Part shown: one piece after another, positions 1 to 53,052 of the stretch
Position numbering within the stretch: the stretch's first letter is position 1
How the letters are laid out: every line of letters begins with the position of its first letter
Assembly: GCA_963778905.1 (NCBI GenBank)
Contig: CAVZWH010000007.1
Span: forward strand, 1 to 53,052
DNA from: Candidatus Staskawiczbacteria bacterium
GTDB lineage: Bacteria > Patescibacteriota > Minisyncoccia > Minisyncoccales > Staskawiczbacteraceae
Length of the DNA: 53,052 nt
Direction of reading: 5' to 3'
Made by a program: the position numbers and the translations under genes
The notes under the pieces: generated by a model
Told to the model about the DNA's origin: nothing
What the model saw: only the letters and a program-made list of their open reading frames with translations
The model's database searches: none

Positions 1-354
1 TAAATAATCTTTTAAGGTTTTTGTAGCCCAAACCCTAAACTGCGTAGCTCTTTTGGAATTCACCCGATAGCCCACTGAAATTATCATATCCAAATTATAG
101 ATATTCATTTTTCTAACTTTACCGTCAGCAGCAACCTGTGCAATTTTTGCACAGGTTAATTCCTCACTCAATTCACTTGTCTTATAAATATTATTTATAT
201 GTTTTACGATAACTGTTCTATCTATATCAAAAACCTTAGCTATCTGATGAGCATCAAGCCAAACCGTTTCTTTATCCAAAGAAACAGTAACCTGCACTTT
301 ATTATCAGCAGATTTATAAATAATTATTTCTCCTTTCTTTATTTCTTTTTTCAT
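1..354 (-). CDS. RhuM-family (virulence RhuM / Fic-associated) protein, 3' part runs off window
   Basis: Not in ORF track (no stop in window). ATG at 354 reads MKKEIKKGEIIIYKSADNKVQV...ETVWLDAHQIAKVFDIDRTVIVKHINNIYK...YNLDMIISVGYRVNSKRATQFRVWATKTLKDYL, containing the RhuM signature YNLDxIISVGYRVNSxRATQFRxWA. Confidence 0.85.
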   Translation of the reverse strand, partial: MKKEIKKGEIIIYKSADNKVQVTVSLDKETVWLDAHQIAKVFDIDRTVIVKHINNIYKTSELSEELTCAKIAQVAADGKVRKMNIYNLDMIISVGYRVNSKRATQFRVWATKTLKDYL

Positions 355-421
355 TGGGTATTTATTTTATTACGTTACAACTTATAAAAAGATTTCGCAA
401 CCTGCCTGCCGGCATCCAACT

Positions 422-450
422 AAAAACCCGCGGCCTAAGCCGGGGTTTTT
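422..450 (-). terminator. Intrinsic terminator downstream of surface protein gene
   Basis: AAAAACCC-G-CGGC-CTAA-GCCG-GGGTTTTT hairpin with A/T tracts on both sides. Confidence 0.7.
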
Positions 451-493
451 AGTTTATCTTTTAACTTCTCACAAGGAAGTAAAAGAATTTAGA

Positions 494-3400
494 TTACTGT
501 GCGCTTACAGAGCTAGAATACAATGGCAATCCTGGCAATAAATAGCCTGTTGACCAGTCACCTGTTGAAGAAGCAGTACCCCCCACAAGGGTTCCGGCTG
601 CATCATCAGTGTGAAGGTTGGCGCTCATATCTGACCAGATAATGTCTGCATCAGCTGCTGAGGCTCCTGCTTTTGTAACTAACTGTTCAATTCCAGAGCT
701 TGATTTTTCAACATAAGAAGTACCAGCTGAAGCATGTGTGGCGAAATTAGCTGCTGTGTCGTTGCCTGCTGACAATGCTACAGATACCGAATCATTACCG
801 CTCTGTGAAGGCAAGAAGCTGTTAACTGTTGCTCTCAAAGAGTATACATGATTTTGTCCGGCTGCAATAACTTCTTCGTTGTTGAACCTTACTATTACTG
901 CCTGGTTTGAACCCTGAGTAAGAGAAGTGGATCCTGTAAGAGAAGTTCCGCTGGCATTCATGATAGTCACAGTGTTTGTGATATCAGTTCCATCTCTTGA
1001 CAGTGTGAAGTAGTCCACTGAAGGCGTGCTTGATGCTCCCCCATGAGTAACTGACAAATTAAACTTCAATTGCTGGAAGGATACAGATCCTTGCGAACCT
1101 GCGGCAATCGTGAACTTATAAAGTTCTGGATTGGTTCCTGAAGAAGCAGTTACAGAATTGATTGTCTGAGATGTGAATGTCGGAACTGATTTATAGACGT
1201 AGGTGTTTGTTCCTGCGGCTGTAACTACAGTAACTCCGTTGGTGCTGCTCAAATTTGTTCCACTCTTTACTGATCCATTGCTGCTCAATGCTTTGACATA
1301 AGTCAAAGTTGGCTGAACGTTTAATTGATCGGTGGCAAATGTAGAATTTGGCGTTGACAACAAGAAGTTTACATCCACATACATTGTGGAATTGGCTGGA
1401 ACAGGGATATTTAATCCTGTGAAGTATACTGTGTCGTTAGCTTGTGCACCTGTTGTGTTAAACGGTTGTGTTGCTAAAGTTGCTCCTGTGCTGTCATTAG
1501 TCAAGACTGCGTCTTGAATAACATCGGAGTTTGCTGTTGCGCCGATGGAAGGAACTTGCACTTTCATTTCAGTGATAGTGTAAGAATCATTGGCTGCTGT
1601 GAATTTGTATCTAGCAGCTAAGATCTGTTGACCTCCAGCAACAACTTCATTGTTTGAAGGAACATTACCAAAGGTGGCATTTAATGTGCCAGGGGTAAAG
1701 GTAATATTTTGTCCTGCAATTGTTGAATTTACTATTCCTCCTGTTGTAGCTGTTACACCTGAACTTGCAGTTGTACCAGTTATTTGCATTGTAACGTTAC
1801 CTGTTCCTGTTGCTGTATTAGCAATATCTGCATATACATTTACAGGGATTGTCTGGCCAGCTGGCAATGTGTAGCTGATTGAGAAGGTATTATTACCTGC
1901 GTTAGTAGTTGGAGTGGTAATAACTTGTGTTGTGTTATTTCCATAAGTCACATACAAGTTGCTTGCGATTATGTTTGAAGCATTGCTTACCGCGCCATTC
2001 AACTGAACATTGATTGTGCTTAAGTTAACACCTTCTGATGTGCTTCCAGTCAAAGTAAATTCACCCAAAGCATATTTGGTCTGAGGTGCAGCTATTGTCT
2101 GGTTGGTGTAGGCTGTGTATTTTGACAAAGTCAAAGTACCGCCTGTTGTAACTGTTAACTGGTTAGCTTGAAGAGTTGTATTTGCTGTTGGGACTGCCAA
2201 AGTTTGTGACGATGTCTGTCCTTGAGCATTTGTTCCTGAAGTTACACCAAGCAATTCGGCTGTTATTGTTCCATTACCGGAAGAACTGAATTGTCCTGAT
2301 CCTGTAGAGTAAATATCAGCTCTTACTTCTAATGTTACTGGTGTTCCTGGATTTACAATCAAGGAAGAACCTAATTGATAGGTTGTGAAACCTGTTGTTC
2401 CACCAGCTGTACCTGCGGTTACACCGCTTGTAACTGCACAATTTAATGTTGATGTGCTGCCGATTTGTACACCATTAGCATACAAAGATCCATTTCTTAA
2501 GCCAGACACTGCACCAGTGCTGTCTACGAGTGCAGAAGAAGCATCTGCTGGACACACTGCTGCAACATTCAAGCTGGTAATTTTTACCGGCTCTCCTGAA
2601 GCTGTCAATGTGTAATCAGCTATATCCATATTGGAGGCATTGTAAACAATGTTTCCAGATGGAGAAGTGGTTGTTAATTGAACCGATACTGCGCCTGAAG
2701 CGATTGTAACTGTTCCGGTAGATGCATCGTTAACATTTTGAGCAAGAACGTTAACTCCGTATTGAGAATCAACAACTCTTACGTCGGCTGCGGTATATAC
2801 AGAGAATTGGAATGTTCTGTCTGAACCTCCAATAATATCAGCCATGACTTTAATGTCAGGGCTGCCTGTTTGCAATGTAACTGGAGCTGAAGTCAAATCA
2901 AAGGTTACATAACCATTTTGATCTAAACTCTGAACAGCATTCCCTGCTTGAACTCCGTTAATATATAATTTGAAGTTCTGAAAAGCAGAATAATTTGCGC
3001 TTCCGATATCTCTAAATCTCATCCATTGCAATGTCAAAGCTCTTGTTCCAACTTGTGCATTTTCCTCCCATACAACTGTATTTAATGCTGGCTGTATTGT
3101 AGGAGTGCCTGATGGATTTGCTGAGCTAGTTGAAAAAGCGAATGAACCTAAGCTAGCAGTTGCAACTGTCATTAAGTTGCCTGTGATTGGGAAAGTTCCG
3201 TGTACCGAGCTAGCATTTGAAACTACATTGGTTGTAGATTCAACAGCTGTTCCTATTGTTTCACCGGCTGTAGCCGAAGACGATATGTCAGTATAAACTG
3301 TAATTTCAACTGATGATCCAGATGGAACTGTAAAAATTCCTTGAGGAACGTTGAAGTTAATCATTCCGTTTGAAACTGAAGCTGCGTCTGTTAATCTATT

Positions 3401-4171
3401 TGCTCCTTGGAACAAATAAACATTTGCCAAATCTGCATCAGCTGAGATACCAATTCTTTGCAACTGAACATTTGTTACTGTGACTGGAGCATTGTCGCCG
3501 TTAACAAAAACTATTTTTGCCAAAGCGGCTAATGCCTGTCCCGCAACAACTGTTCCAGATGCTGGGTTATCAGATGCTAATTGCACTGTTAATCCTGCGC
3601 CTGTTGGTGTAACTGTTGTTACAACTCCTGTTGAACAGGAAGCTCCGGTTGTTGAACTATATCCTGATGTTGATGTGCAACCTGAAGGCAAAGTTGTTCC
3701 TGTTGTTGTCATTGAACCAAGAGCTGCATTTAATTTAGCTCTTGTTAATGGACCGACCTGATTTGCAGGTGTAAATCCGTTGTTCGCCTGATAAACTCTA
3801 ACAGCAGCTAAGGTTCTTACGCCAAAGTATGTTGTTTCATTACCAGGTGAGCCTGCTCCTGTTGTTGCAACTTGTGTTGAGGATGATGTGTTCAGCAATG
3901 TTTGTAAACATTTTACATCTGAACCGGTTGATCCAACTAGCAAGTTTCTTGAGAATGTAACTCCAACGCAAGCCGCAGGGAGAGTTGTACCACTATTTGA
4001 ATTTGTGGTGGTGGTTGTGGTGCCGGTTTGCAATCCATTTAATTGGGCTTGCAATTGGGCAATCTCAGCCATCAAGTCCGATACGGTTGTAGCTGAAGCT
4101 ACTACAGGAGCAACTACTGCAACCAAAGCCAAAACGACTATGGTTGATATAATTGTTCTTTTTATACTCAT
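494..4171 (-). CDS. Large secreted cell-surface (S-layer-like) protein with N-terminal peptidoglycan-binding domain
   Basis: Signal peptide (MSIKRTIISTIVVLALVAVVAPVVASA), short coiled coil, PG-binding-1-like segment (FSRNLLVGSTGSDVKCLQTLLN...YFGVRTLAAVRVYQ...VGPLTRAKLN), then about 1000 aa of Thr/Ser/Gly/Val-rich beta-type sequence. Confidence 0.8.
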   Translation of the reverse strand: MSIKRTIISTIVVLALVAVVAPVVASATTVSDLMAEIAQLQAQLNGLQTGTTTTTTNSNSGTTLPAACVGVTFSRNLLVGSTGSDVKCLQTLLNTSSSTQVATTGAGSPGNETTYFGVRTLAAVRVYQANNGFTPANQVGPLTRAKLNAALGSMTTTGTTLPSGCTSTSGYSSTTGASCSTGVVTTVTPTGAGLTVQLASDNPASGTVVAGQALAALAKIVFVNGDNAPVTVTNVQLQRIGISADADLANVYLFQGANRLTDAASVSNGMINFNVPQGIFTVPSGSSVEITVYTDISSSATAGETIGTAVESTTNVVSNASSVHGTFPITGNLMTVATASLGSFAFSTSSANPSGTPTIQPALNTVVWEENAQVGTRALTLQWMRFRDIGSANYSAFQNFKLYINGVQAGNAVQSLDQNGYVTFDLTSAPVTLQTGSPDIKVMADIIGGSDRTFQFSVYTAADVRVVDSQYGVNVLAQNVNDASTGTVTIASGAVSVQLTTTSPSGNIVYNASNMDIADYTLTASGEPVKITSLNVAAVCPADASSALVDSTGAVSGLRNGSLYANGVQIGSTSTLNCAVTSGVTAGTAGGTTGFTTYQLGSSLIVNPGTPVTLEVRADIYSTGSGQFSSSGNGTITAELLGVTSGTNAQGQTSSQTLAVPTANTTLQANQLTVTTGGTLTLSKYTAYTNQTIAAPQTKYALGEFTLTGSTSEGVNLSTINVQLNGAVSNASNIIASNLYVTYGNNTTQVITTPTTNAGNNTFSISYTLPAGQTIPVNVYADIANTATGTGNVTMQITGTTASSGVTATTGGIVNSTIAGQNITFTPGTLNATFGNVPSNNEVVAGGQQILAARYKFTAANDSYTITEMKVQVPSIGATANSDVIQDAVLTNDSTGATLATQPFNTTGAQANDTVYFTGLNIPVPANSTMYVDVNFLLSTPNSTFATDQLNVQPTLTYVKALSSNGSVKSGTNLSSTNGVTVVTAAGTNTYVYKSVPTFTSQTINSVTASSGTNPELYKFTIAAGSQGSVSFQQLKFNLSVTHGGASSTPSVDYFTLSRDGTDITNTVTIMNASGTSLTGSTSLTQGSNQAVIVRFNNEEVIAAGQNHVYSLRATVNSFLPSQSGNDSVSVALSAGNDTAANFATHASAGTSYVEKSSSGIEQLVTKAGASAADADIIWSDMSANLHTDDAAGTLVGGTASSTGDWSTGYLLPGLPLYSSSVSAQ

Positions 4172-4297
4172 TTTTGTGTGTTTTTTATAATTAATTTATA
4201 TTTTTTTATTTCTCATCGGTCGACCTTATTAATTCGCGGCTTTACGTACTAGCAACGAATTAGCGACTTGTCAAATGTTTTTATAACGTACGTATCT

Positions 4298-5011
4298 TTA
4301 TTTGTTAATTAATAATATTTTTTCCAATGCATCCGTATATTTTCCTTGGCTGTACAAATCTTCAGCATCTGTCAATATTTTCTTTTGGTTATCTGTCAAA
4401 GTTGTTTTTTGCAAATCAGCAATTTCACTCTGCACAACCATCTGAGATAAATTTTGCACATCTGTGTTTTGGCTCAAATCTGTTCCCGGCACATCAGCTA
4501 ATGTTTTTAAGCTGCTTGCTATTTCTTTTATTGTCTGCGGGTCTTGTGTTGGATTTTCTTTCAAATTTTTAGCTAATTCTGATGCGTTTGTTCTTATCTC
4601 ATCTATCGCCGAAGGAATATTATTTGTTTTTCCTTCTTTGGCAACTTGCGCCAGATCATTTATTCTGTTGCTTAAAGTTGCCACATCTTGCTTCAAACCT
4701 ATTTGTCCTGTTAAAGCTGCCTGCGACTGTTCAGATAATTTTTTCACTGGAAACAATAAATCGCCCGGCAATGTATATCTGGCAAAACCAATCAATCCAA
4801 CAATAACAAAAACAAATGCGGCAAATGAATAAGCCATTTTTTTCTGGAAAAACACAGAAGAAAAAATATCCATAACTCCAACTGACTTTGCCACAATCGG
4901 CATTGGCTTTTGTTCATTCAAAATCTGCGATTTAAGCAAAACAGCCCATTCTTTTCTGGGCTTGATTTCTTTGAGTTGTTTTATTGAATTTATGAGCTCT
5001 TTTTGGTTCAT
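4298..5011 (-). CDS. Putative membrane-anchored anti-sigma factor (DUF5667-like)
   Basis: Directly downstream of ECF sigma. Cytoplasmic N-terminus, one TM helix, then a LPGDLLFPVKKLSE motif. Start chosen at MNQKELI (5011). Confidence 0.65.
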   Translation of the reverse strand: MNQKELINSIKQLKEIKPRKEWAVLLKSQILNEQKPMPIVAKSVGVMDIFSSVFFQKKMAYSFAAFVFVIVGLIGFARYTLPGDLLFPVKKLSEQSQAALTGQIGLKQDVATLSNRINDLAQVAKEGKTNNIPSAIDEIRTNASELAKNLKENPTQDPQTIKEIASSLKTLADVPGTDLSQNTDVQNLSQMVVQSEIADLQKTTLTDNQKKILTDAEDLYSQGKYTDALEKILLINK

Positions 5012-5062
5012 TTTGTGGGTATTAGTATGATGACGCTTCATAGAGCTGTTTTATTACACTTT

Positions 5063-5569
5063 TTATGACTCTTGAATAATATTTTTTAGATCCTTCAATC
5101 CCCTGTGCAACATTACTCTTATTGTGCCTTCTGGCTTATCTAATAATTTAGCTATATTGGCAATTGGCATATCTTCTAAATAATGCCAGATTATTACGTC
5201 CTGGTGCTCTTTTTTGAGCTTTTGTATCGCTTTTTTAACAATGTTTACGTCTGCGCTTAAAATCGCCTTGTCATGGGCGTTTGTCCTATCGTCGGTTATC
5301 TCTGGACTAGCATCAATTGACACTAATTTTGACCTACCCTTTTCTCTATAATGGTCTATTACTGCATTTCTGGCTATTTGATATAAAAAAGCGCCTGGAT
5401 TTTTTATATCATTGTTTTGATTTTGAAACGCTTCCCATCCCCTTAAAAACACTTTAGATGTAATATCCTCGGCTGTTTCTTGCGAATCCACTTTCAAATA
5501 AATAAACCTGTATATTTTATCAATATATTGGTCGTAAATAGAGCTGAATTGTTCATTAATGTTCTCCAT
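5063..5569 (-). CDS. ECF-type RNA polymerase sigma-70 factor
   Basis: Region 2 (YDQYIDKIYRFIY...AEDITSKVFLRGW...FLYQIARNAVIDHYR) and region 4 (LEDMPIANIAKLLDKPEGTIRVMLHRG); 168 aa. Confidence 0.93.
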   Translation of the reverse strand: MENINEQFSSIYDQYIDKIYRFIYLKVDSQETAEDITSKVFLRGWEAFQNQNNDIKNPGAFLYQIARNAVIDHYREKGRSKLVSIDASPEITDDRTNAHDKAILSADVNIVKKAIQKLKKEHQDVIIWHYLEDMPIANIAKLLDKPEGTIRVMLHRGLKDLKNIIQES

Positions 5570-5615
5570 TACAATAAGACCTTATAATAACATAAATAAA
5601 CTTGAAAGACAAGTT

Positions 5616-5676
5616 TTGATAGGACAAATAATAATTTTGTTAGGACATTTATATAATTTATTATTTGTCCTATCAA
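5616..5676. promoter_or_regulatory. 19-bp perfect inverted repeat with a third internal TAGGACA copy, upstream of ECF sigma
   Basis: TTGATAGGACAAATAATAA (5616-5634) and TTATTATTTGTCCTATCAA (5658-5676); TAGGACA repeated at 5641-5647. Confidence 0.6.
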
Positions 5677-5678
5677 TT

Positions 5679-6263
5679 TTACTTAATTTTGTAAAAAACT
5701 TGGTTAAATTCCCCTAATCTAGTTATTTTGCCTGTCTCAAGCAATTCGTCTAAATCCCGTCTTATAGTCCTTTTTGTAATATCGGGTAATATCGTCTGTA
5801 AATCCATAACCTGGGCTTTATCGTTTTTGCTTAAAAATTCAAGAATTTTTTTCTGTCGGTCTGATATAGAAAAATTAGGAGTTTTTGGCTCCGTATTATT
5901 TAATACGGGCTCGGGGATTATTTGTGTGCTTTTTTCAATTATAGGCAATTCTATTATCGGCTCAATTTCTTTTTTAATTTTTTCGTATTCGTTGGTAATT
6001 ATCAGGCAGTTTACAGAATTAAGCCATCCCTGAGATTTTGCAATCCAAAGGTATCCTAAAAGCATATCAATATCTTCTAAAATATGCACTTTAATTTTTT
6101 CTTTTTGAAAAGATGCCCAGCCGGATATTTCGTTAATCAAAACCAAATTATCCATTATTGCCAAGGCTTTATCTTTGGCTCTGTTTTTTAATGGATCTGA
6201 TTCTGGAAAAAATTCCAAAACCTTATAAACCGAATTTGTTAATTTTAGAAATTTATCTTGCAT
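5679..6263 (-). CDS. Four-helix-bundle plus C-terminal DeoR-type HTH protein
   Basis: C-terminal ISDRQKKILEFL...LPDITKRTIRRDLDELLETGKITRLG is a DeoR-like wHTH. The N-terminus resembles four-helix-bundle proteins. Start chosen at MQDKF (6263). Confidence 0.7.
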   Translation of the reverse strand: MQDKFLKLTNSVYKVLEFFPESDPLKNRAKDKALAIMDNLVLINEISGWASFQKEKIKVHILEDIDMLLGYLWIAKSQGWLNSVNCLIITNEYEKIKKEIEPIIELPIIEKSTQIIPEPVLNNTEPKTPNFSISDRQKKILEFLSKNDKAQVMDLQTILPDITKRTIRRDLDELLETGKITRLGEFNQVFYKIK

Positions 6264-6346
6264 GTTCCTAAATTTAACAATAAATAAAACAAAAGTAAAG
6301 TACACTTCGGTACTAAAACATTTATTGATTATACTATAGTTATTTT

Positions 6347-7342
6347 TTATTTTGAAGTGGCGAATTGTCCGCAGGCAGCTTGAATATCGTCGCCAAATCT
6401 ATATCTTTGAGAAAAATTTATTTTTTCTTTTTTAAGCATTGATTTAAATTTTTCAACTCTTTTTGCGTCAGATGCCCGGAATATACCGGTGGCATTGTAC
6501 AAAATTAAATTAACAAAATATAATTTTTTGTGCATAAACCCTGCTAATTCTTTTGCACACTCATCGGAATCGTTAATATTTTTTATCAAAACATATTCAA
6601 ACATTACTTTTCTTTTGGTTTTTTTAATGTAATCGTCAACTGCCAATAAAACTTCCGGCAATGGATATTTTTTATCTATTGGCATTAAAAATTTTCTTAA
6701 TTTATCGTTTGGCGCATGCAGAGATATTGCCAGGTTTGCGGGCAAACCTTCTTCGCTAAATTTTTTAATTCCTTCAATAATTCCAGCTGTTGAAATTGAA
6801 ATTGATCTGGCGCCGATATTAAAATATTCTTTATCGTTAAAAATTCTTATTGCTTTCAAAACATTATCATAATTCAAAAATGGCTCGCCCATTCCCATAA
6901 AAGTTATATTTGTCACGCGCAAACCCTCTAATTTCAAATATCTTTCAAAAAATATTACCTGTTCCAATATCTCATCTGCTGTCAGGTTTCTTTTGAACCC
7001 CATTTTTCCTGTGGCGCAAAAAAGACATCCCAAAGGACAGCCAACTTGCGAAGAAACGCAAACAGTATTTCTGTTGTCTTTATGGCGCATCAAAACCAAT
7101 TCAATTTTTAATCCATCTTTCAAAGTTATCTTGGCTTTTACGCTGTCTTCTTTTTTGGAAATCAAAATCTCTGCATTAATTTCTAGCGGAACCGCTTTAT
7201 CCAATTTTTCCCTTAAATCTTTTGTAAAAAAAGTCGCGCCTGACCAGTCAGAAATAAAATTTTTGAAAACCGCATCTCTCGCCTGTTTTAAGCGATATTT
7301 GGGTTCTGGTTCCAAAACTTTTTCTAATTTTTCTATATTCAT
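6347..7342 (-). CDS. rlmN: 23S rRNA m2A2503 methyltransferase RlmN (radical SAM)
   Basis: CVSSQVGCPLGCLFCATG, FMGMGEP, SLHAP, FEYVLI, GDDIQAACGQ motifs. Confidence 0.95.
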   Translation of the reverse strand: MNIEKLEKVLEPEPKYRLKQARDAVFKNFISDWSGATFFTKDLREKLDKAVPLEINAEILISKKEDSVKAKITLKDGLKIELVLMRHKDNRNTVCVSSQVGCPLGCLFCATGKMGFKRNLTADEILEQVIFFERYLKLEGLRVTNITFMGMGEPFLNYDNVLKAIRIFNDKEYFNIGARSISISTAGIIEGIKKFSEEGLPANLAISLHAPNDKLRKFLMPIDKKYPLPEVLLAVDDYIKKTKRKVMFEYVLIKNINDSDECAKELAGFMHKKLYFVNLILYNATGIFRASDAKRVEKFKSMLKKEKINFSQRYRFGDDIQAACGQFATSK

Positions 7343-7375
7343 AATTTATTTATATTATTTTTCCAATATTTTTGC

Positions 7376-7403
7376 AAAAAAAAGCCGGCAAAAATGCGCG
7401 GCT
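7376..7403 (-). terminator. Intrinsic terminator of the 7406-7735 gene
   Basis: On the minus strand AGCCG-C-GCA-TTTT-TGC-CGGCT followed by a T tract. Confidence 0.65.
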
Positions 7404-7405
7404 GA

Positions 7406-7735
7406 CTACGAGTTGAAACTTATCTTGCTTGTATCGCCGGAAGAAACTATGTCTTCACTGCTGAAAATAACCACTACTCTATTGCCTGTTTCGTGGTCGT
7501 AAACCATAAAATCTTCTTTCTTTATAATAGTTTCGTGCATGGCTACATGCTTTAATCCAGGTCCCAATTCAATGGTAATGTTTTTTTGACCCATCACCTT
7601 GGCGCGCACCTCGCCGGGATCTTTTTCTGACACAAACAAAACAACTATCACTTCGTTGCTTGGCCTACGGCTGATGGGTAGTTCTTTTTCGATCTCTTCC
7701 CACTTTCCGTTCTTTCTCTTGATGTAGAAAGGCAT
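7406..7735 (-). CDS. Hypothetical protein (solitary module with own promoter, SD and terminator)
   Basis: 109 aa ORF; AAGGAGG SD upstream; TTGACT-N16-TAAGCT at 7804-7831. Confidence 0.7.
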   Translation of the reverse strand: MPFYIKRKNGKWEEIEKELPISRRPSNEVIVVLFVSEKDPGEVRAKVMGQKNITIELGPGLKHVAMHETIIKKEDFMVYDHETGNRVVVIFSSEDIVSSGDTSKISFNS

Positions 7736-7905
7736 AAATGCCTCCTTGTGTTCTCAAGGAACTGAAACATTTTTGAAAATGCCGTGCTTCAAAGTACAAT
7801 ATTAGCTTACATTAATCCAAAATTAAGTCAACGGCACTATTGAATTGCGACAGATTGAAAATCGGAAGATAAACCGTCCGCGGAAACGGTTATTGTATAC
7901 GTTCC

Positions 7906-10900
7906 CTAAATGCTGTCTTTGTAACAAAAACTCTCGTGTGCTTTTCCTGTTGAGATGGTTATACTTTTTTTCGTCCAGTCGCTATCACATAATCCACTGC
8001 TAGCAGATGCTAAAGAAAATAATCCGGTCGGAGAATTAGAAGACAAATTAACAGGTGTCTTCGTTGAAACATCCATCAACTCTCCCGACGCATTTTGTGA
8101 CTCTACGGTAAAAACGTCTGAAGAATTTCCTGCTGTGATTGTCTGAGGCAAAGAAATAATTTTCAATTGGGTAGCAGGTGCTGCGGCCATACTAATATTA
8201 TAATTTGTAGAAACGCCATTAATAGTTATTGTCAAAACTTCAGTTAAAGAAGGTGTCGTGTTATCAAAACCTGTTATATTTGAAGCGTTAACTGTTTCGG
8301 TATGCGTACTTAAATCGCTGTAAGTTCCAGTCACAATTAATCCCGTAAGATCTAACGTATCGCCGACAGTATAAGAAAATTTATTTGCCGGATTTGTAAT
8401 TGCGATAGATAAAAGTGTTGGTGCGGGCGGCGGAGGCACAGCAGACCAAACGCCCGCAGAATAATAAAGAGGGCCATACACAAAACCTTTTTGCACGCCA
8501 TTTTCAGTGTAGCGAGCTGTTAAATAAGATGGCAAACTGGCTGGAGCACATGACGCGCCAAGATCAAGACCAACAGAAGTAAAAAGGTTAATTGTTGGGA
8601 CAGTAGTGCAATTGCTATATGTTGTTATCAAATCAAAGCCAAAACCAAAATCATCGTGGGAAATTATTACTCCTGCCGATGTAATAGTAAAATTTTTAGA
8701 AACAATATCAATTTTATAATTTGCACTTTGACCATCAAATGTAATGGTTAAAACTTGGTCTGCCGCTGAAGCCGCGCTATTAAATCCTGTTACATCGTCA
8801 GATGTAATTGGTTCAATCTGTTTTGTGCCGTCGCTGTAAGTGCCGGTTACTACTAATCCTGTAAGGTCTAGCGGATCGTTTACATTATAATAAAGTTTGG
8901 TGGCTGGTGTTGTGATGTTTAGGGCCACCAGTGAAGCCGGTGCAGGAGGCATAGTTGACCAAACGCCAGATGCATAATAAATCGGGCCATAAACAAAACT
9001 GGTTGTTGTCTGGTGCACAAGAACTGTTAAATATGATGGCGAGGGGCCAGGAAGACATGTTGCGGCTAGGTCAAATCCGCTAGTAGTTAAAGAGTAAGCC
9101 GTAGGAAGCGTATTACATCCGGCATAATTTGCATTTAGCCAATCAACGGGGAATATGTTGTCGTGGGAGAGAAACATCCCATCTGGTGTAATTGAAAAAT
9201 TTGAAGAAACAATATTAACTGCGTAAGTTGCGGTTTGTCCGCCAAAAGTTATGGTCAATGGTTGGTTCGCCGAAGAAATCGAGCTATCAAATCCCGTCAC
9301 ATCCGAGGCACTAATTGATACAACTTTATGGCTGCCGTCGCTGTAGGTTTCAGTCACAACTAACCCGGTCAGGTCGAGCGTGTCGCCAATATTATAATAA
9401 AGTTTAGTGGCTGGAGTTGTTATGGCGATGTTTAGTAGGGTTGGCGTAGCAGGCGGCGGCGTTGCATCGTCAACGGTAATCGTTTTGCTTGTGTCGGTAA
9501 TTGAATTGCCAGCCGAATCAGCAATTGCTACGCTTATCGTATAAACTCCGTTTGGAACAACCGCTCCAAAATTATCTTTTCCGTCCCAAATTTTTGCATC
9601 AGGATTTTTAACAGCGGAAGAACTGTAAAGATCCCTGACTTTGACTCCATCTGAATTGATAATATTAACGTCGGCTTTGACTTCTTCCGAAAACGCCAGA
9701 TCAATGCTTGTCGTATCATTAACTCCGTCACCGTCCGGAGAAATAGTCGGATTACTTATCGTGTAAGTTGTGATACTAATTGTCGTATTATCGCTTCCAT
9801 CGCCGCCACCGCCCGATTGCTGAACATAAGTTTTATTTTGCGCTTTTGGCGTTGGCGTCTGAATTTCAAAATCAAAAGAATTGTTGTCTGTGTCCTGTTC
9901 TGTGCCGTCAGATAAAACTTTTCTGCCGATGCTTTGACCAGAAGCAGGATTACCTATTGCTAAAAGTTCCGGGTCTATGGCGTTTCCAAATCCTAATTTA
10001 TCAGAAATTTCTCCATTAGGATTTTTTAAGGCCAATGAATTGTCATCGCTGAGTGTTATGTCTGATAAAATGTCAGAATTTGCAAGTTGCCGCGAAATAA
10101 GAAAATAACCGTTAGCTGAAATTATTTTACCCGCAAAATTAGTTGACGAAACAAAAGTGCCCCAAGAAATGTCGTTGCTGTCTTTTCTCTGCAAATACCA
10201 GTCAGTCAAATCAACGGGAGTTGAGTTTGGGTTATAAAACTCGACAAATCTTTGTCCGATAGGATCAATCTGAACTTCGGAAATTAAGATTTTTGGATAA
10301 ATTGTTGCGCTGCCGCTTCCACTGCTGCTTTTATTTGTTGTGTTATTTGTATTTTGATTATTATTTTGATCTTGGTCGTTTTTATCATCTGTTGCTTGGT
10401 TTTTATCTGCAACTGCCAACTGAATATTTGAATTTTGCTGGGCAACAAGCGCTTGCACCTGCGCGCTTATAATATCTAATTTTTCTTGTATGTCGTCTAA
10501 TTGATCTTGCGGACTTATTGTTTCTGTGGCAATAACAACCGGACTTTCGGCAGGAATATTAACCGCTGGCGGAATAGCAGAAATGTTAGAGACAACTTGT
10601 GGATTATTTTCTGTATTTTGGGGCAAAGAAGACGAAAGCGATCCGCCCCAAAATTTATTTTGAGCCAAAACTTGCGATACACCTGATGCTATTTGCTGTC
10701 CAAAATTATATATTCCTTGGAATAAAAAATTGGCAATGCTGGCCATTTGGCTGGGAGTTTCTGGCGATGTTGCCGCATATTTTCCATATTTTCCAACATT
10801 GTCTGTAAGATAGTATCCTCCGGCCTGAATATTGTAAATAATATCGGTTTTTGGAGCTGTAAAACATTCACTTTTATCGCTGTTTGCAGTTAAATTATTT

Positions 10901-11583
10901 ATTTCTGTGTCCATTTCGCCAATTATTCTGTCTGGAGCCAAACCCAAATAAACATTGCTGAAAGAGTGTCCATTTTCCGGATCGGGAATATTTTTGGGAA
11001 TATTTATGGTTATGTTGGCGGGCAAGGGCTTGTTGGCGTTTCCCGCAGTTGCCAATTGTCGCACAATGGAATTAATAACCTCGTCGGTGCTGGAAGTGAG
11101 ATATTTTCCATTGCCCGCAACCTTGCTGGCAGGAGTTGCAACATTATAAACAGCAATAGAATTTTTATCTACTCCGTGGTTGGTCAAATAGTCATAAGCT
11201 ATGTTTGTATAAAAAGTTCCCTGCGAATGGCCCACCAGCAAAATTTTCTGCGTTTTCAAATCTATATGCGCCTGCAACAAAATATTTGTCAAATCATAAT
11301 CCACTCCATTAACCCCATACGCCTGCATAATTGAACTGACAAGATCATCAAGCCCAAAAACATGTATTGGATTATAACCATTGATAAAATTTACGTCTTT
11401 GCTCTCTCCTTTAATTTTATATTGATATTCTAAATATTGTTTATCTGATCTTGCTTGAGCTTCATTTTCCCAAATACCATTAATAAAAATAACCGTTGTT
11501 CCTGTTTTACTGCAATCAGCAAAAACAAAAATCGGTGCTATAAATAGTGAAAAAATAAATAATATGATAATAAAAAATTTCAT
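7906..11583 (-). CDS. Secreted multidomain protein: alpha/beta-hydrolase-like domain, lamin-tail-like domain, FlgD-Ig-like domain, three bacterial Ig-like repeats
   Basis: Signal peptide; nucleophile elbow VGHSQG; ILISEVQI...FVEFYNP (LTD-like); ISPDGDGVNDT...WDGKDNFG (FlgD-Ig-like); three repeats of IAITTPATKLYYxxGDxLDLTGLVVTxTYSDG. Confidence 0.75.
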   Translation of the reverse strand: MKFFIIILFIFSLFIAPIFVFADCSKTGTTVIFINGIWENEAQARSDKQYLEYQYKIKGESKDVNFINGYNPIHVFGLDDLVSSIMQAYGVNGVDYDLTNILLQAHIDLKTQKILLVGHSQGTFYTNIAYDYLTNHGVDKNSIAVYNVATPASKVAGNGKYLTSSTDEVINSIVRQLATAGNANKPLPANITINIPKNIPDPENGHSFSNVYLGLAPDRIIGEMDTEINNLTANSDKSECFTAPKTDIIYNIQAGGYYLTDNVGKYGKYAATSPETPSQMASIANFLFQGIYNFGQQIASGVSQVLAQNKFWGGSLSSSLPQNTENNPQVVSNISAIPPAVNIPAESPVVIATETISPQDQLDDIQEKLDIISAQVQALVAQQNSNIQLAVADKNQATDDKNDQDQNNNQNTNNTTNKSSSGSGSATIYPKILISEVQIDPIGQRFVEFYNPNSTPVDLTDWYLQRKDSNDISWGTFVSSTNFAGKIISANGYFLISRQLANSDILSDITLSDDNSLALKNPNGEISDKLGFGNAIDPELLAIGNPASGQSIGRKVLSDGTEQDTDNNSFDFEIQTPTPKAQNKTYVQQSGGGGDGSDNTTISITTYTISNPTISPDGDGVNDTTSIDLAFSEEVKADVNIINSDGVKVRDLYSSSAVKNPDAKIWDGKDNFGAVVPNGVYTISVAIADSAGNSITDTSKTITVDDATPPPATPTLLNIAITTPATKLYYNIGDTLDLTGLVVTETYSDGSHKVVSISASDVTGFDSSISSANQPLTITFGGQTATYAVNIVSSNFSITPDGMFLSHDNIFPVDWLNANYAGCNTLPTAYSLTTSGFDLAATCLPGPSPSYLTVLVHQTTTSFVYGPIYYASGVWSTMPPAPASLVALNITTPATKLYYNVNDPLDLTGLVVTGTYSDGTKQIEPITSDDVTGFNSAASAADQVLTITFDGQSANYKIDIVSKNFTITSAGVIISHDDFGFGFDLITTYSNCTTVPTINLFTSVGLDLGASCAPASLPSYLTARYTENGVQKGFVYGPLYYSAGVWSAVPPPPAPTLLSIAITNPANKFSYTVGDTLDLTGLIVTGTYSDLSTHTETVNASNITGFDNTTPSLTEVLTITINGVSTNYNISMAAAPATQLKIISLPQTITAGNSSDVFTVESQNASGELMDVSTKTPVNLSSNSPTGLFSLASASSGLCDSDWTKKSITISTGKAHESFCYKDSI

Positions 11584-11584
11584 A

Positions 11585-12397
11585 TTAATTAGGTAAAGAT
11601 GAAAGCTCTATGTCACATTCTTTGCCTGGCAACGATGCGTAGCCTATCATATATTTTTTAAAGTTATTTAATTGGCTTTGTATGCGTAAATTTGTATTTA
11701 AAACGACGTCTTCAACTTCTTTTTGTTTTTTCTTTGCAACAGCAAGACTTGTATCTGGTCCAGAAAAACCAAGACAATCAAATGCCAAATCTTCTTTTTG
11801 AATTGTTGCCACTAATGTGGCGGAGTTGAAAACTTGAGTTAATTCTAATTGCAATGCCTGGGCGTATTGGAGTTCGGCTGCGCGGATTTTGGCTGAATTT
11901 GGATATTCTTTGAAAATTGCCAGCTCCACGTCGTCACGAATTCCATTTTTGTTTGCGTCGATTCCTGCAATTGTTGAATCATTTAATTTTTGGTCAGGCG
12001 CTGGCGGCAAATTTTTGCCCATAACATCGTCTAAGGTAATTTTTTCAGAATTGATAAAATCTATTGCTTTTTGGGTTTTTGCTTCCTGGTCAAGGTGCCA
12101 AATTCCAAAAATCCAGGCCGCCACATACAAAATAATAAAAATTACATAAAAAATGCGGTAAATTTTCCATAAAATAGTAAATTTTGGATGTTTTGCCAAA
12201 AACTTTTTCTTGAAAAAAAATAAAAAAATTGTCGGCAAGGTTATAAAAATTAAAATAAAAAAACCAATTGCTAATTGGGTATTATTTTTTGCGAAAAAAA
12301 GTCCGACAAAAAGGTATGCGAGAACAGCAAGCGCTGCAATTTTCCCCACCGAAACCGCTGACTTTGTAAAAATATTCATATAAATATAAAAACGCAA
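11585..12397 (-). CDS. Membrane protein with Ca-binding-like GIDANKNGIRDD motif
   Basis: Three N-terminal hydrophobic helices; DxNxNGxxDD motif; stop lies 1 nt from the start of the hydrolase/adhesin gene. Confidence 0.65.
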   Translation of the reverse strand: MRFYIYMNIFTKSAVSVGKIAALAVLAYLFVGLFFAKNNTQLAIGFFILIFITLPTIFLFFFKKKFLAKHPKFTILWKIYRIFYVIFIILYVAAWIFGIWHLDQEAKTQKAIDFINSEKITLDDVMGKNLPPAPDQKLNDSTIAGIDANKNGIRDDVELAIFKEYPNSAKIRAAELQYAQALQLELTQVFNSATLVATIQKEDLAFDCLGFSGPDTSLAVAKKKQKEVEDVVLNTNLRIQSQLNNFKKYMIGYASLPGKECDIELSSLPN

Positions 12398-12498
12398 CTT
12401 TTTTTAAGAGTATTTATGGTTGCAGTAATTCTTTTAATTTTATAATTTATAAAAACAAAAATCCACAGCGCCACCTGTGAATAACTTTTTATGATTAA

Positions 12499-13083
12499 CT
12501 ATTTAGCTGTTTGGGGATTTCCTGACCATTTGCAGCCGAGGTGATTTTGCTGGGCGTAGGTTTCTGCGGCGGTAATTTCTGCTCTATATTTTACGTCTGG
12601 TTCGTAAAAACGGGCAACTGCCAGACCTTCGGCAACTAATTGCGTGTCAACGTTTGTGCCGCCAACAAAAATATACCGCAAACATCTGCCATACTGGTCT
12701 AAATCTGTTTTGTCTTTTTCTAAAACAACTTGCTTTGCCAAAACCAAATCTTCCAATCTGGTTTTTGCCGGGTCATAACATGGATAACCTTTTTCGTCAG
12801 CATCCATTCCCAAGAGCCTAACATGAAAACCGCCTTCAACAACAACTGTGTCGCCGTCAATCACTTTTGTAACAATTGTGTTGTCAGACGCGCCGCACGC
12901 GGCAGTGCTTGCAACTGAATTTATTTTTGCGGTTTGTGTTGAAGACACAGACGGCGCCGAAAACGGCGGCTCCGTTTTCGGCGCAACAACAACATCTGAT
13001 TTTTTTAATCCAAGATAAATAAAACCGCCGATTATTACAGCTGAAATTATTACCGCCAAAAATATTTTATTATCTTCCTGCAT
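12499..13083 (-). CDS. Membrane-anchored thermonuclease (SNase family)
   Basis: VTKVIDGDTV, VRLLGMDADE, DQYGRCLRYI, LVAEGLA motifs; N-terminal TM. Confidence 0.9.
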   Translation of the reverse strand: MQEDNKIFLAVIISAVIIGGFIYLGLKKSDVVVAPKTEPPFSAPSVSSTQTAKINSVASTAACGASDNTIVTKVIDGDTVVVEGGFHVRLLGMDADEKGYPCYDPAKTRLEDLVLAKQVVLEKDKTDLDQYGRCLRYIFVGGTNVDTQLVAEGLAVARFYEPDVKYRAEITAAETYAQQNHLGCKWSGNPQTAK

Positions 13084-13097
13084 TATTTTATTGTATC

Positions 13098-13125
13098 AAA
13101 AAATCGCCATCAAGGCGATTTTTTT
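13098..13125 (-). terminator. Terminator after clpB
   Basis: AAAAAATCGCC-ATCAA-GGCGATTTTTT. Confidence 0.7.
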
Positions 13126-15838
13126 ATTTTTTAGCTTTTGCTAATTTTGGCCTTTCCTGAATTCTTGGCAAAATTTTTGGCGTTTCAAAAATAATTTTTC
13201 CGTCATCTGCATCAATTAAAATTCTGCTGCCTTCTGCAATTTCATTGGTGACTATTTTAATTGACAAAGGATCCAAAATTAATCTTTGAATCACTCTTTT
13301 TAGCGGACGCGCTCCCAAATTTGGATCAAATCCTTCTTTCACCAAAAGCTCCTTTGCGCTTTGTGAAATTTCAATTTTTATTTCTTTGGCTGCCAAGCGC
13401 TTTTCAACTTTTGACAATTCCAAATCAACAATTTTTTTAATCTGTTCTTTTTGCAAATAATTAAATATCACAATTTCATCAATTCTGTTCAAAAATTCCG
13501 GGCGAAATGCGTCTCTCAACGAATCAAATATTTTTTCTCTCATTGATTCCCTTTCTGCCAATTCTTCTGTGGTGCTAAATCCAAGCGAAGACATTTTGTT
13601 AATAAAATCCGAGCCCAAATTAGAAGTCATTATAATAATTGTGTTTTTGAATGAAACTGCTCTGCCTTTTGAGTCTGTTAATCTGCCGTCTTCAAAAATT
13701 TGCAGTAAAATATTAAAAACATCCGGATGAGCTTTTTCAATTTCATCTAACAACAAAACAGAATACGGCCTGCGTCTTACTTTTTCTGTTAATTGACCGG
13801 CTTCCTCATATCCAACGTATCCTGGCGGAGAACCGATTATTTTTGAAACAGTGTGGCGCTCCATATATTCAGACATGTCCAATCTTATCATTGCTTTTTC
13901 GTCATCAAACAAAAATTCTGCCAAAGCCCTGGCTGTTTCGGTTTTTCCAACTCCTGTAGGTCCCAAAAATAGAAAAGATCCCAATGGTTTATCTTCTTCT
14001 GAAATTCCGGCTCTTGCCCTTCTTATTGCTCTTGAAATTGCTGAAATTGCTTCCTCTTGACCAACCACTCGCCTGTTCAGCGTGCCCTCCATTGTTTCTA
14101 ACTTTTTTGCTTCTTCTGTAATCAAGCGCATAACCGGAATTCCGGTCCAACGCGAAACAACTTTGGCAACTTCTTCCTCGGTCACTTCTTCTTTCATTAA
14201 TCTGTGCTCTTTTTGTATTTTTATTAATTTTTGTTCTATGGCAGCCAATTCTTTTAACAATTCCGGAATTTTTCCATATTTTATTTCAGCAACTTTTTCC
14301 AAATCAGCTTCTCTTTGGGCAATTTCTGTCTGATAAGAAAGATTATCAATTTTTTCTCTGATATCTTTTATTTTATTAATCAATTCTTTTTCAGCTCCCC
14401 ATCTTAATCTCAATGCTTTTGTTTTTTCATTCAAATCAGCCAATTCCCTGGAAATTACTTTGAGCCGTCTTTCAGATCCTTTTTCTTTTTTTAACGCCTG
14501 CTTTTCAATTTCTAATTTTGTAATTTCCTCGTTAAATTTTTCCAACTCCTGCGGGTCGGATTCGTTTTCTAATCTCAAAGCCGATGCCGCTTCGTCCATC
14601 AAGTCAACTGCTTTGTCCGGCAAAAATCGGTCAGCAATATATCTTGAAGCCAAATCAACCGCGGCCTTGATCGCCGAGTCCTTTATTTTTACTCCGTGGT
14701 GCAATTCATATTTTTCTTTGATTCCCCGTAAAATTGCGGTGGCGTCTTCGGCGTTCGGCTCCTGCACATAAATCGGCTGAAATCTTCTTTCCAAAGCAGG
14801 ATCTTTTTCAATATATTTTTGATATTCTTTCAAGGTTGTAGCTCCAATTGCCCTTAATTCTCCGCGAGACAAAGCCGGCTTTAACAAATTTGAAGCATCA
14901 ATTGCTCCCTCGGCGGCTCCCGCTCCAACCAACGTATGCAGCTCGTCAATAAACAAAATATATTTTCCAGCAGCTCTGTTCACTTCTTTTAGCAAGGCCT
15001 TAATTCTTGTTTCAAATTCTCCTCTGTATTTTGTTCCGGCAATTATGGCCCCCAAATCCAAAGAAATTATTTCTTTATCTTTCAAAAATTCCGGCACATT
15101 TCCGCGCGCAATTCTTTGCGCAAACCCTTCCACAATTGCTGTTTTTCCAACTCCGGCTTCTCCAATTAAAACCGGATTATTTTTTGTTCTGCGCGAAATT
15201 ATCTGCATTAATCTGCGTATTTCATTATCTCTGCCAATTATCGGATCAATTTTTCCTGCAGCTGCCAAGTTAGTTAAATTTCTTGTATATTTTTCTATTA
15301 CCTGATATTTTGCTTCAGGTTCTGCGTCTGTAATTCTTTGACCGCCTCTTATCTGCGACAAAATTTTCATAACTGCCTCGTAATCAAGTTTTGAATTTTT
15401 GAAACTATTTGCCTCGGACCCAAAGGGTACCCCCGCCAAAAAATTAATTTTTTCCAAAATATCTTTTGCCGTAGATTTTGTGTCCACTAAAGCCAAAAAT
15501 AAATGCTCAACTGAAATAAATTCGTCGTTCATTTTTATTGCTTCCTGCCTGGCTCTGTCTAAAACTTTTGCCATATCCTGCGTTAAATAAAACTGACCGA
15601 AAGCCTGTTGAGCAGCAATTGTCGGAATTTTCGCAATTTGCGTATCAATTTTTTTGGCTAAGGCATCTGCATCAATTCCAAGTTTTTGCAAAATTGTAAT
15701 TACAATTGAGCCTTCCTGCAAAAGCAAAGCAGACAACAAATGCAAGGCATCAATTTGCGCCTGCCCTTTTTCCTGAGCCAATTGCTGAGCCTGCATTAGC
15801 GCATCCTGAGCTTTATTTGTAAAATTATTTCCATTCAC
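13124..15838 (-). CDS. clpB: ATP-dependent chaperone ClpB
   Basis: Two AAA+ domains (GEAGVGKT/FIDELH; GPTGVGKT/LLDEIEKAH), coiled-coil M domain, Clp-N domain. The GTG start is supplied by the MITE end. Confidence 0.96.
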   Translation of the reverse strand: MNGNNFTNKAQDALMQAQQLAQEKGQAQIDALHLLSALLLQEGSIVITILQKLGIDADALAKKIDTQIAKIPTIAAQQAFGQFYLTQDMAKVLDRARQEAIKMNDEFISVEHLFLALVDTKSTAKDILEKINFLAGVPFGSEANSFKNSKLDYEAVMKILSQIRGGQRITDAEPEAKYQVIEKYTRNLTNLAAAGKIDPIIGRDNEIRRLMQIISRRTKNNPVLIGEAGVGKTAIVEGFAQRIARGNVPEFLKDKEIISLDLGAIIAGTKYRGEFETRIKALLKEVNRAAGKYILFIDELHTLVGAGAAEGAIDASNLLKPALSRGELRAIGATTLKEYQKYIEKDPALERRFQPIYVQEPNAEDATAILRGIKEKYELHHGVKIKDSAIKAAVDLASRYIADRFLPDKAVDLMDEAASALRLENESDPQELEKFNEEITKLEIEKQALKKEKGSERRLKVISRELADLNEKTKALRLRWGAEKELINKIKDIREKIDNLSYQTEIAQREADLEKVAEIKYGKIPELLKELAAIEQKLIKIQKEHRLMKEEVTEEEVAKVVSRWTGIPVMRLITEEAKKLETMEGTLNRRVVGQEEAISAISRAIRRARAGISEEDKPLGSFLFLGPTGVGKTETARALAEFLFDDEKAMIRLDMSEYMERHTVSKIIGSPPGYVGYEEAGQLTEKVRRRPYSVLLLDEIEKAHPDVFNILLQIFEDGRLTDSKGRAVSFKNTIIIMTSNLGSDFINKMSSLGFSTTEELAERESMREKIFDSLRDAFRPEFLNRIDEIVIFNYLQKEQIKKIVDLELSKVEKRLAAKEIKIEISQSAKELLVKEGFDPNLGARPLKRVIQRLILDPLSIKIVTNEIAEGSRILIDADDGKIIFETPKILPRIQERPKLAKAKK
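15416..15433 (+). repeat. 18-nt micro-hairpin repeat, in frame in clpB (GVPFGS)
   Basis: GGACCCAAAGGGTACCCC. Confidence 0.75.
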
Positions 15839-15969
15839 CCCGTTAGAAGTCTATCTTAATATAACAAAAAGTTAACTTTAGATAGACCTTGTTTACTTTA
15901 CTATTCCCCGTTATTACCGAGCAGAAAAAATTTAAATAAAATTTTTTCTGCCCAAGACTTCTAACGGGG
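15838..15969. mobile_element. MITE-like element, 132 bp, 15-bp TIR, 4-bp TSD
   Basis: CCCCGTTAGAAGTCT...AGACTTCTAACGGGG flanked by TTCA (15834-15837) and TTCA (15970-15973). Confidence 0.85.
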
Positions 15970-16013
15970 TTCATACTTTATTTATTACCATATTTATAAT
16001 ACGTTTTCAAGGC

Positions 16014-16050
16014 AAAAAAAGAGGCATCCGCGGAAAAATCCGGGACGCCT
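16014..16050 (-). terminator. Terminator of the HTH gene
   Basis: AGGCATCC-G-CGGA-AAAA-TCCG-GGACGCCT with an A tract at 16014-16020. Confidence 0.65.
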
Positions 16051-16064
16051 GTGTTAAATATTGC

Positions 16065-16539
16065 CTACTTTTTCTTGGAGGTGGCTATTAAGCCCCTTAA
16101 CCTTATGTGGCACTTCATCGCTTCCACCAGCTTTTCAAAAATCTGGGCTCGGCGCCTGTCCTCGCTGACTCCGCTTAAGTTGTCCAAAGGATCCAAATTT
16201 TTCATGACGTCCAATAAGGCGTCTGACAAACCTTTGAATCCCGACAAAACTCCGCTTCGCTTGCGCGCCTTTTCAATCATCTTTTTGAATTCTGCAGTCT
16301 TGTGGCAAAGAATCCATTTTTGGGCAGCGATGTCTCCATCAAGCCTGTCAAATGGAATTCCGCTCCTCTGCATAAATTCAATCAACGATTTTAAGGGAAC
16401 AATTCTGTAAGTGCAGCGCTGCCATGTGATGGGTTTTGAGTGCCCGTCAATTTTGCCAGAGTCTAATCAGCTTAGCGACGACCCGAGCGTTTTTGAGTCC
16501 GCAAATCTTGGCCACCTGGCCGGTTGTGTAAACCTTCAT
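16065..16539 (-). pseudogene. Excisionase/MerR-like HTH regulator with a single +1 frameshift near 16463-16466
   Basis: GGAGG SD then ATG at 16539: MKVYTTGQVAKICGLKNARVVAKLI. Removing one base from ATT-A-GAC joins DSGKIDGHSKPITWQRCTYRIVPLKSLIEFMQRSGIP..., the frame of the 106-aa track ORF. Confidence 0.75.
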
Positions 16540-16586
16540 AAACTTCCTCCGTAAAAAACAGACCTGACTTGGAAATAACCATATGC

Positions 16587-16615
16587 AGTATATCATAAAT
16601 GTTTTTAGATGTCAA
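16587..16615 (-). promoter_or_regulatory. Sigma70 promoter for the HTH gene
   Basis: TTGACA-N17-TATACT with TG extension. Confidence 0.75.
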
Positions 16616-16633
16616 CAATTTTATCCCAAACTA

Positions 16634-16662
16634 TTGACAATATAACTATAAAATGATACAAT
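16634..16662 (+). promoter_or_regulatory. Divergent sigma70 promoter
   Basis: TTGACA-N17-TACAAT with TG extension. Confidence 0.75.
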
Positions 16663-16676
16663 AAAAATATGAAACC

Positions 16677-16771
16677 AGCCCTTCTTTCAAATCATTAGTC
16701 GAATACCGAAAACTATCCTGGAAGATTTCAAGATAATAAACAAATTTCTTTAATGGTTTGAAAGAAGGGCT
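16677..16771 (+). other. Leader stem-loop: 21-bp stem (one G.U), 53-nt loop
   Basis: AGCCCTTCTTTCAAATCATTA (16677-16697) pairs with TAATGGTTTGAAAGAAGGGCT (16751-16771). Confidence 0.6.
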
Positions 16772-16819
16772 CTATTTTCTAGTTCTGAAACAGTGGAACC
16801 TTTTGAAAGGATTTGCGAA

Positions 16820-17227
16820 ATGAGTTATCTGTTTGTTTCTTGCTTATCATTGTGTGCTGTTTCCATTTACGCCATTCTTCTTTGCTCTATCACAACCGAG
16901 CATCGAGTAAAGAAAATGAACATGTGGGGATGGCCTGGCATCGTGGCTTTCTTTTTGTTGAAGAAATGCCACCGGCTCGGCATCTGGATTCGCCAGAAGG
17001 CCGGTAAAGAAATAGATGCAGAGGATTTGCCCATTGGCGAATACACTCTTATCTGCTCTTCTGAGGTGCAAACGCTAAAAGGGTGGCTGGTATACGATTA
17101 CAAATCAAGGGTAAAGGGGAAAAACAAAACCTGGACAGTGTTGTCCAGGCGGCCATTGCCCAATGATTTTGAAATCGTGACCGATGGTCGCCGCAACGCG
17201 TTGCGCAAAACAAAAAAGGCGGCTTAA
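16820..17227 (+). CDS. Hypothetical membrane protein
   Basis: Two hydrophobic segments. Start chosen at ATG 16820 with AAAGGA 8 nt upstream. GC-richer codon usage. Confidence 0.65.
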   Translation: MSYLFVSCLSLCAVSIYAILLCSITTEHRVKKMNMWGWPGIVAFFLLKKCHRLGIWIRQKAGKEIDAEDLPIGEYTLICSSEVQTLKGWLVYDYKSRVKGKNKTWTVLSRRPLPNDFEIVTDGRRNALRKTKKAA

Positions 17228-17237
17228 GCCGCATCAA

Positions 17238-17353
17238 TGGCCTAATTTGGGGAAGGCCAAATAATATTCCCCTCTTTTTTTCAGGTCATCTTGGAGGTGA
17301 TCTGAAAGAAGGAGTCCGATTGGATTGGACAAGGATTTTTTAGGAGAGTAAAG
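17238..17353 (+). promoter_or_regulatory. GGA-hairpin leader, putative multi-site CsrA target
   Basis: Three hairpins with GGA at the 3' side of the loop (17238-17259, 17280-17306, 17314-17330), ACAAGGAT at 17329-17336, SD AGGAG at 17342-17346. Confidence 0.6.
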
Positions 17354-17569
17354 ATGAACGACAGAACAAAGAGTGTGTTGGAGCAGATGAGACAGAACAC
17401 CCAGGCCGTGGTTGATGCCGCCCGCGAGAAAATCGCAACGGCAGCGGCTAAGCCCGAAGACTGCCAACCGGCGAGCTACCAGATCATTGCGTTCCCTATA
17501 CGGGTACCAATGAATGGCGGCGTTAAACGCCATCTCGGCCAACGGCAACTCCAAGAATTGCTGACCTAA
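17354..17569 (+). CDS. Small hypothetical protein
   Basis: 71 aa, AGGAG SD, followed by a terminator. Confidence 0.65.
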   Translation: MNDRTKSVLEQMRQNTQAVVDAAREKIATAAAKPEDCQPASYQIIAFPIRVPMNGGVKRHLGQRQLQELLT

Positions 17570-17602
17570 GTCAGCAACAGGTCTGCGCTTAACGCGCGAG
17601 AC

Positions 17603-17634
17603 AAAACAGGTTTGACCAGCAAACCTGTTTTTTT
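17603..17634. terminator. Bidirectional terminator
   Basis: AAAACAGGTTTG-ACCAG-CAAACCTGTTTT between convergent genes. Confidence 0.8.
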
Positions 17635-17642
17635 AATATTAA

Positions 17643-18932
17643 TTACGAACTTCTTTGACCCAATGTTACGTCAACATCCTGCTCTTTGCCGTTTCTTAAA
17701 ATATGCAACGTTATTTTATCGCCAGCATTATATTTTTCAATTATTGTTGACATTGAGTTGCTTGTTGTAATCTTTTCTCCGTTAATTGACAGAATAACAT
17801 CATTTTCTTTAATTCCTGCTTTTTCTGCCGCAGAACCCGATGTTACAGCCGGCTCGCCATTATCTCCTTTCAAAACCAAAGCTCCGTAATCTACCGGCAA
17901 ATTATATTTTTGTTTTATTGCGTCATCAACCAAAACATATCTTACTCCCAAAAATGGATAAACAATTTTGTTTGTTTTTTCAACTTGATCAATATCTTTT
18001 TTTGCCATATTAATTGGAATTGCAAAACCAATATCCTGGGCTCCCTGCGCCATTGCTGTGTCAATTCCAATAACTTCGCCTTTCAGGTTTAGCAAAGGTC
18101 CTCCGGAATTTCCGGCATTAATTGCCGCATCTGTTTGGATAATTCCTTCCAATGTTTCTGAAACATCTCCTGTCTGATCAGAAGCCGAAATTGTTCTTTG
18201 AAGCCCGGAAACAACTCCAACAGAAACCGTGTTGTTAAATTGGCCCAAAGCATTTCCAATGGCAATTGCTGTCTGGCCAATTTGTATTCCCGAAGAATCT
18301 CCAAGCACGACAGGTTGAAATGTTTTTGAAGTACTTTGAATTTTTATTACAGCCAAATCTTGCACCGGATCCAAAGCCAAAACTTTAGCTTTATATTTTT
18401 GTCCGTCATTTGTAAAAACCGTGTAATCTGCGCTGCTGTCTGAAACAACGTGTTTGTTTGTTAAAACCAAACCGTCTGTTGAGACAATAAAACCAGAGCC
18501 AGCTCCAACTTCTTGATATTGCGTTCCGTTTTGCACCTGCTCCGGAATTGAAAAATCAAATGGACTTGAGTCGCCGAAAGGATTTATAAATTGCTGTTCG
18601 TAAACTGGAACATTTTTGGAAATGACAATGCTAACCACGGATGGAGAAACATTTTTGGCTGCATCAATTATCGCCTGCTCGTAAGAAACATTTGAAGTGT
18701 ATGCGTTTGAAGACGGCTGATTTATTTTTGGGGTTGCCTCGGGCATTTTGAAATATTGTAAAAATGCCTGGGTTTCTGAGGGAAAATAATGCAAAGCAGT
18801 CATACTCGCATAAAAACCAATAATGCATCCTGCAATAATCAAAAATACAATACCCCAAAAAGTTTTATTTTTTATGGTTTTTAATATTTTATCTTTAATT
18901 TCTGTTAAATTAGATTGCGGTAAATTATACAT
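17643..18932 (-). CDS. htrA: HtrA/DegP-family serine protease with PDZ domain
   Basis: LTNKHVV, DLAVIKI, QTDAAINAGNSGGPL; C-terminal PDZ; N-terminal TM. Confidence 0.92.
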   Translation of the reverse strand: MYNLPQSNLTEIKDKILKTIKNKTFWGIVFLIIAGCIIGFYASMTALHYFPSETQAFLQYFKMPEATPKINQPSSNAYTSNVSYEQAIIDAAKNVSPSVVSIVISKNVPVYEQQFINPFGDSSPFDFSIPEQVQNGTQYQEVGAGSGFIVSTDGLVLTNKHVVSDSSADYTVFTNDGQKYKAKVLALDPVQDLAVIKIQSTSKTFQPVVLGDSSGIQIGQTAIAIGNALGQFNNTVSVGVVSGLQRTISASDQTGDVSETLEGIIQTDAAINAGNSGGPLLNLKGEVIGIDTAMAQGAQDIGFAIPINMAKKDIDQVEKTNKIVYPFLGVRYVLVDDAIKQKYNLPVDYGALVLKGDNGEPAVTSGSAAEKAGIKENDVILSINGEKITTSNSMSTIIEKYNAGDKITLHILRNGKEQDVDVTLGQRSS

Positions 18933-18958
18933 ATTTATAAAAATTATACGTTTTGAAA

Positions 18959-19684
18959 TTAATTTTTGGTCTTTTTCTTTTCTCCGTAATGGCCGAATTT
19001 ATATTTGAAAATATCCGATTTTACAGGACCAATAAATATCATATGCAGTTCACAAAGTAAAAATTTTATTCCCGTTGAAACCCACCCATCTGTTTTGAAT
19101 CTTCTGTCTGAAACAAAAATTTTTGTTGATTTTATAATGCCAAATTTAGCGTCAAAAAGTTTTCGAGCTCGTCGAGCCAAATAATGGTCTTCGGCAAGTT
19201 TTACATCTTCGTCAAATCCTTCTGTTTTTTCAAAAAGATTTTTTTTCATCAAAATACCCATTGCCGCGTGCGGCAGAGCGCTTTCTAACAAAACAATCGG
19301 CTGATTATAAAAAACATTTAGCATAAATGTGGAAAATTTATTTTTAGGAACAGGGATTAGGCAAAAACTGGCAAGGTCAAGATTCCGTTTTTCAAACTCT
19401 GCCAGGGATTTTTCAAAAAAGTTATCTGGCAAAACAACATCAGCGTCGCAAAAAAATAATGTATCTCCTTTAGCTATTTTAGCTCCTTCGTTTCTGCCAT
19501 ATGCGGGCAAGCCGCCGGGAACAATTTTACAATTATATTTTTTGGCGATTTCTAAGGTTTTGTCCGTTGACCCGGCATCAGCTATTATAATTTCATAGTC
19601 AGCAAAATTCTGCTTTTTTATAGATTCTAAAAGAAGCCCTAAATATTTTTCTTCATTTAATGTTGGCGTGATAATGCTCAGCAT
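18959..19684 (-). CDS. Glycosyltransferase family 2
   Basis: SIITPTLNEE, IIIADAGSTD, RNEGA, FFCDAD motifs. Confidence 0.9.
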   Translation of the reverse strand: MLSIITPTLNEEKYLGLLLESIKKQNFADYEIIIADAGSTDKTLEIAKKYNCKIVPGGLPAYGRNEGAKIAKGDTLFFCDADVVLPDNFFEKSLAEFEKRNLDLASFCLIPVPKNKFSTFMLNVFYNQPIVLLESALPHAAMGILMKKNLFEKTEGFDEDVKLAEDHYLARRARKLFDAKFGIIKSTKIFVSDRRFKTDGWVSTGIKFLLCELHMIFIGPVKSDIFKYKFGHYGEKKKTKN

Positions 19685-19686
19685 GA

Positions 19687-19758
19687 TTAATTAAATAAAT
19701 TTTTGGCTTCGTTCCATATTGCTGGTTGATTTTGAGTTGTTTTCATCCAGTACCACCA
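19687..19758 (-). pseudogene. Orphan alternative 3' end of the upstream glycoside hydrolase gene
   Basis: Reads WWYWMKTTQNQPAIWNEAKNLFN*, versus the current end WWYWMKTKQGRPEIWQEAQKLFQQN*. 22-bp direct repeat at 19737-19758 / 19918-19939. Confidence 0.8.
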
Positions 19759-19861
19759 CGTCGCTCGTACAACTCGCTCCTTCAAAACCCTCGGTTTTGA
19801 ATAATTTCCTACACGGGAGGAACTTTTCCTCCCGACCCCTCCTTGAATGGTGGTACTGGAT
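19745..19861. mobile_element. REP/MITE-like multi-hairpin element bounded by a 14-bp inverted repeat
   Basis: ATCCAGTACCACCA...TGGTGGTACTGGAT enclosing hairpins at 19760-19780, 19781-19801 and 19814-19834. Confidence 0.6.
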
Positions 19862-20887
19862 TTAATTTTGTTGAAATAATTTTTGTGCTTCCTGCCAAAT
19901 TTCTGGTCTTCCCTGTTTTGTTTTCATCCAGTACCACCATTCTACCCCCCAAAAGTAAAATTTGTCCAGGCCGGTTTCTTTTGCGTACTCAATATTTTTT
20001 TCAAATAATTCCGGGTTCATTGTTTTTTCCTGCTCTGACAACGGAACATCATAAAATGGTTTGGACGCCCATGGTTCTGCCTGCAATTCTATGCAAATTA
20101 CATCTTTGCCAAATATTTTTTTTATAAGCAATGCTTTTCTCCAATAAGTTACCGGCGATAAAAATGAACTAAAATTAAATCCAAAACTATTTGTGATATG
20201 AGCCCAGACTTCTCTGTACATGGTGATTCCAACAATGTCTGCAATTTTTGCCGCGCCAAACCAGCTGGACTGCTCTCCCGAATCAGAGATAATAACAGGT
20301 CTTGAAGAGTCTAATGATTTTACCAAGGCAACTTCTGTTTTCAAAAAATCTCCATTATCATAATACCACGACGGGCATTGTCCGAAATTAAAAAGCGGCT
20401 CATTTTCCACCTGCCAGTCAATAATTGCATCATTATTTTTATATCTTAAAACAACTTCTTTTATATATTTCAGCAATTCTTGCTGCTGGTCTGCTTTTGA
20501 AAGATTTGTTGCCCAAACCGGAATGTGGCACTCCGGCCAGCGTCCGCTTTTCATGCCGACAACATATATAATTTTTACTCCTTTACTTTCCGCCTGCGAT
20601 AACTGCCAATCAACATCGTCAAAATAATAATTATCTTTTTTTCCTTCAATCCAATCCCATTGCGTGTGCAATTTAATATTTTTTACACCCAAATCATCAA
20701 TTATTGCCAAATAAGTTTCTTTCCAGTTTAATTTTAGGTTTTCTGCCTGCATCTGCGAAAAATCAACGCCCCAGGTTATATTTTTTGACTCAGGAACCGA
20801 GCCGACAAAAAAATAACAAAAAATAATTACTAATATGATGACAATTATTATCAAACAAAAAATTAATGCCTTCAAAATTTTTTTCAT
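19862..20887 (-). CDS. Membrane-anchored glycoside hydrolase-like TIM-barrel protein (clan GH-A-like)
   Basis: WQVENEP (acid/base Glu) and ICIELQAEPW (nucleophile-like Glu); N-terminal TM. Confidence 0.7.
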   Translation of the reverse strand: MKKILKALIFCLIIIVIILVIIFCYFFVGSVPESKNITWGVDFSQMQAENLKLNWKETYLAIIDDLGVKNIKLHTQWDWIEGKKDNYYFDDVDWQLSQAESKGVKIIYVVGMKSGRWPECHIPVWATNLSKADQQQELLKYIKEVVLRYKNNDAIIDWQVENEPLFNFGQCPSWYYDNGDFLKTEVALVKSLDSSRPVIISDSGEQSSWFGAAKIADIVGITMYREVWAHITNSFGFNFSSFLSPVTYWRKALLIKKIFGKDVICIELQAEPWASKPFYDVPLSEQEKTMNPELFEKNIEYAKETGLDKFYFWGVEWWYWMKTKQGRPEIWQEAQKLFQQN

Positions 20888-22176
20888 TATTTCAAAACTA
20901 TTTTTTCTATGTTATATGTTCCCATTTTTTCTATTTCAATAAAACCCTGCATGGCAACTTCTGCTAAATCTCCGGCATTAAGCGAATCGTAAAACCATTG
21001 ATCGGCATATTTTGGATTTTCCTGCGAGACGCCGGCACCCACATGCAGAAGCCATCTTTTATTGAAATCCTCCTGAGAGCCGATTGTTGGAGCTATAATT
21101 ATGGGAATGCCCAAACCCGCGTAGAAAGAAAGTTCTGATGGTTTAGTCCACAAAACATCGGTTTCCCTCAACGTTTCGTTAAAAATTTTAAAATATTCGT
21201 TGGTTGTCATGGCAGAAAGCACGTGCACCCACCCGTCCAGTTTTAATCCTCTAATGTTTTCTGTAAAATATTTTCTTAATTCTTCCCTCACGCCAACAGC
21301 AATAATAAATCTTAAATTTTTATTTTTTATTTTTTCTTTTAAGCTGTTTATCGCATTCAATGGTATTTCTTTTTGCGCTCCGGCTCCTCCTATGGAAAAC
21401 ATAATCGTTAAAGGATGATTTGATTTTTCCGGCAATTTTCCCAAAGAACCTTTAATCAGCGGCTCATATATTTTTCTGTATTTTTTATTTGGGTCTAAAT
21501 TCAAAAGGCGGTGCCTCATATCATCTTTTAGAATTTCCAAATCAGCGCCCAAATTTTCTTTTGGCAACGGGTAGCCTGTTAAAAAAATATTTTCTGCATT
21601 CACGCCGTAAAGCTTTAATCTGTCTCTTACCCAAGTGCACGGAGCAAAATATTTTATTTTGCTTTTTTTAGGATTTATTGAAACCCAAGTTCTGTTTATA
21701 TCTGCATCGCAAACTACGCAATAAATTTGACTGGGATATTTTAATTCTTCCGCCATAAAAGCCGGCGTAAAAAATGTGGAAACCAGCGGCAATGGATTTT
21801 TTTTCAGTCTTTCTATCAAATCTTTTCCCCATCCTCTTTTTATAAAATAAAAAATATTTCTTAAGGTGATGTTGGGCATAGACAAATCTCTTTTGGGATA
21901 ATAACTCATTATTTTTTGGAATTTGTCTAAAACAGAAAACATAAAATCTCCAAGAATAGGAATTTTTTTGAATCTGGAAATAAACTCATATAAAGAACGG
22001 GTTTGCTGCCAAAAATCTTTGTCTTTTTCAGGAATTCCGTCATAGCTGTTGGCATTAATAACTTTTCCTGAAAAAGCGATGTCCCTTAAAGGATAAGCAG
22101 TTCTCTGGTGTCCATAGCCCATATCAGCTGCTATGACCCACACCTTTTTATTTTTTTTACTTTTATCATTATTCAT
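20887..22176 (-). CDS. GT-B glycosyltransferase-like protein (MGDG synthase/MurG-like)
   Basis: ADMGYGH, TGYPL, IGGAGA, TKPSELSFYAGLGIPII motifs. Confidence 0.7.
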   Translation of the reverse strand: MNNDKSKKNKKVWVIAADMGYGHQRTAYPLRDIAFSGKVINANSYDGIPEKDKDFWQQTRSLYEFISRFKKIPILGDFMFSVLDKFQKIMSYYPKRDLSMPNITLRNIFYFIKRGWGKDLIERLKKNPLPLVSTFFTPAFMAEELKYPSQIYCVVCDADINRTWVSINPKKSKIKYFAPCTWVRDRLKLYGVNAENIFLTGYPLPKENLGADLEILKDDMRHRLLNLDPNKKYRKIYEPLIKGSLGKLPEKSNHPLTIMFSIGGAGAQKEIPLNAINSLKEKIKNKNLRFIIAVGVREELRKYFTENIRGLKLDGWVHVLSAMTTNEYFKIFNETLRETDVLWTKPSELSFYAGLGIPIIIAPTIGSQEDFNKRWLLHVGAGVSQENPKYADQWFYDSLNAGDLAEVAMQGFIEIEKMGTYNIEKIVLK

Positions 22177-22277
22177 ATTTATCTATTATACCTTATATCT
22201 TGAAAAATTTTAATATTCTGGTAATATTATTCTGTAGTACCAACCATTCTTGATCATTGACATGGAGGAACCAGGCA

Positions 22278-22862
22278 ATGTTATTTGCACTTGAAGAAAT
22301 AATGAAAACGGAAATGTTTTGGGCGCCGGCATTAGGCGCCACAGTTTTGATTTTGATTCTGGCTATAATAGCTTTAAATCTTAAATTCAACCCGCCGACA
22401 AATCAAAAAGAAGAAAAGGTAAAGCCAAAAACGATTATCGTTTTCTGCTCTGACCCGAGGTTTCAGGCCGAATTTGCCAAGTTTGTTAGAAAAAGGCTTG
22501 GACTGGGAGATGGAGAATTTGTGCCAATCCTTACTGCTGGAGGTCCGGCTGCTTTTGCCAACACAGCCAAACGCTGCTATGACTTCAAGTTTCTGAAAGG
22601 ACAAATTGAATTCTTCTCGGAACATTTTCCGTCAATAGAAGAAATTGTTTTGGTCGGCCACCAGGACTGCGGATATTATAACGAAATCCTTGAGTTGCCT
22701 GGCCAAGAAAAGGAAGACCTGATACAAGCCAGGCGGACTCTCGGCACGTTTTGGGTCAAATCAGTTTGGCTCTACTATGCCAAGTTTTCGTCTGATGACC
22801 AGACCCAAATAATATTTGACCAAGTGCTTGCGCCCTCGGCGGCCCAAGTATCTATGCCATAA
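22278..22862 (+). CDS. Membrane-anchored beta-carbonic-anhydrase-like protein
   Basis: Zn-ligand pattern CSDPR...HQDCG; one TM. GGAGG SD 9 nt upstream of ATG 22278. Lone plus-strand, GC-richer gene. Confidence 0.6.
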   Translation: MLFALEEIMKTEMFWAPALGATVLILILAIIALNLKFNPPTNQKEEKVKPKTIIVFCSDPRFQAEFAKFVRKRLGLGDGEFVPILTAGGPAAFANTAKRCYDFKFLKGQIEFFSEHFPSIEEIVLVGHQDCGYYNEILELPGQEKEDLIQARRTLGTFWVKSVWLYYAKFSSDDQTQIIFDQVLAPSAAQVSMP

Positions 22863-22895
22863 GATTTATTCTGTGGCTTTTTTTTATTTTGCTTT

Positions 22896-24389
22896 CTAAA
22901 AAATCCTAGAATATTTTTTATTTAGAAACCAAGTAAAAAATCCAATAATTATGTATGAAAATAAAAGCCAAACCCATGAAACATTTGTGATAGTTTTTGT
23001 CATCTGAGGCTGAGAAAAAAAGTTAACCACCCACATAAAATATAAAAGTAAAAAATAACAAGGAACCGATAACAGCCAGCCCAGCGCCGACCAAAAAATT
23101 CCGACTAAAGAAGATAAAAATCCAAAAAGCATCAAGTAATAAAAAATCGGCAAAATTAAAATATTGGCTATCGGAAAAACCCAGGAAATATTGCCGAAAT
23201 TAAAAACCACAATTGGCAAGGTAAAAATTTGGGCGGCAAATGTTACAGAGACCAGCATCAGCGCACTTTCGTGCTTTTCTGCAATTTTTATATTAAGAAA
23301 TTTTTTTATCAAAAATTTTATAAAATTTCTTACAAGCGGCTCAAAATAAATTAGTCCCAAAACAGCCAAAAATGAAAGCTGAAATCCAACATCATAAAAT
23401 AAAAGCAAAGGATTTGCTAAAAGTATTAAAGCAGCTGCCAGCGCAACTATTCTAAAACTAAACGCCTGCCGACCAAATTTTTGCGCCAGCAAATAAGTTC
23501 CGCCCATAATTCCGGCTCTTAACGCTGCAGCCGATGCGCCTGTTAAAATAATATAAGTGCAAATAAAAATTATGGTAATATAAAAAGCTTTATTTCGCCA
23601 CATTCCTATTGCCAAAAGAAAAGACATCACAATTGAAATTAAAATCACAATGTGCAGTCCGGAAATAGCAATAAAATGCCTCAAACCGGTGACGCTTAAC
23701 TTGTTTTTTAAGTCCTGGCTCATTGCTCCGTTGTCTCCCAAAATAGTCCCCTGCAAAATTGAACTTTGCGGCGGCAAAAAATTATTTTGTATGCTTTGCC
23801 TTAATCCCTGCTTCAAAAATAAAATTTTCTCATAAGACCAAGAAAAAATATTATATTGATGTTCTGTAGACACTAATTCAATTTTTGGGAAACTCATTAC
23901 AGAATAAATGTGTTGTGGCAGTAAATAATTTTTGTAATTAAAATCGTCGGCTGCCATTGGAGTTTCCAATTTTCCTGTAAGTTTTATTTTGTCTAAATAT
24001 TTATATTCCGGATAAATATTTGTTGTTGCTAAAATTATGCTATCTGCAACTTTTACTTTAATTTTTTGAGAAGCATCCCTGACATCCGGCTCATCAGAAA
24101 TTATGCCGGTTAAAACAACTTGTCCTTTGTCGTTAAGTTTGCTCAGCTTATCGTTTGCAATATTAAATTCAGAAATTTGCACTCTCAAAATTGCCATAAT
24201 CAAAAATAAAAAACAAAATCCAGCGATTATCAAAATATCTTTTTTTATTAAAAGAAAAACAACAATCGCCAGCAAATCTGCAAATAAAAAAGCCCAAATA
24301 AAAATCTGGGGAATTTTAATTATCGATTCTAAAAATATTCCAGCAACAAACGAAACGCAAAGAAAAAATAATATCTTAGACGGCGTCAT
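22896..24389 (-). CDS. comEC: ComEC/Rec2 competence protein (no C-terminal MBL domain)
   Basis: GLRHFIAISGLHI, SAAALRAGIMG, DVGFQLSFLA, PIANIL motifs. Confidence 0.92.
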   Translation of the reverse strand: MTPSKILFFLCVSFVAGIFLESIIKIPQIFIWAFLFADLLAIVVFLLIKKDILIIAGFCFLFLIMAILRVQISEFNIANDKLSKLNDKGQVVLTGIISDEPDVRDASQKIKVKVADSIILATTNIYPEYKYLDKIKLTGKLETPMAADDFNYKNYLLPQHIYSVMSFPKIELVSTEHQYNIFSWSYEKILFLKQGLRQSIQNNFLPPQSSILQGTILGDNGAMSQDLKNKLSVTGLRHFIAISGLHIVILISIVMSFLLAIGMWRNKAFYITIIFICTYIILTGASAAALRAGIMGGTYLLAQKFGRQAFSFRIVALAAALILLANPLLLFYDVGFQLSFLAVLGLIYFEPLVRNFIKFLIKKFLNIKIAEKHESALMLVSVTFAAQIFTLPIVVFNFGNISWVFPIANILILPIFYYLMLFGFLSSLVGIFWSALGWLLSVPCYFLLLYFMWVVNFFSQPQMTKTITNVSWVWLLFSYIIIGFFTWFLNKKYSRIF

Positions 24390-24396
24390 TTAGTGC

Positions 24397-24450
24397 ATTA
24401 GCTTATGGTAAGATTTTTTGCGGCCGCAAAAAATCTTACCATAAGCTAAT
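24397..24450. repeat. 54-bp perfect palindrome without spacer
   Basis: ATTAGCTTATGGTAAGATTTTTTGCGG|CCGCAAAAAATCTTACCATAAGCTAAT. Confidence 0.9.
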
Positions 24451-24458
24451 TATGCTTT

Positions 24459-25166
24459 TTATGCGCGAAGCTGACAAAGTTTGAAATATGGAGAAATTTC
24501 TTTTGCGATTTCTTCTAAAAATTCTTTTGAGAATGGTTTTACTTTTTCAAATTCCGGGTCAATTGTTTTTTCTGCTCTAAAATTTTGCAAATAGTATTTC
24601 ACATTTTCTCCTCCAATCCATTTTGCAATTTCTAAAAATTCTTCTTTTTTATGAATGCCGGGCACCACGGTTGTGCGAAATTCAAAATCTAAATTTCCAT
24701 TTTTCAAAAACTCAACGCTTTCTTTTATATTTTCCATTTTTACCCCTTCGCCCAAAATGTTTTCGTATATTTGATTACTGGACGAAGATTTTATATCCAT
24801 GGCAACATAATCAATTAATTTTGTATCAGCTAAATCTTTTAACATTCTAGGATTTGACCCATTAGTATCAAGTTTCACGCTAAATCCTAAATTTTTAATT
24901 TTTTCTATAAATTGCGGCAAATCTTTGTTTATTGTCGGCTCCCCACCGCAAACTACAACGCCTTCCAGCAAACCTTGCCTTTGTCTTAAAAAATCAAAAA
25001 ATTCTTTTTCTGAAAACCTGGGCTGACTTACAATTTTCAAAGGCAAAACCAACTCCGAAGAATAGCACCAAGGACACCTGAAATTACAGCCAGCCAAAAA
25101 AACCACACAGGCAATTTTTCCCGGATAGTCTATCAACGTTGTTTTTTGCAAACCGGCGATTATCAT
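24459..25166 (-). CDS. nrdG: Anaerobic ribonucleotide reductase activating protein
   Basis: GCNFRCPWC radical SAM motif, GGEPT, KLDTNGS; adjacent to nrdD. Start chosen at MIIAGLQK. Confidence 0.92.
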   Translation of the reverse strand: MIIAGLQKTTLIDYPGKIACVVFLAGCNFRCPWCYSSELVLPLKIVSQPRFSEKEFFDFLRQRQGLLEGVVVCGGEPTINKDLPQFIEKIKNLGFSVKLDTNGSNPRMLKDLADTKLIDYVAMDIKSSSSNQIYENILGEGVKMENIKESVEFLKNGNLDFEFRTTVVPGIHKKEEFLEIAKWIGGENVKYYLQNFRAEKTIDPEFEKVKPFSKEFLEEIAKEISPYFKLCQLRA

Positions 25167-25172
25167 AGACTT

Positions 25173-25199
25173 AAAGCCCCTTTTTAGCAAAGGGGCTTT
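25173..25199 (-). terminator. Hairpin between nrdD and nrdG
   Basis: AAAGCCCCTTT-TTAGC-AAAGGGGCTTT. Confidence 0.55.
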
Positions 25200-25206
25200 T
25201 TTGAAT

Positions 25207-27375
25207 TTATGCTGCGACTTTTTCTTCCGCTTTTTCCAAAACCTCTTTTGCTATTTCCGTCGGGCAGACAAACTCCTTTCTTTCTTTGTATTCTTCTTGC
25301 TTGCCTTTGTGCCATTGCTGAACCGGCCTAATGTATCCTACAACTCTTGAATAAACTTCGCAGGGCTGTTTTATCGTGCATTGAGGGCATTCAAAATGTT
25401 CGCCGGAAAGATAACCGTGCGTTGGGCAAATTGAAAAAGTTGGAGTTAAAGTAATGTACGGCAAGCTGTATTTTTCAAATATTTTTTTAACTAAATTTTT
25501 TGCCATATTCGGGTCTGAAATTTTTTCTCCCAAAAATATGTGCAAAACGGTTCCGCCGGTATATTTTGTCTGCAAGTTATTTTGCAAGTCCAAAGCCTCA
25601 AAAACATCGTCTGTAAAACCAACCGGCAACTGGCTTGAATTTGTGTAAAATGGAACTTCATTTGTGCCAGCTGTAATAATATCAGGATATTTTTCTTTGT
25701 CGGTTTTTGCCTGTCTGTAACTTGTGCCTTCGGCCGGAGTTGCTTCCAAATTATACAAATTTCCAGTTTCTTCCTGAAATTTTATCATTTTGTCTCGCAT
25801 AAAATCTAAAATTTCAATGGCAAATTTTCTGCCTTTTGGAGTTGTAATGTCTTCTTCCAAAAAGTTGAGCAAAGATTCGTTCATTCCGCAAATTCCAATT
25901 GTTGCAAAATGATTTCCAAAATAAGAATTTCGCAAAGTTTTTACATCGGCCAAATAATGCCTTGAATAAGGATAAAGCCCTTTTTCCATAAAGTTATCCA
26001 ATGCCTTTCTTTTAATTTCTAAACTTTCTTTTGCCAAGTCCATCAAATGGCTTAGGCGATTAAAAAATTCTGTTTTTGTTTTGGAAGTATATCCGATTCT
26101 CGGCAAATTAATTGTAACCACTCCAATTGATCCTGTTTTTGGAGAAGAGCCAAACAATCCGCCGCCTCTTTTGTACAATTCCCTATTATCTAAACGCAAC
26201 CTGCAACACATTGACCTGGCGTCATCGGGACTCATGTCTGAATGGATAAAATTTGAAAAATAATTTATTCCGTATTTTGCTGTTGCTTCCCACATTGCCG
26301 CTAAATTTGGATTATCCCATTCAAAATCTTTTCCAACGGAAACTGTTGGAATTGGAAAAGTAAACGGCCTGCCGGATGCGTCTCCTTCCATTAAACCTTC
26401 GTAGAAAGCTTTTATAAACATATCTATTTCCGGCTGAAATTCTCCATAGGTTTCGTTTTGCGGTTCGCCACCGATTATTACCGGCTGCTTTGCCAAAAAT
26501 ACCGGCGGCTTAATGTCCAAAGAAACATTTAAGAATGGTGTCTGGAAACCAACGCGTGTGGGCACCATGCAGCTGTATAAAAATTCCTGCATCACTTGTT
26601 TTACCTGTTTGTAATTTAAGTTGTCGTATCTGATGAACGGAGCCAACAATGTGTCAAAGTTTGAAATAGCATTTGCTCCGGCCGTTTCTCCCTGCAAAGT
26701 AAACAAAACATTTACTAATTGCCCCATGGCAGTTCTAAGATGCTTTGGAGGTTTGCATTCTATTTTTCCCGACACTCCGCCAAATCCTTTTATTAAAAAA
26801 TCATACAAGTCCCAGCCGGCGCAATATGGAGCCAGCAACTCTAGGTTATGAATATGAAAATCTTCGCTGGCTGCAGCATCTCTTATTTCTTTTGGATAAA
26901 TTTTGTTCAGCCAATATTTTTTTGAAATAAAAGAACCGACATACTGGTTTAGTCCCTGCAAAGAAAAAGTCATGTTGGCGTTTTCTTTAACCTGCCAGTC
27001 AACCTCTTTTAGATAACTGTCTATTTTTTCTGAAGACTCATCTGAAACCTTCGCCAACTCACGAATTGCCCTTCTCTGCTCCCTGTATAAAATATATGCT
27101 TTTGCGGTTTCAACCAAATCTTCCAAAATCAACGCTTCTTCAACAATGTCCTGAATCTGTTCAATGTGTGGAATTTCGCCTTTTTTGAACCTGCGGTTTA
27201 ACAGCTGAACAACTTTGTCTGAAACTTTTTTGGAAATTTCGCCGTCACCTTGATTTGCTGCAATAACTGCCTTATGAATTGCATTGACAATTTTTTCCTG
27301 CTCAAAATCAACAATTCTTCCGTCTCTCTTTTGAACTTTTTCTATATTATTTTTTACTTTTACTTCTGCTTCCAT
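25207..27375 (-). CDS. nrdD: Class III (anaerobic) ribonucleoside-triphosphate reductase with ATP cone
   Basis: N-terminal ATP cone (VQKRDGRIVDF), SMCCRL, Zn-binding CPTH...CPQC, glycyl-radical YSRVVGYIRPV. Confidence 0.95.
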   Translation of the reverse strand: MEAEVKVKNNIEKVQKRDGRIVDFEQEKIVNAIHKAVIAANQGDGEISKKVSDKVVQLLNRRFKKGEIPHIEQIQDIVEEALILEDLVETAKAYILYREQRRAIRELAKVSDESSEKIDSYLKEVDWQVKENANMTFSLQGLNQYVGSFISKKYWLNKIYPKEIRDAAASEDFHIHNLELLAPYCAGWDLYDFLIKGFGGVSGKIECKPPKHLRTAMGQLVNVLFTLQGETAGANAISNFDTLLAPFIRYDNLNYKQVKQVMQEFLYSCMVPTRVGFQTPFLNVSLDIKPPVFLAKQPVIIGGEPQNETYGEFQPEIDMFIKAFYEGLMEGDASGRPFTFPIPTVSVGKDFEWDNPNLAAMWEATAKYGINYFSNFIHSDMSPDDARSMCCRLRLDNRELYKRGGGLFGSSPKTGSIGVVTINLPRIGYTSKTKTEFFNRLSHLMDLAKESLEIKRKALDNFMEKGLYPYSRHYLADVKTLRNSYFGNHFATIGICGMNESLLNFLEEDITTPKGRKFAIEILDFMRDKMIKFQEETGNLYNLEATPAEGTSYRQAKTDKEKYPDIITAGTNEVPFYTNSSQLPVGFTDDVFEALDLQNNLQTKYTGGTVLHIFLGEKISDPNMAKNLVKKIFEKYSLPYITLTPTFSICPTHGYLSGEHFECPQCTIKQPCEVYSRVVGYIRPVQQWHKGKQEEYKERKEFVCPTEIAKEVLEKAEEKVAA

Positions 27376-27509
27376 AATAATTTGGGGACAAAAAAATGGC
27401 CGGAGCCTTTAATTAATTTTTAAACTTAAAAATCTTTTTGCGACGAAAAACTTTTAAGTGGTATATCTGTTCATTACTACATTTTACTCTACCCAAAAAC
27501 TAGGTCAAG

Positions 27510-27607
27510 CCCCGTTAGAAATTATATTGTTCGTGAAATCTGTGGAAAACTTTTAACAAAAATAATTTTTCAGCTTTTTTCCGTTTTTACTATGATTTCT
27601 AACGGGG
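27510..27607. mobile_element. MITE-like element, 98 bp, 13-bp TIR, 4-bp TSD
   Basis: CCCCGTTAGAAAT...ATTTCTAACGGGG flanked by CAAG (27506-27509) and CAAG (27608-27611). Confidence 0.85.
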
Positions 27608-27632
27608 CAAGAGCCACTTTGCATATAAAATC

Positions 27633-27641
27633 TGTGAATAA
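27633..27641 (-). promoter_or_regulatory. DnaA box upstream of nrdD
   Basis: TGTGAATAA = TTATTCACA (TTATNCACA consensus); a one-mismatch box TGTGGAAAA lies at 27541-27549. Confidence 0.4.
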
Positions 27642-27648
27642 GTTATGC

Positions 27649-27689
27649 TTTAGCAAAAAAAACGCCTCCTGGGCGTTTTTTTTGCTAAA
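27649..27689 (-). terminator. Terminator after ftsZ
   Basis: TTTAGCAAAAAAAACGCC-TCCTG-GGCGTTTTTTTTGCTAAA, 18-bp stem. Confidence 0.75.
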
Positions 27690-27690
27690 T

Positions 27691-35070: not shown

Positions 35071-37024
35071 AACCACGAACCAATTATTGATCGTTGGCAT
35101 CACCCCTTATTTTTTAGATAAGGAGTTTTTTTGGTTTGAGGAAAATCTGCAAAAAGTGCTTGATGCCAGGAGCACACAAAACTTTTTTGAAGATAATGTA
35201 ATTTTTTTGCAAAAAGACCACAGCGTTAATTTTTCAAACTTTTTGAGAAAACTGGATGAAATGGGATATGAAAGAGTTTTTAAGATTTCAGACCCCGGCG
35301 AATTTTCACAGCGGGGCGGAATAATTGATGTCTTCCCCGTTAACACAGAAAACGCAATGCGTTTGGATTTTTTGGGAAACGAAGTAGATGAAATAAAAAT
35401 TTTAGATATAAAAATTGATGACGAAAAAAAATCCAAAGAGGTTTTGAAAAAAAGATTAAAATCGCAAAAAATATTTTCAGAATTAAAAGGATTAAAACCA
35501 GGAGATTATTTAGTTCACTTAGACCACGGCATTGGAAAATTTATTGGAATAGAAAAATTTCAGACAGCAATTGAGCAATCTCAAGATTATTATGTTTTAG
35601 AATATGCAGAAGAAGATAAATTATATGTGCCGGTTGGATTGGAAAGAAAATTGTCGCGATATGTTGGTTTTCAAGATCCAAAAATTTCACGGCTGGGCTC
35701 TAATTTATGGCAGAAGACAAAAAGAAAAATTAAAGAAGAGGTTGAAAAAATGGCTAAAGAGCTTTTACAATTGTACGCACAAAAAGAAATCGTTCAAAGA
35801 ACTCCTTATATAGAAGATATAGAGTTGGAATCCCAGTTAAAATCCGGTTTTATTTTTGAGGAAACTCCAGACCAAATGCAGGCTATAGAAGATATTAAAA
35901 AAGATTTAAGAAAAACAAAGCCTATGGACAGAATTGTCTGCGGAGATGTCGGTTTTGGCAAAACAGAAGTGGCAATGAGGACAGCTTTATTAGCTTCAGC
36001 CAACAGCAGGCAGACAGCTTTAATTTGCCCGACAACAATTTTGGCAAACCAGCATTTTAATTCTTTTCAAAAAAGATTTGAAAAGCTGCCTGTAAGAATT
36101 GCCATGATGACAAGGTTGCAGACAAAATCAGAACAGAAAAAGGTCGCTAAAGATTTATCAGAAGGAAAAATAGATATTGTAATCGGCACGCACAGGCTTT
36201 TGTCAAAAGATATAGAATTCAAAAATTTGCAGCTTTTAATTATTGATGACGAACAAAGATTTGGCGTAAAGCAAAAAGAAAGGCTAAGGCAAATGAAGCC
36301 CAGCTTGGATATTTTAAGTTTGTCGGCAACCCCAATTCCCCGCACAATTTATTTGGCTCTCTCGTCTTTCAAAAATATTTCTTTAATGCAAACCCCGCCA
36401 AAAGGCAGACAAGCAATAAAAACAGAAGTTTTGGAGTATAAAAATAAAATTGTTAAAAAAATAATTGATGCCGAATTAAAAAGAAAAGGCGAAATTTATT
36501 TTTTGCATAATAGAGTTGAGACAATTGAAAAAACAGCGGAGAAAATAAAAGAATTATGCCCGAAGGCAAAAGTTGGGTTAATACACGGCAGGCTTCCGGA
36601 AAAAAAATTAATAAAAATAATGGATGACTTTCAAAAAGAAAAAACAAATATTTTGGTTGCCACAACAATTATTGAAAACGGATTGGATTTGCCAAATGTA
36701 AACACCATTATAATAGAAGATGCCACGCGACTTGGGCTTTCACAGGCGCACCAAATACGCGGAAGAGTTGGCAGGTCTGACACAAAAAGTTTTGCATACT
36801 TTTTGTATGACAAAAAAAATCTTACTCCGTTGGTCAGGGAAAGATTAAAGGCCTTGGAAGATTCGCAGGAACTTGGAGCTGGTTATAAAATTGCAATTAA
36901 AGATTTAGAGCTTCGTGGAGCCGGAAACATTTTGGGGAAAGAACAATCCGGCGCCATAAACAAAATCGGCTTGAATTTGTATTCACAAATTCTTAGCGAA
37001 GCAGTTGAAAAATTAAGGACATAA
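35054..37024 (+). CDS. mfd: Short Mfd-like transcription-repair coupling factor
   Basis: GEFSQRGGIIDVF, CarD-like VVHLDHGIG, CGDVGFGKTE, DDEQRFG, SATPIPRT, QIRGRVGR, DLELRGAGNILGKEQSG; ends directly after the TRG motif. Confidence 0.9.
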   Translation: MSIINKTTNQLLIVGITPYFLDKEFFWFEENLQKVLDARSTQNFFEDNVIFLQKDHSVNFSNFLRKLDEMGYERVFKISDPGEFSQRGGIIDVFPVNTENAMRLDFLGNEVDEIKILDIKIDDEKKSKEVLKKRLKSQKIFSELKGLKPGDYLVHLDHGIGKFIGIEKFQTAIEQSQDYYVLEYAEEDKLYVPVGLERKLSRYVGFQDPKISRLGSNLWQKTKRKIKEEVEKMAKELLQLYAQKEIVQRTPYIEDIELESQLKSGFIFEETPDQMQAIEDIKKDLRKTKPMDRIVCGDVGFGKTEVAMRTALLASANSRQTALICPTTILANQHFNSFQKRFEKLPVRIAMMTRLQTKSEQKKVAKDLSEGKIDIVIGTHRLLSKDIEFKNLQLLIIDDEQRFGVKQKERLRQMKPSLDILSLSATPIPRTIYLALSSFKNISLMQTPPKGRQAIKTEVLEYKNKIVKKIIDAELKRKGEIYFLHNRVETIEKTAEKIKELCPKAKVGLIHGRLPEKKLIKIMDDFQKEKTNILVATTIIENGLDLPNVNTIIIEDATRLGLSQAHQIRGRVGRSDTKSFAYFLYDKKNLTPLVRERLKALEDSQELGAGYKIAIKDLELRGAGNILGKEQSGAINKIGLNLYSQILSEAVEKLRT

Positions 37025-37049
37025 TTAATTTTATGTTATAGTAATAAAA

Positions 37050-37919
37050 ATGGACGAGATAAAATTTATAAAAATTGAAGACGAAAATTATCCAGAAGAA
37101 TTGAAAAAGATTAAGCAAGCTCCGAAAGTTTTATATTATAGAGGAGTTTTGCCTCAGCTAAATGAAAAATGTTTTGCAATTGTTGGCACAAGACGTTGTT
37201 CGCCATACGGACAGCAGGTTGCTTTAAAAATTTCTAGCGAGCTGGCTGACGTGGGTTTGACCATTGTTTCAGGTTTAGCTCCCGGAATTGATACTTTTTC
37301 ACACAGAGCTGTTGTTGAAAAAAGAAAACGCACAATCGCTGTTTTGGGAACAGGACTGGATGAAAAATCAATTTATCCGCAAACAAATTTAGATTTATCC
37401 AGAAAAATTATAGAGTACGGCGGATGTTTAATTTCTGAACTGCCCGAAGGAACTCCGGGAGCAATTTTTACTTTTCCAAGACGCAACAGAATAATCTCCG
37501 GGCTAAGTTTAGCCGTATTAGTAGTGGAAGCAAAAGAAAAATCAGGTTCGTTAATTACAGCTGACTGGGCAGTAAAACAAAATAAAAAGTTATTTGCAAT
37601 TCCAGGGTCAATTTATTCTTCAAACTCTGCGGGTCCAAATAAGCTAATAAAAAACGGCGCGAAATTAATTGCAAACACAAACGATATTTTAGAAGAATTA
37701 GGATTGTCGCATTTAGAAATTTCAAAAAATAATATTGAAGCTGAAAACAAGGAAGAAAAATTAATTTTAGACGCATTGAAAGAAGAGTCGCTACACGTTG
37801 ATAAAATTATTGAAAAAACAAAGTTAAATGCTTCTGTTACTGCAACAGCCCTTGCTTTAATGGAAATTTCGGGTAAAATACGCAGTTTAGGAAGCAACAT
37901 ATATTCATTAAATAGTTAA
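37050..37919 (+). CDS. dprA: DNA-processing protein DprA
   Basis: AIVGTRRCSPYG, VSGLAPGID, FPRRNRIISGLS, SGSLITA, C-terminal wHTH. Confidence 0.95.
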   Translation: MDEIKFIKIEDENYPEELKKIKQAPKVLYYRGVLPQLNEKCFAIVGTRRCSPYGQQVALKISSELADVGLTIVSGLAPGIDTFSHRAVVEKRKRTIAVLGTGLDEKSIYPQTNLDLSRKIIEYGGCLISELPEGTPGAIFTFPRRNRIISGLSLAVLVVEAKEKSGSLITADWAVKQNKKLFAIPGSIYSSNSAGPNKLIKNGAKLIANTNDILEELGLSHLEISKNNIEAENKEEKLILDALKEESLHVDKIIEKTKLNASVTATALALMEISGKIRSLGSNIYSLNS

Positions 37920-37922
37920 AAC

Positions 37923-39941
37923 ATGAAAAGTTTAGTAATAGTAGAAAGCCCCACAAAGGCAAAAACAATTCAAAAATTTTTAGGCGACACTTTTATTATC
38001 AAGTCGTCTTTCGGTCACGTGAGAGATTTGCCAAAAAGAGAATTTGGAGTAGATGTTGAAAAAAACTTTGAGCCAAAATATGTTATTCCTCCAAAAGCTA
38101 AAAAAGTTATCGCTGAATTAAAAAAGGATTCTGCAAAAGCAGACAATACAATTCTGGCAACTGACGAAGACCGCGAAGGAGAATCAATTGCCTGGCACTT
38201 GCAGCAGGCCTTAAAATTAAAAAATCCACAAAGAATTGTATTCCATGAAATTACAAAAACAGCAATTGAAAATGCTTTAGAAAAACCGAGGCACATTGAT
38301 ATGAATTTGGTTGACGCCCAGCAGGCAAGAAGAATTTTAGACAGAATCGTGGGCTATAAACTCTCTCCATTTTTATGGAAAAAAGTTGCCAAAGGGTTGT
38401 CAGCGGGCAGAGTGCAATCTGTGGCTGTAAGATTAATCGTTGAAAAAGAAAGAGAAATTGAAAAATTTGTCCCAACAGAATATTGGAGTATTGAAGCAAT
38501 TTTGAAAAACGACCCACAAGTGGGTACCCCGAAAGAATTTGTCGCAAAACTTGTGAAAATTGACGGACTGGTAAAGAATAAATCAGAGGCAGATAAAATT
38601 TTACAGGATTTGAATAATGCAGATTATATTGTAGATTCTGTAGAAAAAAAAGAAACAAAAAGATATCCTGCTCCCCCGTTCACAACCAGCACCCTGCAGC
38701 AGGCCTCATGGCAAAGATTTAAGTTTTCTGCAAAAATGACAATGTCTTTGGCGCAACGGCTTTACGAAGAAGGAAATATTACTTATCACAGAACTGATTC
38801 GTTAAATTTGTCTGAAACGTCATTGGCTGCTGCAAAAGATTTTATTTCAGAAAAATATGGAAAAAATTATTGGACCGGAAAAATTGTAAAATATAAAACA
38901 AAAAGTAATTCGGCGCAGGAAGCGCACGAAGCTATAAGGCCAGCTTATGCTGCCCGCACACCAGAATCATTAAAAAATTTAGATTCAAGACAATTAAAAC
39001 TTTACACATTAATTTGGCAAAGATTTATCGCCTGCCAAATGGCGCCGGCTATACTTGATTCAGTTGCCGCTGATATCAATGCAAAAAATTATACTTTCAG
39101 AGCCAATGGCCAGACCTTAAGGTTTGACGGATTTTTGAAAGTTTATCCGACAAAATTTGAGGAAACAGAACTGCCTGATTTGGAAAAGGGACACAAATTG
39201 GACTTTGTAAAATTAGACTCTCTGCAGCATTTTACAGAGCCACCGGCAAGATACACCGAAGCCAGTTTAATAAAAACTTTGGAAAAATTTGGCATTGGCA
39301 GACCTTCAACTTATGCTCCAACTTTGTCTACAATCCAAGACAGAAATTATGTTGAAAAAAATGAACAAAAAAGATTTGTGCCCACAGAAATGGGAACCAT
39401 TGTGAATGACGTTTTAGTCAAAAATTTTCCTGAAATTGTTGATATAGATTTTACGGTAAAAATGGAAAAAGAATTAGACGAGATAGCTGACGGAAAAGAC
39501 ACCTGGCAAAAAACCTGCAAAGATTTTTATACTCCGTTTGCCAAAAACCTGGAAAACAAATATAAAGAAGTAAAGAAAGAAAACCTTACAGAAAAGACCG
39601 ATAAAATCTGTCCAAAATGCGGCTCTCCAATAATTGAACGAATGGGAAGATTTGGAAGATTTTATGCCTGCTCTAAATTTCCCGAATGCAAATATACAGA
39701 ATCTATAGAAGATAAAAACAAAAATTTAGGAATTAAATGTCCAAAATGCAAAGAAGGAGATATTGTTGCTAGAAAAACTAAGCGAAAAAAAATATTTTAT
39801 GGCTGCAATAAATTTCCAAAATGCGACTTTGCTTTATGGGACAAGCCGATAAATGAATTTTGTCCGAAGTGCAACTCAATACTGACCCAAAAAGGCAAAC
39901 AAATAAAATGTTCTAATAAGGAGTGTGATTATGTCAAATGA
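37923..39941 (+). CDS. topA: DNA topoisomerase I
   Basis: IVESPTKAKTI, ATDEDREGE, SAGRVQS, ITYHRTD, AQEAHEAIRP; three C-terminal Zn ribbons. Confidence 0.97.
   Translation: MKSLVIVESPTKAKTIQKFLGDTFIIKSSFGHVRDLPKREFGVDVEKNFEPKYVIPPKAKKVIAELKKDSAKADNTILATDEDREGESIAWHLQQALKLKNPQRIVFHEITKTAIENALEKPRHIDMNLVDAQQARRILDRIVGYKLSPFLWKKVAKGLSAGRVQSVAVRLIVEKEREIEKFVPTEYWSIEAILKNDPQVGTPKEFVAKLVKIDGLVKNKSEADKILQDLNNADYIVDSVEKKETKRYPAPPFTTSTLQQASWQRFKFSAKMTMSLAQRLYEEGNITYHRTDSLNLSETSLAAAKDFISEKYGKNYWTGKIVKYKTKSNSAQEAHEAIRPAYAARTPESLKNLDSRQLKLYTLIWQRFIACQMAPAILDSVAADINAKNYTFRANGQTLRFDGFLKVYPTKFEETELPDLEKGHKLDFVKLDSLQHFTEPPARYTEASLIKTLEKFGIGRPSTYAPTLSTIQDRNYVEKNEQKRFVPTEMGTIVNDVLVKNFPEIVDIDFTVKMEKELDEIADGKDTWQKTCKDFYTPFAKNLENKYKEVKKENLTEKTDKICPKCGSPIIERMGRFGRFYACSKFPECKYTESIEDKNKNLGIKCPKCKEGDIVARKTKRKKIFYGCNKFPKCDFALWDKPINEFCPKCNSILTQKGKQIKCSNKECDYVK
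38510..38530 (+). repeat. 21-nt micro-hairpin repeat, in frame in topA (DPQVGTP)
   Basis: CGACCCACAAGTGGGTACCCC. Confidence 0.7.
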
Positions 39942-41728
39942 CATACAAAAAATAATAAAAAGAAGTTCAGATCCAAAATTAATTGAGTCTGCTTTTGAGT
40001 TTGCCAAAGAAGCCTACAAAGATAAAAATCGCATATCCGGAGAAAATTACATTTATCATGCTACCAGGGTGGCTTTGGCTCTTGATAAAATGGGTTTAGA
40101 CCCGACAACAATTGCTTTTGGAATATTGCACGACGTGTTGGATGACCTGCCCAGCTCTGCAAAAAATGTTGAAGCAAAAGAGATTGAAAAAAAATTCGAC
40201 AAAGAAACAGCCAAGCTGGTAGAAAAAATTTCAGAACTCGGCAAAGTCCGCTATTCTTTGTCAATCAATATAAAAGATAAAAAAACACTTACAAGAGAAA
40301 AAATAGAAAATTTGAGAAGAATGTTTTTAGCTATAGCCGGAGATTTAAGGGTGGTTTTAGTAGAACTTATTTCAAGATTAGACACCTTAAATTTTTTGCG
40401 AGATTTGCCGGAAGACCAGCGAAAGTTATATGCTCTTGAAACTTTACAGGTTTTTGTTCCTGTTGCCAACAGATTGGGTTTAAGTGAAATCAGAAGAAGT
40501 CTTGAAGATATAGCTTTTTCCTATTTATTCCCGGAAAAATTTAAGCAGCTGAAAGAAAACATCAAAGAACAATACGAAGAAAGAGAAAAATATCTCAAAA
40601 AATTTATTCCGCACTTGAGAAAAATTTTCAAAAAAGAAAGGGTAAAAGTTTTGGGTATAAATTACAGGGCAAAATCATATTGGAGCACCTATCAAAAATT
40701 AGTTAAACACAATATGGATTTTGAAAAAATCCACGATTTGCTGGCTTTAAGAATAATTGTTGCTGACATTGAAAGCTGTTATAAAGTTTTGGGCATAATT
40801 CACAAACATTTTAAGCCCATTTCCGAGGAAATCAACGATTACATTGCCAAGCCAAAATCCAATGGATACAGATCGTTGCACACTACAATTTTTCCCGAAG
40901 AAGGAAAAATAACTGAAATTCAAATAAGAACCGATGAAATGAACAAAGAGGCCGAATACGGCATTTGCGCGCACTGGTCATACAAAGAAAAAATAGATCT
41001 TAAAAAAGAAAGCAAAAACTTTGAATGGATGAACACCGTTAGAAGTCAGGGGGACTTGGAAAAAATACAAAAAAAGCAAACTTCTAACGGGGTAAAAGAT
41101 GTGCCGGAATTTTGGAAAACTTTCAAAATTGACTTTTTTACAAACCAAATTTTTACTTTTACCCCAAAAGGAGATGTTATTGTTTTACCAAAAGGTTCAA
41201 GCGCAGTTGATTTTGCTTATGCTGTGCACTCAGATATCGGGAATCACTGCGAGTTCGGCAAAAATCGGCGGCAAAATAGTCCCGCTTGATCATGTTTTAG
41301 AAAATGGAAATGTGGTGGAAGTCGCTGTAAATAAAAATAAAAATCCAAGCAAAGATTGGTTAAGATTTGTCAAAACATCTTTAGCAAAATCACATATAAA
41401 AAAACTCACCGCACAAAACGAAACTGGATTTAAGTTTCCTATTCCCGGTTTTATAAAAAGGAAATTTGCTGAAATTTCCGAGGCCGCAAAAAAGAAAAAG
41501 GAAGAAAAAAATTTGATTAAAAAAGGTGGAATGAGGCATATTTATTTGGCGGGCCAAAAAGGAATGCTAATTCACATCGCAAAATGTTGCAATCCCCAGC
41601 CCGGAGACAAAGTTTCAGCTTATCTTTCCCAACACAGAGCCGCTGTTTTGCACAGAACCTCGTGCAGTAATTTCAAAAAAATTGCAGAAAAATTCCCGGA
41701 AAAAATAATCGATGCTTCGTGGGAGTAG
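39931..41728 (+). CDS. rel: RelA/SpoT-family (p)ppGpp synthetase/hydrolase, split by a +1 frameshift at about 41254
   Basis: HD motif (LHDVLDD), synthetase (DLLALRII, PKSNGYRSLHTT, EIQIRT), TGS (VDFAYAVHSDIGNHC). Removing one T from GAG-T-TCG joins SAKIGGKIVPLDHVLENG of the 41099-41728 ORF. Confidence 0.88.
41034..41092. mobile_element. MITE-like element, 59 bp, in frame inside rel
   Basis: CACCGTTAGAAGT...ACTTCTAACGGGG flanked by TGAA / TAAA; element plus one TSD = 63 bp = 21 codons. Confidence 0.8.
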
Positions 41729-41768
41729 CCTTGAAAAACCATCAAAAATTTGCTAAAATTAAAAATAA

Positions 41769-41852
41769 GCCGAGGTGGTGAAATTGGCAAACACGCCGGA
41801 CTCAAAATCCGGTGCCCTTAAAAGCTTGAGGGTTCAAGTCCCTCCCTCGGCA
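41769..41852 (+). tRNA. tRNA-Leu(CAA)
   Basis: Acceptor GCCGAGG/CCTCGGC-A, anticodon arm CCGGA-CTCAAAA-TCCGG, long variable arm, T arm GAGGG-TTCAAGT-CCCTC; CCA not encoded. Confidence 0.95.
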
Positions 41853-41857
41853 CAATA

Positions 41858-41884
41858 AAAAAGCTAGGTCGGACCTAGCTTTTT
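41858..41884. terminator. Bidirectional terminator
   Basis: AAAAAGCTAGGTC-G-GACCTAGCTTTTT between convergent genes. Confidence 0.8.
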
Positions 41885-41886
41885 GT

Positions 41887-42633
41887 TTATACCTCGTATT
41901 CTTCCAAGGGTTCTGGCAGTATTATTTTTAATCCGGTTGCAGGGATTGCTTCTACTACTCTTTTTCTTGTTTCATTATTAAAAGCTCTTTTGAAGTGCGC
42001 CAATGCCAAACATTTTACATTATTTCTTTTTGCCATTTCAAAAACATCAACAGCCACAACGTGACCTTTAATTCTTTGGTCAAACATATAACATTCGTGC
42101 ATTAAAATATCTGCATCTTTATAAATTTTTTCAGTCCCATCATCAAACGGACCGTCTCCGCTATAACAAACTATTTTTTTATTATCATCAATTCTGACAG
42201 CAAGATTATATGCTGTATGAAGAGTTTTGGCAAAAGTTAATTTCAAATCATCAAACTGAATTTGTTTTCCATCTTCTGCGATTACAAATTTTATTTTGAA
42301 TCCGTAACTCGTTATTCCAAAATAAGCATGTTCTGTCAATCTTTCAATGTCTGCTTTAATCTGCTCTGAACAAATTATTGTCAAATCTTTTTTTCTTTCT
42401 TCTTCCAACATTCTTCCCAAAAGCGCGGGAATCCCGAATAAATGATCAGAGTGCCTGTGAGTTATGTACAAAGCGTCAATTAGAGAATGGTTTTTTGTAT
42501 ATTTCCAAAGTTGCCTGACAGCCGAATCTCCGCAATCAAGCATAATTGCGGTTTTGTCAGACAAAACCAAATGCGAATGATTGGGATATCTTTCGTCAAA
42601 TGCTTCGCCGTTACCCAAAAAAATTATCTTCAT
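41887..42633 (-). CDS. MBL-fold metallohydrolase (RNase Z/BN-like)
   Basis: IIFLGNG, LDCG, THRHSDHLFG, YSGDG, LMHEC, LAH motifs. Confidence 0.85.
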   Translation of the reverse strand: MKIIFLGNGEAFDERYPNHSHLVLSDKTAIMLDCGDSAVRQLWKYTKNHSLIDALYITHRHSDHLFGIPALLGRMLEEERKKDLTIICSEQIKADIERLTEHAYFGITSYGFKIKFVIAEDGKQIQFDDLKLTFAKTLHTAYNLAVRIDDNKKIVCYSGDGPFDDGTEKIYKDADILMHECYMFDQRIKGHVVAVDVFEMAKRNNVKCLALAHFKRAFNNETRKRVVEAIPATGLKIILPEPLEEYEV

Positions 42634-42635
42634 TA

Positions 42636-43178
42636 TTAATTATTATATCCTTTAATAATTTTGTGTGCGTACTTTCTGAATAATTTATTTAGCAACCAGC
42701 CCGTTAAAATTCCCAAAATAGCGCCTGCTAAAATGTCTGACGGCCAATGGACGCCGACAAATACCCTGGCAATAACAATAAAAAAGCTGGCAATATAAAA
42801 TAAAATTCCTGCCTTTTTATTGTAGAAAAAAATTATTGTAGATAAGGCAAAATAAAAAGATGCATGGCCAGAAGGAAAAGATGCTTCTTTGGCGCTTTGA
42901 TTTATTAGCGGAGCAAAATTCAAAGCCACAAATGGCCTCGGCCTAAACCACAACCAGCGAATAAAATCTGTTAATACAAAACTTGAAACAAGAGCTGAGA
43001 CAATTGCTTCTGCAACCATCTTCCAATATTTTTTGAAGCCAACAACTAAAAATAAAAATAATATAAATAATAAAACATAACCTAAATATTCTGCGCAAAA
43101 CATAGCAAAATAATCCAGCCACGTCCATCTGCCGGCAAACTGGTTAATTAAATTAAATAAATATAAATCTATGTTTAT
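42636..43178 (-). CDS. PAP2-family phosphatase (BcrC-like undecaprenyl-PP phosphatase)
   Basis: RPRPF, SFPSGHA, ARVFVGVHWPSDI. Homologous-looking N-terminus (NIDLYLFNLINQFAG) extends to an ATA codon at 43178. Confidence 0.85.
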   Translation of the reverse strand: MNIDLYLFNLINQFAGRWTWLDYFAMFCAEYLGYVLLFILFLFLVVGFKKYWKMVAEAIVSALVSSFVLTDFIRWLWFRPRPFVALNFAPLINQSAKEASFPSGHASFYFALSTIIFFYNKKAGILFYIASFFIVIARVFVGVHWPSDILAGAILGILTGWLLNKLFRKYAHKIIKGYNN

Positions 43179-43205
43179 AATTACATTAGGAACTTCTATA
43201 ATTTT

Positions 43206-44450
43206 TTATTTTGGCAATGGAAATTTTTTACAAAATTTTGCGATTTCCGCTCTGACCTTTTTTATTGATTTTGGATTTGAAATAACTTTATTTATCCAGC
43301 CGGCAATTTTTTTCATATCTTTTTCTTTCATTCCCCTGGTTGTAATTGCCGGAGTTCCCATTCTTATTCCCGACGGCTTAAACGGCGGAGCAGGATCATA
43401 AGGAATAGTATTTTTATTTATTGTAATTCCCGCTGTTTCCAATAAATTCTGCGCTTCCGGCCCTGCAATATTTTTATTTCTCAAATCAACTAAAATTAAA
43501 TGATTGTCTGTGCCCCCAGAAACCAAAGTAAAATCATATTTTTTCAATTCTTCTGCCAATGCTTTTGCATTTTTTACAATTTGTTTTGCATATTTTTTGA
43601 ATGCCGGGGTTGAAGCTTCTTTCAAACAAACTGCTATCGCAGCAATCTGATGCATATGAGGACCGCCCTGAAAACCTGGAAAAATTGCTTTATCAACTTT
43701 TTTTGCCAAATCCGGATCTTTATCCAAACCTTTTTGAGTTACCATAATCATTCCGCCCCTTGGCCCACGTAATGTCTTATGAGTTGTTGTAGAAATAATA
43801 TGAACATATGGCACTGGGCTTGGATGTGCTCCGCCAGCAACTAATCCTGCAATATGAGCAATATCGGCAACCAAATACGCATTTACAGAATCTGCAATAT
43901 CGCCCAATCTTTTCCAGTCAAAAATTCTTGGATAAGCCGTTGCTCCAACAAAAATTAATTTTGGCTTGTTTTCTTTTGCCAACTTTTCAATCTCATCATA
44001 ATTTATCAAATGCGTTTTTTCATCCACGCCATACTGAACTGAATTAAAAAATTTTGCAGAAAAATTTACTTTCCAGCCGTGAGTTAAATGTCCGCCCATT
44101 GGCAAAGACATTCCCATTATTGTATCGCCCGGCTCGCAAACTGCCATGTAAACCGCGGCATTGGCAGGCGAACCTGAATATGGCTGAACATTTGCGTGCG
44201 GAACCTTAAACAATTTTTTTGCTCGGTCGCGGCACAAATCCTCTAAAATATCATAATATTTTAACCCGGCATAATATCTTTTTCCAGGATAACCTTCTGC
44301 ATATTTGTCGGTTAAAATTGAGCCAAGCGCCTCCCTGACAGCGCCAGAGGAATGATTTTCAGAAGGAATCATTTCCAAAGATGTTTTTTGCCTTTCTGTT
44401 TCCAAATCAATTAATTTCGCAATTTGCGGATCTTGTTTTTTTAGTTTCAT
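43206..44450 (-). CDS. glyA: Serine hydroxymethyltransferase
   Basis: MIPSENH, KYAEGYPGKRYY, GGHLTHG, STTTHKTLRGPRGG. Confidence 0.97.
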   Translation of the reverse strand: MKLKKQDPQIAKLIDLETERQKTSLEMIPSENHSSGAVREALGSILTDKYAEGYPGKRYYAGLKYYDILEDLCRDRAKKLFKVPHANVQPYSGSPANAAVYMAVCEPGDTIMGMSLPMGGHLTHGWKVNFSAKFFNSVQYGVDEKTHLINYDEIEKLAKENKPKLIFVGATAYPRIFDWKRLGDIADSVNAYLVADIAHIAGLVAGGAHPSPVPYVHIISTTTHKTLRGPRGGMIMVTQKGLDKDPDLAKKVDKAIFPGFQGGPHMHQIAAIAVCLKEASTPAFKKYAKQIVKNAKALAEELKKYDFTLVSGGTDNHLILVDLRNKNIAGPEAQNLLETAGITINKNTIPYDPAPPFKPSGIRMGTPAITTRGMKEKDMKKIAGWINKVISNPKSIKKVRAEIAKFCKKFPLPK

Positions 44451-44989
44451 CGCCTTAAAATTTTAATTTTGTTATTTGTTAAATCTATTATTTTTGAAGA
44501 TTTATTATTTTTAACATTTCCCCCGTCTATTATCAAAATATCTGATTTATCAAATTGTTTTATTATGTCGCTTATTTTTGTTAAAACGGGCTTGCCCGAC
44601 AAATTAACCGATGTTTGCACCAGCGGTTTATTTATTTTTTTCAATAAATCATTCAAAAATTTATTTTTTGGAATTCTTAAAGCGACTGTGCCATTTTTGG
44701 ATTTCAAAACAAACGTATATTTTCCCGGCCATTTTTTCTTTATAATTTTTTCTTGGTTTTTATCAATTTCCGCAAGCTCTTTTGCCATTTTCAAATCTTT
44801 TACAAAAATAGCCAAAGGTTTTGACTTTGCTCTTTTTTTTATTTTATATATTTTTTCAACTGCCTTTTTATTTGAAGACAAAGCTAAAAAACCATAAACT
44901 GTATCTGTGGGGCAAACAACAACGCCTCCTGCCAGTAAAACTTTTATTGCTTTATTTTTTGCAGCTTTTGACTTTTTTACAATCTCCAT
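44447..44989 (-). CDS. tsaC: Threonylcarbamoyl-AMP synthase (TsaC/Sua5/YrdC)
   Basis: PTDTVYG, KIYKIKKR, WPGKYTFVL, VALRIP, TSVNLSG, SKIIDL. Confidence 0.92.
   Translation of the reverse strand: MEIVKKSKAAKNKAIKVLLAGGVVVCPTDTVYGFLALSSNKKAVEKIYKIKKRAKSKPLAIFVKDLKMAKELAEIDKNQEKIIKKKWPGKYTFVLKSKNGTVALRIPKNKFLNDLLKKINKPLVQTSVNLSGKPVLTKISDIIKQFDKSDILIIDGGNVKNNKSSKIIDLTNNKIKILRR

Positions 44990-53052: not shown

What the first reader, a model, noticed from the sequence alone, without database searches (positions are those of the whole stretch)
15834..15974. MITE insertion that split the clpB start codon and supplied a replacement GTG
Seen: removing the 132-bp element and one TGAA copy (minus strand) restores ATG AAT GGA AAT AAT TTT (MNGNNF). 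With the element present, its terminal G plus the duplicated TGAA gives GTG AAT in the same frame, so ClpB stays intact. The displaced ATG now opens a short ORF (MNPVRSLGQKKFYLNFFLLGNNGE*). The interior holds a degenerate nested end (CCCCGTTATT, 15906) and a 12-bp hairpin. Inference: the insertion rewires clpB translation.
Basis: partly seen in the sequence, partly recalled or inferred. Interest (0 to 1): 0.7.

Follow-up and report, generated by a model that had tools for sequence, protein, structure and literature searches.

The report
Mini-transposon splits and rebuilds clpB start
A 132-base mobile DNA element landed inside the ATG start codon of the chaperone gene clpB in an ultra-small (CPR-like) bacterium, and its own last base rebuilt a GTG start, so the gene stays whole; the same trick recurs at a dozen other genes in related species.

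Summary
On the minus strand the sequence reads A|TGAA|[132-bp element, 15969..15838, perfect 14-bp terminal inverted repeats]|TGAA|TGG. The element's last G plus the duplicated TGAA gives GTG AAT GGA, which opens an intact 904-aa ClpB.

- **Empty site:** the closest sister genome has ATGAATGGAAATAATTTT, exactly as predicted. 16 of 19 genus relatives show ATG at this position in the extraction, and one more one codon upstream.
- **Filled junctions:** they occur at 100% identity in contigs from two independent metagenomes.
- **Correction:** the displaced ATG opens a 43-codon uORF, not 24. It ends at a TAA in the right repeat, 4 nt before the GTG.
- **Family:** about 15 copies in this 741-kb genome and 0-22 per genome in the genus. 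4-bp duplications are TNAA in 56 of 64 copies.
- **Coding members:** the 281-282-bp copies carry only an ~85-aa GIY-YIG nuclease gene.
- **Recurrence:** start-codon splitting with GTG regeneration occurs in at least 11-14 other genes (rpmI, rplX, pgk, thyA, uppS and others). That is far above the 17% expected.
- **Persistence:** one such insertion has persisted across two species.

How clpB is now translated is inferred, not shown. The options are uORF-coupled re-initiation, an alternative fold that frees the GTG, or an element-borne promoter. I found no published description of this element class.

The parts
15838..15969 (-). 132-bp non-coding mobile element (MITE-like) inserted in the clpB start codon
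   Evidence: Perfect 14-bp TIRs, 4-bp TSD, about 15 family copies in the genome. Empty site in G019. Filled junctions in independent contigs.
15956..15969 (-). Upstream TIR, CCCCGTTAGAAGTC (5' end of the element on the clpB strand)
15838..15851 (-). Downstream TIR, GACTTCTAACGGGG. It contains the uORF stop TAA (15845-15843), and its last G (15838) is the first base of the GTG.
15970..15973 (-). Upstream copy of the target-site duplication TGAA. Together with A15974 it forms the displaced original ATG (15974-15972).
   Evidence: Empty site ATGAATGG in relatives.
15834..15837 (-). Downstream copy of the target-site duplication TGAA
15836..15838 (-). Regenerated start codon GTG (element G plus TG of the duplication)
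13124..15838 (-). clpB, 904 codons, intact
   Evidence: ORF. Pfam Clp_N, AAA, AAA_lid_9, AAA_2, ClpB_D2-small. N-terminus (M/V)NGNNFTNKAQDALMQ conserved in the genus.
15843..15974 (-). 43-codon uORF opened by the displaced ATG. It runs through the whole element and stops at TAA, 4 nt before the GTG.
15906..15913 (-). Internal pseudo-end TAACGGGG. It can pair with the upstream TIR (alternative fold B) and leave the GTG unpaired.
   Evidence: Also present in the related copy of G007.
15918..15954 (-). Interior hairpin 1 (about 17 bp, A/T-rich)
15849..15887 (-). Interior hairpin 2
15858..15866 (-). TGtTATATT, an extended -10-like motif inside the element, 19 nt before the GTG (candidate outward promoter)
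   Evidence: Read from the sequence. The tool's consensus scan did not list it. Inference only.
15982..16010 (-). Candidate host promoter TTGAAA-17 nt-TAATAA. Its -10 ends 7 nt before the displaced ATG (leaderless-like spacing).
   Evidence: Read from the sequence. The block is 89% identical in G014, where the -10 reads TAATAT. Genome-wide peak of -10-like hexamers at -12 and no Shine-Dalgarno signal.
27510..27607 (.). Second family copy in the window (98 bp, TSD CAAG, intergenic)
41034..41092 (+). Third family copy in the window (59 bp + 4 = 63 bp), in frame inside a 454-codon ORF

Best explanation
**What it is.** The 132-bp stretch is a gene-less member of a family of tiny mobile elements.
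- The ends are CCCCGTTAGAA...TTCTAACGGGG, and the target duplication is 4 bp, usually TNAA.
- The 281-282-bp coding members carry nothing but an ~85-aa GIY-YIG nuclease gene.

**What happened (shown).**
- The element inserted between the A and the TGAA of the clpB start ATGAAT and duplicated TGAA.
- Because the element ends in G, the downstream junction reads G+TGAA = GTG AAT. The ClpB reading frame is therefore unchanged, with fMet-NGNNF as before.

**How clpB is now expressed (inferred).**
- The old ATG keeps its place 7 nt after the host -10 box, a leaderless-type spacing, in a genome with no Shine-Dalgarno signal.
- Ribosomes would therefore still load at the old ATG and translate the 43-codon uORF through the element.
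- This would melt the TIR stem. They would stop at the TAA in the downstream repeat and restart 4 nt later at the GTG.
- An alternative fold, in which the upstream TIR pairs with the internal pseudo-end, also frees the GTG.
For: **Insertion anatomy:**

**Empty site:** the closest relative has it, and the relatives show ATG at this position.

**Independent contigs:** both filled junctions in X1 and the gene-proximal junction in X3.

**Family:**
- About 15 copies in G000.
- The end motif occurs in 18 of 26 genus genomes.
- 64 copies have perfect 4-bp TSDs, 56 of them TNAA.

**Coding copies with the same ends:** they encode a GIY-YIG domain, Pfam PF01541, E 4e-15 to 6e-14. The closest solved structures are UPF0213 proteins. 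Two of these copies also sit at ATGAA|...|TGAA starts, one of them at pgk.

**Recurrence:**
- 14 of 16 TGAA-flanked copies follow an ATG.
- 11 of these open convincing genes, including rpmI in G000, rplX and uppS in G013, pgk, thyA and a PolX-like gene in G016, and an epimerase in G010.
- The expected share is 17% (p = 8e-6 to 2e-9).

**Persistence:** G021 and G023 share a 79-bp copy at the same start codon of an orthologous gene, with a diverged interior (63/79 identical).

**Translation context:**
- No SD signal, and a -10 peak at -12.
- The uORF stop lies 4 nt before the GTG.
- The GTG region is half as accessible as in the joined empty site: mean P(unpaired) 0.33 against 0.67.
- Fold B (-50.0 kcal/mol) against fold A (-54.0 kcal/mol).
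Against: **No expression data:** I found no RNA run and no proteome data.

**uORF coupling is not general for the family.** In 12 of 15 start-split cases the uORF stops after 6-24 codons, far from the GTG. Only clpB, a 132-bp copy in G010 and one GTGA overlap end next to the start.

**The link to the coding copies is thin.** MITE interiors show no detectable similarity to the GIY-YIG-coding copies. The link rests on the shared 11-14-nt ends and the shared target pattern.

**Mobility enzyme unproven.** Nothing here shows that the GIY-YIG protein moves the elements.

**The insertion looks recent** (perfect TIRs and TSD). The intact clpB frame is therefore weak evidence that the gene is still well expressed.

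**The host -10 (TAATAA) lacks the usual final T**, so the leaderless start is a reading, not a result.
Confidence: 0.85

Rival explanations
1. The element supplies its own outward-facing promoter, as Correia elements do. clpB mRNA would then start about 12 nt before the GTG, lack the upstream TIR and have no stem. The uORF would be irrelevant.
For: An extended -10-like TGtTATATT lies 19 nt before the GTG (15866-15858, read). A related copy in G007 has TGtTATATA at the same place. A transcript starting there leaves the GTG region accessible, with P(unpaired) 0.56. Promoters in MITEs are well documented (PMC10969869).
Against: The consensus scan did not list it, and the number of promoter-like sites equals the chance expectation. 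The motif is absent from most other start-splitting copies, whose interiors are unrelated. There is no -35 and no RNA data.
Confidence: 0.25
2. The insertion has crippled clpB. The GTG is buried in the TIR stem and is hardly used. ClpB is either made at a low level, made from the internal Met15, or is on its way to becoming a pseudogene.
For: The MFE fold pairs the G of the GTG and the 13 nt before it. Accessibility is halved relative to the empty site. The insertion looks young (perfect TIR and TSD), so purifying selection has had little time to act. An in-frame ATG exists at codon 15.
Against: The frame is intact over 904 codons with all ClpB domains. The same allele is present in two different metagenomes. 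The same kind of insertion sits on genes that are normally indispensable, such as rplX, rpmI, uppS and pgk. It has also been kept across a species split. Starting at Met15 would remove the first conserved helix of the N-domain.
Confidence: 0.12
3. It is not an insertion but an ancestral structured leader of clpB, for example a heat-shock RNA thermometer, that the relatives lost.
For: clpB is a heat-shock gene. Relatives carry a CIRCE-like inverted repeat upstream. The element is a strong hairpin that occludes the start.
Against: A 4-bp direct repeat flanks perfect TIRs. The same ends with other 4-bp repeats flank unrelated interiors at about 15 other loci in this genome and in 17 other genus genomes. 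The relatives have a plain ATG, and their similarity begins exactly at the junction. No Rfam family matches above threshold.
Confidence: 0.02
4. It is an ordinary IS-derived MITE moved in trans by a classical DDE transposase, for example a family that makes 4-bp duplications. The GIY-YIG-carrying copies would be passengers, not the source of mobility.
For: TIRs plus a fixed-length TSD are the hallmark of DDE transposition (general knowledge). MITE interiors are unrelated to the GIY-YIG copies.
Against: No pair of these ends more than 450 bp apart was seen in 26 genus genomes. The only coding copies with these ends carry a GIY-YIG ORF that fills the element and ends in the TIR. G000 holds two more GIY-YIG units of 291-292 bp with other TIRs, and one of them has a 4-bp TSD. 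I did not search the genus for DDE transposase genes.
Confidence: 0.15

Closest known systems
Bacterial MITEs, e.g. Correia/NEMIS elements of Neisseria (reviewed in PMC10969869, PMC3184786)
   Same: Small, non-coding, TIR-bounded and TSD-flanked. Many copies, co-transcribed with neighbouring genes, fold into long hairpins, and can carry promoters.
   Different: Correia elements duplicate TA and derive from no known GIY-YIG element. Here the TSD is 4 bp (TNAA), and the coding relatives carry only a GIY-YIG nuclease. A large share of copies sit exactly on start codons and rebuild them. The 2024 MITE review contains neither 'start codon' nor 'initiation codon'.
Ssn single-domain GIY-YIG ssDNA nucleases flanked by NTS/SRM hairpin repeats (Chenal et al., Nat Commun 2025, PMC11893778)
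   Same: A ~90-100-aa single-domain GIY-YIG protein whose gene is flanked by inverted hairpin repeats that are also dispersed in the genome. The authors note that the repeat-gene-repeat layout looks like an IS.
   Different: That paper reports no target-site duplications, empty sites, start-codon insertion or CPR members. 'Patescibacteria', 'CPR' and 'start codon' each occur 0 times. I did not test whether the CPR proteins fall in the Ssn clade (cd10448). The best solved relatives are UPF0213 proteins.
Rickettsia palindromic elements (RPE; Ogata et al. 2000, as reviewed in PMC10969869)
   Same: Palindromic mobile elements tolerated inside genes. In G000 three copies are in frame inside ORFs (77+4 = 81, 59+4 = 63 and 65+4 = 69 bp).
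   Different: There is no sequence relation. RPEs are not reported to split and rebuild start codons, and they have no known coding parent.
Neisseria REP2 repeats and similar Borrelia repeats (PMC3184786)
   Same: Dispersed repeats that lie immediately upstream of genes and supply the start codon.
   Different: [quoted passage not shown] Here only one base of the start codon comes from the element, and the rest is duplicated host sequence.
Translational coupling by termination-reinitiation, and 70S re-initiation on leaderless or SD-less messages (established knowledge)
   Same: The stop of an upstream frame lies a few nt before the next start (TAAcgggGTG). The genome lacks SD signals and uses ATGA overlaps.
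   Different: Here the upstream frame is an accidental 43-codon ORF made of transposon sequence. Coupling is inferred, not measured.

Membership tests
MITE (operational definition) | Terminal inverted repeats | tested here: met
   14/14-bp perfect TIRs
MITE (operational definition) | Target-site duplication of fixed length | tested here: met
   TGAA/TGAA at clpB. 64 family copies have perfect 4-bp TSDs.
MITE (operational definition) | Small, no transposase gene, multiple dispersed copies | tested here: met
   132 bp, and the only frame is the accidental 43-codon uORF. About 15 copies in G000 and 0-22 per genome in the genus.
MITE (operational definition) | Empty site in a related genome | tested here: met
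   G019 has ATGAATGGAAATAATTTT. 16 of 19 relatives show ATG at this position in the extraction.
MITE (operational definition) | Autonomous partner with the same ends that encodes a recognised transposase | tested here: not met
   The only coding copies with these ends (281-282 bp) encode a GIY-YIG nuclease, not a DDE, HUH, serine or tyrosine enzyme. No longer pairs of ends were seen.
Ssn / SRM system (PMC11893778) | Single-domain GIY-YIG protein of about 100 aa | tested here: met
   85-96 aa, with PF01541 covering residues 1-68
Ssn / SRM system (PMC11893778) | Gene flanked by inverted hairpin repeats that are also dispersed in the genome | tested here: met
   TIRs flank the ORF, and the same ends are dispersed
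Ssn / SRM system (PMC11893778) | Membership of the cd10448 clade | not tested
   No CDD search or tree with SsnA was available. The best PDB relatives are UPF0213 BH0048 and EF2693.
Ssn / SRM system (PMC11893778) | Site-specific cleavage of single-stranded DNA at the repeat | not testable with these tools
   Needs a biochemical assay
ClpB (Hsp104/ClpB disaggregase) | Clp_N, two AAA+ modules with a middle region, D2-small domain | tested here: met
   PF02861, PF00004, PF17871, PF07724 (E 3e-70) and PF10431 in P0001
Correia element family | TA target duplication and Correia TIR sequence | tested here: not met
   The TSD is 4 bp (TNAA) and the TIR is CCCCGTTAGAAGTC

The most novel reading that the evidence does not exclude
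The element belongs to an undescribed class of prokaryotic transposon whose only protein is an ~85-aa GIY-YIG nuclease, about 281 bp in all. In this reading the class is specialised to land on the first bases of genes, often leaderless ATGAA starts.

- The host promoter and start codon would express the nuclease gene.
- The element would hand translation back to the host through a stop in its terminal repeat followed by a start codon rebuilt from its last base.
- The clpB copy would be a stripped derivative that still uses this hand-back design (uORF stop TAA, 4 nt, then GTG).
- The same logic would explain why a copy in the tRNA-Tyr gene rebuilds the acceptor stem with the element's terminal GGG.
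Probability: 0.4. Interest if true: 0.85.

Novelty: new variant of a known kind. Interest (0 to 1): 0.68.

Why it matters
**Genome evolution.** It shows how a streamlined 0.74-Mb genome tolerates mobile DNA inside essential signals. The element's own terminal bases plus the duplicated target restore the start codon and, elsewhere, a tRNA acceptor stem. Insertions that should be lethal are therefore neutral enough to persist across species.

**Translation.** It offers natural test cases for translation initiation in bacteria that lack Shine-Dalgarno signals. A start codon at the foot of a 14-bp stem still appears to serve genes such as rplX, pgk and uppS.

**Annotation.** Gene callers will place such starts wrongly or call spurious small ORFs (MNPVR...).

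**Mobile elements.** If the GIY-YIG protein proves to be the mobility enzyme, this would be a new mechanistic class of transposon and one of the smallest autonomous elements.

Tried and rejected
- **RNA evidence:** no RNA run holds the clpB stretch. Translation and transcript 5' ends therefore could not be examined.
- **Read-level excision:** only low-depth assembler contigs were available. They show the filled allele and no high-identity empty allele, which is not informative about rare excision.
- **uORF tail as a relic of the GIY-YIG C-terminus:** I thought ...YLKLTFCYIKIDF* might derive from KYLKNRLKFFFAKSF*. Local alignment of MITE interiors to coding copies gave no orientation signal for 47 copies, so I dropped this idea.
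- **uORF-to-GTG coupling as a family-wide design:** rejected as general, because 12 of 15 uORFs stop early.
- **One target rule, 'insertion right after the transcription start':** several TAAA copies lie 2 nt after TATAAT-like boxes, but the spacing differs from the ATG cases. I left this open.
- **Left-flank homology with G019:** the intergenic DNA is too diverged for a clean alignment. Only a short promoter block is shared with G014 (89%). The empty-site argument therefore rests on the coding flank, the ATG and the TSD logic.
- **Rfam:** nothing reached gathering scores.
- **16S 3' end:** not found in this assembly, so the anti-SD sequence could not be checked.
- **Literature:** three searches found no description of GIY-YIG TIR/TSD elements or of start-codon-rebuilding MITEs.
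Full report
**1. The observation**

On the minus strand the window reads ...ataaagtA TGAA CCCCGTTAGAAGTC...(132 bp)...GACTTCTAACGGGG TGAA TGGAAATAATTTTACAAATAAAGC.
- The element spans 15969..15838. Its two 14-bp ends are perfectly complementary, and it is flanked by a perfect 4-bp direct repeat, TGAA.
- The last G of the element (15838) plus the TG of the downstream repeat forms GTG. This opens the 904-codon ORF 13124..15838.
- Pfam recognises the ORF as a complete ClpB: Clp_N, AAA, AAA_lid_9, AAA_2 (E 3e-70) and ClpB_D2-small.
This ORF ends at the TAA inside the downstream repeat (15845-15843), 4 nt before the GTG: TAAcgggGTG.
- The 'nested end' is real. TAACGGGG lies at 15913-15906.
- The interior holds two hairpins, one of about 17 bp.
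- The whole stretch folds at -53.1 kcal/mol, z = -8.05 against shuffles.
- The end motif occurs 6 times in the window against 0.12 expected.

**2. It is an insertion, and the empty site exists**

- A DNA search of 40 relatives showed that in about 20 genus members similarity to the window begins exactly at window base 15837, the T of the GTG.
- The closest relative, G019 (86% identity in clpB), reads aaaaaaacaataaaATGAATGGAAATAATTTTACAAATAAAGC. This is precisely the sequence obtained by deleting the element and one TGAA.
- Of the 19 relatives extracted, 16 show ATG at this position and one more has it one codon upstream. Two rows are offset by an extra codon. Two relatives have GTG. The N-terminus (M/V)NG(N/A)NFTNKAQDALMQ is conserved.
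- Assembler contigs from two unrelated public metagenomes match at 100%. The soil run (X1) covers both junctions, and the lake-water run (X3) covers the gene-proximal junction at 15838. The allele is therefore neither a chimera nor a singleton.
- These contigs are too shallow to say anything about rare excision.
- The intergenic DNA upstream is too diverged for a clean left-flank alignment. One promoter block is 89% identical in G014.

**3. The family**

- The genome (741 kb, 31 contigs, 36% G+C) holds about 15 copies bounded by CCCCGTTAGAA...TTCTAACGGGG. They are 34-282 bp long, and nearly all have perfect 4-bp duplications.
- In the genus the end motif occurs in 18 of 26 genomes, at 0 to about 22 copies each. 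The closest relative, G019, has only one solo end.
- I fetched 55 further copies. Sixty-four copies in all have a perfect 4-bp duplication: TAAA 27, TGAA 16, TCAA 13, so 56 of 64 are TNAA.
- Copies share only the ends. Interiors are unrelated.
- Context of copies in this genome:
  - three lie in frame inside ORFs (81, 63 and 69 bp including the duplication);
  - one ends a gene with the TAG of its repeat;
  - one lies on a TAA stop;
  - others are intergenic.
- A 34-bp copy sits in the 5' acceptor strand of tRNA-Tyr: GGGCGTG|element...GGGG|CGTGTGGCTGAGC. The element's terminal GGG plus the duplicated CGTG rebuild GGGCGTG, and ARAGORN finds the tRNA with or without the element. G016 has a 40-bp copy at the same site.

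**4. Coding members**

I tested this.
- Four long copies each contain one ORF of 85-96 codons that fills the element:
  - G000 C30:18743-19024 (282 bp);
  - G016 C8, at the pgk start (281 bp);
  - G023 C3 (281 bp);
  - G016 C2 (274 bp).
- In three of the four, the ORF ends at the TAA of the terminal repeat.
- All four match Pfam GIY-YIG at E 4e-15 to 6e-14. The closest solved structures are the UPF0213 proteins BH0048 and EF2693.
- G000 has two more small GIY-YIG ORFs in units of 291-292 bp with different terminal repeats. One has a TTTA duplication.
- No pair of ends further apart than about 410 bp was seen, so no classical transposase partner turned up.
- I have not shown that the nuclease moves the elements. 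The link between MITEs and coding copies is the shared ends and the shared target pattern.

**5. Start-codon splitting is recurrent**

I searched the genus for the element end followed by TGAA and aligned the loci.
- In most of them the upstream flank reads ...ATGAA| and the downstream flank |TGAA... opens a recognisable protein N-terminus:
  - ThyA-like, MKQYLDLLKKIMEEGTDR;
  - PolX-like;
  - ribosomal L24-like, (V)KVKKGDSILITAGKDKG;
  - UppS-like, ...FPDGNRRWAKQ;
  - Pgk-like, (V)KTLKDFNVAGKRILIRCDF;
  - an epimerase, (V)KCLITGGAGFIASHLV;
  - in G000 itself, L35-like, (V)NKTKKALVKRFKITKNGKI;
  - several signal-peptide proteins.
- Of 16 TGAA-flanked copies, 14 follow an ATG, and 11 of these open convincing genes.
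- A crude gene map of G000 gives 179 ATGAA starts and 853 intergenic TGAA/TTCA sites. That predicts a 17% start-codon share if all such sites were hit and tolerated equally. The excess is significant (p = 8e-6 for 11/16 and 2e-9 for 14/16).
- The base before the duplication is A in 14 of 16 TGAA copies but G in 27 of 40 TAAA/TCAA copies (Fisher p about 1e-5). Whether this reflects targeting of starts or selection among insertions is open.
- G021 and G023 share a 79-bp copy at the start of an orthologous gene, with a diverged interior (63/79 identical). The rebuilt GTG start has therefore survived a species split.

**6. How clpB is probably expressed (inference)**

- The genome shows essentially no Shine-Dalgarno signal before ORFs. 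It shows a peak of -10-like hexamers starting at -12, the signature of leaderless messages.
- Upstream of the displaced ATG lies TTGAAA-17 nt-TAATAA, whose -10 ends 7 nt before the ATG. The same block in G014 reads TAATAT. The old ATG is therefore likely at or near the mRNA 5' end and should still recruit ribosomes.
- In the MFE fold the two terminal repeats pair, so the G of the GTG and the 13 nt before it are base-paired. Mean unpaired probability around the start falls from 0.67 in the joined empty site to 0.33.
- Three non-exclusive routes could restore initiation:
  - (a) Ribosomes translating the 43-codon uORF melt the stem, stop at the TAA and restart 4 nt later at the GTG.
  - (b) The upstream repeat pairs with the internal pseudo-end TAACGGGG. 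This partner is transcribed first, and the fold (-50.0 against -54.0 kcal/mol) leaves the GTG in a loop.
  - (c) A TGtTATATT extended -10-like motif 19 nt before the GTG drives a short, unstructured leader (P(unpaired) 0.56). The tool's scan does not list it.
- Route (a) cannot be general for the family, because 12 of 15 start-splitting copies have uORFs that stop after 6-24 codons. Every uORF does begin MNPVR and so covers the upstream repeat, which would at least unzip the stem.
- I rank (a)+(b) above (c), and a crippled gene last, but none is tested.

**7. Comparison with what is known**

- Operationally this is a MITE: TIRs, a TSD, small size, many copies and empty sites. It fails one classical criterion, because its coding relatives carry a GIY-YIG nuclease and not a known transposase.
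- The nearest published system is the Ssn family of single-domain GIY-YIG ssDNA nucleases, whose genes are flanked by dispersed hairpin repeats. Chenal et al. note the IS-like layout but report no duplications, empty sites, start-codon insertions or CPR members (PMC11893778).
- In-frame intragenic copies recall Rickettsia RPEs. Repeats that provide a start codon recall Neisseria REP2 (PMC3184786). Promoter-bearing MITEs recall Correia elements (PMC10969869).
- Three literature searches found no description of a MITE that splits and rebuilds start codons, or of TIR/TSD elements with a GIY-YIG gene. The library is incomplete, so this is absence of evidence.
- Earlier AI notes of this scan report the same class in at least 24 other genomes. 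I treated them as leads. I re-tested here only the GIY-YIG content and the start-codon habit.

**8. Verdict**

- The clpB case is one clean, recent example with a matching empty site. It belongs to a recurrent and apparently undescribed behaviour of a tiny mobile-element family in CPR-like bacteria.
- The evolutionary reading is secure. The translational mechanism and the identity of the mobility enzyme are inferred.

Noticed in passing
G000 contig C17:12801-12834 (not in the window); L080 (G016 C10:94496-94535): A 34-bp family copy lies inside the 5' acceptor strand of the tRNA-Tyr gene. The element's terminal GGG plus the duplicated CGTG rebuild GGGCGTG, so ARAGORN still calls the tRNA. G016 has a 40-bp copy at the identical site.
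   Followed up: partly
L016:1410-1502 (G013) and L018 (G016), upstream of clpB: In two other species clpB also starts with GTG, preceded by a different ~93-nt GC-rich repeat flanked by TGAA...TGAA. Its first ~22 nt (CACCCTTCGGCAAGCTCAGGGC) recur at least 13 times in G013 and also in G016 and G010, but not in G000 or G023. The same start codon was hit by a second repeat family.
   Followed up: partly
L009:2040-2170 (G018), upstream of clpB: A 21-nt duplicate of the clpB 5' end (ATGAACGGAGCAAATTTTACA) lies about 90 nt upstream of the real start codon. Its origin is unknown.
   Followed up: no
G000 C13:9562-9650 (not in the window): A second start-codon split in the same genome. An 89-bp copy sits at ATGAA|...|TGAA of an L35-like (rpmI) ORF, (V)NKTKKALVKRFKITKNGKI, 9 nt after the stop of the upstream gene.
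   Followed up: partly
window 41034-41092: A 59-bp copy (63 bp with the duplication) lies in frame inside a 454-codon ORF. It has one mismatch in a TIR and one in the duplication (TGAA/TAAA), so it is an older insertion.
   Followed up: partly
window 27510-27607: A 98-bp copy with a CAAG duplication lies in an intergenic region. Its interior is unrelated to the clpB copy.
   Followed up: partly
G000 C30:~22250-22540 and C29:~4930-5220 (not in the window): Two more units of 291-292 bp each hold only a small GIY-YIG ORF between their own, different terminal repeats (CCCATCACTAAC... with a TTTA duplication; ATCGGGTTAAATAA...). In the C29 unit the terminal A plus TGAA makes ATG AAT for a downstream frame.
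   Followed up: partly
G000 C14:48543-48672 and 49247-49376 (not in the window): Two 130-bp copies 574 bp apart share the same right flank (TAAAccttttga). Each overlaps the 5' end of a minus-strand ORF.
   Followed up: no
whole genome G000: There is no Shine-Dalgarno enrichment upstream of about 670 long ORFs. A -10-like hexamer peak starts at -12, suggesting leaderless first cistrons. No 16S 3' end is present in the assembly to check the anti-SD sequence.
   Followed up: partly
L012:1420-1445, L009:2195-2225, L016:1325-1350, L018:2175-2200: Relatives carry a CIRCE-like inverted repeat (CACTCttgacttgaGAGTG / GCACTCtcgggttgaGAGTGC) in the clpB promoter region. I saw no such repeat upstream of clpB in the window.
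   Followed up: no
window 16658-16789: Weak sub-threshold Rfam hairpin hits (miRNA-like, WsnRNA46) suggest another palindromic stretch about 700 nt upstream of clpB. A block at 16587-16670 is 75% identical to DNA upstream of clpB in G019.
   Followed up: no

What the first reader, a model, noticed from the sequence alone, without database searches (positions are those of the whole stretch)
17238..17353. Textbook-like multi-site CsrA-binding leader in a CPR-type genome
Seen: three hairpins each end their loop in GGA (TGGCCT-aatttgGGA-AGGCCA type at 17238-17259; an 11-bp stem with TTGGA loop at 17280-17306; a 6-bp stem with the same TTGGA loop at 17314-17330). Single-stranded AAGGAG, ACAAGGAT and the SD AGGAG follow. 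Established: CsrA/RsmA binds GGA in hairpin loops and ACANGGA sites overlapping SDs. ACANGGA also overlaps the SDs of two other modules (7743-7749 minus; 22260-22266). Inference: the csrA at 51342 controls a regulon made of the imported cassettes.
Basis: partly seen in the sequence, partly recalled or inferred. Interest (0 to 1): 0.8.

Follow-up and report, generated by a model that had tools for sequence, protein, structure and literature searches.

The report
Conserved GGA-hairpin leader, possible CsrA target
The flagged stretch is a real, conserved folded RNA leader in front of a rare 71-residue gene of an ultra-small (CPR) bacterium; it shows the GGA triplet in two hairpin loops and at the ribosome-binding site, as targets of the RNA-binding repressor CsrA do, but I found no wider CsrA regulon of imported genes.

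Summary
Two of them are the conserved core: H2 (17273-17313, loop UUGGA) and H3 (17314-17330, loop UUGGA), plus the Shine-Dalgarno (SD) sequence AGGAG at 17342-17346. This core recurs upstream of every leader-bearing homologue of the 71-aa ORF (16 loci). It is more conserved than the coding sequence, and the stems change in a compensatory way. GGA is kept in the H2 loop in 16/16, in the H3 loop in 15/16 and at the SD in 16/16. The H3-to-SD spacing is always 18-22 nt. Among 819 gene leaders of this genome it ranks first for looped GGAs.

An intact csrA (51342-51551, minus strand) is present, and all four genome-resolved carriers of the leader have csrA. CsrA repression of translation is therefore the best reading, at about 45%. 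It is untested. The co-occurrence carries no weight, because 58/79 genomes of the family have csrA.

Corrections:
- H1 belongs to an optional upstream ORF's terminator-like module.
- AAGGAG is paired, not single-stranded.
- ACANGGA at SDs is only about twice expectation.
- Looped or distal GGAs are not significantly enriched upstream of GC-rich genes.

New and unexplained: the H2 apex UCUUGGAG is complementary to CUCCAAGA in codons 66-68 of the ORF, and that stretch is frozen at synonymous sites.

The parts
16634..16662 (+). sigma-70-type promoter of the cassette operon (TTGACA-17-TACAAT with extended TG)
   Evidence: 11 of 12 matches. Homologous promoters sit in L001, L004, L043, L045, L063 and L065.
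16587..16615 (-). divergent promoter of the HTH gene (TTGACA-17-TATACT)
   Evidence: 11 of 12 matches
16065..16542 (-). frameshifted HTH_17 (excisionase-type) regulator gene, split by one extra base near 16465
   Evidence: Intact homologues of 153-156 aa occur in L043 and L045; PF12728 E = 8e-7.
16677..16771 (+). P1: long 5' hairpin of the operon transcript (AGCCCTTCTTTCAAA / TTTGAAAGAAGGGCT)
   Evidence: Conserved in L001, L003, L043 and L065, where it lies directly before H2; also in G019 and G030. Rfam gives only sub-threshold hairpin hits.
16820..17227 (+). optional 135-aa ORF predicted to span the membrane twice, inserted between P1 and H2
   Evidence: no Pfam match. Relatives occur in L002, L049 and G015. 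Other unrelated small membrane ORFs occupy the same place in L044, L045, L062 and G460. The ORF is absent in L001, L003, L004, L043, L046 and L065.
17238..17259 (+).
   Evidence: It recurs as GGCCT/AGGCC in L062 and G460, and weakly in L044. It is absent from loci without the upstream ORF.
17249..17281 (+). terminator-like hairpin GGGGAA/TTCCCC followed by TCTTTTTTT. It overlaps H1, so the two either exclude each other or form a pseudoknot. It is the 3' end of the optional ORF module.
   Evidence: It is part of the MFE fold. Compensatory versions: GGGGAAC/GTTCCCC (L044, L062, G460), GGGAAG/CTTCCC (L002, L049), and an 11-bp unrelated stem in L045, always followed by T-rich TCTTTT(C/T)TT.
17273..17313 (+). 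H2: conserved long hairpin, core 17282-17304, loop UUGGA 17291-95. Its 3' arm holds GGAGGTGATC and AAGGAG.
   Evidence: 93.6% of cells paired; pair 16-30 changes UA to CG in 3 sequences; GU/GC/AU exchanges occur. GGA is in the apical loop region of all 16 leaders.
17314..17330 (+). H3: short hairpin GUCCGA-UUGGA-UUGGAC that presents GGA in its loop
   Evidence: Six stem/loop versions with compensatory changes, and GGA in the loop in 15 of 16.
17342..17346 (+). Shine-Dalgarno AGGAG of the 71-aa ORF; its GGA lies 21 nt after the H3-loop GGA
   Evidence: spacing is 18-22 nt in the 15 leaders that keep the H3-loop GGA. The SD is unpaired in the MFE fold.
17354..17569 (+). p71: 71-aa ORF of unknown function (N-terminal helix, disordered tail)
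   Evidence: The family has 10 cluster representatives among 1.84 billion proteins. Where flanks are known it usually lies between clpB and an HtrA-like protease gene.
17549..17556 (+). CUCCAAGA in codons Leu-Gln-Glu, complementary to the H2 apex UCUUGGAG (17289-96) and frozen at synonymous sites
   Evidence: CTC in 12 of 12, CAA in 14 of 14, against CAG 26: CAA 7 at other Gln columns (p = 3e-7). UCCAAG is kept even where the residues are FQV or FQA (L044, G460).
17603..17640 (+). intrinsic terminator of the cassette
   Evidence: 12-bp stem plus a T run. Conserved in the homologues.
51342..51551 (-). csrA (69 aa), GC-rich, with its own promoter, leader and terminator
   Evidence: L2, L4, R6, V40, V42, R44 and E46 are kept.
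51552..51625 (-). csrA leader: 5' hairpin with AGGAC apical loop, plus SD AAGGAG held in a weak CUCC/GGAG hairpin
   Evidence: Within the top 15 of 819 leaders for GGA-in-loop hairpins.

Best explanation
The stretch 17273-17353 is the conserved 5' leader of a small accessory gene, p71. The gene sits in the variable slot between clpB and the HtrA-like protease gene.

The leader folds into a long hairpin (H2) and a short one (H3). Each shows a GGA in its apical loop, and an unpaired SD with a third GGA follows 18-22 nt after the H3 loop.

The most likely mechanism is inferred, not shown. A dimer of the genome's own CsrA would bridge the H3-loop GGA and the SD GGA, and so block 30S binding. This is how CsrA acts on B. 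subtilis hag and E. coli glgC. The H2 loop would serve as an extra entry or high-occupancy site.

What is shown:
- the structure and its conservation;
- the near-invariance of the three GGAs while the stems change;
- the fixed spacing;
- an intact csrA in every genome-resolved carrier;
- the same design (5' hairpin with a GGA loop, plus SD) on csrA's own leader.

H1 and the T-run before H2 belong to an optional upstream ORF's terminator-like module, not to this leader.
For: - Structure: MFE -44.8 kcal/mol, z = -3.4.
- Sixteen homologous leaders were read.
- On the model-fitted alignment of 15 leaders, 90.4% of cells pair, against 37-64% when the 3' partner is slid by 1-3 columns. Four pairs have double-sided changes (2 of 500 shuffles reach this). 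Covariation score 0.175 (4 of 500).
- H3 exists in six versions, and five of the six carry GGA in the loop: GUCCGA-UUGGA-UUGGAC, GUCUG-UUAGGAUC-CAGAC, UUCCGA-UAGGA-UUGGAA, AUCCAA-UUGGA-UUGGAU, GUCCGA-UUGGA-UCGGAC and AGUC-UGGAAG-GACU (the sixth, G460's GUCCA-AUAGAAC-UGGAC, has lost it). The H3-to-SD spacing is 18-22 nt in 15 of 15. This lies within the 10-63 nt bridging range, whose optimum is above 18 nt (PMC7652899).
- The leader is 69-96% identical to the window's copy, against 56-82% for the CDS at the nucleotide level.
- It ranks 1 of 819 leaders for looped GGA and for GGA count.
- CsrA is intact. The genome has no FliW.
- csrA is present in all 4 family genomes that hold the leader: G000, G015, G459 and G460.
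- Five of 8 folded csrA leaders of relatives have an apical GGA loop and an SD GGA 32-41 nt downstream.
- csrA is reported among the highly expressed genes of groundwater ultra-small prokaryotes (PMC9938205).
Against: - There is no binding or expression data, and no RNA-seq run holds the locus.
- Co-occurrence has no statistical power: csrA is in 58/79 family genomes, so 4 of 4 has p = 0.28.
- G460 has csrA but lost the H3-loop GGA (loop AUAGAAC).
- L061 carries a p71 homologue with no such leader.
- H2's 11-19 bp stem is far more stable than typical CsrA sites (at most about 4-6 bp). The loops lack the ACA / A-N-GGA context of the SELEX consensus.
- GGA is also the core of the SD, so SD-like or ribosome-related roles are not excluded.
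- The H2 loop has a conserved complement inside the ORF. That could explain its invariance without CsrA.
- No further target with this architecture stands out in the genome.
Confidence: 0.45

Rival explanations
1. A structured leader that acts in cis, without CsrA. H2 would be a 5'-terminal stabilising or processing hairpin. Its apex (UCUUGGAG) would pair with CUCCAAGA near the 3' end of the ORF, a 5'-3' contact that controls stability or translation. This resembles the 3'UTR-5'UTR pairing of S. aureus icaR (from my own knowledge). The GGAs would be kept because of this pairing and because they resemble SDs.
For: - In the minimal version (L046) the promoter places the transcript start just before H2, which makes H2 a 5'-terminal hairpin.
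- CUCCAAGA is the best duplex partner of the H2 apex in 10 of 14 mRNAs, always at the same codons.
- Synonymous sites are frozen: CTC in 12 of 12 and CAA in 14 of 14, against a CAG preference elsewhere (p = 3e-7).
- UCCAAG survives amino-acid changes (FQV in L044, FQA in G460).
- L066 lost both the simple loop and the motif.
- In L046 a stem change lengthens the complement to 10 bp.
Against: - The duplex energy (-13 kcal/mol) is no better than shuffled apex sequences find in the same mRNA.
- L063's loop change (UCGGA) is not compensated.
- G015 keeps the loop but has no motif.
- This reading does not explain H3, whose loops keep only GGA (UUGGA, UAGGA, UUAGGAUC, UGGAAG) and have no conserved complement. 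Nor does it explain the fixed H3-to-SD spacing.
Confidence: 0.28
2. The leader acts mainly as a CsrA decoy. It would be a strongly promoted, GGA-dense RNA (4-6 GGA in 65 nt) that titrates CsrA as CsrB/RsmZ do, with p71 as a passenger or a second function.
For: - The GGA density is in the top 0.02% of the genome.
- The promoter is near-consensus.
- No FliW was found, and Rfam finds no known Csr sRNA in the window, so an antagonist of CsrA is missing.
Against: - Only two or three GGAs are exposed in loops.
- The element is always fused to the p71 SD and ORF, never found alone.
- It is present in only 4 of 58 csrA-bearing genomes of the family, so it cannot be the general antagonist.
Confidence: 0.08
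3. A leader micro-ORF with translational coupling. GGAGGUGA in the H2 3' arm would be an SD for a UUG/CUG-started 13-codon ORF that ends at the UAG inside the p71 SD. This would be like iraD control through a short upstream ORF (PMC5574718).
For: - The frame 17302-17343 is open in the window and in most type-A leaders.
- GGAGGTGATC is a perfect complement of the 16S 3' end (from my own knowledge).
- Another GC-rich cassette leader in the window (34220-34447) has SD-led micro-ORFs.
Against: - The length and stop position are not conserved: 6, 12, 13 or 16 codons, and in frame with the main ORF in G015.
- The start is UUG in most leaders and CUG in three. These changes follow stem pairing (GU/GC swaps) rather than start-codon preservation.
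- The start and the SD are buried in the H2 stem.
Confidence: 0.06
4. A DNA-level element. The inverted 8-mers TCTTGGAG (17289-96) and CTCCAAGA (17549-56), and the palindromes, would be operator or recombination sites, for example for the divergent HTH_17 protein.
For: - The inverted repeat is conserved, and an HTH_17 gene lies beside the cassette in the window, L004, L043 and L045.
Against: - The HTH gene is absent from L001, L046, L062, G015 and others, and is frameshifted here, yet the leader is conserved.
- G-U pairs and GU/GC exchanges in H2 and H3 point to RNA pairing, not DNA pairing.
- The sites lie far downstream of the promoter.
Confidence: 0.04

Closest known systems
B. subtilis hag leader, repressed by CsrA (Yakhnin et al. 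2007, as summarised in PMC7652899 and PMC13443453)
   Same: Both have a 5' stem-loop presenting GGA and a second GGA site overlapping the SD. One CsrA dimer is thought to occupy both sites and block ribosome binding. The site spacing here lies within the bridging range.
   Different: Here the target is a 71-aa protein of unknown function, not flagellin. The genome has no FliW. There are two GGA-loop hairpins, one with an unusually long 11-19 bp stem. Binding is untested.
E. coli glgC, cstA and csrA leaders, and the SELEX consensus RUACARGGAUGU (Dubey 2005 and Mercante 2009, via PMC7652899)
   Same: GGA in a hairpin loop plus a site at the SD; dual-site bridging over 10-63 nt.
   Different: The loops are UUGGA, UAGGA or UGGAAG, without the ACA context. 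H2's stem is much longer than the four or fewer pairs typical of SELEX ligands.
CsrB/RsmY/RsmZ decoy sRNAs
   Same: High local density of GGA motifs, some of them in hairpin loops.
   Different: This is not a stand-alone sRNA and it matches no Rfam family. Only 2-3 GGAs are looped. It is always followed by an SD and an ORF.
S. aureus icaR 5'UTR-3'UTR pairing (from my own knowledge)
   Same: A short conserved complement links the 5' leader and the 3' part of the same mRNA.
   Different: The complement lies inside the ORF, not in the 3'UTR. It pairs with a hairpin loop, not with the SD. It is only 8 bp long and its energy is unremarkable.

Membership tests
CsrA/RsmA-regulated mRNA leader | A CsrA protein with intact RNA-binding residues is encoded in the same genome | tested here: met
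   Pfam CsrA E = 1.8e-25. About 50% identity to RsmA 1vpz, with L2, L4, R6, V40, V42, R44 and E46 kept.
CsrA/RsmA-regulated mRNA leader | Two or more GGA motifs, at least one single-stranded in a hairpin loop | tested here: met
   H2 loop 17291-95 and H3 loop 17320-24. Conserved in 16/16 and 15/16 leaders while the stems covary.
CsrA/RsmA-regulated mRNA leader | One site overlaps the SD or the start codon | tested here: met
   The SD GGA at 17343-45 lies 11 nt before the AUG and is unpaired in the MFE fold.
CsrA/RsmA-regulated mRNA leader | Inter-site distance compatible with dimer bridging (10-63 nt, optimum above 18 nt) | tested here: met
   H3 loop to SD: 18-22 nt in 15 of 15. H2 to H3: 25-34 nt. 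Range taken from PMC7652899.
CsrA/RsmA-regulated mRNA leader | Extended site context (A-N-GGA / ACA..GGA, short stem, about a hexaloop) | tested here: not met
   The loops are UUGGA, with no ACA. Only the type-B H3 (UUAGGAUC) has AGGAU. The H2 stem is 11-19 bp against the SELEX description.
CsrA/RsmA-regulated mRNA leader | Phylogenetic co-occurrence of the leader with csrA | tested here: inconclusive
   4 of 4 carriers have csrA, but so do 58/79 genomes of the family (hypergeometric p = 0.28).
CsrA/RsmA-regulated mRNA leader | Direct CsrA binding and CsrA-dependent translation | not testable with these tools
   No culture exists and no RNA runs hold the locus.
CsrB/RsmZ-type decoy sRNA | Stand-alone non-coding transcript with many repeated GGA-loop hairpins | tested here: not met
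   It is always fused to the p71 SD and ORF, has 2-3 looped GGAs, and has no Rfam hit.
RNA thermometer (ROSE / fourU type) | SD sequestered in a weak, meltable hairpin | tested here: not met
   The SD is unpaired in the MFE and centroid folds. I considered this family only because of the clpB/htrA neighbourhood.
Intrinsic terminator (for the H1 region) | G+C-rich hairpin directly followed by a U tract | tested here: inconclusive
   GGGGAA/UUCCCC plus UCUUUUUUU is in the MFE fold, and the stem covaries across loci. Its 12-nt loop falls outside the scan's rules, and read-through must occur for p71 to be made.

The most novel reading that the evidence does not exclude
In a CPR family that kept csrA but has neither FliW nor any Csr sRNA found here, this leader would integrate two inputs. 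One is CsrA binding to the looped GGAs. The other is a competing contact within the same mRNA between the H2 apex and the synonymously frozen CUCCAAGA near the end of the ORF. The small helix-plus-disordered-tail protein p71 would be a lineage-specific partner or antagonist of CsrA, closing a feedback loop like Hag-FliW-CsrA.
Probability: 0.08. Interest if true: 0.7.

Novelty: new member of a known kind. Interest (0 to 1): 0.4.

Why it matters
CsrA is widespread, but its targets outside a few model phyla are unknown. In CPR/Patescibacteria nothing has been tested.

This leader is a concrete, short and evolutionarily validated candidate target: 16 natural variants that keep the GGA loops and their spacing. 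It could be tested in vitro, or in a laboratory host together with the matching 69-aa CsrA.

The work also shows that the tempting idea of a 'CsrA regulon of imported genes' has no statistical support in this genome. Accessory GC-rich genes simply use SDs more often than core genes do.

Tried and rejected
- Rfam, at gathering and at permissive thresholds: only sub-threshold generic hairpin hits.
- Exact 18-mer scan of 185,579 species genomes: 27 hits, all chance. Viral contigs: none.
- p71 protein searches in 60 relatives and 400 genomes of the class: only the own genome. The covariance model then found G015, G459 and G460.
- RNA-seq runs: none. DNA runs gave only low-coverage contigs.
- AlphaFold of p71: one confident helix and a disordered rest (pLDDT 68). 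I did not run a fold search because it would be meaningless.
- Thermometer reading: rejected, because the SD is unpaired.
- uORF reading: rejected as the main explanation, because its length and stop are not conserved and its start-codon changes track stem pairing.
- H3 followed by a T-run was flagged as terminator-like. I rejected this because type-B leaders lack the T-run.
- Genome-wide regulon tests (looped GGA, architecture scan, ACANGGA, distal GGA) were all negative or marginal.
- My first crude gene caller was discarded and replaced.

Full report
**Setting**

The window is contig C7 of a 741-kb, 31-contig genome of 36.5% GC. Earlier notes call it CPR/Staskawiczbacteria-like.

The flagged stretch lies in a GC-richer block (16000-17640) between clpB (13124-15838, minus strand) and an HtrA-like protease gene (17643-18932, minus strand). 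The block contains, in order:
- a frameshifted HTH_17 gene on the minus strand (16065-16542; intact homologues match PF12728);
- two back-to-back near-consensus promoters;
- a long 5' hairpin, P1 (16677-16771);
- a 135-aa ORF predicted to span the membrane twice (16820-17227);
- the flagged leader;
- a 71-aa ORF, p71 (17354-17569);
- an intrinsic terminator (17603-17640).

**The observation**

All three hairpins are at the stated coordinates.
- The leader folds better than all 200 shuffles (z = -3.4).
The 'single-stranded AAGGAG' is therefore its 3' arm.
- The MFE fold does not use H1. It uses GGGGAA (17249-54) / UUCCCC (17267-72) followed by UCUUUUUUU.
- csrA at 51342-51551 (minus strand) is real and intact.

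**Comparative evidence**

p71 is a tiny, rare family: 4 close homologues among 5.8 billion proteins, and 10 cluster representatives among 1.84 billion. I read the DNA around 15 homologues and built a covariance model (R1). The model found the leader in only 4 of 79 genomes of the family: G000, G015, G459 and G460.

Where flanks are long enough, the gene usually lies between clpB and the protease gene. That spacer varies from 250 to more than 1500 nt within the genus, so it is an accessory slot.

The module H2-H3-SD is found directly before every homologue but one (L061). What lies upstream of it varies:
- P1 directly (L001, L003, L043, L065);
- a promoter only (L046, L063);
- an inserted small membrane-protein ORF ending in a hairpin plus T-run (window, L002/L049, L044, L045, L062, G460).

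H1 therefore belongs to that optional ORF's 3' module, not to the p71 leader.

**Selection on the leader**
- The 72 nt before the ATG are 69-96% identical to the window's copy. The CDS is 56-82% identical at the nucleotide level.
- On the model-fitted alignment of 15 leaders, 90.4% of cells pair, against 37-64% when the 3' partner is slid by 1-3 columns. Four pairs show double-sided changes (2 of 500 shuffles). The covariation score is 0.175 (4 of 500). That alignment leans towards the structure. It also leaves the type-B H3 out of register, which understates H3.
- Read by eye, H3 has six versions with compensatory changes: G-C to U-A or A-U at the closing pair, C-G to U-A, and G-U to G-C or A-U. 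Its loop is UUGGA, UAGGA, UUAGGAUC or UGGAAG.
- Only G460 has lost the loop GGA (AUAGAAC).
- The H2 loop is UUGGA, CUUGGA or UCGGA. L066 has a 21-nt insertion there.
- The H3-loop GGA lies 18-22 nt before the SD GGA in all 15 leaders that have it.

**Is it exceptional in this genome?**

Yes.
- Six GGA in 65 nt occurs in 0.02% of windows.
- With a simple gene caller, the leader ranks first of 819 for GGA-in-loop hairpins and for GGA count. csrA's own leader is in the top 15.

**The CsrA link**
- CsrA is a trait of the family: 58/79 genomes and 13/16 genera have it, against 0 of 24 genomes from other families of the order.
- It always looks like a GC-rich, self-contained unit of promoter, leader, gene and terminator, in changing contexts.
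- The genome has no FliW.
- Five of 8 folded csrA leaders have an apical GGA loop in a 5' hairpin plus an SD GGA 32-41 nt downstream. This is the pattern expected for autoregulation.
- All four leader-bearing genomes have csrA, but that is uninformative (p = 0.28).
- Published properties (PMC7652899): GGA in hairpin loops, sites at the SD, and bridging over 10-63 nt with an optimum above 18 nt. The H3-SD pair fits these. The long H2 stem and the missing ACA context do not.

**The regulon claim**
- GGA-in-loop hairpins occur upstream of 5/30 GC-rich genes, against 13.6% of other genes. They are no commoner than TGG, GGT or GCA loops.
- A search for the architecture 'looped GGA 17-23 nt before an SD GGA and a start codon' gave 52 mostly intragenic hits. 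Control triplets gave 18 to 89 hits, so 52 is not an excess.
- ACANGGA at SDs: 10/825 genes.
- In true intergenic leaders, GC-rich genes have a GGA-type SD in 15/25 cases, against 110/427 for the rest (p = 7e-4). Distal GGA is 1.34-fold enriched, but only 53 against 42.1 without p71 and csrA (p = 0.06), and TGG is equally enriched.
- The regulon is therefore not supported. Accessory genes simply use SDs more often.

**An unexpected feature**

The H2 apex UCUUGGAG (17289-96) is the exact complement of CUCCAAGA (17549-56), which covers codons Leu-Gln-Glu.
- These codons are CTC in 12/12 and CAA in 14/14 homologues, although Gln is CAG 26:7 at other columns (p = 3e-7).
- UCCAAG persists where the residues are FQV or FQA.
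- It is the best partner of the H2 apex in 10 of 14 mRNAs.
- Its energy is not better than shuffled controls, and L063 and G015 break the pattern.

I treat this as a real nucleotide-level constraint of unknown meaning. It is the main rival explanation for the invariance of the H2 loop.

**p71 itself**

It has no Pfam match. AlphaFold gives a confident helix over residues 3-31 and a disordered remainder. Its function is unknown.

**Verdict**

This is a genuine, conserved RNA leader that is new to Rfam, and its anatomy is best explained as a CsrA-responsive translation initiation region (about 0.45). A CsrA-independent structured leader with 5'-3' pairing is the main rival (about 0.28). The broader regulon interpretation is not supported.

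Noticed in passing
window 17549-17556 with 17289-17296: CUCCAAGA in codons 66-68 of p71 is complementary to the H2 apex and frozen at synonymous sites: CTC in 12/12 and CAA in 14/14, against a CAG preference elsewhere. UCCAAG is kept even when the residues change.
   Followed up: partly
window 16677-16771: P1 is a long hairpin (15-bp outer stem) just after the operon promoter. It is conserved in L001, L003, L043, L065, G019 and G030. Its 3' arm (UUUGAAAGAAGGG) resembles the H2 3' arm (CUGAAAGAAGGAG), so the P1 5' arm could alternatively pair with H2.
   Followed up: partly
window 16065-16542 (minus): The HTH_17 regulator gene is split by one extra base (ATT-A-GAC near 16465). Intact 153-156-aa homologues exist in L043 and L045. 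The read data were too thin to tell a real frameshift from an assembly error.
   Followed up: partly
window 51342-51660 and loci L033-L042: csrA is 48-57% GC in genomes of about 36% GC in every relative examined. Each copy has its own near-consensus promoter, structured leader and terminator, in a different neighbourhood. It is in 58/79 genomes of the family and in none of 24 from other families of the order.
   Followed up: partly
window 33953-34447 (minus): Another GC-rich cassette: a near-consensus promoter, a roughly 220-nt leader with three large-loop hairpins carrying GGAGG (one is GGAGGTGATC, as in H2) and possible micro-ORFs, then an 88-aa basic ORF and a terminator.
   Followed up: no
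clpB-htrA spacer in genus relatives (L067-L088); G019 = L068: The spacer between clpB and the HtrA-like gene ranges from 250 to more than 1500 nt. In G019 it holds the same promoter and P1 hairpin, but with a 108-aa membrane/zinc-ribbon ORF and no p71.
   Followed up: partly
L092 (G460), about 700 nt upstream of its p71 leader: A truncated second p71 start (MNERTKKEYCGV*) is followed by a terminator. It is a remnant of a tandem cassette copy.
   Followed up: no
whole genome (G000): Only about 26-27% of predicted genes have a GGA within about 25 nt of the start, against 60% of GC-rich genes. SD use looks like a property of the accessory gene pool. This rests on a crude gene caller.
   Followed up: partly
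window 10198-10593 of contig C2 (not this window): A GC-rich 131-aa gene has the same cassette style (TTGACA promoter, CCCC/GGGG hairpin, T-run, ACAAGGAGG SD).
   Followed up: no

What the first reader, a model, noticed from the sequence alone, without database searches (positions are those of the whole stretch)
27506..27611. Second CCCCGTTAGAA MITE: same ends, unrelated interior, different 4-bp TSD
Seen: 13-bp TIR with a CAAG duplication. The three copies (132, 98, 59 bp) share only about 11-13 terminal bp, and bases just inside the core co-vary between the two ends of each copy (AGTCT/AGACT, AAT/ATT). This copy lies upstream of nrdD and contains a one-mismatch DnaA box. Inference: a family defined by ends alone, mobilised in trans by a transposase making 4-bp staggered cuts and able to carry variable cargo; no such transposase is in this window.
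Basis: partly seen in the sequence, partly recalled or inferred. Interest (0 to 1): 0.65.

Follow-up and report, generated by a model that had tools for sequence, protein, structure and literature searches.

The report
Mini-transposon in nrdD promoter carrying DnaA-box
A 98-base hairpin-ended mobile element sits on the -35 box of the anaerobic ribonucleotide-reductase promoter of an ultra-small (CPR, Nealsonbacteria-like) bacterium; it pushes the gene's conserved DnaA site away but carries a substitute, and its family is tied to an 85-residue GIY-YIG nuclease gene, not a classical transposase.

Summary
Window 27510-27607 is a 98-bp element with perfect 13-bp inverted ends, flanked by a CAAG duplication.

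- **Copies.** It is one of 15 end-paired copies in this 741-kb genome. I collected 74 such copies across relatives; 52 have a perfect 4-bp duplication, consensus Y-N-N-R.
- **Insertion.** The closest relatives have the uninterrupted site, so this is a true insertion.
- **Site.** It lies between a family-wide DnaA box and the nrdD -35 hexamer. The duplicated CTTG rebuilds the -35.
- **The DnaA box is not chance.** Every copy of 66 bp or more found at this site, in four species, carries a DnaA box 21-32 nt from the -35. Only 2 of 70 copies elsewhere have one.
- **Interiors.** Some about 128-bp copies are deletion derivatives of a 274-282-bp full-length form with the same ends.
- **Full-length form.** Its only gene is an 85-residue single-domain GIY-YIG nuclease. 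One such copy is in this genome (contig 30).
- **Closest described system.** Ssn nucleases with their hairpin repeats (Chenal 2025), for which mobility was only hypothesised.

The enzyme's role in movement is inferred here, not shown.

The parts
27510..27607 (.). 98-bp non-autonomous hairpin-ended element (MITE-like). It is absent from the same site in the closest relatives.
   Evidence: Empty site in G019, G001 and about 25 other genomes. As single-stranded DNA the two arms form a 14-bp stem, z = -3.6.
27506..27509 (.). Left copy of the target-site duplication: CAAG on the plus strand, CTTG on the nrdD strand. On the nrdD strand it supplies TTG of the -35 hexamer TTGACC.
   Evidence: Relatives have a single CTTG here...AAAGTGGGGGC TTGACC in G019.
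27608..27611 (.). Right copy of the target-site duplication (CAAG).
27510..27522 (+). Terminal inverted repeat, arm next to the nrdD promoter (CCCCGTTAGAAAT).
   Evidence: perfect arm length 13.
27595..27607 (-). Terminal inverted repeat, arm on the ftsZ side (reverse complement of CCCCGTTAGAAAT).
27541..27549 (-). DnaA box inside the element: TTTTCCACA, one mismatch, 32 nt upstream of TTGAC. It has the same orientation as the native box.
   Evidence: The 29 nt around it are 93% identical to the native nrdD operator of genome G093. Boxes at the equivalent place occur in the elements of G010, L142 and L240.
27633..27641 (-). Displaced native DnaA box of nrdD (TTATTCACA, one mismatch). It is now 102 bp further from the -35 than in relatives.
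   Evidence: In 29 of 45 related genomes a box (perfect TTATCCACA in 23) lies 21-23 nt upstream of TTGAC.
27481..27508 (-). nrdD sigma-70-type promoter: TTGACC, 16 nt, TAAAAT. The -35 hexamer overlaps the duplication.
   Evidence: The same promoter is conserved in relatives.
25207..27375 (-). nrdD, anaerobic ribonucleoside-triphosphate reductase; the gene whose promoter was hit.
   Evidence: PF13597 E 1.8e-187; ATP-cone E 2.8e-21.
27649..27689 (.). Bidirectional terminator-like hairpin after ftsZ (27691-28638, minus strand). It bounds the intergenic region on the far side.
15838..15969 (.). Sister copy, 132 bp, duplication TTCA. It is inserted in the clpB start codon; the element's terminal G plus the duplication gives a GTG start.
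41034..41092 (.). Sister copy, 59 bp, inside relA/spoT. With its duplication it adds exactly 63 nt (21 codons) in frame. Orthologues lack these 63 nt.

Best explanation
**What it is (shown).** Window 27510-27607 is a non-autonomous member of a family of hairpin-ended mobile elements of CPR (Nealsonbacteria-like) bacteria.
- Only the two arms define the family: an invariant CCCCGTTAGAA, then 2-7 more bases that differ between copies but match within a copy.
- Copies range from bare 27-bp hairpins to 282 bp.
- Each copy is flanked by a duplication, usually 4 bp, of a Y-N-N-R target.
- This copy entered at CTTG, which overlaps the -35 hexamer of the nrdD promoter.
- The duplication and the element's terminal GGGG recreate the original GGGGCTTGACC, so the core promoter survives. 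The conserved DnaA box, normally 21-23 nt upstream, is moved 102 bp away.

**How it moves (inferred).**
- The full-length form is 274-282 bp and consists of the same arms around one 85-86-residue single-domain GIY-YIG nuclease gene, whose stop codon is the TAA inside the arm.
- The enzyme would be related in kind to the Ssn site-specific single-stranded-DNA nucleases.
- It would recognise the stem formed when the two arms pair in single-stranded DNA, whatever lies in the loop, and cut at a fixed distance from its base.
- That would explain why the ends alone matter, why the arms co-vary and why the cargo is free.
- How the 4-nt staggered target cut and the joining are made is unknown.

**What the interior does (inferred).** The promoter-proximal part of the interior is an nrdD-operator-like segment with its own DnaA box. 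It lies about one helical turn further from the -35 than the native box, and it keeps DnaA control of nrdD. This would be why box-bearing elements are the ones found at this site.
For: **Real insertion**
- Single-copy empty sites occur in the closest relative G019 (93% NrdD identity) and about 25 other genomes.
- The relA copy is missing as exactly 63 nt in G018, G020 and G002.

**Mobile family**
- Same-genus genomes carry from 0 to 18 end-paired copies; the reversed control pattern gives about 0.
- 52 of 74 copies have a perfect 4-bp duplication against 7.6 expected. T is at position 1 in 46 of 52 and A at position 4 in 44 of 52.

**Link to the nuclease**
- Elements with exactly these ends in G016 (two), G023 and G010, and a variant in this genome (contig 30, 18743-19024), contain only a PF01541 GIY-YIG ORF.
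- Five copies of 127-129 bp cluster with these full-length elements.
- The cognate nuclease clade is present in 4 of 6 genomes with at least 10 copies and in 1 of 35 others (p = 7e-4).
- About 10 of 20 divergent paralogues are bracketed by their own different inverted ends starting with CCC. No control pairing (0 of 40) scores as high.

**Other transposases**
- No Y1 transposase and no DDE_Tnp_1 domain in the assembly.

**Precedent**
- Ssn nucleases are 94-residue single-domain GIY-YIG proteins that bind a hairpin repeat in single-stranded DNA and cut beside it. Their genes are flanked by such repeats (PMC11893778).

**DnaA box**
- A box lies 21-23 nt from TTGAC in 29 of 45 genomes.
- All four elements of 66 bp or more at this site carry a box 21-32 nt from TTGAC: G000, G010, L142, L240.
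- Only 2 of 70 copies elsewhere have a box, and 0 of 98 copies on the -35 of other genes have one there (p = 6e-5).
- 27 of 29 nt around the G000 box match the native operator of G093.
- dnaA is present in the genome.
- DnaA control of ribonucleotide-reductase genes is established in E. coli (PMC8203912).
Against: - No biochemical or genetic test links the nuclease to movement.
- A bare GIY-YIG domain has no known strand-transfer activity, and known GIY-YIG enzymes leave 1-2-nt overhangs (my knowledge), not 4.
- Two copy-rich genomes (G013, G029) lack a cognate-clade gene in their assemblies.
- About half of the sampled paralogues have no detectable inverted ends.
- The genome's own full-length copy has a variant arm (CCCCGTTAAAAATC).
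- Assignment to the Ssn clade (CDD cd10448) could not be tested. The best solved relative is a UPF0213 protein, at only E = 1e-4.
- For the box: a 35-bp bare hairpin at the same nrdD site (L294/L296) has none.
- Three of the four box-bearing cases came from searches that required, or followed from, the box. In the unbiased metagenome scan the contrast is 1 of 2 against 0 of 98 (p = 0.02).
- The four elements may descend from one insertion, so they need not be independent.
- How operator DNA came to lie inside the element is unexplained.
Confidence: 0.6

Rival explanations
1. It is an ordinary MITE, moved in trans by a classical DDE transposase (for example an IS5-like or IS1595-like one) that shares its ends. 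The GIY-YIG genes are only one kind of passenger.
For: - Inverted ends plus a fixed-length target duplication are the hallmark of DDE transposition (established knowledge).
- Two copy-rich genomes lack the cognate nuclease.
Against: - No pair of these ends in the genome encloses more than 282 bp.
- In 41 genomes, every pair up to 420 bp apart that is long enough to hold a gene holds only the GIY-YIG ORF.
- No DDE_Tnp_1 or Y1_Tnp domain in the assembly.
- IS1595 elements make 8-bp duplications (my knowledge).
- Divergent GIY-YIG paralogues each have their own matching ends. That is expected of an enzyme and its substrate, not of a passenger.
Confidence: 0.12
2. The nrdD-site elements are one lineage that spreads between species by homing into the conserved GGGG/CTTGACC site. 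A GIY-YIG nuclease cuts the empty allele and repair copies the element. General transposition is not involved; the internal DnaA box simply travels with that lineage.
For: - The same site and the same CTTG flanks are occupied in at least five alleles from several species, while the nearest relatives of G000 are empty.
- The four box-bearing elements align around AG-TTWTCCACAG-WWWT-arm with the same spacing in three of them.
- GIY-YIG enzymes are classical homing endonucleases (PMC12774661 abstract).
Against: - The family as a whole occupies dozens of unrelated sites with different duplications. Homing alone cannot explain that.
- Homing does not duplicate the target.
- These elements carry no nuclease gene themselves.
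- Outside the box region the interiors are not alignable.
Confidence: 0.15
3. It is not mobile at present. It is a conserved structural or regulatory palindrome (REP-like, or a terminator or insulator between ftsZ and nrdD), and the flanking repeat is incidental.
For: The arms form a stable stem. The element lies between a terminator and a promoter.
Against: - It is absent from the same intergenic region in the closest relatives, which have a clean single-copy target.
- The same ends occur inside coding sequences and in a tRNA gene.
- Copy number ranges from 0 to 18 within one genus.
- The duplication rule holds at p about 1e-34.
Confidence: 0.02
4. The internal DnaA-like box has no function. 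It is a remnant of operator DNA that happened to be captured, or a chance match inherited from one ancestral insertion.
For: - The box in G000 has one mismatch and lies 10 nt further out than native boxes.
- A bare hairpin at the same site has no box.
- A related subfamily at other loci in G010 has a two-mismatch version, TTTTCCACT, near one end.
Against: - Between the four elements, only the box and its immediate surroundings are conserved, while the rest diverged beyond alignment.
- Two of the four boxes are perfect 9-mers; this genome has only 11 perfect boxes in all.
- Orientation and spacing mimic the native arrangement.
Confidence: 0.3

Closest known systems
Ssn nucleases with their hairpin repeats (NTS/SRM), Chenal et al., Nat Commun 2025 (PMC11893778)
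   Same: - A single-domain GIY-YIG protein of about 90 residues with no separate DNA-binding domain.
- A gene bracketed by inverted-repeat DNA that also occurs in many copies across the genome.
- Each paralogue has its own repeat sequence.
- The authors themselves note that repeat-gene-repeat looks like an insertion sequence.
   Different: - In Ssn systems each flank is a complete 20-50-nt hairpin. Here each flank is one arm and the gene lies in the loop.
- No target duplications, empty sites or insertions in genes were reported for NTS/SRM; here they are the rule.
- Membership of the Ssn clade (cd10448) is untested, and the nearest solved relative is UPF0213.
- No enzymology is available for these proteins.
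Bacterial MITEs such as Correia/NEMIS elements of Neisseria (my knowledge)
   Same: Short, gene-less, with inverted ends and a fixed short target duplication. Many copies, often next to or inside genes, and able to supply promoter or regulatory signals.
   Different: - Correia elements are a homogeneous sequence family with TA duplications, and no autonomous partner is agreed on.
- Here the interiors are mostly unrelated.
- Sizes run from 27 to 282 bp.
- The partner is a nuclease gene.
Rickettsia palindromic elements (RPEs) (my knowledge)
   Same: Palindromic repeats that insert in frame into protein-coding genes of a reduced genome, as the relA copy does (63 nt, 21 codons).
   Different: No sequence relation was tested. 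RPEs have no defined target duplication and no associated enzyme that I know of.
REP/BIME repeats with RAYT, and IS200/IS605 (HUH Y1 transposases acting on single-stranded hairpins)
   Same: Hairpin-defined repeats, recognised as structure in single-stranded DNA by a small enzyme encoded between two repeats.
   Different: - The enzyme fold and chemistry differ: no Y1_Tnp domain is present here.
- IS200/IS605 make no target duplication and have asymmetric ends.
Free-standing and intron-borne GIY-YIG homing endonucleases (I-TevI, Seg proteins)
   Same: A GIY-YIG catalytic domain in a selfish element. The recurrence of an element at one conserved site in several species (the nrdD -35) resembles homing.
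   Different: - Homing enzymes carry long DNA-binding domains.
- They have no inverted ends.
- They make no duplications.
- They do not generate gene-less derivatives at many sites.

Membership tests
MITE (non-autonomous DNA element with inverted ends) | Short and without a coding gene of its own | tested here: met
   98 bp with no ORF.
MITE (non-autonomous DNA element with inverted ends) | Terminal inverted repeats shared by many copies | tested here: met
   A perfect 13-bp repeat here. There are 15 pairs in the genome and 74 distinct copies in the sampled set, all in the inward-facing orientation.
MITE (non-autonomous DNA element with inverted ends) | Target-site duplication of fixed length | tested here: met
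   52 of 74 copies have a perfect 4-bp duplication, against 7.6 expected. A few are 3 or 5 bp.
MITE (non-autonomous DNA element with inverted ends) | Presence/absence polymorphism with intact empty sites | tested here: met
   The nrdD site is empty in G019, G001 and others. The relA site is empty in G018, G020 and G002.
MITE (non-autonomous DNA element with inverted ends) | A longer coding element with the same ends | tested here: met
   Elements of 274-282 bp with identical ends and a GIY-YIG ORF. Five copies of 127-129 bp cluster with them. This particular copy shows no interior homology to them.
Ssn / SRM system (PMC11893778) | Single-domain GIY-YIG protein of about 90-100 residues | tested here: met
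   85-86 residues, with PF01541 covering residues 1-72 and no other domain.
Ssn / SRM system (PMC11893778) | Belongs to the CDD cd10448 clade | not testable with these tools
   No CDD search and no SsnA sequence was available; the paper's supplements are not held. The nearest solved structure is UPF0213 BH0048, E = 1e-4.
Ssn / SRM system (PMC11893778) | Gene flanked on both sides by hairpin-forming repeats that are also dispersed in the genome | tested here: inconclusive
   The gene is bracketed by inverted DNA that is dispersed in 15 copies. But each flank is a single arm, not a complete hairpin, so the arrangement differs.
Ssn / SRM system (PMC11893778) | Cuts single-stranded DNA specifically, beside its repeat | not testable with these tools
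   This needs purified protein.
Insertion sequence with a DDE or HUH transposase | Encodes a DDE (RNase-H-fold) or HUH Y1 transposase between the ends | tested here: not met
   The only ORF between the ends is the GIY-YIG one. There are no PF01609 or PF01797 hits in the assembly. Other transposase families were not searched.
DnaA-regulated promoter (as E. coli nrdAB, PMC8203912) | A consensus DnaA box TTATCCACA at a conserved position upstream of the promoter | tested here: met
   29 of 45 related genomes have a box 21-23 nt upstream of TTGAC before nrdD, perfect in 23. G000 has two one-mismatch boxes.
DnaA-regulated promoter (as E. coli nrdAB, PMC8203912) | DnaA binds and changes transcription | not testable with these tools
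   dnaA is present. Binding and regulation need experiments.

The most novel reading that the evidence does not exclude
These elements would be a class of prokaryotic transposon that I found nowhere described, and among the smallest autonomous ones (about 280 bp).
- Its only protein is an 85-residue Ssn-like GIY-YIG nuclease that recognises the stem formed by the two ends in single-stranded DNA. Anything placed in the loop is then mobilised.
- In the dense genomes of CPR bacteria the survivors are copies whose terminal GGGG plus the duplication rebuild what they hit: -35 boxes, start codons, tRNA 5' ends.
- Some loops have been turned into portable regulatory modules, such as the DnaA operator delivered to the nrdD promoter.

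A bolder corollary is that the family-wide native nrdD operator is itself a decayed element end. Its spacer ends ...TTTACGACGGGGC or ...AAAGTGGGGC, which resembles the arm TTTCTAACGGGGC at 8-9 of 12 positions.
Probability: 0.35. Interest if true: 0.85.

Novelty: new variant of a known kind. Interest (0 to 1): 0.62.

Why it matters
**For mobile-element biology.**
- The Ssn paper showed in 2025 that tiny GIY-YIG proteins cut single-stranded DNA beside hairpin repeats. It could only guess that the repeat-gene-repeat unit is or was mobile.
- Here the comparative evidence for mobility is direct: target duplications, dozens of empty sites, and in-frame and in-promoter insertions.
- If the nuclease is the mobilising enzyme, this adds a catalytic class to the list of prokaryotic transposases. 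It would also explain a large share of the small GIY-YIG genes that litter CPR genomes: 1-9 per genome in 24 of the 25 genomes of this genus.

**For gene regulation.**
- The nrdD promoter of a whole bacterial family carries a perfectly placed DnaA box. This extends the DnaA-ribonucleotide-reductase link to uncultured CPR bacteria.
- The element shows how a promoter can be hit repeatedly without losing its operator.
- Both points can be tested with oligonucleotides and reporter fusions in laboratory strains.

Tried and rejected
- **Rfam.** A scan of the window gave only one tRNA and nothing at the element.
- **Plasmids.** A tblastn search of the nuclease against the plasmid collection found no match.
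- **Interior homology.** A search with the whole 106-bp stretch in 79 family genomes found no second copy of this interior, only short A/T-rich matches. The one informative hit was G093.
- **Operator pattern.** A pattern search for the G093-type operator in 401 genomes of the order found only G093 and G000. The other four hits were spurious.
- **An idea I dropped.** I first thought the box region was widely conserved and native to G000. The closest relatives show that the distal box, next to the ftsZ terminator, is the native one.
- **A misleading match.** G003's 30-bp copy with CAAG flanks looked orthologous, but it lies on another contig, away from nrdD.
- **Literature.** I found no paper describing a GIY-YIG element with inverted ends and target duplications in bacteria.
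- **Ssn reference sequence.** The Ssn paper's supplements are not held, so no SsnA sequence was available for a membership test.
- **Sequencing reads.** I could not look for filled/empty polymorphism or excision products in reads.
- **Origin of the operator DNA.** I could not work out how it came to lie inside the element. Capture between two neighbouring insertions, as in G010 contig 37 where two elements lie 13 bp apart, is possible but untested.

Full report
**1. The observation**

At 27506-27611 the plus strand reads CAAG | CCCCGTTAGAAAT ... ATTTCTAACGGGG | CAAG. The arms are a perfect 13-bp inverted repeat and the flanks a perfect 4-bp direct repeat.

The 11-mer core, allowing one mismatch, occurs six times in the window. 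The six form three inward-facing pairs (15838-15969, 27510-27607, 41034-41092). Shuffled sequence gives 0.54 matches.

**2. Census**

The window is contig 7 of a 741-kb, 36% G+C assembly. A relative found later is labelled Candidatus Nealsonbacteria, so this is a CPR/Patescibacteria genome.

The assembly holds 15 end-paired copies of 34 to 282 bp. Of these:
- 12 have a perfect 4-bp flanking repeat;
- one has a perfect 5-bp repeat (TGAAA);
- two have one mismatch.

In 24 genomes of the same genus the number of pairs runs from 0 to 18. The reversed control pattern is essentially absent.

From this genome and fetched regions of relatives I collected 74 distinct copies.
- 52 have a perfect 4-bp duplication, against 7.6 expected with shuffled partners (p about 1e-34).
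- The duplicated target is Y-N-N-R: T at position 1 in 46 of 52, A at position 4 in 44 of 52.
- G is preferred just before the target (27 of 52).

Arm positions 12 and 13 differ between copies but agree within a copy in 89% and 95% of cases, against 47% and 55% with shuffled partners.

**3. It is an insertion, and where**

The flanking genes are ftsZ and nrdD. I fetched the region upstream of nrdD from 45 related genomes.

Their common architecture is TAG TTATCCACA - 21 to 23 nt ending in AAAGTGGGGC - TTGACC - 17 nt - TAAAAT. A DnaA box with at most one mismatch stands at that distance in 29 of 45 genomes, and it is perfect in 23.

The closest relative, G019 (93% identity over the first 100 NrdD residues), reads TTATCCACA GATTTTATATTGAAAGTGGGGGC TTGACC TAGTTTTTGGGCGGAGTAAAAT. 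G000 reads, on the nrdD strand, TTATTCACA GATTTTATATGCAAAGTGGCT CTTG [98-bp element] CTTG ACC TAGTTTTTGGGTAGAGTAAAAT.

So the element entered at CTTG. The duplicated CTTG supplies the TTG of the -35 hexamer (promoter scan). The native DnaA box now lies 102 bp further away and has one mismatch.

The other two window copies are also insertions.
- The relA/spoT copy plus its duplication adds exactly 63 nt in frame, which orthologues in G018, G020 and G002 lack.
- The 132-bp copy splits the clpB start codon, and its last base gives a GTG start.

**4. The interior**

- An all-against-all comparison leaves most interiors as singletons.
- This copy has no second full-length relative in 79 genomes of the family.

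Two qualifications apply.

*First qualification.* Five copies of 127-129 bp cluster with longer elements that carry a gene. They retain about 25 nt of its 3' end next to the arm.

*Second qualification.* The one-mismatch DnaA box is not a chance match.
- The 29 nt around it are 93% identical to the native nrdD operator of G093, a genome of another genus. In G093 the same box stands 22 nt before TTGACT, with no element present.
- Elements with the same ends occupy the same CTTG site in other species. Each carries a forward DnaA box next to the promoter-proximal arm:
  - G010: 130 bp, TTTTCCACA, 21 nt from TTGAC.
  - A Ca. Nealsonbacteria MAG, L142: 66 bp, perfect box, 21 nt.
  - A metagenome contig, L240: 78 bp, perfect box, 21 nt.
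  - In G000 the distance is 32 nt, about one helical turn more.
- The four interiors align only around AG-TTWTCCACAG-WWWT-arm.
- By contrast, a box with at most one mismatch occurs in 2 of 70 copies elsewhere. That is the genomic background rate: 0.28 against 0.35 per kb.
- No box (0 of 98) stands at that position in elements that sit on the CTTGAC of other genes.
- One bare 35-bp hairpin at the nrdD site (L294/L296) has no box.
- The contrast is significant (4 of 5 against 2 of 70, p = 6e-5). But three of the four positives came from searches that required, or followed from, the box. In the unbiased metagenome scan it is 1 of 2 against 0 of 98, p = 0.02.

dnaA is present in the genome. DnaA control of ribonucleotide-reductase genes through boxes upstream of the promoter is established in E. 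coli (PMC8203912).

I conclude that the internal box most likely substitutes for the displaced operator. How operator-like DNA got into the loop is unexplained. G010 shows two elements only 13 bp apart inside the same spacer, so capture between neighbouring insertions is possible.

**5. Promoters as landing sites**

Of 101 distinct sites, 62 have TANNNT 16-18 nt after TTGAC, against 9% for other TTGAC sites in the same contigs (p = 5e-35).

Elements of other end-families sit on the nrdD -35 as well: G022 and G053, with TTGA(C) duplications.

In this genome a 34-bp copy lies in the 5' acceptor strand of a tRNA gene, and its terminal GGG plus the CGTG duplication rebuild that strand. The same site is filled in G016.

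The recurring theme is that GGGG plus the duplication restores what was hit. Whether this reflects target choice or survival of harmless insertions cannot be told from sequence.

**6. The partner gene**

The 282-bp copy on contig 30 (ends CCCCGTTAAAAATC) holds one ORF of 85 residues, whose stop codon lies in the arm.
- It matches Pfam GIY-YIG (E = 4e-15) and nothing else.
- Elements of 274-282 bp with exactly the CCCCGTTAGAA ends, and with TTCA or TGAA duplications, carry 85-86-residue homologues in G016 (two), G023 and G010.
- The two other small GIY-YIG genes of G000 are bracketed by different inverted ends (CCCATCACTAACTTTTG with a TTTA duplication; ATCGGGTTAAATAA).
- Genomes of this genus carry 0-9 such genes (none was found in G017), mostly 30-50% identical to the query.
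- Of 20 sampled, about 10 have their own ends starting with CCC, with scores never reached by 40 control pairings.
- The cognate clade is present in 4 of 6 genomes with at least 10 copies and in 1 of 35 others (p = 7e-4).
- No Y1 transposase and no IS4/IS5-type DDE domain is in the assembly.

**7. Comparison with what is known**

I found no paper describing a bacterial GIY-YIG element with inverted ends and target duplications.

The closest described system is the Ssn family (PMC11893778).
- Ssn proteins are 94-residue single-domain GIY-YIG nucleases that bind a hairpin repeat in single-stranded DNA and cut beside it.
- Their genes are flanked by such repeats on both sides in 42% of homologues.
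- The authors remark on the likeness to insertion sequences and to REP/RAYT, but they show no mobility.

The present elements differ in two ways: the gene lies between the two arms of a single hairpin, and duplications and empty sites are documented. Clade membership (cd10448) could not be tested. The nearest solved structure is a UPF0213 protein, then Slx1.

**8. Mechanism**

*Shown:*
- the insertion and its duplication;
- the ends-only definition of the family;
- the co-varying arms;
- the full-length nuclease-bearing form;
- the statistical link between gene and copies;
- preservation of the promoter;
- the recurrence of the box.

*Inferred:*
- the nuclease recognises the paired arms as a stem in single-stranded DNA and cuts at its base;
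- a 4-nt staggered target cut is filled in;
- the internal box binds DnaA.

*Unknown:*
- how the ends are joined to the target;
- whether movement is cut-and-paste or copy-and-paste.

**9. Verdict**

This is a real, well-supported mobile insertion. It belongs to a family whose enzymatic partner is unusual and barely described. This copy has a specific and testable regulatory twist. Earlier notes of this scan reached the nuclease link independently (read after my).

Noticed in passing
window 41240-41300 (relA/spoT, ORFs 39925-41289 and 41099-41728): relA/spoT is split by a frameshift inside the TGS domain. The first frame ends ...AVHSDIGNHCEFGKNRRQNSPA*, and the conserved continuation (GKIVPLDHVLENGNVVEV...) is in another frame. 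Orthologues have open frames of 580-609 residues. This is either a pseudogene or an assembly error.
   Followed up: no
G000 contig 17, 12801-12834 (L178 1502-1535); also G016:C10:94496-94535: A 34-bp bare-hairpin copy (duplication CGTG) sits in the 5' acceptor strand of a long-arm tRNA gene. The element's last GGG plus the duplication rebuild GGGCGTG, and Rfam calls the tRNA from inside the element. The same site is filled, with a different loop, in a second genome.
   Followed up: partly
upstream of nrdD in relatives (L014-L027, L116-L140); window 27376-27480: Nearly all relatives have a conserved nrdD leader that ends in a terminator-like hairpin directly before the start codon (AAGGCAAATGCC TTTTTTTGTCCCC). 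The leader length is variable (about 30-150 nt). It may be an attenuator or another leader control. Rfam found nothing in the window.
   Followed up: no
L118 (G022), L134 (G053), L056 (G010:C44), L142: Other end-families with short duplications occur in the same genomes. One has ends of the type CCCTTCACCTTT, or CTCTTCACCTTTT. It sits on the nrdD -35 in G022 and G053 with TTGA(C) duplications, and the G022 interior again holds two DnaA-like motifs in inverted orientation. Another, with ends CCCCGTAGAGA, sits on the nrdD start codon in L142 with a TATG duplication.
   Followed up: partly
L055 (G010 contig 37, 55-326) and L017 (G010 contig 33): G010 carries the nrdD promoter on two contigs with different upstream DNA. 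These may be strain variants or a duplication. On contig 37, two elements (129 and 130 bp) lie 13 bp apart inside the 22-nt spacer between the DnaA box and the -35.
   Followed up: partly
window 27521-27548, minus strand: There is a promoter-like pair inside the element, reading towards nrdD: TTTCCA, 16 nt, TATAAT. The -35-like hexamer overlaps the internal DnaA box. The perfect TATAAT is made by the 10-11 nt that G000 has in excess of the G093 operator.
   Followed up: no
relatives G001-G024: About 100 small GIY-YIG genes occur in 24 genomes of one genus (0-9 per 0.5-0.9-Mb genome; G017 has none). Several contain in-frame stop codons, as expected of a decaying selfish family.
   Followed up: partly

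What the first reader, a model, noticed from the sequence alone, without database searches (positions are those of the whole stretch)
41030..41096. MITE translated as a 21-aa insert inside Rel
Seen: element plus TSD = 63 bp; removal gives FEWM-KDVPEFW, while presence adds NTVRSQGDLEKIQKKQTSNGV in the synthetase-TGS linker. One TIR and one TSD mismatch indicate an older insertion than the other two copies. Inference: this family contributes protein sequence; peptides such as (P/T)VR...SNGV should mark other insertions.
Basis: partly seen in the sequence, partly recalled or inferred. Interest (0 to 1): 0.65.

Follow-up and report, generated by a model that had tools for sequence, protein, structure and literature searches.

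The report
Mobile mini-element translated inside Rel
A 59-base mobile DNA element sits in frame inside the stringent-response enzyme Rel of an ultra-small (CPR) bacterium and adds 21 amino acids to a flexible linker; at least 14 related Rel genes carry the same insert in intact form, so it is tolerated and read as protein.

Summary
At 41034-41092 there is a 59-bp element with 13-bp inverted ends (CaCCGTTAGAAGT / ACTTCTAACGGGG) and 4-bp flanking repeats (TGAA/TAAA). It belongs to an 11-copy family in this 741-kb Staskawiczbacteria genome.

- **Empty sites:** 105 of the 120 best database matches, the window's own protein among them, and the nine genus orthologues aligned without it, are exactly 21 residues shorter here (FEW-x-K...).
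- **Not private to this genome:** 14 other Rel orthologues, 11 of them with exactly 21 residues, carry the same insert (consensus NPVRSQGELEKIQKKQTSNGV) in intact 598-628-aa proteins. The comparative evidence shows it is translated.
- **Position:** it lies in a predicted disordered linker between the synthetase and TGS domains.
- **History:** carriers are scattered on the Rel tree (one clade rejected, p = 0.0007). The inverted ends are conserved even at four-fold synonymous sites, mainly in genomes that still hold the family.
- **Likely parent:** the ends match ~281-bp units whose only gene is an 85-aa GIY-YIG nuclease.
- **Caveat:** the window's own rel has an extra T at 41254/41255 that breaks the frame downstream. 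I could not check this against reads.

This is a new case of a known phenomenon (Rickettsia RPE-like) in an undescribed element family.

The parts
39925..41289 (+). rel (long RSH) reading frame as assembled: HD hydrolase, synthetase, linker with the insert, and the first half of TGS. It ends at a premature stop caused by the frameshift.
   Evidence: ORF list. Pfam HD_4, RelA_SpoT and TGS on the product. 68-80% identical to 576-628-aa orthologues.
41030..41033 (+). Left copy of the target-site duplication (TGAA; ancestrally TAAA).
   Evidence: empty sites read TGG GTA AAA. G013 and P0002 have TAAA on both sides.
41034..41046 (+). Left terminal inverted repeat CaCCGTTAGAAGT (12/13 to the family consensus). 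It encodes (N)TVRS.
41047..41079 (+). 33-nt interior of the element. It encodes QGDLEKIQKKQ. This interior was found only inside rel genes.
   Evidence: unique in the window. (both metagenome hits are in rel). (the only other 59-bp copy in the genus is in G013 rel).
41080..41092 (+). Right terminal inverted repeat ACTTCTAACGGGG (13/13). It encodes TSNG(V).
41093..41096 (+). Right copy of the target-site duplication (TAAA).
41254..41255 (+). TT where orthologues have one T (GAG-TCG-GCA = E-S-A). The single extra base shifts the rel frame by +1.
41256..41728 (+). Remainder of rel (rest of TGS, helical and zinc-finger/RIS region), open and conserved in the +1 frame.
   Evidence: it aligns residue for residue with intact orthologues to the common C-terminus ...DASWE.
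15838..15969 (.). Sibling copy, 132 bp, perfect 14-bp ends, flanks TTCA/TTCA.
27510..27607 (.). Sibling copy, 98 bp, variant ends CCCCGTTAGAAAT, flanks CAAG/CAAG.
   Evidence: The same variant end bounds a GIY-YIG unit in G016.

Best explanation
**What it is.** A gene-less 59-bp member of a family of hairpin-ended mini mobile elements inserted into the rel codons for the linker between the synthetase and TGS domains. The family has ends CCCCGTTAGAAGT and duplicates a 4-bp target, usually T-N-N-A. The insertion duplicated TAAA.

**Why the gene survived.** Element plus duplication is 63 bp. The entry frame reads the ends as N-P-V-R-S and T-S-N-G-V, avoiding the TAG and TAA that lie in the other frames of the ends. 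So the gene stayed open, and the element is translated as a 21-residue extension of a disordered, length-tolerant linker.

**History.**
- The insertion is not recent in this genome. The same insert, with the same Rel-specific interior, sits in intact rel genes of at least 14 other Staskawiczbacteria-like lineages.
- Its divergence tracks that of the host gene.
- Its distribution on the Rel tree is patchy. Three routes could produce this, and I cannot tell them apart: repeated precise loss by slippage between the 4-bp repeats across the hairpin, short-patch recombination, or re-invasion of the same site.

**Function and mobilisation (inferred).**
- I read the insert as a tolerated passenger, not a proven functional module.
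- Its ends are kept intact at the nucleotide level in genomes that still carry the family. This suggests the family's trans-acting enzyme still interacts with it.
- That enzyme is probably the 85-aa GIY-YIG nuclease of the ~281-bp full-length units.

**This genome.** As assembled, rel also has a 1-base insertion downstream that would truncate the protein within TGS.
For: **Family and insertion signature**
- Inverted ends and flank repeats. Eleven copies in the genome.
- The family is present in 11 of 26 genus genomes, always as inward-facing pairs with flank repeats.

**Empty sites**
- Exact empty sites in genus orthologues, and in P0071, the 93%-identical sister of the insert-bearing P0002.

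**Translation**
- 14 other orthologues carry the insert in 588-628-aa ORFs that keep TGS and RIS downstream.
- Every length variant is a multiple of 3 (7, 12, 21, 22 and 28 aa).
- Proportion of non-synonymous differences (pN) is 0.12 and of synonymous differences (pS) 0.30 inside the insert.

**Position in the protein**
- In the AlphaFold2 model of P0002 the insert (367-387) lies in the pLDDT<50, structure-free segment 365-393, between the last synthetase helix and TGS.
- B. subtilis Rel has a naturally longer linker at this place.

**Co-divergence with the host gene**
- Mantel r = 0.40, p = 0.04, within the range of control windows.

**Conservation of the ends**
- Identity at four-fold sites is 0.79 in the end codons, 0.49 in the interior and 0.44 in the rest of the gene. 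The rare codons CCC and GGG are retained.
- End changes are 0, 1 and 1 in genomes with 16, 15 and 11 family half-sites. They are 5 and 2, plus one decayed remnant, in genomes with 1, 0 and 0 half-sites.

**Shared ends with nuclease units**
- 274-282-bp GIY-YIG units share the ends and the 4-bp flank repeats.
Against: **Translation in this organism**
- There is no direct evidence (no reads, transcripts or peptides).
- The window's own rel is frameshifted. In this genome the product may be truncated, or the gene may be decaying.

**History**
- Carriers are not one clade on the Rel tree (AU p = 0.0007; at least 5 changes forced by well-supported branches).
- The insert's synonymous divergence (0.30) is far below the gene's (0.70). 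A simple 'one old neutral insertion' model does not fit.

**Weak points**
- The link between intact ends and presence of the family rests on six genomes.
- No source copy of the 59-bp variant was found outside rel.
- No movement or enzyme activity was observed.
Confidence: 0.85

Rival explanations
1. The insert is a recurrent, site-specific invader. The 59-bp element, or the allele that carries it, has entered the same rel site several times, recently compared with the divergence of the host lineages. It would have done so by targeted insertion or by very short-patch recombination.
For: - Carriers are scattered on the tree, and a single clade is rejected.
- P0002 carries a pristine copy: perfect ends, perfect TAAA/TAAA, interior equal to the consensus. 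Its 93%-identical sister P0071 and the next relatives are empty.
- Third-position identity is 0.78 in the insert. The maximum over 320 gene windows is 0.70, and the immediate flanks show 0.56-0.60.
- Six differences cluster in the 30 nt just upstream of the insert between P0002 and P0071. This hints at a short conversion tract.
- In this genus the two genomes with the insert are the two with the most family copies.
Against: - The family's target is only a loose 4-mer (TGAA/TTCA, TCAA/TTGA, TAAA). That cannot explain hitting one site.
- The 59-bp interior was found only in rel, so there is no donor copy.
- Insert distances track gene distances as ordinary gene windows do.
- The sister pair P0009/P0118 shows insert divergence equal to gene divergence.
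- Averaged over pairs, flanks show no hitch-hiking.
Confidence: 0.3
2. The insert has been co-opted. Either the 21-residue peptide or the 13-bp mRNA/DNA hairpin now contributes to Rel function or regulation, and that is why it is conserved.
For: - The insert peptide is as conserved as the enzyme average (first- and second-position identity 0.83-1.0 in the ends and 0.82-0.87 in the interior, against 0.79/0.89 for the gene).
- It is more conserved than the native linker residues next to it.
- The RNA hairpin is stable: -17.5 kcal/mol, z = -3.8.
Against: - About 88% of close orthologues do without it.
- Decayed or shortened versions persist in intact genes (G015, P0097, P0011, P0008).
- The segment is predicted disordered.
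- By my inspection of the sequences, 10 of 16 changes in the ends break the stem, 4 are wobble-compatible, and only one pair is compensated. There is no covariation support for an RNA structure.
- End conservation appears to depend on the family being present in the genome. That points to the element's biology and not to Rel's.
Confidence: 0.15
3. In this particular genome rel is a decaying pseudogene. Here the insert is simply tolerated junk in a dead gene and is not part of a working protein.
For: An extra T at 41254/41255 gives a stop 10 codons later. All 22 relatives examined have open 576-633-aa frames.
Against: - The downstream +1 frame is fully open for 157 codons and conserved to the last residue. 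The lesion is therefore very recent, a strain variant, or an assembly error.
- The insert itself long predates it and sits in intact genes elsewhere.
Confidence: 0.3
4. The 21 residues are native Rel linker sequence that most lineages lost. The palindromic ends are coincidence.
For: Canonical Rel proteins have a longer linker at this point.
Against: - 25 of 26 end bases match a dispersed repeat family.
- 4-bp direct repeats flank the insert.
- Empty sites are exactly element plus one repeat shorter.
- There is no sequence similarity to the B. subtilis linker.
Confidence: 0.02

Closest known systems
Rickettsia palindromic elements (RPE; Ogata et al. 2000, as reviewed in PMC10969869)
   Same: Short palindromic mobile repeats inserted in frame into housekeeping genes. 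They are read through as extra peptide segments and are compatible with the fold because they sit at surface or linker positions.
   Different: - There is no sequence relation.
- RPEs are about 100-150 bp, while this copy is 59 bp.
- In this genome only 1 of 11 copies is an internal in-frame insert, whereas nearly half of RPEs are.
- This family has clear 4-bp target duplications and a candidate GIY-YIG partner.
Classical bacterial MITEs (Correia/NEMIS, ERIC, RUP, BOX)
   Same: Short, non-coding and dispersed, with terminal inverted repeats and target-site duplications. Empty sites exist in relatives, and some copies are intragenic.
   Different: - The copies share only about 13-18 terminal bases. 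Their interiors are largely unrelated and range from 36 to 132 bp.
- The only longer units with the same ends encode a GIY-YIG nuclease, not a DDE transposase.
Ssn family GIY-YIG single-strand nucleases with their NTS/SRM hairpin repeats (PMC11893778)
   Same: A single-domain GIY-YIG protein of about 85-100 aa whose gene is bracketed by copies of a hairpin-forming repeat. The same repeat is dispersed through the genome.
   Different: - Ssn repeats were described as binding and cleavage sites that modulate transformation, not as mobile elements with target duplications.
- Membership of the CPR nucleases in the Ssn clade (cd10448) was not testable here.
- No in-frame protein inserts were reported in the parts of the paper I read.
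Long RSH enzymes Rel/RelA/SpoT (e.g. B. subtilis Rel, PDB 6yxa)
   Same: The host gene has the HD, synthetase, TGS and RIS/zinc-finger architecture and the conserved catalytic motifs.
   Different: The Staskawiczbacteria enzymes are short (about 577 aa) and have a shorter native synthetase-TGS linker. The element lengthens that linker by 21 residues.

Membership tests
Bacterial MITE (miniature inverted-repeat transposable element) | Short (<~300 bp) with no coding capacity of its own | tested here: met
   59 bp here. Family copies are 36-132 bp without ORFs.
Bacterial MITE (miniature inverted-repeat transposable element) | Terminal inverted repeats shared by dispersed copies | tested here: met
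   CCCCGTTAGAAGT / ACTTCTAACGGGG in 11 copies of this genome and in 11 of 26 genus genomes.
Bacterial MITE (miniature inverted-repeat transposable element) | Target-site duplication, and empty sites in relatives | tested here: met
   4-bp direct repeats at nearly all copies. Exact empty rel sites in genus orthologues and in P0071.
Bacterial MITE (miniature inverted-repeat transposable element) | Derived from, and mobilised by, an autonomous IS that has the same ends and a transposase | tested here: inconclusive
   The same or near-same ends bound 274-282-bp units that encode only an 85-86-aa GIY-YIG protein. No DDE transposase element with these ends was found. Mobilisation was not observed.
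RPE-like in-frame translated repeat | Insert keeps the host frame open, and the host protein remains intact and conserved downstream | tested here: met
   14 orthologues of 588-628 aa carry the insert and have TGS plus RIS downstream. The window's own copy has an unrelated frameshift downstream.
RPE-like in-frame translated repeat | Direct evidence of translation (peptides) or transcription | not testable with these tools
Long RSH (Rel/SpoT) enzyme | HD_4, RelA_SpoT, TGS and RIS domains in order | tested here: met
   Pfam families precomputed on the product and its orthologues. E = 5.7e-109 to B. subtilis Rel 6yxa.
Ssn-type GIY-YIG nuclease with flanking hairpin repeats | Single-domain GIY-YIG protein whose gene is flanked on both sides by its cognate repeat | tested here: met
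   PF01541 scores 53-56 bits, over the cut-off. The ORFs lie inside inverted-end pairs. Weak match to the UPF0213 protein 1zg2.
Ssn-type GIY-YIG nuclease with flanking hairpin repeats | Membership of the cd10448 clade, and site-specific ssDNA cleavage at the repeat | not testable with these tools
The paper was read.
Intein or self-splicing intron (considered as an alternative way to keep the gene working) | Splicing motifs or a catalytic RNA core; typical size over 130 aa or over 200 nt | tested here: not met
   63 nt / 21 aa. The segment is disordered in the model, and its peptide-level conservation is that of ordinary coding sequence.

The most novel reading that the evidence does not exclude
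The rel insert is not a dead relic. It is still 'seen' by the family's trans-acting GIY-YIG nuclease.

One version: in genomes that keep the nuclease, both ends must stay matched, because a half-competent pair in an essential gene would be cut without being resolved. That gives nucleotide-level purifying selection on the ends.

The other version: the element repeatedly excises precisely and re-enters this one safe site. Rel would then be a long-term refuge for a mini mobile element that moves without a classical transposase.
Probability: 0.2. Interest if true: 0.8.

Novelty: new variant of a known kind. Interest (0 to 1): 0.58.

Why it matters
- It shows that the tiny hairpin-ended elements of CPR bacteria can become protein sequence in a core regulatory enzyme. 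They persist there across species, much as RPEs do in Rickettsia, but in streamlined free-living or epibiotic genomes where 'junk' is thought to be scarce.
- It warns annotators that lineage-specific loops in CPR proteins may be mobile DNA. In relatives, a second Rel loop carries at least one further palindromic insert, and other inserts whose nature I did not establish.
- The contrast between conserved ends and a drifting interior, seen mainly where the family survives, is a natural handle on how these elements and their GIY-YIG partner act.

Tried and rejected
**Classical IS parent.** The genome has no distant pairs of the ends. A scan of 401 genomes of the order for exact ends 150-320 bp apart gave only nested or tandem short copies. 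A looser end pattern then found the GIY-YIG units.

**Donor copies of the 59-bp interior.**
- It is unique in the window.
- The genus has no other 59-bp copy apart from the one in G013 rel.
- A metagenome scan gave 2 hits, both in rel.
- A degenerate genome scan gave 4 hits, all in rel.

**Hitch-hiking of flanks among insert-bearing alleles.** None was seen on average. The only hint is a local cluster of differences next to the insert in P0002 against P0071.

**RNA-structure covariation in the ends.** Not supported. Most changes are disruptive, by my inspection.

**Composition as the cause of low synonymous divergence.** K/E/Q-rich gene windows reach 0.70 third-position identity, so the interior (0.72) is explained. 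The ends are not (0.79 at four-fold sites against 0.44).

**Programmed frameshift.** Rejected: there is no slippery site or 0-frame stop at the shift, and all relatives have a single frame.

Full report
**Observation.**
- Reading 40800-41340 shows the described structure.
  - Left flank TGAA (41030-33).
  - Left end CACCGTTAGAAGT (41034-46).
  - A 33-nt A-rich interior.
  - Right end ACTTCTAACGGGG (41080-92).
  - Right flank TAAA (41093-96).
- Element plus one flank repeat is 63 bp. In the rel frame (ORF 39925-41289) it reads NTVRSQGDLEKIQKKQTSNGV between FEWM and KDVPEFW.
- The end motif is far from chance. CCGTTAGAAGT occurs exactly six times in the window, as three inward-facing pairs, and GTTAGAAG occurs 5 times against 1.08 expected.
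- The other two pairs bound a 132-bp element at 15838-15969 (flanks TTCA/TTCA) and a 98-bp element at 27510-27607 (flanks CAAG/CAAG).

**The family.**
- The genome is 741 kb in 31 contigs, 36.5% G+C. Database names of the homologues place it in Candidatus Staskawiczbacteria.
- It holds 11 bounded copies of 59-132 bp.
  - All have ends CCCCGTTAGAA(G/A)T.
  - Nearly all have 4-bp direct repeats of the type TGAA/TTCA, TCAA/TTGA or TAAA.
  - Interiors are only partly related. Many contain a terminator-like hairpin and internal CCCCGTTA repeats.
- Eleven of 26 genomes of the genus carry the ends, always as pairs. Copies there range down to 36-40 bp.
- In this genome only the rel copy is an internal in-frame insert. 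The others are intergenic or touch gene starts or stops.
- A peptide-signature scan finds Rel plus two adjacent pilin-like genes that read the element as PVRS...LLTG.

**Is it an insertion? Yes.**
- Nine genus orthologues aligned across the site, 64-80% identical by the genome search, lack it. Their DNA reads TTT GAA TGG (GTA/ATG/CTT) AAA ..., exactly the window sequence minus element and one repeat.
- Among the 120 best database matches, 105 have the short linker.

**It is not private to this genome.**
- Fourteen other Rel orthologues carry an insert at the same position.
  - Eleven have exactly 21 residues, with consensus NPVRSQGELEKIQKKQTSNGV. The consensus codons AAC CCC GTT AGA AGT ... 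ACT TCT AAC GGG G are the perfect ends.
  - Variants have 28, 22 and 7 residues.
  - A 12-residue remnant, NTLRNQNSDLTE, is present in genus genome G015.
- All of these sit in full-length 588-628-aa proteins with TGS and RIS domains downstream.
- The DNA of ten of them was retrieved. G013 and P0002 have perfect ends and perfect TAAA/TAAA repeats.
- P0071 is 93% identical in DNA to P0002 and is a clean empty site.
- Three facts show the insert is read as protein in those organisms.
  - The downstream domains stay in frame.
  - All length variants are multiples of three.
  - Inside the insert the proportion of non-synonymous differences (pN) is 0.12 and of synonymous differences (pS) is 0.30.

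**Where it sits.**
- An AlphaFold2 model of P0002 was built from a 115-sequence alignment (mean pLDDT 80).
- It places residues 365-393, which contain the insert at 367-387, in the only long segment with pLDDT below 50 and no secondary structure.
- That segment lies between the last synthetase helix and the helix and strands that open TGS.
- B. subtilis Rel (6yxa) has a naturally longer linker at this point. Extra length here is plausibly harmless.

**History: the part that is not simple.**
- On a Rel tree built without the insert columns, carriers are scattered. Parsimony needs 10 changes, and well-supported branches force at least 5.
- Holding the 12 full-length carriers (the window's own among them) together costs 277 log-likelihood units (AU p = 0.0007).
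- Synonymous divergence inside the insert is 0.30, against 0.70 in the rest of the gene.
- Third-position identity is 0.78 in the insert. That is higher than in any of 320 gene windows (maximum 0.70). It falls to background (0.56-0.60) in the adjacent 10 codons, so flanks do not hitch-hike.
- Splitting the insert shows that the excess lies in the ends. Four-fold sites are 0.79 identical in the ten end codons, 0.49 in the interior and 0.44 in the gene. The rare codons CCC and GGG are retained.
- Insert distances correlate with gene distances about as ordinary gene windows do (Mantel r = 0.40, p = 0.04; control mean 0.53). The sister pair P0009/P0118 has insert divergence equal to gene divergence. 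This argues for long co-descent, not independent captures from one pool.
- The 33-nt interior was found only inside rel: in the window, the genus, JGI metagenomes and species-representative genomes. No donor copy exists for repeated transposition.
- For the six genomes where the whole assembly could be searched, intact ends go with presence of the family.

| Family half-sites in genome | Changes in the ends of the rel insert |
|---|---|
| 16 | 0 |
| 15 | 1 |
| 11 | 1 |
| 1 | 5 |
| 0 | 2 |
| 0 | decayed remnant |

- Interior changes do not differ between the two groups.
- My reading has three parts.
  - There was a single origin, older than many of these species.
  - Carriers were lost repeatedly, or the allele moved by short-patch exchange. 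Slippage between the 4-bp repeats across a 13-bp hairpin is a well-known route to precise deletion. A cluster of 6 differences in the 30 nt upstream of the insert in P0002 against P0071 hints at conversion.
  - There is nucleotide-level constraint on the ends while the family is alive.
- Recurrent site-specific re-invasion remains possible, at about 30%.

**Partner enzyme.**
- I followed a lead from earlier notes of this scan and tested it.
- This genome has three small GIY-YIG ORFs (PF01541, 53-56 bits). Each lies inside its own inverted-repeat pair.
- One is a 282-bp unit with ends CCCCGTTAAAAATC.
- In the genus, 274-281-bp units have ends CCCCGTTAGAAGC or CCCCGTTAGAAAT, 4-bp flank repeats (TGAA/TGAA, TTCA/TTCA), and an 85-86-aa GIY-YIG ORF as their only gene. 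CCCCGTTAGAAAT is exactly the variant at 27510.
- The protein matches the UPF0213 protein 1zg2 weakly. It matches no curated NCBIfam family above cut-off.
- The nearest described system is the Ssn family: single-domain GIY-YIG single-strand nucleases flanked by their hairpin repeats (PMC11893778). In the parts of that paper I read, mobility, target duplications and protein inserts were not described.
- No paper in the searched library linked MITEs to Patescibacteria.
- In-frame translated palindromic repeats are known from Rickettsia (RPEs; PMC10969869).

**Caveat for this window.**
- Orthologues read ...CAY TGC GAR TCN GCA AAA ATH GGC... (HCESAKIGG). The window has GAG TTCG GCA, with one extra T at 41254/41255.
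- The frame therefore ends at 41289. The conserved remainder continues in the +1 frame to 41728.
- The downstream frame is fully open and conserved. The lesion is therefore very recent, a strain variant or an assembly error.
- The insert lies upstream of the shift, so it would be translated either way.

**Verdict.**
- The thing is a new example of a known phenomenon, a mobile palindromic repeat fixed in frame in a housekeeping gene. It occurs in an undescribed, GIY-YIG-linked mini-element family of CPR bacteria.
- Two unexpected features deserve a larger survey: the patchy phylogenetic distribution, and the family-dependent conservation of the ends.

Noticed in passing
window 41254-41255: rel carries one extra T compared with all orthologues. 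This gives a +1 frameshift and a stop at 41287-41289. The rest of the gene stays open and conserved in the next frame.
   Followed up: partly
L013 (G013), L014 (G007), L029 (P0004), L005 (G014); Rel loop HTT(I/V)F..EE|GK, equivalent to window ~40893-40902: A second insertion hot spot in Rel of relatives. An 81-bp (27-aa) element with its own inverted ends (TCCTmCCAArTTTTGCC / GGCAAAAyTTGGkAGGA) is present in P0004, P0015/G013, P0094 and G007. A GC-rich 15-aa insert (GLPRPLRRSEASGKA) is present in G014/P0105, and another 27-aa insert in P0088. This window has the empty site.
   Followed up: partly
own genome contigs C30:18743-19024, C30:~22250-22540, C29:~4930-5220 (outside the window): Three ~280-295-bp units, each a single 85-93-aa GIY-YIG ORF enclosed by its own inverted repeat. 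The ends of the first (CCCCGTTAAAAATC) are close to those of the rel element.
   Followed up: partly
L019 and L020 (G016:C10:94496-94535, C11:44583-44618): Minimal family members of only 40 and 36 bp, consisting of the two ends and a 10-14-nt loop, still flanked by 4-bp repeats (CGTG, TCAA).
   Followed up: no
L038-L040 (G393, G299): Nested copies: one element inserted inside the end region of another (e.g. ...GGCTAA-CCCCGTTAGAAAT...ATTTCTAACGGGG-CTAGGACTTCTAACGGGG). This suggests a preference for landing in or next to existing copies.
   Followed up: no
own genome C24:11431-11557 and C14:23925-24053: In some copies the host gene's stop codon lies in the element or in its flank repeat. In C24 the TAG within CCCCGTTAGAAG ends a 490-codon frame. 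In C14 a TAA lies in the TAAA repeat.
   Followed up: no
window 24397-24450: A perfect 54-bp palindrome with 27-nt arms and no spacer: ATTAGCTTATGGTAAGATTTTTTGCGG / CCGCAAAAAATCTTACCATAAGCTAAT.
   Followed up: no
window 41020-41033 compared with 41083-41096: The sequence just left of the insertion point (TTTGAATGG-xTAAA in empty sites) resembles the element's own right end plus flank (TTCTAACGGGG-TAAA). This may be a mimic of an end that attracts insertion.
   Followed up: no
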